28,607 nucleotides of DNA, taken from positions 1 to 28,607 of the IMG/VR virus record IMGVR_UViG_3300035049_000147, one strand, 5' to 3'. The stretch is from a virus. Its lineage: Duplodnaviria; Caudoviricetes. The translations under genes and the position numbers were made by a program. Below, piece after piece: positions 1 through 28,607 of the stretch (positions within the stretch are counted from its first letter, which is position 1; every line of letters starts with the position of its first letter). The notes below the pieces were generated by a model, which was not told the DNA's origin, did not search any database, and saw only the letters and a list, made by a program, of their open reading frames with translations.

Positions 1-42
1 TTCCTCTTCTGCTTCCTCTTCTGCTTCCTCTTCTGCTTCTGC
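1..42. repeat. 12-bp tandem repeat (TTCCTCTTCTGC)x3 encoding AEEE repeats
   Basis: Directly visible in the first 40 bases. Confidence 0.9.
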
Positions 43-696
43 ACCTTCGATAGCCTCCTTGACTCCAGGGATATCACATTTAAGAGCCTTGAGAGTTTTC
101 CATACGATATCCGAAAATTCATCCTGTTCTACATCGATCAAAGCAGCCGCTTCAATACATTTTTCTTTCAAAACCTTTACTTGGAGATTCAACAAGATAG
201 GAGGTTCCAGCCCTAACTCTTCGTTCAGTTCTTTTGCAACCTTTTTGAGTTCTGCTTTTGTAATTTTGCTTGTCTTCATAATAGATTCCTCTTTCATATC
301 TGTAAAGGTGTTATTAGTGGAAATTCGTTTTGTCTCAGGATTGCCAAACATTGTATCCTTAAAATTATTACATATACCAAATCCTCGTAATGGACTCATA
401 TTATCTAATCTAAGAAGCTCGTTGTAAGCCATTTGCAGAACTTGCATACGAGACATATTTCGAGTCCGTTTCCGAAAATAAACTAACGCTTTCTCATATT
501 TGGTAGTCTTTTGTCCATACTTTTTCAGCCAATCAATAACCAGATGATTGATATTTTCCAGGGTCTCTATAATGTTTTCCTTGGAACGGAATTTGAAATC
601 ATCAATAAGAAACTCCAGTGCATTTGTCATAATAGAATTTGGTGAGTCATTTATAATGATTCCATTCATCTCGATTAATTGGCTTGCAGATTTCAT
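1..696 (-). CDS. Hypothetical protein (>232 aa, truncated at window edge) with acidic EAEE repeats
   Basis: Hand-translated open frame from ATG 696 (RBS GGAGG) to position 1: MKSASQLIEMNG...KITKAELKKVAKELNEELGLEPP...EAEEEAEEEAEEE. Missing from the ORF track because the stop lies outside the window. Possible second in-frame start at 279. Confidence 0.8.
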   Translation of the reverse strand, partial: MKSASQLIEMNGIIINDSPNSIMTNALEFLIDDFKFRSKENIIETLENINHLVIDWLKKYGQKTTKYEKALVYFRKRTRNMSRMQVLQMAYNELLRLDNMSPLRGFGICNNFKDTMFGNPETKRISTNNTFTDMKEESIMKTSKITKAELKKVAKELNEELGLEPPILLNLQVKVLKEKCIEAAALIDVEQDEFSDIVWKTLKALKCDIPGVKEAIEGAEAEEEAEEEAEEE

Positions 697-747
697 ATAC
701 CCTCCTTTTTATTTTGATTAACCTCCGTTCCAATCTTTCTGAGTTTC

Positions 748-775
748 ATTATATAGTATCTAATCAAAAAGTCAA
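748..775 (-). promoter_or_regulatory. sigma70-type promoter (copy 1 of duplicated element)
   Basis: Minus strand TTGACT-16 bp-TATAAT upstream of ORF 696. Near-identical to 16353-16380. A 13-bp inverted repeat (779-791/807-819) lies just upstream of the -35. Confidence 0.8.
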
Positions 776-830
776 GACTTTTAAAGACTTTTAAACTTAA
801 AATTTTAAAGTCTTTAAAAACAATACCTTA

Positions 831-1241
831 TCATCCTTCCCGCATCATCTTTGCAAGACGATTTGCCCTATCCCCTACCTGTCTTGCCCATTTCGAATCC
901 ATCATCTCGTCTGCTGCTTTTTCATAATCCCCATCTCGAAGCGCCGCGATCATTTTTTTGAACTGCCGGAAACGATTCGGCCCCAGGTTAAACCTCATAT
1001 TAACAAGGACTCGCCATCGATTCGGAGAAAAATTATAGAACTGGAATCCCATTTCAGTGAGATCAGTATTACAATTTTCAATATCATTCCGCAGTAGATA
1101 TAAAGCTTCATCCTCAGAGATACCAACATCTTCAATATTCCGACCGATTCCGATTGTTAACTTGCCGGCCGGACACATGTATGGCTTCAGTTTCAACCCC
1201 TCATCTCTAATCAATTCTTCTTCAATCATTGTATATAGCAC
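831..1241 (-). CDS. Phage lysozyme (T4-lysozyme-like muramidase, GH24 type)
   Basis: DEGLKLKPYMCPAGKLTIGIGRN (catalytic E...T motif), NMRFNLG, SKWARQVGDRANRL, typical of T4L-like phage muramidases. Confidence 0.9.
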   Translation of the reverse strand: MLYTMIEEELIRDEGLKLKPYMCPAGKLTIGIGRNIEDVGISEDEALYLLRNDIENCNTDLTEMGFQFYNFSPNRWRVLVNMRFNLGPNRFRQFKKMIAALRDGDYEKAADEMMDSKWARQVGDRANRLAKMMREG

Positions 1242-1415
1242 TCAATCCATCCTTATTGTTTTTTTAAGTTCAACAACAAAACCCCGTCCTCTCATCTTCT
1301 GTTGATAATCCCGCGCCTGCTGCAGCCCCTCCAACGTCCCTGAAAATATTTCGATCATAATATTAAAAGGATGCTCGGGACTTGGTTTTTCTACCTGGAC
1401 TTCATACCTTGTCAT
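1242..1415 (-). CDS. Small hypothetical protein (57 aa)
   Basis: Hand-translated MTRYEVQVEKP...RGRGFVVELKKTIRMD*. ATGA overlap with the upstream stop and abuts the lysozyme GTG. Confidence 0.7.
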   Translation of the reverse strand: MTRYEVQVEKPSPEHPFNIMIEIFSGTLEGLQQARDYQQKMRGRGFVVELKKTIRMD

Positions 1416-1831
1416 CTAACAACTCCCGTTTTTTTCTGTGTATCTACTTCAAGAGAAACAGTTTCAGTTTCGAAAATTGTTTCTCGGAAAATATCTCCGG
1501 CTAAACCAACATATCCCGCTTGATCATCATAATTATCAACTTTCCCGGCCCCTGTAAGCTGCCGAGAATGTTTGTAGAGAATCATTAATTGTGCAACATT
1601 TAACGGCGTCAACAAATTTGAAAGGACAGAAACAATCTGATGTTGCATATCATCCGGAATCAGCACGGAAGACTCAATCATTCGATTTGTAATGAGTTGT
1701 TTCAAAGTTGCATTCCAATGATCAGCAATTGTTTCGAAACTATTTTCAGGGGTCCCGTATTGATCTAACCGATTTCCGTTGATAATTTCGAGGGCACACT
1801 TCAAACTTTTACCTCGTTCTGTATTTTTCAT
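1412..1831 (-). CDS. DUF6378-like phage protein
   Basis: IINGNRLDQYGTPENSFETIADHW...VAQLMILYKHSR...DNYDDQAGY matches the family pattern as I recall it. Confidence 0.75.
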   Translation of the reverse strand: MKNTERGKSLKCALEIINGNRLDQYGTPENSFETIADHWNATLKQLITNRMIESSVLIPDDMQHQIVSVLSNLLTPLNVAQLMILYKHSRQLTGAGKVDNYDDQAGYVGLAGDIFRETIFETETVSLEVDTQKKTGVVR

Positions 1832-2352
1832 TTATTCACCTCAATATCTTGATGAATCTTGCTTTCCGTTACCGTCGTCTATCCTTTATATTTCCCGCTG
1901 TAACCCGTATCGCAGCCGTCAACCTTTTTAAACCTGATCTGTGCAATCCGTCGCCCTGGCGTCAATACGATCACACAATTTTTCGATTCGTTCTTTATCT
2001 CGAGCGTTACACGGCCCTCGAATCCAGGATCACAAAATCCAGCCGTGCAATGCACACTGAGAAAACACCGGCCCCAGCTCGACCGGCCATCTACAATCCC
2101 CGCTAAAAACAGCGGAATATTAACCGTCTCCTGTGTCATCCCGAGAATAGTGTCGCCGGGATTCAGACTGATTTCACCGGATACTGGATAATAAGCAACG
2201 CCGCTCACGCCATCGATTATTTGTGCATCTAACGTTTTGAATTCGTTTCCAAGACGCAAATCATAACTCGCTGGCTGCTGCTGTTCAGCACGATACGGTT
2301 CAATCAAATGCATTGACCGGCATAATTTTTCAATTTCCACATTTCCGAGCAT
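1828..2352 (-). CDS. dcd: dCTP deaminase, with an in-frame TAG at 1879-1881 before the last 16 codons
   Basis: QPASYDLRLG, DGRSSWGR, TAGFCDPGFEGRVTLEI, RIAQI, YSGKYKG*TTVTESKIHQD. The frame continues to TGA 1828-1830, which overlaps the next ATG. Confidence 0.9.
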
Positions 2353-2509
2353 TAAGGCCCTCCAACATTAATTTTGATCTTTCTTCATCGATTTCGTTTT
2401 GTACATAATCCCAAATATCGATTACAATCTCTCGCATTTCCCGACCGGAGTAATCGTTAATGATGTGTGCCATAACCTCCAACTGCTGTTCAGTCGGTGT
2501 AATTTTCAC
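2330..2509 (-). CDS. Small hypothetical protein (59 aa)
   Basis: Hand-translated MKITPTEQQLEVMAHIIND...; GTGA overlap with the upstream stop; fills the operon gap. Confidence 0.6.
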   Translation of the reverse strand: MKITPTEQQLEVMAHIINDYSGREMREIVIDIWDYVQNEIDEERSKLMLEGLNARKCGN

Positions 2510-2976
2510 TGTATCCTCACAATTTTATTCTCATATTTACCAAGTGATACATTCCATTTAACTGTTGACAGCGACAGATGTTTTGCTTTTTTCGCAATCT
2601 GAATTTTGTTTCGATTGTGCTGTGACAACAGGATATAATCACAAGTTTCAGCTATCCATGGCGTTAAATAATCCCCGTTTGTATGCAACCCGATACTGAT
2701 ATTTTTATACGACGCGAGAATCCACATCATTTTAGCGTATAAATCAGGCTGTAGTGTTGGCTCCCCGCCGGTAAAAACAATGGCATCCAGCCAGCTTTTT
2801 CGCTCATCCAGTAAATCCAGGATTCCTGACCATTCAATTTTCCCACGTTTTTTTGGGATCAAATCTTTATTGTGACAGTGTGGACAATGGCGGTTGCAGC
2901 CTTGTGTGTAAACAACAAGGGACATCTTGCCGGGGTAATCAATTATGCTGTTTTTATAATATGCTGCTATTTCCAC
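2506..2976 (-). CDS. nrdG: Anaerobic ribonucleotide reductase activating radical SAM protein (NrdG-like)
   Basis: SIIDYPGKMSLVVYTQGCNRHCPHCHN (CxxxCxxC), FTGGEPTLQ, LHTNG. No nrdD in the window. Confidence 0.8.
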   Translation of the reverse strand: MEIAAYYKNSIIDYPGKMSLVVYTQGCNRHCPHCHNKDLIPKKRGKIEWSGILDLLDERKSWLDAIVFTGGEPTLQPDLYAKMMWILASYKNISIGLHTNGDYLTPWIAETCDYILLSQHNRNKIQIAKKAKHLSLSTVKWNVSLGKYENKIVRIQ

Positions 2977-3014
2977 ATTTTTTTCCTTTATTGGGTCAAT
3001 AAGTAGATTTTTTT

Positions 3015-3080
3015 ACCTATTGTAAAGTTGAGCGGTGGGGCGGTCCTTTGCCCCATCCGTTCTCTAACTTTTTATTGGCG
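3015..3080 (-). mobile_element. Degenerate attC-like site
   Basis: Minus strand CGCCAAT-AAA-AAGTT(A)GAG-AA-CGG(A)TGGGGC-loop-GCCCCA-CCG-CTC-AACTT-TAC-AATAGGT: attC-type stem with two extrahelical bases, but both cores altered (AAC to AAT, GTT to AAT). Confidence 0.5.
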
Positions 3081-3096
3081 GGCGCGTGACCCGCGC

Positions 3097-3321
3097 TCAG
3101 TTAAAACAGCTTTTTTCTGAGGCTGATACCTCTCGGTATGCTTCCTCAAAAACCGCTTTTGGCGACCAGGACTTGTAACCGTCTGGATATTCAACGAAGT
3201 ACCCTAGCCGTGTATCTCGGTTGGAAACGTCTTCTCCTTTGTAGGTCTTCAAAAAAGAACACTCATCCATGGGAAACGCTCTAATCAATTTTGCTCCAAT
3301 GTACAATTTTTCTTCTGGCAT
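3097..3321 (-). CDS. Conserved small phage protein (YIG.K...GY.V.Y.DGY.SWSPK.VFE.AY family)
   Basis: KLYIGAKLIRAFPM...GYFVEYPDGYKSWSPKAVFEEAYRE; RBS AAGGA. Confidence 0.8.
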   Translation of the reverse strand: MPEEKLYIGAKLIRAFPMDECSFLKTYKGEDVSNRDTRLGYFVEYPDGYKSWSPKAVFEEAYREVSASEKSCFN

Positions 3322-3410
3322 TTAATTATTCCTTTCTTTTGGTTCGCTCTACGGTTTATCCGTAGTAGCGTTTTGATTGGCTCTGCCTATAGGTCAAAGC
3401 CAATATACTG

Positions 3411-3594
3411 TTGAATGAACAGCGAGGTCTGCCAAATATCAGGCCGCACACGCGGGGATCGGGCAACGTCCTTCCCGCCGCGCTATCGGATGCTCTACCG
3501 TTGCCGGTCATATTGCCCACCGAATTAACCTCACTGCTCAAAAGTCATTCAACAATCAGATTCAGCAGACGGAGTACCGCAGCTGATCTGGGCG
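3411..3594 (+). mobile_element. Integron-type cassette (184 bp) without a convincing ORF
   Basis: Starts at G|TTGAAT (3410-3416, perfect GTTRRRY). Its own R'' ATTCAAC (3547-3553) is the exact complement. Ends at G|TTATAT (3594). Confidence 0.7.
3417..3539 (-). ncRNA. Candidate structured RNA inside the cassette
   Basis: 12-bp closing stem GAGCAGUGAGGU/ACCUCGCUGUUC with G-U pairs only on the minus strand, enclosing an ACCG-GCAA-CGGU GNRA hairpin, CGCGG/CCGCG and GCC/GGC stems. Confidence 0.55.
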
Positions 3595-3600
3595 TTATAT
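3547..3600 (+). mobile_element. attC recombination site (54 bp)
   Basis: ATTCAAC-AAT-CAGAT(T)CAGC-AG(A)CGG-AGTA-CCG-CA-GCTG-ATCTG-GGC-GTTATAT: RYYYAAC...GTT cores, unpaired spacer and extrahelical bases on the left arm. Confidence 0.75.
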
Positions 3601-3836
3601 TACTCAAAGTCCTTAATTTGTTTAGCCATGTCAGCTAATTCAGAAAACAATTTCTCAGCACAAAAAGATGGTACAGAAAATCCACTTCTTTTTGTCATTT
3701 TATTATCGTCGCCAACGGGTTCCCAATATTCGACACAAACATTATCCGAATATCCTGTACACCTATATTCCCACCCATCTTCATTTTTTAGAGTCATTTG
3801 AGGTATTTTTGTTAATTCTCTCCATGTATCATTCAT
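3600..3836 (-). CDS. Hypothetical protein (78 aa)
   Basis: ORF track; RBS GAGGTG; the stop abuts the attC site. Confidence 0.7.
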   Translation of the reverse strand: MNDTWRELTKIPQMTLKNEDGWEYRCTGYSDNVCVEYWEPVGDDNKMTKRSGFSVPSFCAEKLFSELADMAKQIKDFE

Positions 3837-3850
3837 ATTTCACCTCAAAA

Positions 3851-5140
3851 TTAAATGTAGTTTATTTCCTTACCTTCTTCTCTGATCGTCTTAAATACTG
3901 GAAATCTCAATGACACTTCATCATTATTTTGATTTTGACTTTCCCCGAAAAAGGTAATCTCTGCTACCCGACCAATGAATTTATCTTTATTATTCCAGAA
4001 TACCTTCCTCTCGTCATCTGAGAAGCCGCTCCCGACGCTCACTTTATTGCCTTTATATGATACTATCAGATTTCCTAATGTCCCGCGTAAACGCCCTTCT
4101 CCTTCTTCTAAGGCAATAATTTTCAGGTCAGCGGATTGCATCTCTTTTACTTTAAGGAGATTCCTTGTGCGCTTACATTCATATGGAGAGGAGGCCACAT
4201 TAACCATGACTCCTTCGTACCCGTTCGAGATCGCCTGTTTTACTAAGTCAGAAACGTAGGATAAATCATCCCCGTGATATAGAATAGGCACACTCTGAAT
4301 AAAATCCTGTGTACAAGATGCCATATACTTAATCAGAGATTGTTTCCGATTTGCACAAGGTGTTGGTGATGAACCTTCTATAAAATCATCAATAAGTAAA
4401 ACATCAAATACATGGAATACAACACCTGTTTTGATACCTTTCTTCCGTACGATTTTAGATGTAGAACGATACCAATCATCTTCTGTATTGTCGATTGCAA
4501 GTAATTCTCCATCATAGACGAAACCTCGTGGTAACTCTATTGCTGCTTCTTCGATTTCCTTAAGTCCTTGATAGAATTGACCCTGCCTTGTTCTGATTTC
4601 AATTAAACCATCATTATGACAGAAAATGAGAGCACGGTGTCCATCCAATTTTGGAGTGACAATGATATCACCTGTAATTCTATGTTGGAAATCTTGATAC
4701 TTATTCGCCAACATCACATTGAATGTAGGAATATGTAATTGAGTCGGAGTTACTTTATTCCATGTACTGGCTGTAATTCCTAATTTAAGTGATTTTGTGA
4801 CCAAAGCCTGGATTAAGGGGGTTGTATTTATATTTGCGTACGTCGATATAAATACCTGTACTGTTGCTATATCAATATCTTTCCCCGTGTTATTCACTTT
4901 GAGATATTGGAGTAAAGAAGGTAGATTTTTAGGTATCCGGATACTCTTATACTGAGAAACATCCGAAAGAACCTTGCGTACCTTTTTAGCACTCAATCCA
5001 GTAACAATGTATGGGTTGAGGAGGAATTGCATAGTTTCCACGAATAACTCATTGTCTTGATTATCTTTGATAAGTTGTTCTTTAGCTTTACGCCCTGTTA
5101 CATCTTGTAACTTGTTTGTAATTTCTAAGAGAGTATACAT
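3851..5140 (-). CDS. lig: ATP-dependent DNA ligase
   Basis: Motif I TPKLDGHRA, YDGEL, FHVFD, EGVMV, LLKVK, OB-fold VGSGFSD...SLRFP. Confidence 0.95.
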   Translation of the reverse strand: MYTLLEITNKLQDVTGRKAKEQLIKDNQDNELFVETMQFLLNPYIVTGLSAKKVRKVLSDVSQYKSIRIPKNLPSLLQYLKVNNTGKDIDIATVQVFISTYANINTTPLIQALVTKSLKLGITASTWNKVTPTQLHIPTFNVMLANKYQDFQHRITGDIIVTPKLDGHRALIFCHNDGLIEIRTRQGQFYQGLKEIEEAAIELPRGFVYDGELLAIDNTEDDWYRSTSKIVRKKGIKTGVVFHVFDVLLIDDFIEGSSPTPCANRKQSLIKYMASCTQDFIQSVPILYHGDDLSYVSDLVKQAISNGYEGVMVNVASSPYECKRTRNLLKVKEMQSADLKIIALEEGEGRLRGTLGNLIVSYKGNKVSVGSGFSDDERKVFWNNKDKFIGRVAEITFFGESQNQNNDEVSLRFPVFKTIREEGKEINYI

Positions 5141-5152
5141 CTTACCTCATAT

Positions 5153-5191
5153 TAATTTGCCTGTAAAAGGATGAATTTTACAGGCAAATTA
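5153..5191. terminator. 16-bp perfect stem-loop between the ThyX-like gene and ligase
   Basis: TAATTTGCCTGTAAAA-7 nt-TTTTACAGGCAAATTA. Terminator or processing role is inferred. Confidence 0.55.
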
Positions 5192-5248
5192 TTTCGATTT
5201 TAACGTTTAGGTGTATCCCCGATAACCGCTACCATTTCTTTCCTTTAG

Positions 5249-5830
5249 CTATGGCAACAATTCAGGGTGTTCAACTTGATTCCGGACTGACTCAATAAAC
5301 AGCCTCCATTCCGGTAACAGGTGTCCTTTTCGCTGCATAATGATATTCTTGAGCCCCATGTAGTTCAGATTCACGATTCTTCTTTGCAAAAAACCTTCCG
5401 GTAAGGCGTTTTTTATTACATCGATAGGCAACCCAGCTTTTATTTTGTTGTTTATTTTTGCAAGATATTCATGATCAATTCCGCGCTCAAAATCAGCAGG
5501 AGTTAATTTTTGCCTTTTTAGCATATGCATCGTGCTCTCTGAACGCTGTGCCTTCCCGACACCATACGTATCCATCTCTACCCACCAGTACCGCGGCGCT
5601 CTGATATCCCACCAAGTCTGAATCATTTTGAGAGCCCCATCATGACCTCGCTCCATCTTGGAAAGTTTTGATGTACGGTTGCCACACGATACAACAAGCT
5701 CTTCAAATTCTCCTTTAAGAAAATCTTCAAATTCAATACTGCTGGTTTTTCCAAATGACAAGCCATCTCCGAATACTGCTTGATCGTACCCTATCTCACC
5801 AATCAATTTTACATACACAAGCACCTCCAT
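5249..5830 (-). CDS. Divergent ThyX/Thy1-like (flavin-dependent thymidylate synthase fold) phage protein
   Basis: WDIRAPRYWWVEMDTY...SESTMH...NALPEGFLQRRIVNLNY..LKNII.QRKGH.LPEW; lacks the canonical RHR motif. Confidence 0.6.
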   Translation of the reverse strand: MEVLVYVKLIGEIGYDQAVFGDGLSFGKTSSIEFEDFLKGEFEELVVSCGNRTSKLSKMERGHDGALKMIQTWWDIRAPRYWWVEMDTYGVGKAQRSESTMHMLKRQKLTPADFERGIDHEYLAKINNKIKAGLPIDVIKNALPEGFLQRRIVNLNYMGLKNIIMQRKGHLLPEWRLFIESVRNQVEHPELLP

Positions 5831-5836
5831 TAGTTT

Positions 5837-6496
5837 TTATTTCAAATCAAAATGTTTATGCAATTGGAAATTAAAAATAATATGAGATATCAACTTTGGC
5901 AGCTTTAATGCAATTTGCTGTGTAATATACTCTACATCTTTACCGGATGATACTGATAATGCTATGTGTAACCCTTTCCAATCAGATCTTATATTTTGGA
6001 ATGCTTTCATAATCTTGATGGAATATTCCAAATCTTCCTGGTTTTTAATCACAAACTTAATCCAAGTTTGTGAAAAAGAAAGACATTTAAGAAAATACGA
6101 ATATTCCATCATCTTATTCTGTTCACCTGAGCTGGGAGTTTTGTAATCAAAAACATGACAAATCGGGAGAAAAGGTTTTCGACTACCATTGGTTTCAACT
6201 TGAATAATACACTCTTTATCACTCAACAACGAAATCAGTTCCCATAATTCTCCTTGATTTTGGAATAAAGGCTCGCCTCCTGTCAAAATTACATTGCTAC
6301 CAAAAGGTATTTTTTCACTAATCCTTTTCGGAGTCATAACGATTGCATCTTCTGATTCTGTAGATTGTGCTCTTCGAGTATCACACCAAGCACAACGTAA
6401 ATTACACCCTTGAAAACGGATAAACCAAGCAATCGCCCCTTGAGGAATAATCCCTACCTCTCCACTAATCGATTGAAAAATTTCATTGATTTCCAT
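5837..6496 (-). CDS. queE: 7-carboxy-7-deazaguanine synthase (radical SAM)
   Basis: INEIFQSISGE, FIRFQGCNLRCAWCDT, LTGGEP, VETNG, DYKTPSSG, QLHK; adjacent to queD. Confidence 0.92.
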   Translation of the reverse strand: MEINEIFQSISGEVGIIPQGAIAWFIRFQGCNLRCAWCDTRRAQSTESEDAIVMTPKRISEKIPFGSNVILTGGEPLFQNQGELWELISLLSDKECIIQVETNGSRKPFLPICHVFDYKTPSSGEQNKMMEYSYFLKCLSFSQTWIKFVIKNQEDLEYSIKIMKAFQNIRSDWKGLHIALSVSSGKDVEYITQQIALKLPKLISHIIFNFQLHKHFDLK

Positions 6497-6510
6497 ATTT
6501 TTTTTCCTTT

Positions 6511-6867
6511 TTAGTACGTTACTTCTGCGTATCCAGTATCAGTTTCCCACAATCGGATTTTAACCAACAGAGGAGACTGCTGTTTAATTACCTGGAAAAT
6601 ATCCATGGCCATATTCTCCGCGGTTGGATTCTTTCCGTAGGATTCAGACGTTAGAAATGAATGATCATACCGATCAATAATCGGTTGAAGAATTTCCTTG
6701 ATCCTTTTGAAATCCATTACCATTCCTGTTTCCGGATGGATTTCGCCTTCAAAGGTACACTCGAGTTTGTAACTATGTCCATGGATTTGTTTGCATTCCT
6801 CGGAATAACACTGTTTCAATTGGTGTGCTGTTTCGAACTTTACAATTTTTGTTACTCTGATTCTCAT
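6511..6867 (-). CDS. queD: 6-carboxy-5,6,7,8-tetrahydropterin synthase
   Basis: FETAH..C..IHGHSY, GMVMDF, YDHSFL, NPTAEN, LWET. Confidence 0.95.
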   Translation of the reverse strand: MRIRVTKIVKFETAHQLKQCYSEECKQIHGHSYKLECTFEGEIHPETGMVMDFKRIKEILQPIIDRYDHSFLTSESYGKNPTAENMAMDIFQVIKQQSPLLVKIRLWETDTGYAEVTY

Positions 6868-8483
6868 TTATCTTCCTTTCTTCTCTTAGGAGTTTTATCA
6901 AGGAAACTCCCTGTAAATGGTCTTCCTTGTTGCAGACATTGTAGAATACAGACCTGTCTTCCAGAACCTCCCTCATCATCTCGAACCATCAATTCATTTA
7001 TTCGTAGGATTCCTAATCTTTTTTCAATTCCTTTTTGATCCTGATTCAATCCATAAAACGCTGTGACGTGACTGTATTTTCGTTTATCCTCACTGAAGTT
7101 TTTCAAATTCAATGTATCTTGATCATAACTATTTGCATCAGCTTGTGTGGCCGTAATAACCAGGCAGTGTCTTTCCTGTGATATTCGCCGGCCGCCTTTC
7201 CATATCTCATTTTGTTTGTGACGAAATTCATTGGTAGGATCTGTCAACAAATCCATGTAATCAATCAGAACAACATCTGGAACGAAATTATCCTGTCGTT
7301 CCCATCGATCCAAAACAGCTCTGATTTCTTTGATAGATAATGTACCATTGTAATACGTACTGAGTTTATATCTACCTCGCTTTCGTTTAATGACTTTTCC
7401 CTTTGGTTTAAAAAATTCCTGGCGGACTCGCTGGGCTTCTTTTGCTGTTAATGGTTTAACTTGTTTGGTTTTTTCAAACCAAACCGACCCTACAAAATCA
7501 GGGCAATTGTACATCCCACATGGTTTGTAATCTTTACCATGTTTATCTATCAGTTCTTCGATAGCTTCATGGGATTTCCCTGCTACACTCTTGATGTAGG
7601 AATAGGCTTGATTAGCTTCCGTTTTTGGATTGATACATCCATACCCTTTTCGTCCCTCCCGATCACACTCATCATTGAAATTACGCCCACAATCTAAGAC
7701 AGGTACTCGGATAGGTTTACAATACTTGGATTTATCTGATTTTTTAGCAAGAGAAATACATATCCTCCGAAGTTGCTGATCTTCCGTCATATCGCCTGCC
7801 TGGAAGAATGCAACATTAGCTCCTTGTCTACAAGCACGAATTGATAAGTCCATCAATATCCATGTCTTGCCTCGTTTTTCAGATCCGAGAAAAGCAATAA
7901 ATCCCCCGCGTATGAGCTGGTGATTTAGGAAGCCACCTAATGGCCCGGGGTAGGTGACAGTAGGCAATTCTGCTAAGGAAAATGCTAATTCTATCCGGGC
8001 ATCCGAGTCGGAACTGGATAGGTCTACGTCATTTTCGGCACCTTCTTCAAGAGGACGATATTCAGAAGCAATAGCTTCCGCCTCTACTAAATCCCCTTGT
8101 GATAACATACCTGTAATCTGATCGGCGAATAGACTCAGATTCCGTTCTCTGAAGTACTGTTTGGTTTGATCCATCAAGTACTGAACATTGAAATGAGTTC
8201 TATCATATTCATCAGATAGATCAGGTAGTATATCTTCTTCGATATCTTCAGCAACTTCTTTATTGAGTCCGGCTTTTAATTTTTGTAGGTAAATCCCCTC
8301 AATATCTTTGCCAGGAGCTTTTTCGTATCTTTCGAAATACTCCATACACCATCCTGCAAGAGTTTGGGCCATGTTGGATTGGAGTATTCGAATATCCCAC
8401 ATTCGAGAAACTTCGCGGATGTAAGTATCAGAAACAATCAGGCCGATCACAATCCGGCGTTCAATATGTTTATCAGGTTTCAT
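6864..8483 (-). CDS. DnaB-like (SF4) replicative helicase
   Basis: Walker A variant GSEKRGKT, VLIDYMD, ITATQA, FSEDKRK; follows the DnaC-like loader. Confidence 0.8.
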   Translation of the reverse strand: MKPDKHIERRIVIGLIVSDTYIREVSRMWDIRILQSNMAQTLAGWCMEYFERYEKAPGKDIEGIYLQKLKAGLNKEVAEDIEEDILPDLSDEYDRTHFNVQYLMDQTKQYFRERNLSLFADQITGMLSQGDLVEAEAIASEYRPLEEGAENDVDLSSSDSDARIELAFSLAELPTVTYPGPLGGFLNHQLIRGGFIAFLGSEKRGKTWILMDLSIRACRQGANVAFFQAGDMTEDQQLRRICISLAKKSDKSKYCKPIRVPVLDCGRNFNDECDREGRKGYGCINPKTEANQAYSYIKSVAGKSHEAIEELIDKHGKDYKPCGMYNCPDFVGSVWFEKTKQVKPLTAKEAQRVRQEFFKPKGKVIKRKRGRYKLSTYYNGTLSIKEIRAVLDRWERQDNFVPDVVLIDYMDLLTDPTNEFRHKQNEIWKGGRRISQERHCLVITATQADANSYDQDTLNLKNFSEDKRKYSHVTAFYGLNQDQKGIEKRLGILRINELMVRDDEGGSGRQVCILQCLQQGRPFTGSFLDKTPKRRKEDK

Positions 8484-8635
8484 TTCCCTATGAGTTCCTT
8501 TCTCCTTTGATATGCTTGTTCAGAAGCCTTTTTCAATTCTCCTTTCCATTTTTTAGTATGCTTGTAATAAAAGGACCATACAAAGAGATTATGGATATAA
8601 CGGATTCGAAATTTTATTTCCTGATATAGATTCAT
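8480..8635 (-). CDS. Small basic hypothetical protein (51 aa)
   Basis: Hand-translated MNLYQEIKFRIRYIHNLFVW...ELIGK*; ATGA overlaps at both ends. Confidence 0.7.
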   Translation of the reverse strand: MNLYQEIKFRIRYIHNLFVWSFYYKHTKKWKGELKKASEQAYQRRKELIGK

Positions 8636-9309
8636 TTCCCAATCCTATAATCTTTATTAGTAAAATGTTTGATTTGGCACATTTCGACTATTCTACTTGG
8701 AATACGATCATCTCCATATTGATGAGCAAGTCCATTCAGATCAGAGTTTGATGTAATGATTGTTAATTTCAGATTCTCATACCGATTATTAATGATCAGA
8801 AGCAATATGTTTAGAACCCAATCCGTTACCTTTTGCCCGCCGATATCATCCAGGATGAGGATATCTGTCTGACTATACTTCTCAATGATTTGCTGAGATG
8901 TTTGTGAATCATTACGATCAAAACTTGCACGGATTTCCTCAAGTAAATTGAGAACATTAACAAACCCACCAGTTATATATGGTATATCATCTAATAAATA
9001 TGATTGTCGTTTCAACTCCATTAAAACGGCAGATGCATAGATAGTTTTTCCAGTACCTGCAGGACCATACAAATACAACCCCTTCTGTACCGGGCTTTTT
9101 TCAAGCTTTATTCGAACGAATTGTAAAACTTTTACAATTCGAGGTGAAAATATCTGAGCAGCTTCTTCCCATTTGATTAGATCCCATTGTTTCTTTTTCA
9201 TACATTCGCGGCAAAGTTCCCGATTATTCGAAATTGGTTGCTTACAGATGAGGCATTGTTTCATATTTGATACGGTTCCTATAAATACTTTGTTTAGAAT
9301 TCGTTTCAC
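8632..9309 (-). CDS. DnaC/IstB-like AAA+ helicase loader
   Basis: N-terminal CxxC..CxxC, GPAGTGKT, LILDDIG, IINNRY, TSN, RIPSRIVEM. Confidence 0.9.
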   Translation of the reverse strand: MKRILNKVFIGTVSNMKQCLICKQPISNNRELCRECMKKKQWDLIKWEEAAQIFSPRIVKVLQFVRIKLEKSPVQKGLYLYGPAGTGKTIYASAVLMELKRQSYLLDDIPYITGGFVNVLNLLEEIRASFDRNDSQTSQQIIEKYSQTDILILDDIGGQKVTDWVLNILLLIINNRYENLKLTIITSNSDLNGLAHQYGDDRIPSRIVEMCQIKHFTNKDYRIGK

Positions 9310-9332
9310 TTTATAATATATTATACTGATTT

Positions 9333-10250
9333 CTACCTATCTTTTTGAGGTTTTTTTTCAGGATCATAAATTTCTCCGGTTGGGTAGGAAATATTATTTG
9401 TGACTTCTCTGGATTGCAGGGTGTGGGTTCCAAAACTGGGTTTTTTCGAAGCGGAATTGTTGGTAATACTTTCTGGGAAAACACCTTGCCAACCATTTTC
9501 CATGGACAGCTCCAACGCTTGCGTTGCTTCCTGAATGGAATATTTAGTTAGCTTTTTTGCTAGCCTTGATGCTGCTACCTTAGTCAATTTGGAACCTTTC
9601 TCTTTTCTATGCTGGATGAAATCTCTGATTGATTCTTGGAAAGATTTATCATTCTTCCATTCTTGTGGAAAGAGATTTAGAATCCAATCAGAATCAGAAA
9701 AATCCTTTTTTTCTTTTTGGTCTTCTTTATAATTAGTCTTCTTTATAATTAGTCTTTTTAGTCTTTTATTACCCTGACTGACGGTTCCCCTGACTGACGG
9801 TTCCCCTGACCCAGGGTTTTCTATGTCAGGCTTTTCCGGTTCTTGGAATTCTTTGTTGAATGGCTCCATCCCATATTTCTTTAGTCTACGCCGGATTCGT
9901 TTCCAATCAAAAGCATTGGCCATATCCACGCAGATCCAGGTGGATCCTTGTATTCTTTTGGTAGGATCTCCAGCCTTGCGATATCTGAGCCGGATCAAAT
10001 ATCCATTCTGTTCCAATTCTCTCAATCCAGATTCGATAGACAATACGCCATCTGTCCCATACTTTTGGATGGTTTTTTTGAATGAAAACCAGCCTTGTTT
10101 ATTGCTGAGGATCAGGGTTAAGATTCCTTTAGCTTTCCAGGACATTTTTGGATTGCGGATTGTATCGTTAGGTACTTTTGTGAAATTATCAGGGGTGTTG
10201 TGGACGATGATATCTGGAAGCCGGTTTCCAGCAGGAGTCGTTCTTTCCAT
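9333..10250 (-). CDS. Phage replication initiator (N-terminal HTH, C-terminal helical domain)
   Basis: NFTKVPN...SWKAKG...GLRELEQNGYL and C-terminal FIQHRKEK...SMENGWQGVF. Start placed at ATG 10250 (RBS GGAGG, TAATG overlap) rather than 10310. Confidence 0.8.
   Translation of the reverse strand: MERTTPAGNRLPDIIVHNTPDNFTKVPNDTIRNPKMSWKAKGILTLILSNKQGWFSFKKTIQKYGTDGVLSIESGLRELEQNGYLIRLRYRKAGDPTKRIQGSTWICVDMANAFDWKRIRRRLKKYGMEPFNKEFQEPEKPDIENPGSGEPSVRGTVSQGNKRLKRLIIKKTNYKEDQKEKKDFSDSDWILNLFPQEWKNDKSFQESIRDFIQHRKEKGSKLTKVAASRLAKKLTKYSIQEATQALELSMENGWQGVFPESITNNSASKKPSFGTHTLQSREVTNNISYPTGEIYDPEKKPQKDR
9720..9810. repeat. Putative replication origin: iterons plus AT-rich repeats inside the initiator gene
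   Basis: GTCTTCTTTATAATTA x2 (9720-9751) and CCCTGACTGACGGTTC x2 plus a partial copy (9772-9810). Confidence 0.7.
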
Positions 10251-10687
10251 TATATCCCCTCCCGATTTATGTTGTTCGCGTGTTTCTGAGCAGCAAGTCT
10301 TTCCAGCCATTCTCTATCTTCTTCGATCAGCACATCTTCCAAGTCTCCGGCAGTCAAATGCCAAGATACCCCAATTATATACTTCCTTCCTGGTCCTGGG
10401 TTGCGGTGGGTTTCTTTTATCAACAGTCCCGCTTCGAGTAATTCATGTATTCCTGAAGAAACGGCATCCCAGCCTTCTTTGGTATGGTCGAGCAGGAATT
10501 CTTTTTTGTTTTTCGTCGGGTCGTTGAATAGTTCTTGGTTGGCTTCGATTAATAGGAACAATCCTTTTGCTTTAAAGGAGATGCCAGAATGTTGTAAAAC
10601 ACGTCTGGAAAGACCGCCATAAAAAAAGGAATCCATAAAAAAGGAATTACGATCTTCATACAATTTAATTTTTGAATCTTGTTTCAT
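10250..10687 (-). CDS. HTH protein paralogous to the initiator N-terminus
   Basis: GISFKAKGLFLLI...KEGWDAVSSGIHELLEAGLL aligns by eye with KMSWKAKGILTLI...TDGVLSIESGLRELEQNGYL. ATG 10687 has RBS GAGGTG. Confidence 0.7.
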   Translation of the reverse strand: MKQDSKIKLYEDRNSFFMDSFFYGGLSRRVLQHSGISFKAKGLFLLIEANQELFNDPTKNKKEFLLDHTKEGWDAVSSGIHELLEAGLLIKETHRNPGPGRKYIIGVSWHLTAGDLEDVLIEEDREWLERLAAQKHANNINREGI

Positions 10688-10741
10688 AAAACACCTCACA
10701 AATTGCTTGGAGGAGGCTTCGATGCTAACCCAAAGAAACCA

Positions 10742-10817
10742 CCATCATGGTTAAAGGAAGAGGGTTTGGGGGATGTGATGGCATCCCCCTTTTAACGGTC
10801 TGGCCGGACCGCACCCC
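10742..10817 (-). ncRNA. Structured leader RNA (two hairpins in a closing stem) upstream of the replication genes
   Basis: GGGGU[GCGGUC-CGGCCA-GACCGU][GGGGGAUG-CCAUCA-CAUCCCCC]ACCCU; loop CCAUCA is complementary to downstream UGAUGG (10742-10747). Confidence 0.55.
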
Positions 10818-10866
10818 TGGAAGATCTATAATATAATATATTATAGGAGAAAAATAAAGGGGTGAT

Positions 10867-11064
10867 TTATATTCCTATATACAGCAATTCATAAATATAA
10901 TCAGGCTCCAATCCAAACCAGTTCATGCAAATATCATAGTCAGGATCTCCATTTGAGATGCTTTCTTCCAAAGCTATTTTTGCATCTCGGATTAGATTCT
11001 GAGCTTCATTTTCTGACATACCATCTCGACTCATCAGGATTTCTTTGATTGTTTTTCTATGCAT
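10867..11064 (-). CDS. Hypothetical phage protein (65 aa)
   Basis: ORF track; ILMSRDGMS...FGLEPDY; fits the operon. Confidence 0.75.
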   Translation of the reverse strand: MHRKTIKEILMSRDGMSENEAQNLIRDAKIALEESISNGDPDYDICMNWFGLEPDYIYELLYIGI

Positions 11065-11065
11065 T

Positions 11066-11986
11066 TTATTCCCTCATAAATTTGCTCATCATTTCGTTGG
11101 CATCTTCCTGTTCCATCCCTCCAGGATCACCAATAATTATCTCCTGCCGCGCTTCCATCCCTCGGAAGTTTAGATCAGCTACTAATTCTTTACCCTTGAT
11201 GATTGCTTGTGGATCATCATCAAACAAGACAATCAATCTTCGATCACCTCCTTTCCTTTTCATTTTACAAATGGCGCGGACTTGCTGAGATAGATATTCA
11301 ATGCCAAATACACAGACGGCTTGTTTTCCCAGCCGCCAGACATCTGTGATTCCCTCAACCACAATGACGGGCTTTGCCCAATTACACTCTGGATGACAAT
11401 ATAAGATATGCTGGTGACAAATTAACTCCCGATCAAGCGGACAGGCTTTGTATTTTGGTTCTACTTTACTCGAAATAGTTCGGCCTTGGAAAGAAACCAC
11501 TTTACCTTCCCAGATAATTGGAGCTATGATCCTCCATTTATAATCGATTCTCCCCAGTTTAGCGATAGGCCCTGTACACAGTATTCCCCAATTTTTTGAA
11601 AGGGAATCTGGCGTGAAATTTCGCGAAGTAAGATATATTTTATGCTGAGGCAATAATTCTTCTGCACCGGATGGGTATTTAAAGGCTTTTCTTCTGATAG
11701 ATATTTTGGTAGTTGGGATCGTAGGCTTCATGCCGACATACTTACGGGCGAGTTCCCGTACCTGGGATTCTGGGGTATTGCTTAATTTGCTGAGGGTTTT
11801 ATAAATAGGGTGTTTTCCACAGCGCCAGCATCGGGCAACTCTGCCGTCGATCGGGATACCTAAATGGTAATTTTGCGACCCCTGGCAAAATGGGCAGTGC
11901 ATATTTACCCATCCAGTAGTACAGTGCTTATTTCCGCTGCTTATAAATTCTATTCCAAGTTGTGAGAGTAATCCGGGTATATCCAT
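11066..11986 (-). CDS. DNA primase (Zn finger + TOPRIM)
   Basis: CPFC...CWRC, RIIAPI...FQGR, PKY, VVEGITD, LFDDD, DPG. Confidence 0.9.
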   Translation of the reverse strand: MDIPGLLSQLGIEFISSGNKHCTTGWVNMHCPFCQGSQNYHLGIPIDGRVARCWRCGKHPIYKTLSKLSNTPESQVRELARKYVGMKPTIPTTKISIRRKAFKYPSGAEELLPQHKIYLTSRNFTPDSLSKNWGILCTGPIAKLGRIDYKWRIIAPIIWEGKVVSFQGRTISSKVEPKYKACPLDRELICHQHILYCHPECNWAKPVIVVEGITDVWRLGKQAVCVFGIEYLSQQVRAICKMKRKGGDRRLIVLFDDDPQAIIKGKELVADLNFRGMEARQEIIIGDPGGMEQEDANEMMSKFMRE

Positions 11987-12001
11987 TTCAGCCTCAGTAT
12001 T

Positions 12002-12112
12002 TTATTTCGTAAGGGTATTTTGATCTGTATTGGCCCATCCTGGACGACAATGTTTATGCCCTGTCGTTTGATAAGGGATATGTAATTGATCAAGAACCGG
12101 TTGTATATTCAT
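12002..12112 (-). pseudogene. Truncated primase N-terminal remnant (36 aa)
   Basis: MNIQPVLDQLHIPYQTTGHKHCRPGWANT versus primase MDIPGLLSQLGIEFISSGNKHCTTGWVNM. Confidence 0.7.
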
Positions 12113-12118
12113 TTTCAA

Positions 12119-12352
12119 CTACTCCTGTTCTATCAATTCCCGGTAAGTTTTCCATTCTTGTATAAATTCTTTTCTTCTTCTGCAAATTTCTTTATCTTTG
12201 CAGTCTATACAAAATACATTGTCCACATATCTACACCCGTTTTTATCAGATACGAATTTTGGAGCAGTGCAACTTTCCGGGGGATTCGGCATATGTCCTC
12301 CTAATTTACTTGGTATTTCTACTTTTTTGTCTTTTCTACGAGTTCTTATCAT
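12119..12352 (-). CDS. Cys-rich hypothetical protein
   Basis: ORF track 12119..12433; likelier start MIRTRRK at 12352, after the sigma stop; C...CRY..N.FCIDC...C. Confidence 0.6.
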   Translation of the reverse strand: MIRTRRKDKKVEIPSKLGGHMPNPPESCTAPKFVSDKNGCRYVDNVFCIDCKDKEICRRRKEFIQEWKTYRELIEQE

Positions 12353-12375
12353 ATTATTCCCTTTCCCAATATGGA

Positions 12376-12846
12376 TTACATTGATCTCAATAATTTCCGC
12401 ATCTCTGTGAAGGTTTTCCATATCTGATCCCATGTCCAGCCTTCCTTTCGAAGTTTGTCCTTGACTTTACCACGGCCTCCGTATCCCAAAAATTCACTTG
12501 GAGATTGAAATATCATCCAGACCAGGTATTTAATTTCTTCAGACCCGTTTTCTATAGCTGATTTGAAAATGATCCGATTTTCATGTGAGGATGAGAATGA
12601 ATCGATGGTTGTTTGGGCATCTTCTGGGCTTTTGAGGTAATATTCATTTTGTTTTTTACAGTAATCTATCAAATGACATTTGATTCGGATGTACATAAAC
12701 GTGGAAAGCCTTGCTTTTTTCGGATCGTATTTAGGTAACCAGGTAGCGTAGGCAAGTGAAGCTTCCCCGATTAAATCGTCAATAGGCAATCCCGTTGTTT
12801 TGTTAAAAGACCAAGCTATTTTTTGTATAAGTTTCATATCTTGCAT
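12376..12846 (-). CDS. Phage-encoded sigma70-family (region 2) factor
   Basis: LIQKIAW...DDLIGEASLAY...YDPKKARLSTFMYIRIKCHLIDYCKK. Confidence 0.75.
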   Translation of the reverse strand: MQDMKLIQKIAWSFNKTTGLPIDDLIGEASLAYATWLPKYDPKKARLSTFMYIRIKCHLIDYCKKQNEYYLKSPEDAQTTIDSFSSSHENRIIFKSAIENGSEEIKYLVWMIFQSPSEFLGYGGRGKVKDKLRKEGWTWDQIWKTFTEMRKLLRSM

Positions 12847-12899
12847 TCTCTTTCCTTCATTAGATAAGCGCCTGACCATTGTTGATCAGGCGCAAATTA

Positions 12900-15560
12900 T
12901 TATGATTTTGAATACTGTTCCATCAATTCCCCAAGTAGATTCGTAGATTCGGTTTCAATCCCATCCAAGACTTGATCGAGGACTTTCCTCTTGTCATCTA
13001 TCAGTTTGGCTGTTGTTTCTTCAATAGTTCCGGTTGAAAGGAGAAAATAGATATTAACGCTATATTTTTGTCCGATTCTGTGACACCGGTCTTCCGCTTG
13101 TGCAATTTCCGAGGGAGACCAGGGTAATTCTGCAAACGCTACCGAGCTGGCTGCTGTGAGCGTAAGCCCGACCCCCGCAGCATTGATGTTCCCTACGAAT
13201 ACTCGACATCGTGGATTATTTTGAAACGTATCTACAGCGACCTGCCGGTTATCCTGGCTGACAGATCCATCTACTTTGACGGGACTGTAATCGGCCAGTT
13301 CGTTCATCAGGCGGTCAATGGTCTTCTTGTGGACGGCAAAGACAACCAATTTGCCATTGGTGTCCAAGTGGTCCTTGATCCAATCAATCGCTTGAGTCAT
13401 CTTCCCTTCAGCTGCAAGCTGCTTGAGGGCTGAGATCTTCGCCAGGGCTTCGGCATTCCCGGCTTTCTCAGCTGCCGCCAGGCCCTTTTCCCGCTTTACC
13501 CATCCAATGAAATCCGCCTCAACAACCTTGTATTTCTTCCTGTTGTTGATTTCCATAGGAACAAACGACCGGACCTTGGCTGGTAGGTCCTTCAGAACAT
13601 CAGCTTTTTTCCTGCGAATCATAACAGTACTCGTCAGTTTTTCGTGGAGTTTTGCTATGTTGGATGCTCCATTGAAATCCCACCCCCAACCATTGTATTT
13701 CCCATCGCAATATCTTTTTCCGAATGCTGTCCAGGTTCCAACCGCCCCCGGATCAATCATTTTAACAGCATTGTATATCTCCGCTGGTCGGTTTTCGATA
13801 GGTGTTCCGGACAATCCTATGATATGAGGGGTTGATTTGGCAAGGTTTGTGACCGCTTTGGTTCTCTGAGTGCCTTTATTTTTGATCTTGTGCACCTCGT
13901 CCAGCACCAGGACTTGTGGCTTGATTGCTTTCAAAGCCTTTACCCATGCCCCGATGATGTCATAGTTGATAATAATGATTTCGCCTACTATCGGGGTATT
14001 GGCTTTCTTCCCGGACAGGATCTGGACTTTCGGGTTACTTATCCACATTGAACATTCACGTTCCCAGTTCAATTTCAGACTGGCGGGAACGACAATCACA
14101 ACTGGACGTTTTTCCGGATGCAGCTGAAGCCATGCCAGGGACTGTGCGGTTTTACCGAGTCCCATCTCTGATGCGATTAAACATCTCCCTTGCAAAGCTT
14201 CAACTTTCATCACGTCCTCTAATTGAAAATGGTATAAAGCCCGTTGAATACCATCAATTTTTAAGAACGTTTGCAATGCTTTAAGCGTATTACAGTCCAT
14301 CCAAGGCTTTTCAGTACCGCATCCCTTTTCTTGTCCAGTCGTTGTTGTTCCATCGGAAGGTGGCATACTCCGTCCAGTTCTATCACTATTTTGTCTTCTG
14401 GATGGGCAAAGTCGGCTTTGTATGCATTCGCAACATGCTTGTACTTGGTCTGATGCCCTTTTGTTGGGATTGGATATTCCCTTATGTATCCACATTTGGT
14501 TAATAATTTGTTTGCAATTTTCACTATCAAAGTCATCTCTTGGCCGTTCCCTCCTCTGAAGTTGATCCCATGAATTGCTCGGGCTTTTTCCAATCCTTTC
14601 AAATGCTTTTTCCTGATTTCTGGTCGATGCATCGCTTCCGTCGTGTTCTTGGATACTTTTTCCCGTCATTCTGGATCGTCGGCAATTTTCCTCAGTGTTT
14701 CGGTTGCTTTCAGTCTGGCTTCTGGTTGACGTCCTTTTGCTAAATTCTTCTTGGCGGCTTTTAACTGATTTGTTGTGCGTGGGTAAACTCCTCTGGGCAT
14801 AGTCTTCTCCTATGTTTTGGTTATTATTCCAAACCCCATTATATAATGGGCATAGGGAAAAATCAATATTCATGAGTGGTTTTATTTTAGTCTCTATCGG
14901 TTCTGTTGATTTTTCCATGTATTCCATCAAGGTCAAGTCCATCTGGAATCCAATTTCTTGCAGCTGTTCTACCGTTTCTATCGATAAAGGAGCTGTCCAG
15001 TATTTGTTTTGGCCTTCATTATGAAAGCGCCGCCCGGGAAGCAATTTGACTTTGTATAGAATTTCCTGACTAAAAGGAAATTCTATTTTGATTAGCGGCG
15101 GAGAAGAATCAATCAGGGAGGCTTTCTTTATTTGTTTCTTCGGTTTTTTTAACATCGGATGATCTGCGGGCGGATGAATATCCTCAGTGGTTTCCATCGT
15201 TTCTTTAATGATGGATTTAGGAAACCATCCTTCCACTTTGATATCTATTATTGCTTTGGTTATAGCGTCCGCATTTTCTTTACTGTACCCGCCTATCAAA
15301 TCCCAATCATGAAAATGTTTTCCGCATTCAGGTCCAACTCCCACGGAAATAGAAACAGGATGAGTTAGTCTCCAGCCGCATATACAGCAGACGCCCTCAC
15401 GTTTGGTTTCTACTGTACCATGACCATATAAGTATACAGCTTTTGGGGTTTGTTTAATCACTTTTGCAATAAAGTATACGGGGGCTTTTTTACTACGCGC
15501 GAAGGTTGAATTGATCTTGAAAATTTTGACGGTTCCATTAGGAAGCTCCATTTCTATCAT
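12900..15560 (-). CDS. SNF2-family (SMARCAL1/ZRANB3-like) helicase with N-terminal Zn finger and HARP-like domain; contains a 203-codon insertion
   Basis: CCICGWRLTHPVS...GPECG; FPFSQE..LPGRRF..W; EMGLGKT, VPASLKLNW, LDEVH, LSGTP, GVGLTLT, QAEDRCHRIGQ. Confidence 0.9.
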   Translation of the reverse strand: MIEMELPNGTVKIFKINSTFARSKKAPVYFIAKVIKQTPKAVYLYGHGTVETKREGVCCICGWRLTHPVSISVGVGPECGKHFHDWDLIGGYSKENADAITKAIIDIKVEGWFPKSIIKETMETTEDIHPPADHPMLKKPKKQIKKASLIDSSPPLIKIEFPFSQEILYKVKLLPGRRFHNEGQNKYWTAPLSIETVEQLQEIGFQMDLTLMEYMEKSTEPIETKIKPLMNIDFSLCPLYNGVWNNNQNIGEDYAQRSLPTHNKSVKSRQEEFSKRTSTRSQTESNRNTEENCRRSRMTGKSIQEHDGSDASTRNQEKAFERIGKSPSNSWDQLQRRERPRDDFDSENCKQIINQMWIHKGISNPNKRASDQVQACCECIQSRLCPSRRQNSDRTGRSMPPSDGTTTTGQEKGCGTEKPWMDCNTLKALQTFLKIDGIQRALYHFQLEDVMKVEALQGRCLIASEMGLGKTAQSLAWLQLHPEKRPVVIVVPASLKLNWERECSMWISNPKVQILSGKKANTPIVGEIIIINYDIIGAWVKALKAIKPQVLVLDEVHKIKNKGTQRTKAVTNLAKSTPHIIGLSGTPIENRPAEIYNAVKMIDPGAVGTWTAFGKRYCDGKYNGWGWDFNGASNIAKLHEKLTSTVMIRRKKADVLKDLPAKVRSFVPMEINNRKKYKVVEADFIGWVKREKGLAAAEKAGNAEALAKISALKQLAAEGKMTQAIDWIKDHLDTNGKLVVFAVHKKTIDRLMNELADYSPVKVDGSVSQDNRQVAVDTFQNNPRCRVFVGNINAAGVGLTLTAASSVAFAELPWSPSEIAQAEDRCHRIGQKYSVNIYFLLSTGTIEETTAKLIDDKRKVLDQVLDGIETESTNLLGELMEQYSKS
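14261..14800 (-). pseudogene. Putative homing endonuclease (basic N-terminus + DUF559/Vsr-like PD-(D/E)XK domain), internal TGA at codon 45
   Basis: RBS GGAGAA, MPRGVYPRT...DDPE*REKVSK...REYPI...YKADFAHPEDKIVIELDGVCH...DKKRDAVLKSLGWTVIR. Same strand as the helicase, different frame. Confidence 0.8.
14838..14866 (-). promoter_or_regulatory. Internal sigma70 promoter for the endonuclease
   Basis: TTGATT-17 bp-TATAAT, about 40 bp upstream of ATG 14800. Confidence 0.75.
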
Positions 15561-15584
15561 GGTTTTATTCCTTTTATTTATTTG

Positions 15585-15902
15585 TTATTCGCAGCTTTTT
15601 CTTCTGCTTGGAATAGCTATGTTAAATTCAGAAAACGGGGAATAATCTATGTTATTGAGGATTATTTTTTTCACTCTGTTTTCTGGTGAGATATAATGTG
15701 GGCAATGAATACAAGTGAAGCTCGCCCAGGGTTGGTTACAGACATAACAGAGGCATTTAGTATAATAAGGGCAATCAAGATGCCGATGAAAGTCTACTTC
15801 ATCAATAGGAATGTAAACAAATCTTTCTACAGGGAGTTGATTTTTGGTGAGGGTTATTTTTTTGCTTTTTACATGTTTTACTTGCATTTTCCTCTCTTTC
15901 AT
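15585..15902 (-). CDS. Cys-rich hypothetical protein
   Basis: CPYYTKCLCYVC...WASFTCIHCPHY. Confidence 0.7.
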   Translation of the reverse strand: MKERKMQVKHVKSKKITLTKNQLPVERFVYIPIDEVDFHRHLDCPYYTKCLCYVCNQPWASFTCIHCPHYISPENRVKKIILNNIDYSPFSEFNIAIPSRRKSCE

Positions 15903-16042
15903 TCCAAGAAATTTTTGCCTATAAAAATGGCGAGTGGCAATAACATCACACCGGCAAAATTAATCCATGGAAACCATTGTCCGTCGCTTGATGCAATAAG
16001 TATCCCTATAAAAAAAAGGATACCCGGGATAGATTTTTTCAT
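15899..16042 (-). CDS. Small two-TM membrane protein (47 aa)
   Basis: Hand-translated MKKSIPGILFFIGILIASSDGQWFPWINFAGVMLLPLAIFIGKNFLE*; RBS AAGGAG; ATGA overlap. Confidence 0.75.
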   Translation of the reverse strand: MKKSIPGILFFIGILIASSDGQWFPWINFAGVMLLPLAIFIGKNFLE

Positions 16043-16062
16043 GATTGTTCTCCTTTGCTGAT

Positions 16063-16085
16063 GGGGAAGGGGAAATCCCTTCCCC
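16063..16085. other. GC-rich intergenic hairpin
   Basis: GGGGAAGGG-GAAAT-CCCTTCCCC; no clear U-tract. Confidence 0.5.
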
Positions 16086-16092
16086 GTGGATT

Positions 16093-16278
16093 TTATAGTT
16101 TGAATTGGTTTCTAAAGAAGATCGGACTCCAACCTCCAACTTCTTCAAAATCCCCTCTGAAGAAGCATTGTACTGCATCTACGGTGGGGTTTCCTTTGAA
16201 AAATTCTACTGGGTTGAAAGTATTCTCGCTGGTGTTTTTCTCTTCTACGTTTTTTGTTGTTATGATTCTTATTTTCAT
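16093..16278 (-). CDS. First gene of the leftward operon, hypothetical (61 aa)
   Basis: RBS GAAGGAG before ATG 16278, downstream of promoter 16353-16380. Confidence 0.7.
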   Translation of the reverse strand: MKIRIITTKNVEEKNTSENTFNPVEFFKGNPTVDAVQCFFRGDFEEVGGWSPIFFRNQFKL

Positions 16279-16352
16279 GATGTCTCCTTCTGTTAAGATG
16301 TCCTCGGTAAATCCGGCTTTGTTTTTGTTGATTTCCAATCTTTCTGAGTATC

Positions 16353-16380
16353 ATTATATAATATCAAATCAAAAAGTCAA
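16353..16380 (-). promoter_or_regulatory. Leftward sigma70 promoter (copy 2 of duplicated element)
   Basis: TTGACT-16 bp-TATAAT. Confidence 0.8.
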
Positions 16381-16454
16381 GACTTTTAAACTTAAAATTT
16401 TAAAAGAAAAGTATAATGAAAAGAAGAGGTTAGAAATATATCACTGAATCCAAT

Positions 16455-16503
16455 TTGATAAATCTAAAATATTTTATTATAATTATTATAATTATAATAA
16501 AAT
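16455..16503 (+). promoter_or_regulatory. Rightward sigma70 promoter overlapped by a 33-bp AT-only palindrome
   Basis: TTGATA(16455)-17 bp-TATAAT(16478); palindrome 16471-16503. Confidence 0.75.
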
Positions 16504-16538
16504 TAGAGGTGAAATTACACTTTTCGGTAGGATGATGA

Positions 16539-16730
16539 ATGAAAAAGCGATTAAGGATTGATACGATTGTGAGCCGTTTCCGTCAGGACTTGGTAAAACA
16601 GCTTGATAGGGATTTTACTGGGGATTTATCTGTGATAGTATCCTGCAATCAAGGTGGGATAAGAGGCGCGAAGGTTACCATGCTTGAGAGGATGGATGAT
16701 GGTAAATTTTTGCGAGAGAATACAATCTAA
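16539..16730 (+). CDS. Small hypothetical protein
   Basis: FTGDLSVIVSCNQGGIRG; first ORF of the packaging operon. Confidence 0.7.
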   Translation: MKKRLRIDTIVSRFRQDLVKQLDRDFTGDLSVIVSCNQGGIRGAKVTMLERMDDGKFLRENTI

Positions 16731-16754
16731 AAGAAAGTTGTATAGGAAAGAAAG

Positions 16755-17255
16755 TTGAAACGAACAAGACGATTAAAACGAACAAAACCAGCAAAAACTG
16801 GTAGGAAGAACGCCTACTATACAAAGATCAAGCCCAGATTACTTGAGATAGCGGCATGGTGTCGAGATGGATTAACTGATACACAGATATCAGAACTACT
16901 TGGTATCTCCTATGAAACCTTTAGATTACATAAGAAAAATCACTATGTGTTCTCTGATATCTTAATGAGAACCAAGTCAATAGTAGACATCAATATTGAG
17001 AATTCTCTGTATCAGCGAGCAAAAGGTAGTAAAGTAAAGGAGACTATTAAGGAGACAAAAACTGATAAAGAGGGTAACGTCATTTTTACCCGAACCAAAC
17101 AGATTGAAAAAGAAGTCCCTCCAGATACAACTGCTCAGATTTTCTGGTTGAAGAATAGAAAGCCAGTTCAGTGGCGGGATAAACGACAAATTGAAAATAC
17201 CAGTTCCAGTAATGTTGATGTGTTAAAGGAACTTGTGAAAGCATTACCAGATTAA
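16755..17255 (+). CDS. terS: Terminase small subunit
   Basis: HTH GLTDTQISELLGIS, ENSLYQRAKG, PPDTTAQIFWLKNRKP; directly before terL. Confidence 0.85.
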   Translation: MKRTRRLKRTKPAKTGRKNAYYTKIKPRLLEIAAWCRDGLTDTQISELLGISYETFRLHKKNHYVFSDILMRTKSIVDINIENSLYQRAKGSKVKETIKETKTDKEGNVIFTRTKQIEKEVPPDTTAQIFWLKNRKPVQWRDKRQIENTSSSNVDVLKELVKALPD

Positions 17256-18568
17256 TGTCTATTACATCAGTAGAACAACGTAGTTTAAATCGATGGTATA
17301 AACTCATAGATCATTCTGTGCAGCTTGCTATGGTGTATGATGATGTGCGTTTTAAGATCGTGCCAGCAGGGAGGCGATCAGGTAAGACTGAACGTGCAAA
17401 GCGATACATCGCAAAACAGGCTATGCTTCATGGTAATGAAAACTACTTTATTGCCGCACCTACCAGAGATCAGGTCAAGAAAATATATTGGGATGATATG
17501 AAATTGTTATGTTTCACAGCGTCTCGGTGTATTAAAAAACCATCGGAAACTGAATTAATCATTTTCATGGATAATGGTACGAATATACAATTGATAGGTC
17601 TTGATAAACCTGAAAGGATAGAAGGAGGTTTTTGGTCTGGTGGTATAGTTGATGAAATTGCGAATGTGAAAGCAGAGGCATGGTCGCACAATATTCGACC
17701 AGCTTTGGATACATTCGATCCGACCAGACCAGATTATAAAGCATGGTGTTGGCTTATTGGTGTTCCTGATGGACTCAATCATTATTATGATATGTATGAA
17801 TACGCCGTTAATTCAAATGATCCAGAATGGAAAGCATACACATGGAAAAGTGCTGAAATCCTTCCATATGAAACTATTGCTGCTGCAAAGCGTCAACTGG
17901 GACCCAGGCAATTTCGACAGGAATACGAGGCATCATTTGAAACTGCATCTGGTAGGATTTATGAAGATTATGGAGAGCACAACACTACGTCTGAAAAGAT
18001 CAGGCCGGAAGAAAGATTATTGTGGTCGCATGATCAGAACTATACTCCTTTATCAAGCTGCATAGCGGTTAAGAGAGACAATAATGTCTATATCCTGGAT
18101 GAAATTGTTCTAACTTCTGCTGTATCAAAGCAGTCCGCAATGGAATTCGTGGAAAAGTTCAAGGATCACAAAAATAAAACCGTCGATATCTACGGCGATC
18201 CTGCCGGGAGAGCTGGAGAAAAACACGGTCACGCTTCTGATTATACCGATATTGAGGATATTCTCCGGTCAAATGGCTGGAAGTATTCCCGAAAAGTTAA
18301 ACGGGCGGCTCCTGCTATCAAAGACCGTCAAAATGCGGTTAGAGCTAAGATTTTGAATGCAAATGGGGAGTCTTCATTGTTTATCAATCCGGTAACCGCA
18401 CCTTGGAGCCACAAAGGACTTGCAACGACTCAACTACAAGAGGGGTCAACTTTTCAGGAGGATCAGAAGAATCAATATCAGCACATTACAACGGCAATTG
18501 GTTATATGATTGATTATGAATTCCCGATCAGGCGACTGATCCATACAAATCAGACTTTGAGGCTCTAA
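17255..18568 (+). CDS. terL: Terminase large subunit
   Basis: AGRRSGKT, IAAPT, VDE, RQEYEASF, nuclease domain YILDEI/YGDPAG. Confidence 0.93.
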   Translation: MSITSVEQRSLNRWYKLIDHSVQLAMVYDDVRFKIVPAGRRSGKTERAKRYIAKQAMLHGNENYFIAAPTRDQVKKIYWDDMKLLCFTASRCIKKPSETELIIFMDNGTNIQLIGLDKPERIEGGFWSGGIVDEIANVKAEAWSHNIRPALDTFDPTRPDYKAWCWLIGVPDGLNHYYDMYEYAVNSNDPEWKAYTWKSAEILPYETIAAAKRQLGPRQFRQEYEASFETASGRIYEDYGEHNTTSEKIRPEERLLWSHDQNYTPLSSCIAVKRDNNVYILDEIVLTSAVSKQSAMEFVEKFKDHKNKTVDIYGDPAGRAGEKHGHASDYTDIEDILRSNGWKYSRKVKRAAPAIKDRQNAVRAKILNANGESSLFINPVTAPWSHKGLATTQLQEGSTFQEDQKNQYQHITTAIGYMIDYEFPIRRLIHTNQTLRL

Positions 18569-18569
18569 A

Positions 18570-19985
18570 ATGCAAAATGACAATCCATCTACCACGTCTG
18601 CCGAATACATGACAATGATGGACAAACTTGATCTGGCGCATACGCTTATCAAAGGTACAGACGGTATGCGTCAGGCCGGTGAAAAGTTTCTTCCGCGAGA
18701 AGAGGGTGAGCAGCATACGGATTATATTTCGCGTGTAAATCGCTCCTTTTTGTTCAACGGTCTGGAACGGACACGGGATATTATGGCGGGTGAGGTCTTT
18801 GACAAGCCTGTCGTGTTGTCTGAAGACACGCCGCAGGAGATAAAAGATTTATCGTTCAATGTCGATCTGGAAAACCGAAATCTGACTCGCTTTTGTCGTG
18901 AACTAATGTCACAAGCCTTGATTGATGGCGTGGGGCATATCCTGGTTGACCTGCCGACACTACCGGACGGCAAGCAGACAACAGCAGCAGAAGACAAACA
19001 AGCAGGACGGCGGCCTTACTGGGTGCATATCCCACCGAAACGGCTTATCGGTGGACGTGTTGAAAAGATTGACGGTACGCAGGCCATAACGCAGGTTCGA
19101 TTGAAAGAGGTTATCCGTGAGCCTGTCGGCAGGTTTGATGAGGAAGAAATTGAGCAGATTCGGGTTCTTGAAATCGGGCGATGGTCAACTTACAGGCAGG
19201 ATACAAAAAATGGGGATTGGTTTCTTTATGACGAAGGGATGACCGGACTGGATATGATACCTTTGATATCATATTTTGCTGGTCGGAAACAGACATGGAT
19301 GTCAGCTACCCCACCGCTACAGGGGCTTGCAGAGTTGAATCAACAGCATTGGATATCATCTTCTGATCAGAACAATATTCTACATGTTGCGCGAGTTCCG
19401 ATTCTCTTTGGCCGGGAACTCAATACGAATGATAGCGGACAGGTGATCATATCCGCTAAAAACCTGATTTATTCTGATAGTCCAGGCGCTGACCTGAAAT
19501 ATGTTGAGCATTCCGGCAAGGCGATTGAATCCGGCTGGAAAGACCTGGACAGGATCGAAATGCAAATGGCACTGTGGGGTCTGGAACTGATCACACAAAA
19601 TCGTTCCGGCAATATCACGGCTACCGAACGGGCGATATCCTCCAGCAAGACCGGTAGTTTTCTCAATGCGTGTGCGTTGGAGTTGCAAGACACAATCAAT
19701 TCAGCAATTGAATTGACTTGCAAGATTATGAATATTCAGCATACCGGCAGCGCTACTGTCAACACAGATTTCAGTCTGGCGCTTGCTAATTTTGATACTC
19801 GTATCTTGCTGGAGGCGTTCAAAATGGGTTTGTTGGATCGCAGGACAGTGATTGAAGAGTTGCAGAGCAGGGGCGTTTTGAATGAAGAACGAGATGTTGA
19901 AGATATTGCGGCTTTGATCGAAAAAGATTCTTACTCAGGGAGTTTTGGGGGGATTGGTTCCAGTATCTTAACCGGCACGAGGTAG
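18570..19985 (+). CDS. Portal protein (DUF4055-like)
   Basis: GTDGMRQAGEKFLPR, RRPYW, PPLQGLAELN..HW...SDQ, TATE; position after terL. Confidence 0.9.
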   Translation: MQNDNPSTTSAEYMTMMDKLDLAHTLIKGTDGMRQAGEKFLPREEGEQHTDYISRVNRSFLFNGLERTRDIMAGEVFDKPVVLSEDTPQEIKDLSFNVDLENRNLTRFCRELMSQALIDGVGHILVDLPTLPDGKQTTAAEDKQAGRRPYWVHIPPKRLIGGRVEKIDGTQAITQVRLKEVIREPVGRFDEEEIEQIRVLEIGRWSTYRQDTKNGDWFLYDEGMTGLDMIPLISYFAGRKQTWMSATPPLQGLAELNQQHWISSSDQNNILHVARVPILFGRELNTNDSGQVIISAKNLIYSDSPGADLKYVEHSGKAIESGWKDLDRIEMQMALWGLELITQNRSGNITATERAISSSKTGSFLNACALELQDTINSAIELTCKIMNIQHTGSATVNTDFSLALANFDTRILLEAFKMGLLDRRTVIEELQSRGVLNEERDVEDIAALIEKDSYSGSFGGIGSSILTGTR

Positions 19986-20020
19986 AGCGCAGCGTTCAAA
20001 AGCAGCTTTGAGTGATGTTT

Positions 20021-20057
20021 AACGGCGCGTCCTGGTGGATACGCCGTTTTTGTTTTT
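20021..20057 (+). terminator. Intrinsic terminator after portal
   Basis: AACGGCGCGTCC-TGGT-GGATACGCCGTT followed by T-tract. Confidence 0.7.
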
Positions 20058-20138
20058 ATTCAGAACAAAGAATGGCTGTTTGAAAAGCTTTTCTTGCCTC
20101 AGCGTTTGTTGGCTTAAAATTAAAAATATATAGCAATA

Positions 20139-20333
20139 ATGGCTATGAAAAACATAATCAGTCTTGATAAAAACAGACCGTGCAAAATGTCCGAGGTTGT
20201 ATGTCTGAAGTGTTTGCGGAGGTGGATTGCTGTGCGACCCGTTGAAACAAGCTTGAAAATACTTGAATGTAAATGTGGCGAAATCGGCTATGTAATTGAA
20301 ACAGGGGAGGATATAGAAAAATGGCAAGAGTAA
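20139..20333 (+). CDS. Small Zn-ribbon hypothetical protein
   Basis: SEVVCLKCLRRWIAVRP...LECKCG. Confidence 0.7.
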   Translation: MAMKNIISLDKNRPCKMSEVVCLKCLRRWIAVRPVETSLKILECKCGEIGYVIETGEDIEKWQE

Positions 20334-20607
20334 AAATATTCATGGTTTCCATTTGTCGGCTGTTCTGAATACGAATTGATTGAGAATTGGGGATATGTGG
20401 GGATTGTGAGTCATTCAGCACATCGTTGGGGACGGTTTACACGTCTTGGTACACGCGATCTTTGCTTGGGATTGTGCGTTCATGTTTGGAGCGAGGAGGT
20501 GGTGGCGGTGTCTTGTCACTGATTTTGTGGCCGGTTTTGTTGAGGTGTTGTAGGTAACCGGCTATCTTTTCCTTTCTTTTGGCTGTAATTTCACAAGGTG
20601 TTTTCAT

Positions 20608-21720
20608 ATGTCAGGAAATAATCTCAAGGATTTAATTTTATTGGCAAGACAGGTAATCTGGCAGTATCAGATTGCAGCATATACAGACGAAGCACTAAAA
20701 ACAATCTTGAAATCCGTAGACAAGGCAAAGCATGAGATTGTTGCAGAATTGGAACGGAAGGCAGCCCTTGCGCCTGAATCCGATTATTACGCTGCTCCGA
20801 ATCGGCAAATTGAATTGCTGGACGAATTGAACGATATGACGCTTGGCATTCAGTATCAGCTTACGAATGATATCTATCAAGCGTCATCTGTGGCTGGGAA
20901 ATTGAGTTTTAATGAGTATAACGATATTTTATCTTTCAATGGACGGTTGAGCGAAACGATTGGATTCAATTTTGTGCAGGTATCAGCAGCGCAATTGGAA
21001 TCTATGATTTTGGGTACTCCTGTTGGCGGCCATTTGCTGAATGATTGGGTGCAGCAGACATTTCAACATAATCTGATTGATGATATCAAGCTGGATATCA
21101 TGACAGGGTATTTGCAGGGAGAAGGTTTCCCGGCAATGGTAGAGCGAATTGAAGACGGCTTTGATATTACGAAACGTGATGCCATTACTCTGACGCGAAC
21201 GTATGTTGCCGATGTGAATAACAAGGCTGCCGAACAAGTATATAAAGCAAACACTGATATTGTAAAAGGTGAGGAATGGTGTGCAACACTGGAAGTTTCG
21301 ACGAAAAGTGGTTGTGGTGTATGCCTCCGTTGTGCTGCGCTTGACGGTAAAACATGGCCGATTGGTGAACCACATATCCGACCACCGCTTCACCCTCGCT
21401 GCCGGTGCTTCTGTTTGTGCAAGACGAAATCATACAAAGAACTCGGATTAAATATTCCGGAACTCGAAGACGCAGCAAGGCCGTATACTGAGCGAGAAGG
21501 GATTCCGATTAATGTTGGTCTTACACGGCAGATTGTAGATGTGGGCCAATTCCAAGGTAAGTTTGAAGATTTCCTGAAAACACGAGGTGAAAAATATCAG
21601 TTAAATATGCTCGGGAAGAATCGGTTTGATCTGTATACATCAGGGAAAGTTGAATTTTCTGATTTTGTGAATGAAAACGGTGATCTTGTATTGTTGAAAG
21701 ATTTGTTAAAAAGGACTTGA
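20608..21720 (+). CDS. Minor head protein (SPP1 gp7 / Mu F-like)
   Basis: LTRTY, WCATLE, C.RCAALDG, PPLHPRCRC. Confidence 0.88.
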   Translation: MSGNNLKDLILLARQVIWQYQIAAYTDEALKTILKSVDKAKHEIVAELERKAALAPESDYYAAPNRQIELLDELNDMTLGIQYQLTNDIYQASSVAGKLSFNEYNDILSFNGRLSETIGFNFVQVSAAQLESMILGTPVGGHLLNDWVQQTFQHNLIDDIKLDIMTGYLQGEGFPAMVERIEDGFDITKRDAITLTRTYVADVNNKAAEQVYKANTDIVKGEEWCATLEVSTKSGCGVCLRCAALDGKTWPIGEPHIRPPLHPRCRCFCLCKTKSYKELGLNIPELEDAARPYTEREGIPINVGLTRQIVDVGQFQGKFEDFLKTRGEKYQLNMLGKNRFDLYTSGKVEFSDFVNENGDLVLLKDLLKRT

Positions 21721-21757
21721 CTTTTTATATTATATTATATAATATAATATAAAAAGT
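21717..21757 (+). promoter_or_regulatory. Putative promoter overlapped by a perfect 38-bp palindrome
   Basis: TTGACT(21717)-17 bp-TAATAT; palindrome 21720-21757. Confidence 0.6.
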
Positions 21758-21799
21758 ATTTTTTAGGACACCTGAATCCCTGACTTATCAGGATTATTT

Positions 21800-21845
21800 A
21801 AGGCCCGTTTTGACGCAATGCGTTGAGGCGGGCCTTTTTTGTTTT
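21800..21845 (+). terminator. Intrinsic terminator upstream of the scaffold gene
   Basis: AAGGCCCGTTTTGACGC-AAT-GCGTTGAGGCGGGCCTT followed by T-tract. Confidence 0.7.
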
Positions 21846-21899
21846 AACAGATTGAGCAGTAGCTCACAGATACCGCAGTAGCGGAAAGGATAGACGCAG

Positions 21900-22673
21900 A
21901 TGCCGTGGAAAATGGATGGTAACAATATCGCAATGCAGGACGGAAACCCTGTATGGATTCATGAGGATGGGACAGAGGCCGGATTTAATGCTGAGGCAGC
22001 TTTGAAAAATCTGCAATCAGTCACGGCTGAAAGTGTATCCAGAAAGGCCAAGATCAAGGATTTGGAAGCTGCCAACGCTGTTTTTGCCGGGATCGAAAAG
22101 CCGGAAGAATGGATTAGCAATGCAAAGCAGGCTCTGGATACAGTTGCGAATCTCAAGGACAAGGAAATTGTTGACGCTGGTGAGGTCGAGAAGATCAAAA
22201 AAGGCGTGGCCGACTCTTACGAATCAAGGATTGCAGATATCAGCAAATCTCATGCCGAAGCTCTGAAAAAGGCTACCGACGATCTTGAAAGCAAAGACGC
22301 TGCAATCCGGCGTATGGTCGTTGAAGGCGCTTTCCAGCAATCTAAATTTTTGAGAGAAAAAACGGTTTTGCTTCCTGAATTTGCCTATAACACTTTCGGC
22401 AAGCATTTCAAAGTTGAGGAAGAAGGCGACAAGATCAAGGTTTCTGCCGTTGACGCTGACGGCAATGCCGTTTTCTCATTGAAAAATCCCGGTGAGCACG
22501 CGGGGCCGGAAGAAGCGATCGAGATCCTTATCTCAAACCATCCACAAAAAGATTCTCTGTTGCGAGGATTGCCTGGTGGGAGTGGAACATCAAGCAGTAA
22601 TCGGGTGATCGGCAACGATTGGAAAAAACTATCTCCGACGGAAAGACTCAATTACGCTCGGGGGGTAAAATAG
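21900..22673 (+). CDS. Capsid scaffolding protein (DUF6651-like)
   Basis: DGNPVWIHEDG, coiled-coil middle, FG.HFKVE, EAIE.L...P.KD.LL..GGSG; precedes the capsid gene. Confidence 0.8.
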   Translation: MPWKMDGNNIAMQDGNPVWIHEDGTEAGFNAEAALKNLQSVTAESVSRKAKIKDLEAANAVFAGIEKPEEWISNAKQALDTVANLKDKEIVDAGEVEKIKKGVADSYESRIADISKSHAEALKKATDDLESKDAAIRRMVVEGAFQQSKFLREKTVLLPEFAYNTFGKHFKVEEEGDKIKVSAVDADGNAVFSLKNPGEHAGPEEAIEILISNHPQKDSLLRGLPGGSGTSSSNRVIGNDWKKLSPTERLNYARGVK

Positions 22674-22686
22674 AAAAGGTGAATAA

Positions 22687-23613
22687 ATGTCTCTAACTCT
22701 TGTGGAAGCTGCAAAACAATCGAACGATCCGATTCAATCCGCTATTATTGAAATGTATGCAAGTTCTTCTGATATTCTGATGAACCTGCCCTTTCAAAAT
22801 ATACCGGGCAATGCCCTGCGGTACAATCGGGAAGAAACCCTGCCCGGTATCGGCTTCCGTGGCGTGAATGAAGCGTATACGGAAAGTACCGGTGTAATCA
22901 ATCCGCAGACGGAACCGCTGGTCATCGCCGGTGGTGATCTGGATGTGGATACGTTCATTCTTGAAACGATGGGGGCCGGTCAGCGTGCCGTGCAGGAACG
23001 CATGAAGGCCAAGGCTCTCGCACTTTCATGGACGAAGGCGTTTATTAAGGGGGATGCTGATTCCGACCCGCGTTCATTTGATGGACTCCAGGTTCGGTTA
23101 ACCGGAAATCAGTTGGTCGATGCCGGTAGCACCGACGGTGGTGATGCCTTGTCTCTTGCCAAGCTGGATGAACTGATTGATGCCGTCGAAAGTCCGACTC
23201 ACTTACTGATGAACAAGACGATGAGACGCCGATTGACGGTAGCCGCCAGAACGTACACGATTGGTGGGTTTATCACTTTCGAGCAGGATGCCTTCGGTCG
23301 TCGCGTCAGTTATTACAACGATGTTCCTATTATGATTGTTGACACGGACAATGAAGGCAACGACATTTTGCCGTTTACGGAGGTGGGCTCCGGCGGGTCC
23401 ACTGCAACAGCAACATCTATCTATTGCGTATCCATGGAACCGTCCAAATTAATCGGAATCCAGAGCAAGCCAATGGAAGCCCGCGATCTGGGAGAACTTC
23501 AGACCAAACCGGCAATGAGAACCCGTGTTGAATGGTATGCAGGGATTGCGATGTTCCATGGCCGTGCTGCTGCCCGTCTTCGTGGAATTTCAAACGCAGC
23601 CGTAACGGCATAA
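22687..23613 (+). CDS. Major capsid protein
   Basis: LTLVEAAK, LPF..I.G....YNRE..LPG..FRGVNE, GGDLDVD, FDGL, TRVEWY, AARLRGI. Confidence 0.9.
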   Translation: MSLTLVEAAKQSNDPIQSAIIEMYASSSDILMNLPFQNIPGNALRYNREETLPGIGFRGVNEAYTESTGVINPQTEPLVIAGGDLDVDTFILETMGAGQRAVQERMKAKALALSWTKAFIKGDADSDPRSFDGLQVRLTGNQLVDAGSTDGGDALSLAKLDELIDAVESPTHLLMNKTMRRRLTVAARTYTIGGFITFEQDAFGRRVSYYNDVPIMIVDTDNEGNDILPFTEVGSGGSTATATSIYCVSMEPSKLIGIQSKPMEARDLGELQTKPAMRTRVEWYAGIAMFHGRAAARLRGISNAAVTA

Positions 23614-23622
23614 GGGGGAAAT

Positions 23623-24084
23623 ATGAGCGTACTCGGAGTTAAAGTAAGACCCGGCGGCACTTTTGATGCTGATCTTGAATTTAAAGATGCTGGATTGGTT
23701 GCTTCATCTGCTGCTGCGACTGTTGATAGTTCCGCTAAGATTGTTGATGTCGGAACCGGTCATTTCAAAGGCATGATGATCATCGACGTATCTGCGCTGG
23801 AAATCGCCAGCAATGATGAAATTTACGACATCGTTATTCAGGGATCAAGCGATTCCGATTTTGGAACGGATACCAATATCGCTGATCTTTGTGCCTTGAA
23901 TCTCAGCGCAGCCGAAGTGAAACGTACCGATTGCAACAAGGACGATTCGACCGGTCGGTATAAGCTGTATTTCGATAATGAAAATGACGGCACCTATTAC
24001 CGGTATCTCCGTGTATATACGGTCGTGACCGGAACGGTAGCGACCGGTATCAATTACACTGCGTGGGCAACGCCCATCATATAA
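23623..24084 (+). CDS. Putative capsid decoration/cement protein
   Basis: Beta-rich, YRYLRVY motif, immediately after the capsid gene. Confidence 0.6.
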   Translation: MSVLGVKVRPGGTFDADLEFKDAGLVASSAAATVDSSAKIVDVGTGHFKGMMIIDVSALEIASNDEIYDIVIQGSSDSDFGTDTNIADLCALNLSAAEVKRTDCNKDDSTGRYKLYFDNENDGTYYRYLRVYTVVTGTVATGINYTAWATPII

Positions 24085-24096
24085 AGGAGATTGCTT

Positions 24097-24552
24097 ATGA
24101 GTCAAGACCCTGGATACGTTGAGGCTTATGAGAAGCCCGCAGCCGGGATTGCCTATCGCCGGGAGGTACGGATTCGGGACATGGCAACTCAGGACGCCTC
24201 CGATGTCGCGATTACCGGCGGTTCCGTTGTCGGCGCTACGCTGGCCGGTGCTGTTCAGACGATTACCGAGGCCGGTGCCGTTTCGCTGGATGCCAATCAT
24301 GTCAAGATTACCGGCCCGGCTGAATCGACATACGCCATAACGCTGGATGCGCCTTCGAGGGGCGGGCAGGTGATGGTGATTGAAATGACGGCAACGACCG
24401 GCACAAATTCTGTGACATTAGCTCTTACTAATATTGATGGCGGGTCGGCTGGGACTACAGCAACATTCAATGCTGCGGGTGAGACTTTGACATTACTTTC
24501 AAGTTCAACCAAATGGTGGGTGTTGACGGAAGAAGGTGTAACACTGTCATAA
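24097..24552 (+). CDS. Putative virion structural protein
   Basis: Thr/Gly/Ala-rich; MATQDA..VAITGG motif; RBS AAGGAG before ATG 24097. Confidence 0.6.
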   Translation: MSQDPGYVEAYEKPAAGIAYRREVRIRDMATQDASDVAITGGSVVGATLAGAVQTITEAGAVSLDANHVKITGPAESTYAITLDAPSRGGQVMVIEMTATTGTNSVTLALTNIDGGSAGTTATFNAAGETLTLLSSSTKWWVLTEEGVTLS

Positions 24553-24588
24553 ACAAAACGGGGGCCTTGTGCCCCTTTTGAGGTTTTT

Positions 24589-24744
24589 ATGAAAAAAACA
24601 GTTTACAATTTAAAAACGGGTGAACAAGCAATTGTGGCCGGAGTAGATGCCCGTGAATATGTAAAGACCGGCGGATGGTCATATGATGCACCGGAGGCAC
24701 AATCAAAACCGAAACGCAGAAAAATTAAGAACCAGGATGAATGA
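24589..24744 (+). CDS. Small hypothetical protein (51 aa)
   Basis: Hand-translated MKKTVYNLKTGE...VDAREYVKTGGWSY...; RBS GAGG; ATGA overlap. Confidence 0.7.
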   Translation: MKKTVYNLKTGEQAIVAGVDAREYVKTGGWSYDAPEAQSKPKRRKIKNQDE

Positions 24745-25196
24745 TGGTTTTCTATTATCCAACATATCCATATTTGTCTGTCTACACGATTGATGATTGG
24801 GAAGATGATCGGGCTACAGTGATAGAGGCCGATACATACCATGCTGCTCGGGGCAATGATACTTGGACAGGGACAGACACTGTCAAGCAGGAGGCTTTGA
24901 CGCGGGCGTGGGATTATTTGCGGGGGCTACGCTGGAACGACAACACTTTTGCAACAGAATTGCCTGGTGATGTGAAGTCCGCCCACATTGTTGCTGCATT
25001 GCGAGAGCTTGTTGATCCCGGCTGCTTGCTGCCGGATATTGACCGGAACGACTTTTTAGATTCAAAGAATATTGCCGGTGTAATTGTGAAAAATTATAAA
25101 TCCGGTTCGCCTGCCTGGAACCGATACCGTGAAATTGAGGTTTTGTTGCGGCCATATGTGGTCGGACAGAGCAATATTGAAACGCTGAGGGGCTGA
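24741..25196 (+). CDS. Head-tail adaptor
   Basis: EADTYHAARG...W...ALTRAWDYL...LLRPY; synteny. Confidence 0.7.
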   Translation: MMVFYYPTYPYLSVYTIDDWEDDRATVIEADTYHAARGNDTWTGTDTVKQEALTRAWDYLRGLRWNDNTFATELPGDVKSAHIVAALRELVDPGCLLPDIDRNDFLDSKNIAGVIVKNYKSGSPAWNRYREIEVLLRPYVVGQSNIETLRG

Positions 25197-25197
25197 C

Positions 25198-25566
25198 ATG
25201 GCCGAAGATTGGACGGCTGAGCAGGTTGATATTTACAATGAATTCGTATCAGAAGGGTTTTCCATTACGGTACGAGTTGAAGGCTCACCAGGTGTTTGGA
25301 ATCCTGAAACGCTCAAATATACCGGTGCTACAGAGGCTACGGATTATGAAACTTACGGCCTGAAAAAGCGATACGGTATCAACCAGATTGACGGTACAAT
25401 TGTTCAAGTCAATGATACACGGCTTTTGATTCCGGCTTATGGCCTTCCAGCATTAACAACAAGTCATAAAATTTTGATTGGAAGCGTTGAGCAGAATGTT
25501 ATCAACGTTTTATCTGTTGAGCCCGGTAATGTTGCACTGTTTTATGAATTGCAGGTGAGATCGTGA
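25198..25566 (+). CDS. Head closure protein
   Basis: IDGTIVQVND..LL, V.PG....YELQVR; synteny. Confidence 0.7.
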   Translation: MAEDWTAEQVDIYNEFVSEGFSITVRVEGSPGVWNPETLKYTGATEATDYETYGLKKRYGINQIDGTIVQVNDTRLLIPAYGLPALTTSHKILIGSVEQNVINVLSVEPGNVALFYELQVRS

Positions 25567-26012
25567 CGGATATCACGAATAGTGCTGCCGAGTTTTCAAG
25601 ACAGATCAATCAACTGGTTGCTTACGTTGAAGATAATAGCGAACAGATCATCAAAAAAGCTTGTGTTGATCTGTATCGGCGCATTGTTGAACGAACTCCG
25701 GTTGATACCGGTAGAGCAAAGGCTTCATGGGGAATATCAACTGGTAGTGATGTTCCTGCTGTGTCTGCTGGAAAATTATCAGACAGCGAAATCGCAGAAA
25801 TCATTAATTCGCATGTTGGTGAGTTCCGGTTTGGCATTGATGATGATCAAATCACGATTATGAACAACCTTGAATATATCAGCTACTTGGAGGCTAAAGG
25901 TTCACAGCAAGCCCCTGTTGGCATGGTGGCCGTATCGTTAACAGAATTCAATGATCATTTCAGGAAAGCATTGGAATCGTTAACCGACAAAGATGGATTC
26001 GAATCGTTATGA
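25563..26012 (+). CDS. HK97 gp10-like neck protein
   Basis: TPVDTGRAKASW, NNLEYI..LE.KGSQQAP.GMV. Confidence 0.85.
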   Translation: MTDITNSAAEFSRQINQLVAYVEDNSEQIIKKACVDLYRRIVERTPVDTGRAKASWGISTGSDVPAVSAGKLSDSEIAEIINSHVGEFRFGIDDDQITIMNNLEYISYLEAKGSQQAPVGMVAVSLTEFNDHFRKALESLTDKDGFESL

Positions 26013-26410
26013 ATCAGTATGAGATTCAAAAAGCTGCAAATGATTATTTGTCAACGAACTGGAAAACGACATCAATCCGAATTGTTGGCAAAGATAACGC
26101 TCCGGCATTGCCCTTCATCGAATGCTATTACAAACCTGCGCAGACAACCGCTATTGAAATCAATGGATACGTTGAGCGTAAAGGCGTTTTCATGATCAAT
26201 ATCTATACACGGTTGAATGCCGGACTGGATGAAGGATGGACATACGCAGGCATGATGGAAGCCTTGTTTTTCCATAAAACAATCGGTAGTAATGTTTTGT
26301 GTGAAAACGACAATATAACCCCCTATTCTACACATGTCGGATTGGATATGGAAATTCAAGCTCAACACTTTCAAACAGTAATCCCTTATACTGTTATATC
26401 TGAGGAATAA
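26009..26410 (+). CDS. Tail terminator-like protein
   Basis: GVFMINIY...G, V.IPY; sits between neck and tail tube genes. Confidence 0.65.
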   Translation: MNQYEIQKAANDYLSTNWKTTSIRIVGKDNAPALPFIECYYKPAQTTAIEINGYVERKGVFMINIYTRLNAGLDEGWTYAGMMEALFFHKTIGSNVLCENDNITPYSTHVGLDMEIQAQHFQTVIPYTVISEE

Positions 26411-26413
26411 AAT

Positions 26414-27547
26414 ATGAGTAATACCGTAGCACGAGCAATAGAGCAGACTTGCTTCGTCTGCAAAGAAACGACAACCGGAACGCCAGTTTATCCGACCGAG
26501 GCCGCTGAGAAAATTATTGCCGCCGGGTATGTGGATATCAACCAGCAACCGACATATACTAATTCCGAAGAGATCAACAACTCTCTGGATTTACTGGAAC
26601 GTTTTCAAGACCAGGTGGGTGCCGGATCGTTTACGATTCCGACGTATTTCCGGCCATCCGGGACAGCGGGTACGGCACCTATGGCAAAAGTTCTTTTTGA
26701 ATCGCTGATGGGTGTTGAAACAACGGCGGCTGTCACCAGCGTAACGTATTCACAAGCCACGACAAAACCGTCCTTTACGTTATGGACAAAGAAGGGACAT
26801 ACTGTCTTTTTCGGTGCAGGGGCCTGCTGTGAAGCTGGAAAGATCAATTTTACCAACAAAGGCGGTGCAAAGGTTGATTTTTCTGGGGGGTTTATGCGGA
26901 TGGGATGGGCCGGAACGGATGCGGTGGATGGCGCTGTTGCCGAGTCAAACTCCGTTACCGTGACAGACGGGAAAAAGTTTACAGCAAACGCTTATGTCCA
27001 GATCGGGGACGACACAAATACCGGCGCGGGATACAAGATCAGCTCTGTCTCTGGCAACGTGCTTACAATGGCCGACTCTATTACATGCGACGACGCGGCT
27101 GTAATCAAGGGTTATCTGCCCGAATTTACATGTGTCGGCACACCCATGGAAAGCAAGGAAACCTCCATTACGCTGGATGCAGCAGCAACGAACTTGAAAA
27201 GTCTGTCATTGTATATCAATTCGCCGGTGGCCTGGCAGACGGATGAGATTACGACATCCGGTTATGTCGCCAGCTATGTTGAAGATCGGCGCAATATTAC
27301 AATGACGATTGATATGCTTTTCAGAGAAAACGATCTCGATCTTTTCTATGACGGCTTGAACGATACATCAACGGCGGTTGTTGCGACCATCGGCAGTACC
27401 GCCGGGAAGATTATCACCATCAATCTGCCTTATTCTGTATTGGAAGTTCCGAAAATCTCCACTTCCGCACCGACTGTTAGTCTGTCAGTAGCGGGGACGG
27501 CTCTTGGATCATCCGGTGAAGATTCTTGCTCCATCGCTTTTACATAA
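26414..27547 (+). CDS. Major tail tube protein
   Basis: KETTTGT, PSFTL, Thr-rich beta composition; precedes chaperone and tape measure; no sheath gene. Confidence 0.8.
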   Translation: MSNTVARAIEQTCFVCKETTTGTPVYPTEAAEKIIAAGYVDINQQPTYTNSEEINNSLDLLERFQDQVGAGSFTIPTYFRPSGTAGTAPMAKVLFESLMGVETTAAVTSVTYSQATTKPSFTLWTKKGHTVFFGAGACCEAGKINFTNKGGAKVDFSGGFMRMGWAGTDAVDGAVAESNSVTVTDGKKFTANAYVQIGDDTNTGAGYKISSVSGNVLTMADSITCDDAAVIKGYLPEFTCVGTPMESKETSITLDAAATNLKSLSLYINSPVAWQTDEITTSGYVASYVEDRRNITMTIDMLFRENDLDLFYDGLNDTSTAVVATIGSTAGKIITINLPYSVLEVPKISTSAPTVSLSVAGTALGSSGEDSCSIAFT

Positions 27548-27639
27548 CATTCTTGAGGACGAATAGGCGCGCGTGCTAAAAGCCATATTCCCGGTGGTTT
27601 TCGTCCTCATTTTTCGGGATAAAAAGGGAATCAATCAAT

Positions 27640-28011
27640 ATGAAAATCAGAACGCAGAAAACAACACACATTGTAACAATCCATAGAGGAACAGATCAGG
27701 CCACGTTTGAAGTTAATCCGATTGACCCTGCTGAAAACTCAAAGCTGCTGCGAAAATATACAACGCATAAACGTGTTAAAGGCCAAATGGTTGAGGACGT
27801 TGACTTTGTGGCCTATCGACTTCATAAAATTTGTAAAACGATTGTCGGATGGGATTTGAAAGATGAAAAGGATGCAGATTTCCCATGCAATGATGAAAAC
27901 AAAAAAACAGCCTTCCTGCTGAATGCTGACCTGATCAATGAGGTTATGGAAAAAGCGGATGAGATCGCGGAAGGTAAAATTCTGGATGAGGAAGAAAAAG
28001 CAAAAAACTAA
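27640..28011 (+). CDS. Tail assembly chaperone (G-like)
   Basis: IVGWDL.D....PCNDENK; ends in slippery A AAA AAC TAA. Confidence 0.85.
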   Translation: MKIRTQKTTHIVTIHRGTDQATFEVNPIDPAENSKLLRKYTTHKRVKGQMVEDVDFVAYRLHKICKTIVGWDLKDEKDADFPCNDENKKTAFLLNADLINEVMEKADEIAEGKILDEEEKAKN

Positions 28012-28355
28012 TAAAATGGGTTTCATGGGAGTATGAATCCGGGGGAGTATCGTGCGAAGAATGTTCTGAAACATGGAACGGTACGCCTCCTTGTGATACA
28101 TGTACAAAGCCGCTGAAACTCTATACATCTAATGAATTGGCGTTAAAAATCTGGAATGTTTGCAATGGGTTCTCTCGTCCAGTTGCAGGAATGGGCGGGA
28201 TTCTAAAATTGCCGATCTCAGAAATTAAAACAACATGCGAAATTTACGAGGCTGACCGTTCCGATTTTGAAAAAGTTTTACTCATTGAAAATACAGTATA
28301 TCCCTATATAGTAGAACGCAACAAAACGAAACACGAATCCAACCGTAAAAAATGA
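28008..28355 (+). CDS. Tail assembly chaperone extension (T-like), reached by -1 frameshift
   Basis: The -1 frame is open from the slippery site 28002-28008: LIKWVSWEY...CEEC...CDTC...NELALKIW... Confidence 0.8.
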   Translation, partial: LIKWVSWEYESGGVSCEECSETWNGTPPCDTCTKPLKLYTSNELALKIWNVCNGFSRPVAGMGGILKLPISEIKTTCEIYEADRSDFEKVLLIENTVYPYIVERNKTKHESNRKK

Positions 28356-28367
28356 GGACTCCTGATC

Positions 28368-28607
28368 ATGCCCGGATTGCGAATATCTATCAGCACAGAC
28401 GAAGCACAGCGAGCAGTAACGCAATTGCAGAAAGATTTGGGAGTCCTTGGATCTTCCGCACTTGAAAATGAGCAGGAGTTCAAAAAGCTCGAATCCCGCC
28501 TTAAATCAGGAATGCAGGCCGACAAGGCCAAAACTGCTATCGATAATCTCAAAAAATCTATCAATTTGACACGGCTGGAAACCGCCAAATTGCAAACCAG
28601 TATTGGA
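28368..28607 (+). CDS. Tape measure protein, N-terminus (truncated by window)
   Basis: RBS GAGGA; MPGLRISISTDEAQRAVTQLQKDL..., helical; follows the chaperones. Confidence 0.75.
   Translation, partial: MPGLRISISTDEAQRAVTQLQKDLGVLGSSALENEQEFKKLESRLKSGMQADKAKTAIDNLKKSINLTRLETAKLQTSIG

Follow-up and report, generated by a model that had tools for sequence, protein, structure and literature searches.

Integrons are generally viewed as a bacterial device, and many of their cassettes are anti-phage. attC sites in phages are already published: in the portion of Qi et al. 2023 (PMC9892861) available to us, phage attC clusters without a nearby integrase lie among accessory genes and commonly carry methyltransferases as cargo, and five of six tested phage attC sites recombined with IntI1. 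The locus described here lies in a stretch of 28,607 nucleotides that was analysed as a whole (hereafter the window), and resembles these phage CALINs in having an attC site amid phage accessory genes and no integrase close by. It differs in two respects, since that paper counted clusters of at least two sites whereas the window has one scoring site, and its example TJE1 carries three sites in sense orientation whereas the site family of the window faces against its genes. A term search of the same portion of the paper returned neither "antisense" nor "opposite", and the inverted layout is not found in the literature searched, outside which most subscription journals lie: no paper on a systematic antisense cassette layout in phages turned up.

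Two further systems are close. The SALIN/attG case (Loot et al., 10.1101/2022.09.11.507474), as far as the accessible part describes it, shares with our locus a single attC without integrase and a GWT junction, with excision possible at the insertion point; that description concerns bacterial genomes and stray cassettes, whereas the family of the window is met repeatedly in phages and keeps a fixed antisense orientation there, and a hairpin-flanked swap point forms the left junction of the unit. With the canonical cassette and its attC, as set out in the sections consulted of Bouvier 2009 (PMC2727003) and Nivina 2016 (PMC5027507), the site shares the R''/L''/L'/R' boxes, the unpaired spacers and the two unpaired bases 6 pairs apart on the R''-L'' arm. 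It is unlike the canonical form in being 54 nt long rather than 57-141 bp, in having as first unpaired base an A and not the bottom-strand G usual in attC, and in its reversed gene direction, with no intI, attI or Pc seen; the bottom-strand G and the 57-141 bp length are typical, not absolute, attC features.

The attC-type site and the unit that it closes

The window is a tailed-phage fragment, with terminase, portal, capsid and tail genes on the + strand and replication and nucleotide genes on the - strand, from a record that is 36% complete (CheckV). The runs holding the locus are labelled oil field metagenome, and no RNA run is listed among them. The locus sits between an ATP-dependent DNA ligase gene (3851-5140, - strand) and an nrdG-like radical SAM gene (2506-2976, - strand), whose top NCBIfam match was NrdG2 with a score below cut-off. 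Its features are as follows.

2988..3836, no strand assigned: accessory block between the DNA ligase and the nrdG-like gene, missing from the relative L007
3097..3321, - strand: 74-aa gene of a widespread phage family, function unknown
3345..3370, no strand assigned: second hairpin, in front of the 74-aa gene and nearly identical in phage L018
3356..3520, - strand: candidate 54-codon frame (putative gene), GTG start, GAGGT at 3532-3528, spacing 7 nt
3367..3412, + strand: hairpin, arms 3376-3382/3398-3404, 5 nt before the left GTT, AGC in place of attC AAC
3410..3418, + strand: left core G|TTGAATGA, complementary to R'' and its flank; the homology with L018 stops here
3411..3594, + strand: cassette-type unit, 184 bp between two G|TT points
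3547..3600, + strand: attC-type site of 54 nt, R'' 3547-3553, L'' 3559-3566, L' 3582-3588, R' 3594-3600
3600..3836, - strand: 78-aa orphan ORF whose stop codon adjoins the R' end of the attC-type site

The earlier note had seen an attC-shaped imperfect palindrome ending G|TTATAT, and the full box anatomy is indeed present at 3547-3600. G|TTATAT is R', the R''-L'' and L'-R' spacers are 5 nt each, the loop is 4 nt, and one unpaired base lies within the 8-nt L'' with the second at 3569, 6 pairs further. By the rule given in the parts of PMC2727003 and PMC5027507 at hand, the unpaired bases on the R''-L'' arm, read on the + strand, make this the top strand of the site; the genes on both sides lie on the - strand, so the coding strand of the phage genes is the bottom strand of the site and the attC does point opposite to phage transcription, as had been claimed. 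The bottom strand folds at -10.9 kcal/mol (z -3.98), a value equalled by none of 200 shuffles, and the top strand gives z -2.79. Compared with RYYYAAC/GTTRRRY (spacers 5-6 nt), the R''/R' boxes fit exactly in AAC/GTT and in spacing and loosely in the outer bases. The bottom-strand hairpin thus carries its unpaired bases on the R''-L'' arm as an attC does, with one stem pair (3567/3581) being an A-A mismatch that is G-C in seven of nine aligned copies; covariation in this 9-copy alignment is uninformative, the copies hardly varying.

A home-made attC covariance model, built from 18 sense-layout sites, gave the site 38.6 bits (E 3.9e-6) against 12.4 for the next best position in the window, a score that is partly circular because 13 of the 18 model sequences were picked by patterns derived from the window site. 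By this model the site is the only scoring one in the window and its overlapping fragments. A crude rule scanner alone did not discriminate (7 equal-score matches in 25 shuffled windows), Rfam returned no match at the locus, and no terminator-like site was found in 2900-3900. We conclude that 3547-3600 is a real attC-type site.

The complementary pair on which the note was built is correctly placed, with GTTGAATGA occupying 3410-3418 and TCATTCAAC occupying 3545-3553. Together they form part of a perfect 10-nt inverted repeat (3409-3418/3545-3554), and the 9-mer is found once per strand in the window, at these two places. Closing 3411-3594 yields a 184-nt circle in which, as had been proposed, the R''/R' pair is regenerated: pairing extends to 9-11 nt, as in canonical attC, and the site folds at -18.0 kcal/mol compared with -10.7 kcal/mol as placed in the genome. 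The 184-bp unit thus has the complementary ends of a cassette, which rebuild a paired R box in the circle, and the attC-type site closes this cassette-type unit. Pairing between the two ends (3411-3428 with 3527-3553) also continues outside the core, where a bulge is followed by a second stem of 9 pairs.

A site family set against its genes

The 46-nt core of the window site recurs with 2-3 substitutions in seven distinct phage-like loci (L093, L099, L100, L101, L102, L103 and L145). A degenerate pattern run over 185,579 genomes returned six loci, five of them bacterial-type with sense genes and the sixth L093, a 2-kb phage-like contig whose site equals that of the window at 43 of 46 core positions; among these six genome loci, the core was not found in the bacterial-type arrays and is present only in L093. 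A tighter pattern returned six metagenome loci (L100 and L104 being one element), and L145 was added by a viral scan. Conservation of the core begins at AAC and ends at GTT. All seven core loci point against their genes, a call based on Pfam-identified neighbours in five, on ORFs with ribosome-binding sites (RBS) in L100 and on ORF length and purine skew in L145, which argues that a whole class is oriented in this opposite way as a rule and that no chance insertion is behind it. The earlier reading missed that phage DNA normally has this site family in antisense layout, as it missed the lack of the family in the bacterial-type arrays and the candidate antisense gene start of the unit. A DNA methyltransferase starts directly behind the R'' end in four of the seven (L099, L101, L102 and L103), and L101, L103 and L145 have the R''-side flank in common and diverge past GTT, as predicted by crossover at R'. 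One carrier of the core, G010, is a complete 38-kb phage; the IntI candidate in G010 was rejected, being an ordinary phage integrase only (TIGR02249 82 bits, cut-off 265).

Beyond the core family, a loose viral scan returned 43 loci, of which 32 were kept after removal of 11 duplicates or copies of the window phage. A heuristic based on ORF length and purines called 20 of these antisense, 8 sense and 4 mixed; Pfam neighbours were used thereafter because the heuristic miscalled L096 and left L093, L095 and L103 mixed. The Pfam scan covered 150 of 163 neighbouring ORFs (L142, L145 and L146 left out) and identified a neighbour in 18 of the 29 viral loci scanned, 13 being antisense and 5 sense, whereas all five bacterial-type loci were sense (Fisher p 0.007, with loci that are not fully independent and with weak calls for L123 and L147). 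Inversion is therefore not universal in phages, five of 18 viral loci and the published array TJE1 being sense; three of the sense viral loci hold bacterial-type cargo (type I R-M, Mrr and FRG). An upstream GTT followed by at least 5 bases complementary to the site's own R'' flank was present at 21 of 40 sites versus 1.0 expected from swapped controls, four sites with too little flank being left out of the count. This end symmetry shows closed units; alone it does not assign a site to a unit.

Cargo, junctions and relatives

The interior of the unit is GC-rich (57% versus 42% for the window), a value reached by 4 of 1560 other 136-nt windows within 1-16000. It folds no better than shuffles (z 0.07 and -1.07), and a structured RNA as cargo is accordingly unsupported. 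On the + strand the unit has a 37-codon frame only, without RBS, which is not the top-strand gene of a usual cassette. On the - strand, the GTG of the candidate 54-codon frame lies at offset 76 from the GTT end of the site; 36 of its codons fall within the unit and the remainder overruns the left junction; frames in L093 and L102 likewise read through into the next site. Among the other closed units shorter than 320 nt, 8 of 11 contain an antisense ORF, 46-91 codons long and preceded by an RBS, that begins 58-77 nt from the GTT end of the site. The unit may therefore hold a gene, its RBS and antisense frame standing where sister units start theirs. A 61-aa version of the frame had no homologue among proteins of 33-107 aa and fell in no family, no relative of the interior was found in viral contigs, GenBank phages or plasmids, and BLASTN of 3330-3605 against plasmids and GenBank phages gave nothing except one 39-nt chance match; interior 18-mer matches in two other viral contigs were discarded, the surrounding sequence being unrelated with no further homology. 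The interior is either an orphan micro-gene or a remnant.

At the left junction, the distant phage L018 has the 74-aa gene and both hairpins preceding it, with a compensatory pair change in the preceding stem, and its alignment with the window holds to the GTT at 3410-3412 and then breaks; the junction is accordingly a natural swap point. On its attC-like geometry the hairpin at 3367-3412 is possibly a decayed attC site. It receives no attC score from the home-made model, so that in CALIN terms (at least two attC sites without integrase) the locus has one scoring site and one that is attC-like in geometry, and a scan for an intact version returned 11 weak chance-like matches with weak folds and no end matching. 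Two further hairpins follow the 74-aa gene (window 3020-3106, z about -4.5), and 3060-3106 resembles the left half of a site of the 3367-3412 hairpin kind, with an 11-nt repeat. Phages with relatives of the 74-aa gene (L016 2736-3070; L018 2100-2800) have degenerate attC-shaped sites between ordinary genes, some apparently sense. A Tad2-like identity for the 74-aa protein was considered and found unsupported, as PDB gave no match under E 0.5 and PHROGs only unknown-function families.

The earlier proposal of accessory DNA between ligase and nrdG was borne out at a larger scale: in the relative L007, whose ligase is 93% identical, the ligase runs straight into the nrdG-like gene, so it is the whole block of about 850 bp at 2988-3836, not just the 184 bp, that is accessory. 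As regards precise presence or absence at G|TT, the left G|TT coincides with the homology break with L018; L007 lacks the whole block, the unit is unaltered in all three further contigs of this phage, and no relative differing by exactly the 184-bp unit was found. Neither an empty site nor an excision joint at either G|TT occurred in contigs of 4 of the 24 listed runs, a weak negative, given a depth of about 5 and the loss of rare variants from contigs. In two of the four runs a contig exits the window at 3519, inside the 184-bp unit, and enters exactly 891-920 in a lysozyme gene; the two places have 7 nt in common (TTGCCCA), the junction is not at a G|TT point, and the join points to a 2.6-kb circle or a tandem duplication, unless it is a shared artefact.

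The 36%-complete record yielded no tyrosine recombinase, and no integrase turned up in the window or four related fragments; intI, attI and Pc are absent from the 3.4-kb and 25-kb flanks, so that a complete integron is not present there. The statement that no integrase is in view thus stands for the record and says little about the phage, the record being a fragment. The viral contig L125/G011, which has antisense cassettes, encodes a full IntI of its own adjoining them (1497-3050; 405 bits, cut-off 265). After the site in L125 there is a near-consensus sigma-70 promoter (~1560-1590).

Several other features of the window were recorded: QueE-like and QueD/PTPS genes at 5837-6867, suggesting a 7-deazaguanine pathway; a dCTP deaminase of 157 aa, compared with 174 aa in L003, shortened by a sequence difference near 1879; an inverted repeat at 5153-5191 upstream of the ligase; and an 82-nt stretch near 730-810 repeated at 16333-16404 with 84% identity.

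Origin of the unit and its meaning

Our preferred reading, to which we give roughly two chances in three, is that a 54-nt attC hairpin set against the phage genes closes a 184-bp unit that is likely a circular cassette moved by an integron-type integrase, and that this unit likely belongs to a phage-borne pool of backwards genes. The 184-nt circle would have entered the phage as a cassette through such an integrase; an IntI-family enzyme, supplied by the host, a helper or an unseen part of the phage genome, would act on the bottom strand in its folded form, cutting it at G|TT and linking the circle to the GTT with which the neighbouring 74-aa-gene unit ends. Each unit has an RBS just inside its R'' end, which suggests that the cargo would be read by phage transcription running from ligase towards nrdG, making a Pc promoter unneeded. 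In what is the weakest step, the cargo would be the 54-codon peptide or its decayed remains. Displacement of the bottom strand during transcription might, speculatively, favour its folding.

If instead a gene-less bacterial cassette had landed once at a phage GTT of the attG type through a host IntI, the orientation would be a matter of chance; this account comes near to that of the earlier note. The single scoring site in the window and overlapping fragments and the GC-rich interior without a recognisable gene are in keeping with such a SALIN, as is the account, in the part of 10.1101/2022.09.11.507474 consulted, that IntI inserts cassettes at GWT and that single attC sites are common. We consider this origin unlikely, as the core was found in phage-like DNA only and always antisense, the left junction is a swap point common to L018, and the RBS position agrees with that of sister units. 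MAGs often lose integron arrays, so the cassette may still have had a host source. Far less plausible still is that the hairpin is a terminator or RNA-processing structure whose GTT/AAC match arose by chance: it does follow the stop of the 78-aa ORF in an intergenic region where hairpins are plentiful, but the searches for terminator-like sites and Rfam matches came back empty, family conservation is bounded by AAC and GTT, and end matching far exceeds the 1.0 site expected.

A closer competitor shares the cassette origin and differs only in arrival route and present activity. The unit would be a dead relic that arrived within the ~850-bp block by phage mosaicism from a cassette-bearing phage and is immobile now. 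The block is missing from L007 in its entirety, and its two limits are not those of a cassette; the A-A mismatch, the AGC for AAC in the left hairpin and the half-site-like stretch near 3060-3106 look like decay; and the unit is identical in all copies of the phage, with no excision joints in the contigs of the 4 of 24 runs. Against this, the two ends retain perfect complementarity over 10 nt and only 2 of 46 core positions depart from the family, and intact ends with a near-invariant core suggest recent mobility. We rate this account as improbable on balance, though less so than a single chance landing; the window copy may be a decaying relic. We return to the phage-borne cassette in its wider form, which we advance tentatively and regard as somewhat doubtful: phages would keep a backwards cassette pool of their own, whose genes the phage operon reads and a host integron Pc would not, with one 46-nt attC lineage circulating between phages that are unrelated and bringing DNA methyltransferases and small proteins along, and with the 184-bp unit as one of the smallest live members, encoding an orphan peptide that takes its C-terminus from the adjoining site.

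On its own, the locus is one site with unclear cargo. What it adds is a short, near-invariant attC lineage that can be followed from phage to phage, together with a minimal 184-bp substrate that lends itself to simple assays. If the reading is true, a phage-side, reversed cassette pool rich in DNA methyltransferases would mean that phages use integron recombination, plausibly for counter-defence, and the pool would offer a testable clue to the places where cassettes are produced and traded.

Follow-up and report, generated by a model that had tools for sequence, protein, structure and literature searches.

Between two small genes of an uncultured oil-field phage, one coding for a 78-aa and the other for a 74-aa protein, lies a GC-rich element of 146 to 150 nt (3407 to 3556, minus strand), and the question raised by this locus is whether the element is a structured RNA, a concealed protein gene or a feature of the DNA itself. 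The window, by which we mean the whole stretch of DNA that was analyzed, is a 28,607-base IMG/VR virus record estimated to be 36% complete. In the predicted fold, a long stem encloses three hairpin arms on the minus (gene) strand, and the 278 nt that separate the 78-aa gene from the 74-aa gene are occupied by four successive structures on that strand, namely, a first hairpin (H1), the element itself and two further hairpins (H3 and H4). The parts of the element and the structures and genes adjoining it are as follows.

3407 to 3556, minus strand: whole element, long stem plus three arms (48-pair fold, −62.7 kcal/mol, z −3.8/−3.3)
3545 to 3556, minus strand: 5' arm of the outer stem, pairing with 3407 to 3418 (perfect 10-nt inverted repeat; predicted pair probabilities 0.56 to 1.0)
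3407 to 3418, minus strand: 3' arm of the outer stem (inverted repeat and fold)
3538 to 3544, minus strand: asymmetric 7-nt bulge between outer and inner stem (fold)
3527 to 3539, minus strand: 5' arm of the inner closing stem, 13 bp with 3 G-U pairs (fold)
3417 to 3429, minus strand: 3' arm of the inner closing stem (fold)
3486 to 3523, minus strand: arm P2, UCGG...CCGA enclosing an internal loop and, at 3497 to 3508, the hairpin ACCG-GCAA-CGGU (fold)
3446 to 3483, minus strand: arm P3, GC-rich stem of 10 bp (2 G-U) capped by an apical loop (fold)
3431 to 3444, minus strand: arm P4, hairpin GCC-UGAUAUUU-GGC (fold)
3512 to 3519, minus strand: UGGGCAAU, internal loop of P2, candidate pseudoknot partner (8-bp complementarity, 5/300 shuffles)
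3460 to 3467, minus strand: GUUGCCCG, apical loop of P3, candidate pseudoknot partner (8-bp complementarity)
3557 to 3592, minus strand: hairpin H1, immediately following the 78-aa stop codon (fold of 3322 to 3602)
3376 to 3404, minus strand: hairpin H3, 5' boundary of the 74-aa gene module (fold; kept in the phage loci L007 and L094 with changed stem letters)
3345 to 3370, minus strand: hairpin H4, in the 5' untranslated region (UTR) of the 74-aa gene (fold; L007 and L094 92% identical over 49 nt)
3600 to 3836, minus strand: 78-aa ORFan upstream of the element, found in this phage only
3097 to 3321, minus strand: 74-aa gene downstream of the element, widespread in phages (N-terminal half of PHROG 9467, 872 and 32732)
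2977 to 3836, minus strand: 860-nt accessory block, which L175, the syntenic relative, lacks

Genome setting and the accessory block

The plus-strand block of the window is a tailed-phage structural module, whose large terminase shares 64 to 65% identity with its counterparts in Pseudomonas, Xanthomonas and Variovorax phages of ~58 kb, and the minus-strand block is a module for phage replication and nucleotide metabolism. The minus strand encodes, in order, a DnaB-like helicase, QueD, QueE, a 193-aa protein, an ATP-dependent ligase and the 78-aa ORFan, followed after the element by the 74-aa protein, a 156-aa radical-SAM protein (NrdG/QueE-like), a dCTP deaminase, a DUF6378 protein and a lysozyme. 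QueD, QueE and the 193-aa protein occupy 5249 to 6867 upstream of the ligase, suggesting from gene content that the phage may make 7-deazaguanine precursors; the small radical-SAM protein at 2506 to 2976 is the second in the window and scores similarly against QueE-like and NrdG PHROGs. Among the 44 open reading frames (ORFs) scanned in this 36%-complete genome, none encoded an integrase, a reverse transcriptase, a transposase-type nuclease or a Ro protein.

The block can be compared with L175, the only close syntenic relative found (ligase 93% identical at the amino acid level), and the sole close relative added by searches with the 78-aa gene, the ligase and the radical-SAM gene. Its gene order is queD-queE-p193-ligase-radical SAM-dcd-DUF6378-p57-lysozyme, and the stop codon of its ligase is separated from the start of the radical-SAM gene by ~20 nt (L175:3173-3194), where the window has 860 nt (2977 to 3836). 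This 860-nt block contains the 78-aa ORF, H1, the element, H3 and H4, the 74-aa gene and 120 nt of GC-rich hairpins. The ribosome-binding region distal to the ligase in L175 is conserved in the window, where it precedes the 78-aa ORFan instead, and the radical-SAM gene starts with GTG in the window versus ATG in L175. As far as the two sequences can tell, the difference could be either an insertion in the lineage of the window or a deletion in that of L175. How the accessory block is built, and that the closest relative lacks it, is the firmer result of this analysis. The 120 nt of hairpins between the 74-aa and radical-SAM genes (2977 to 3096) are GC-rich and without U runs, with z of −4.9 to −5.5.

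The accessory block is itself a mosaic, with a 78-aa gene seen in this phage only and a 74-aa gene that is widespread. Two other phage loci, L007 and L094, share H4 (49 nt, 92%) and an altered H3 with the window but have other DNA upstream, and their 74-aa module begins exactly at H3, just 3' of the position that the element takes in the window. Given that the 74-aa module starts at H3 and that the 78-aa gene is phage specific, the element sits exactly at the joint of two independently traveling modules. The sequence-only reading of this locus had called the element the cargo of a cassette, and the term holds loosely, for a stretch within an 860-nt accessory block that is missing in L175, but not in its sense of an integron cassette, to which we return below. 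The 5' UTR of the 74-aa gene (3333 to 3404; L007:2914-2987; L094:874-922), which comprises H3, H4 and the ribosome-binding site, is 92% identical over 49 nt in these otherwise unrelated phages, in which the 74-aa protein is only 64% identical and the differences in the H3 stem are paired; contigs of the metagenome runs X2 and X9 have a third variant of H3.

The two flanking proteins had no Pfam match at E ≤ 10, no significant Protein Data Bank match and nothing meaningful in PADLOC. The 74-aa protein covers only the N-terminal half of the 155- to 183-aa families PHROG 9467, 872 and 32732. Some of its homologues, such as N4 gp49, carry the RefSeq label 'DUF2829 domain-containing', but none of 22 aligned members matched Pfam DUF2829, and we did not adopt an assignment of the 74-aa protein to DUF2829/Tad2.

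Predicted fold and stability of the transcribed strand

The minus-strand RNA from 3539 to 3417 folded with a minimum free energy (MFE) of −52.5 kcal/mol and a centroid identical to the MFE structure, at z −2.86 and with none of 200 dinucleotide shuffles as stable, whereas the plus strand of the same stretch (3417 to 3539) reached −37.3 kcal/mol at z −0.56, with 56 of 200 shuffles as stable. The sequence-only reading had put forward a comparison with dinucleotide shuffles as a check on its structured RNA, and the minus strand thus passes where the plus strand does not. The parts that it had picked out by eye are largely reproduced: its 12-bp closing stem with G-U pairs is present as 13 bp between 3527 to 3539 and 3417 to 3429 (3 G-U), the arm UCGG...CCGA with its ACCG-GCAA-CGGU hairpin is found in the ViennaRNA fold, as is the GCC...GGC hairpin, and the GC-rich arm is recovered in a slightly different register from the one it had drawn, with GCGCGGCGGG paired to CCCGC.GUGUGC.

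The closing stem continues outward to 3407 and 3556, giving a helix of ~23 bp interrupted by the 7-nt bulge, composed of 12 bp, the bulge and 11 bp with predicted pair probabilities mostly of 0.9 to 1.0. Its outer part is a perfect 10-nt inverted repeat (3409 to 3418 and 3545 to 3554) that extends to 12 bp when G-U pairs are counted. When 154 nt of the minus strand were folded, the structure reached −62.7 kcal/mol (plus strand, −46.7 kcal/mol) with 48 pairs, including 6 G-U, and all 6 non-Watson-Crick pairs of this fold are G-U on the transcribed strand. For 3409 to 3554 on the minus strand, z was −3.81 (0/100 shuffles as stable) or −3.34 (1/300), and across the three shuffle tests the plus strand scored −0.56, −1.60 and −2.11 against −2.86, −3.81 and −3.34 for the minus strand. 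The MFE of the element is the lowest among all 146-nt tiles of the window. Its GC content of 0.57 to 0.58 compares with 0.32 to 0.38 in the flanks and 0.418 in the whole window, in agreement with the enrichment over the flanks that the sequence-only reading had noted.

Several of these values are less striking when set against the rest of the genome. The strand difference of −13.9 kcal/mol amounts to only ~1.9 standard deviations of 195 tiled windows (standard deviation, 7.9), the ensemble diversity of the element is unexceptional (41 of 300 shuffles as low), and since the region was chosen by eye out of 28.6 kb, its z-score needs a multiple-testing discount. Other intergenic regions of the phage have z-scores as strong or stronger, but these are simple hairpins or terminators, which implies that a three-arm junction is not required for a processing or terminator role. 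The most structured intergenic region of the window, 21721 to 21899 (z about −7.5, both strands), combines an AT palindrome with a classic GC hairpin followed by a U run and lies ahead of the genes for scaffold and capsid. Taken together, the four structures from H1 to H4, with the element among them, had z of −6.5 and −6.15.

The arms of the element offer one further level of structure. UGGGCAAU (3519 to 3512) is complementary to GUUGCCCG (3467 to 3460) over 8 bp including a terminal U-G pair, and both 8-nt segments lie in loops, the internal loop of P2 and the apical loop of P3, once 2-bp helices are removed. Loop-loop complementarity of at least 8 bp arose in 5 of 300 shuffles. A 7-nt complementarity between GGGCAAU and GUUGCCC, already pointed out in the sequence-only reading, is therefore real and longer by the terminal U-G pair, and makes the two segments a candidate pseudoknot.

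Copies, coding potential and known classes

The element is known only as identical copies, in three IMG/VR contigs and in 8 of the 8 oil-field runs compared. The stretch is present in 24 oil-field metagenome runs, and the contigs of the eight runs matched the element letter for letter and without indels (at contig level and a depth of 2.5 to 12, at which rare variants escape). Of 80 listed loci with a 74-aa homologue in IMG/VR, three carry the element, all 100% identical, and of 80 such loci listed from metagenomes none does. Scans of IMG/VR with an 18-mer and with an inverted-repeat pattern returned the same three contigs only, among the matches listed, together with one chance match, L085, where the 18-mer fell inside a GC-rich coding region. 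A single loop pattern with free stem positions had no match in 185,579 species genomes, INPHARED phages had no match to the element, and the single match among PLSDB plasmids (39 nt, E 0.4) was rejected as chance. A covariance model, R1, built from the single element sequence and its fold, recovered only the window itself from 98 sources, apart from partial 39-nt matches in L016 and L017 (E 0.33), and found nothing in nine related viral records. There is no second copy in the window. Because all copies are identical, neither covariation nor conservation can be read from them and the element counts as a single sequence; because the searches relied on exact patterns or close relatives, a diverged family could still exist. 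At present, then, we have one invariant sequence with good thermodynamics, a candidate and not a discovery.

No known RNA class accounts for it. Rfam 15 covariance models at gathering threshold had no match in the whole window, and at E ≤ 10 over 3000 to 3900 there were three weak matches, none overlapping 3407 to 3556, which upholds the statement of the sequence-only reading that it recognized no family. ARAGORN predicted no tRNA or tmRNA gene in the window. Between 3322 and 3600 we found no site resembling an intrinsic terminator, a GC-rich hairpin with a U run behind it, on either strand (the stem of the element is followed by GUAUAUUGG), and no match to a sigma-70-like promoter on the minus strand. 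Three other candidates were rejected: an intron splitting one gene, because the 78-aa and 74-aa genes each have their own start, stop and ribosome-binding site (RBS); a hammerhead ribozyme, because the CUGAUGA core is absent; and a replication origin or pac site, because the region lacks iterons and is GC-rich.

Open frames do cross the element on both strands, a 61-aa frame at 3356 to 3541 (minus), a 37-aa frame at 3415 to 3528 (plus) and a 75-aa frame at 3411 to 3638 (plus), and could be read as a small protein gene. None of these frames had a Pfam or PHROG match, a search for near-length matches among 5.8 billion proteins produced no candidate, and Shine-Dalgarno sequences are lacking. The 61-aa ORF moreover has a TTG start without a Shine-Dalgarno sequence, unlike the neighboring genes, and its frame traverses both H3 and H4. 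We consider a protein gene highly improbable on these grounds, and the claim of the sequence-only reading that the locus looks like a structured RNA rather than a protein gene fits both the folding tests on the transcribed strand and the ORFs without homologues.

Its further suggestions of a ribozyme or a riboswitch were guesses and are unsupported. A riboswitch or other ligand-sensing leader for the 74-aa gene and the radical-SAM (NrdG/QueE-like) gene would make sense of an element with a junction and a candidate pseudoknot, placed upstream of those genes in a phage that encodes QueD and QueE. Nevertheless, no Rfam aptamer class overlaps the element even at E ≤ 10, and we found neither a terminator nor a partner that would sequester the RBS. 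H3 and H4, which in other phages are part of the 74-aa module, intervene between the element and the RBS, and L175 has the radical-SAM gene, which we take to be expressed there, without the element. A ligand-gated P1 helix is also far less stable than the ~23-bp closing stem, and a sensing role thus appears very unlikely.

The proposal of an integron origin, with the element as an attC site or as cassette cargo, fares worst. The attC consensus has the R'' box RYYYAAC on the 5' side and the R' box GTTRRRY on the 3' side, with AAC/GTT nearest the loop. The outer stem of the element has GTTGAAT and ATTCAAC, which formally fit these boxes, and like a folded attC site it is an imperfect palindrome of similar size, built from two stems with a bulge between them and a variable top. 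However, the element reads GTTGAAT...ATTCAAC on both strands, that is, with the boxes in reverse order. An integron would also have an IntI tyrosine recombinase and an array of cassettes, each of them ending in an attC site. The host here is a phage, with a replication module of the lytic type; no integrase was seen among the 44 ORFs scanned in the 36%-complete genome, and there is no second site or attC-like array and no further copy. The integron cassette of the sequence-only reading is consequently not sustained, and we regard this origin as scarcely credible.

Processing of the transcript and rival readings

We tentatively favor a model, based on structure prediction and gene order, in which the element is a possible lineage-specific noncoding RNA module that is co-transcribed with its neighbors and acts in cis in the processing, stability or insulation of the message. 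In this model it would act on a polycistronic mRNA, between the 78-aa and 74-aa accessory genes. The element is co-oriented with all flanking genes and no promoter or terminator was found in 3322 to 3600, which favors transcription by read-through, presumably from the 78-aa gene. Judging from its geometry and position, the long stem would be a target for an RNase III-like enzyme, an endoribonuclease specific for double-stranded RNA; such a cut would separate the two cistrons and leave stable hairpin ends, and it might also free a compact RNA of ~110 nt, which the loop-loop pairing could serve to compact.

RNase III processing signals are known from the intercistronic R sites of phage T7 and from the stems that bracket rRNA precursors, and double-stranded RNA of ~20 bp or more, interruptions allowed, is the length class of RNase III substrates. 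The predicted stem, with 12 bp, a 7-nt bulge and 11 bp, falls within that class. The element resembles the T7 R sites in its intercistronic place in a co-oriented phage operon, resembles both R sites and rRNA stalks in having a double-stranded stem of about two turns with an asymmetric internal loop, and resembles the rRNA stalks in that the stem encloses structured RNA. It differs from the T7 R sites, which are single hairpins of ~60 nt, in that its stem is predicted to close a three-arm junction, and no sequence similarity or family model links it to known processing signals.

An RNase III site would need neither the three-arm core nor the GCAA hairpin nor the loop-loop pairing, and a trans-acting RNA therefore stays a rival. 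Such a stand-alone or excised structured RNA, for example, a protein-binding decoy or an anti-defense RNA, would have its function in the three-arm core and pseudoknot rather than in the stem. Consistent with it are the multibranch core with its GCAA tetraloop hairpin and 8-bp loop-loop complementarity (5/300), the GC-rich island without an Rfam family in an AT-richer accessory block, and the placement of the element between, not inside, two gene modules. Against it, the element has no promoter or terminator of its own, no partner gene (reverse transcriptase, Ro/TROVE, TnpB/IscB or Cas) is present among the 44 ORFs scanned, and no homologue turned up in the collections searched; we judge this reading unlikely. 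A bolder form of it, in which the element would found a new class of structured phage RNAs, modeled as ORF-less cargo that is excised through its stem and acts in trans as a decoy or catalyst, is in our view improbable; under that reading, the cargo would be traded in accessory islands of the counter-defense type and would act via the pseudoknotted three-arm core.

Should the fold be functional, it would mean that phage accessory islands trade RNA-only modules beside small ORFan genes, and that a new RNA family exists in an uncultured oil-field phage that may make 7-deazaguanine precursors. The element has the hallmarks outlined for GC-IGR and DIMPL candidates, being a long, GC-rich and well-folding intergenic region in an AT-richer genome (PMC6429828, PMC8632094, PMC8723152), but acceptance there, as outlined in those sources, needs covariation among homologues, and the element has none.

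The main rival outside RNA is a feature of the DNA, either a selfish palindrome resembling a miniature inverted-repeat transposable element (MITE) or a scar or hot spot of recombination where two horizontally acquired gene modules meet, and although we think it rather unlikely, it accounts for several of the observations. Like MITEs, the element is small, has no ORF and has a foreign-looking base composition, and its terminal inverted repeats (10 nt perfect, 10 to 12 bp in all, with a second stem of 11 to 13 bp) are placed exactly at the module boundary. In other phages, the corresponding position ahead of the 74-aa homologue is taken by palindromes of unrelated sequence, for example, a perfect 26-bp inverted repeat with a ~27-nt loop immediately before that gene (L087:1053-1135). 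Unlike MITEs, the element has no visible target-site duplication and no second copy in the collections searched, being single in the window, without a further IMG/VR copy among the matches listed (18-mer and inverted-repeat pattern) and with none in the 185,579 species genomes (one loop pattern). Of the six non-Watson-Crick pairs, all six are G-U on the transcribed strand, which likewise argues against a DNA-level palindrome and for the co-transcribed RNA that we tentatively favor.

One observation on the DNA itself comes from the metagenome assemblies. In contigs of two of the eight runs compared, X19 (639 nt, depth 5.6) and X21 (53 nt), positions 3490 to 3519 are joined to 891 to 920, inside the lysozyme gene. 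The joint lies at a 7-nt microhomology (3513 to 3519 and 884 to 890), so that the crossover falls within the candidate pseudoknot loop segment of the element, and it counts in favor of a DNA-level feature. From the sequence of the contigs, a joint of 3519 to 891 is that expected of a tandem duplication or of a 2.6-kb circle of 891 to 3519.

For stem-loops flanking ORFan cassettes, the nearest described concept, as far as its published outline extends, is the promoter-early stem-loop (PeSL) cassette of T4-type phages, in which GC-rich stem-loops flank ORFan cassettes in variable regions (PMC2839356; such cassettes are also treated in PMC4122927). As outlined there, PeSLs are motifs of ~100 bp, repeated in many copies, with a sigma-70 promoter and a terminator, and recombination between them gives mini-circles (PMC2839356). 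The element resembles PeSLs, so described, in standing beside an ORFan cassette; entire blocks of ORFans likewise set closely related phages apart, as seen here between the window and L175, and the mini-circles reported there have a counterpart in the circle- or duplication-type joint of 3519 to 891. It differs from that description in being single copy and branched and in having no promoter or terminator match. A different arrangement again is seen at L006:2609-3000 (the same in L086 and L089), where a stretch of ~320 nt that is apparently noncoding, and that had no Rfam match, stands together with a tRNA gene ahead of the 74-aa homologue.
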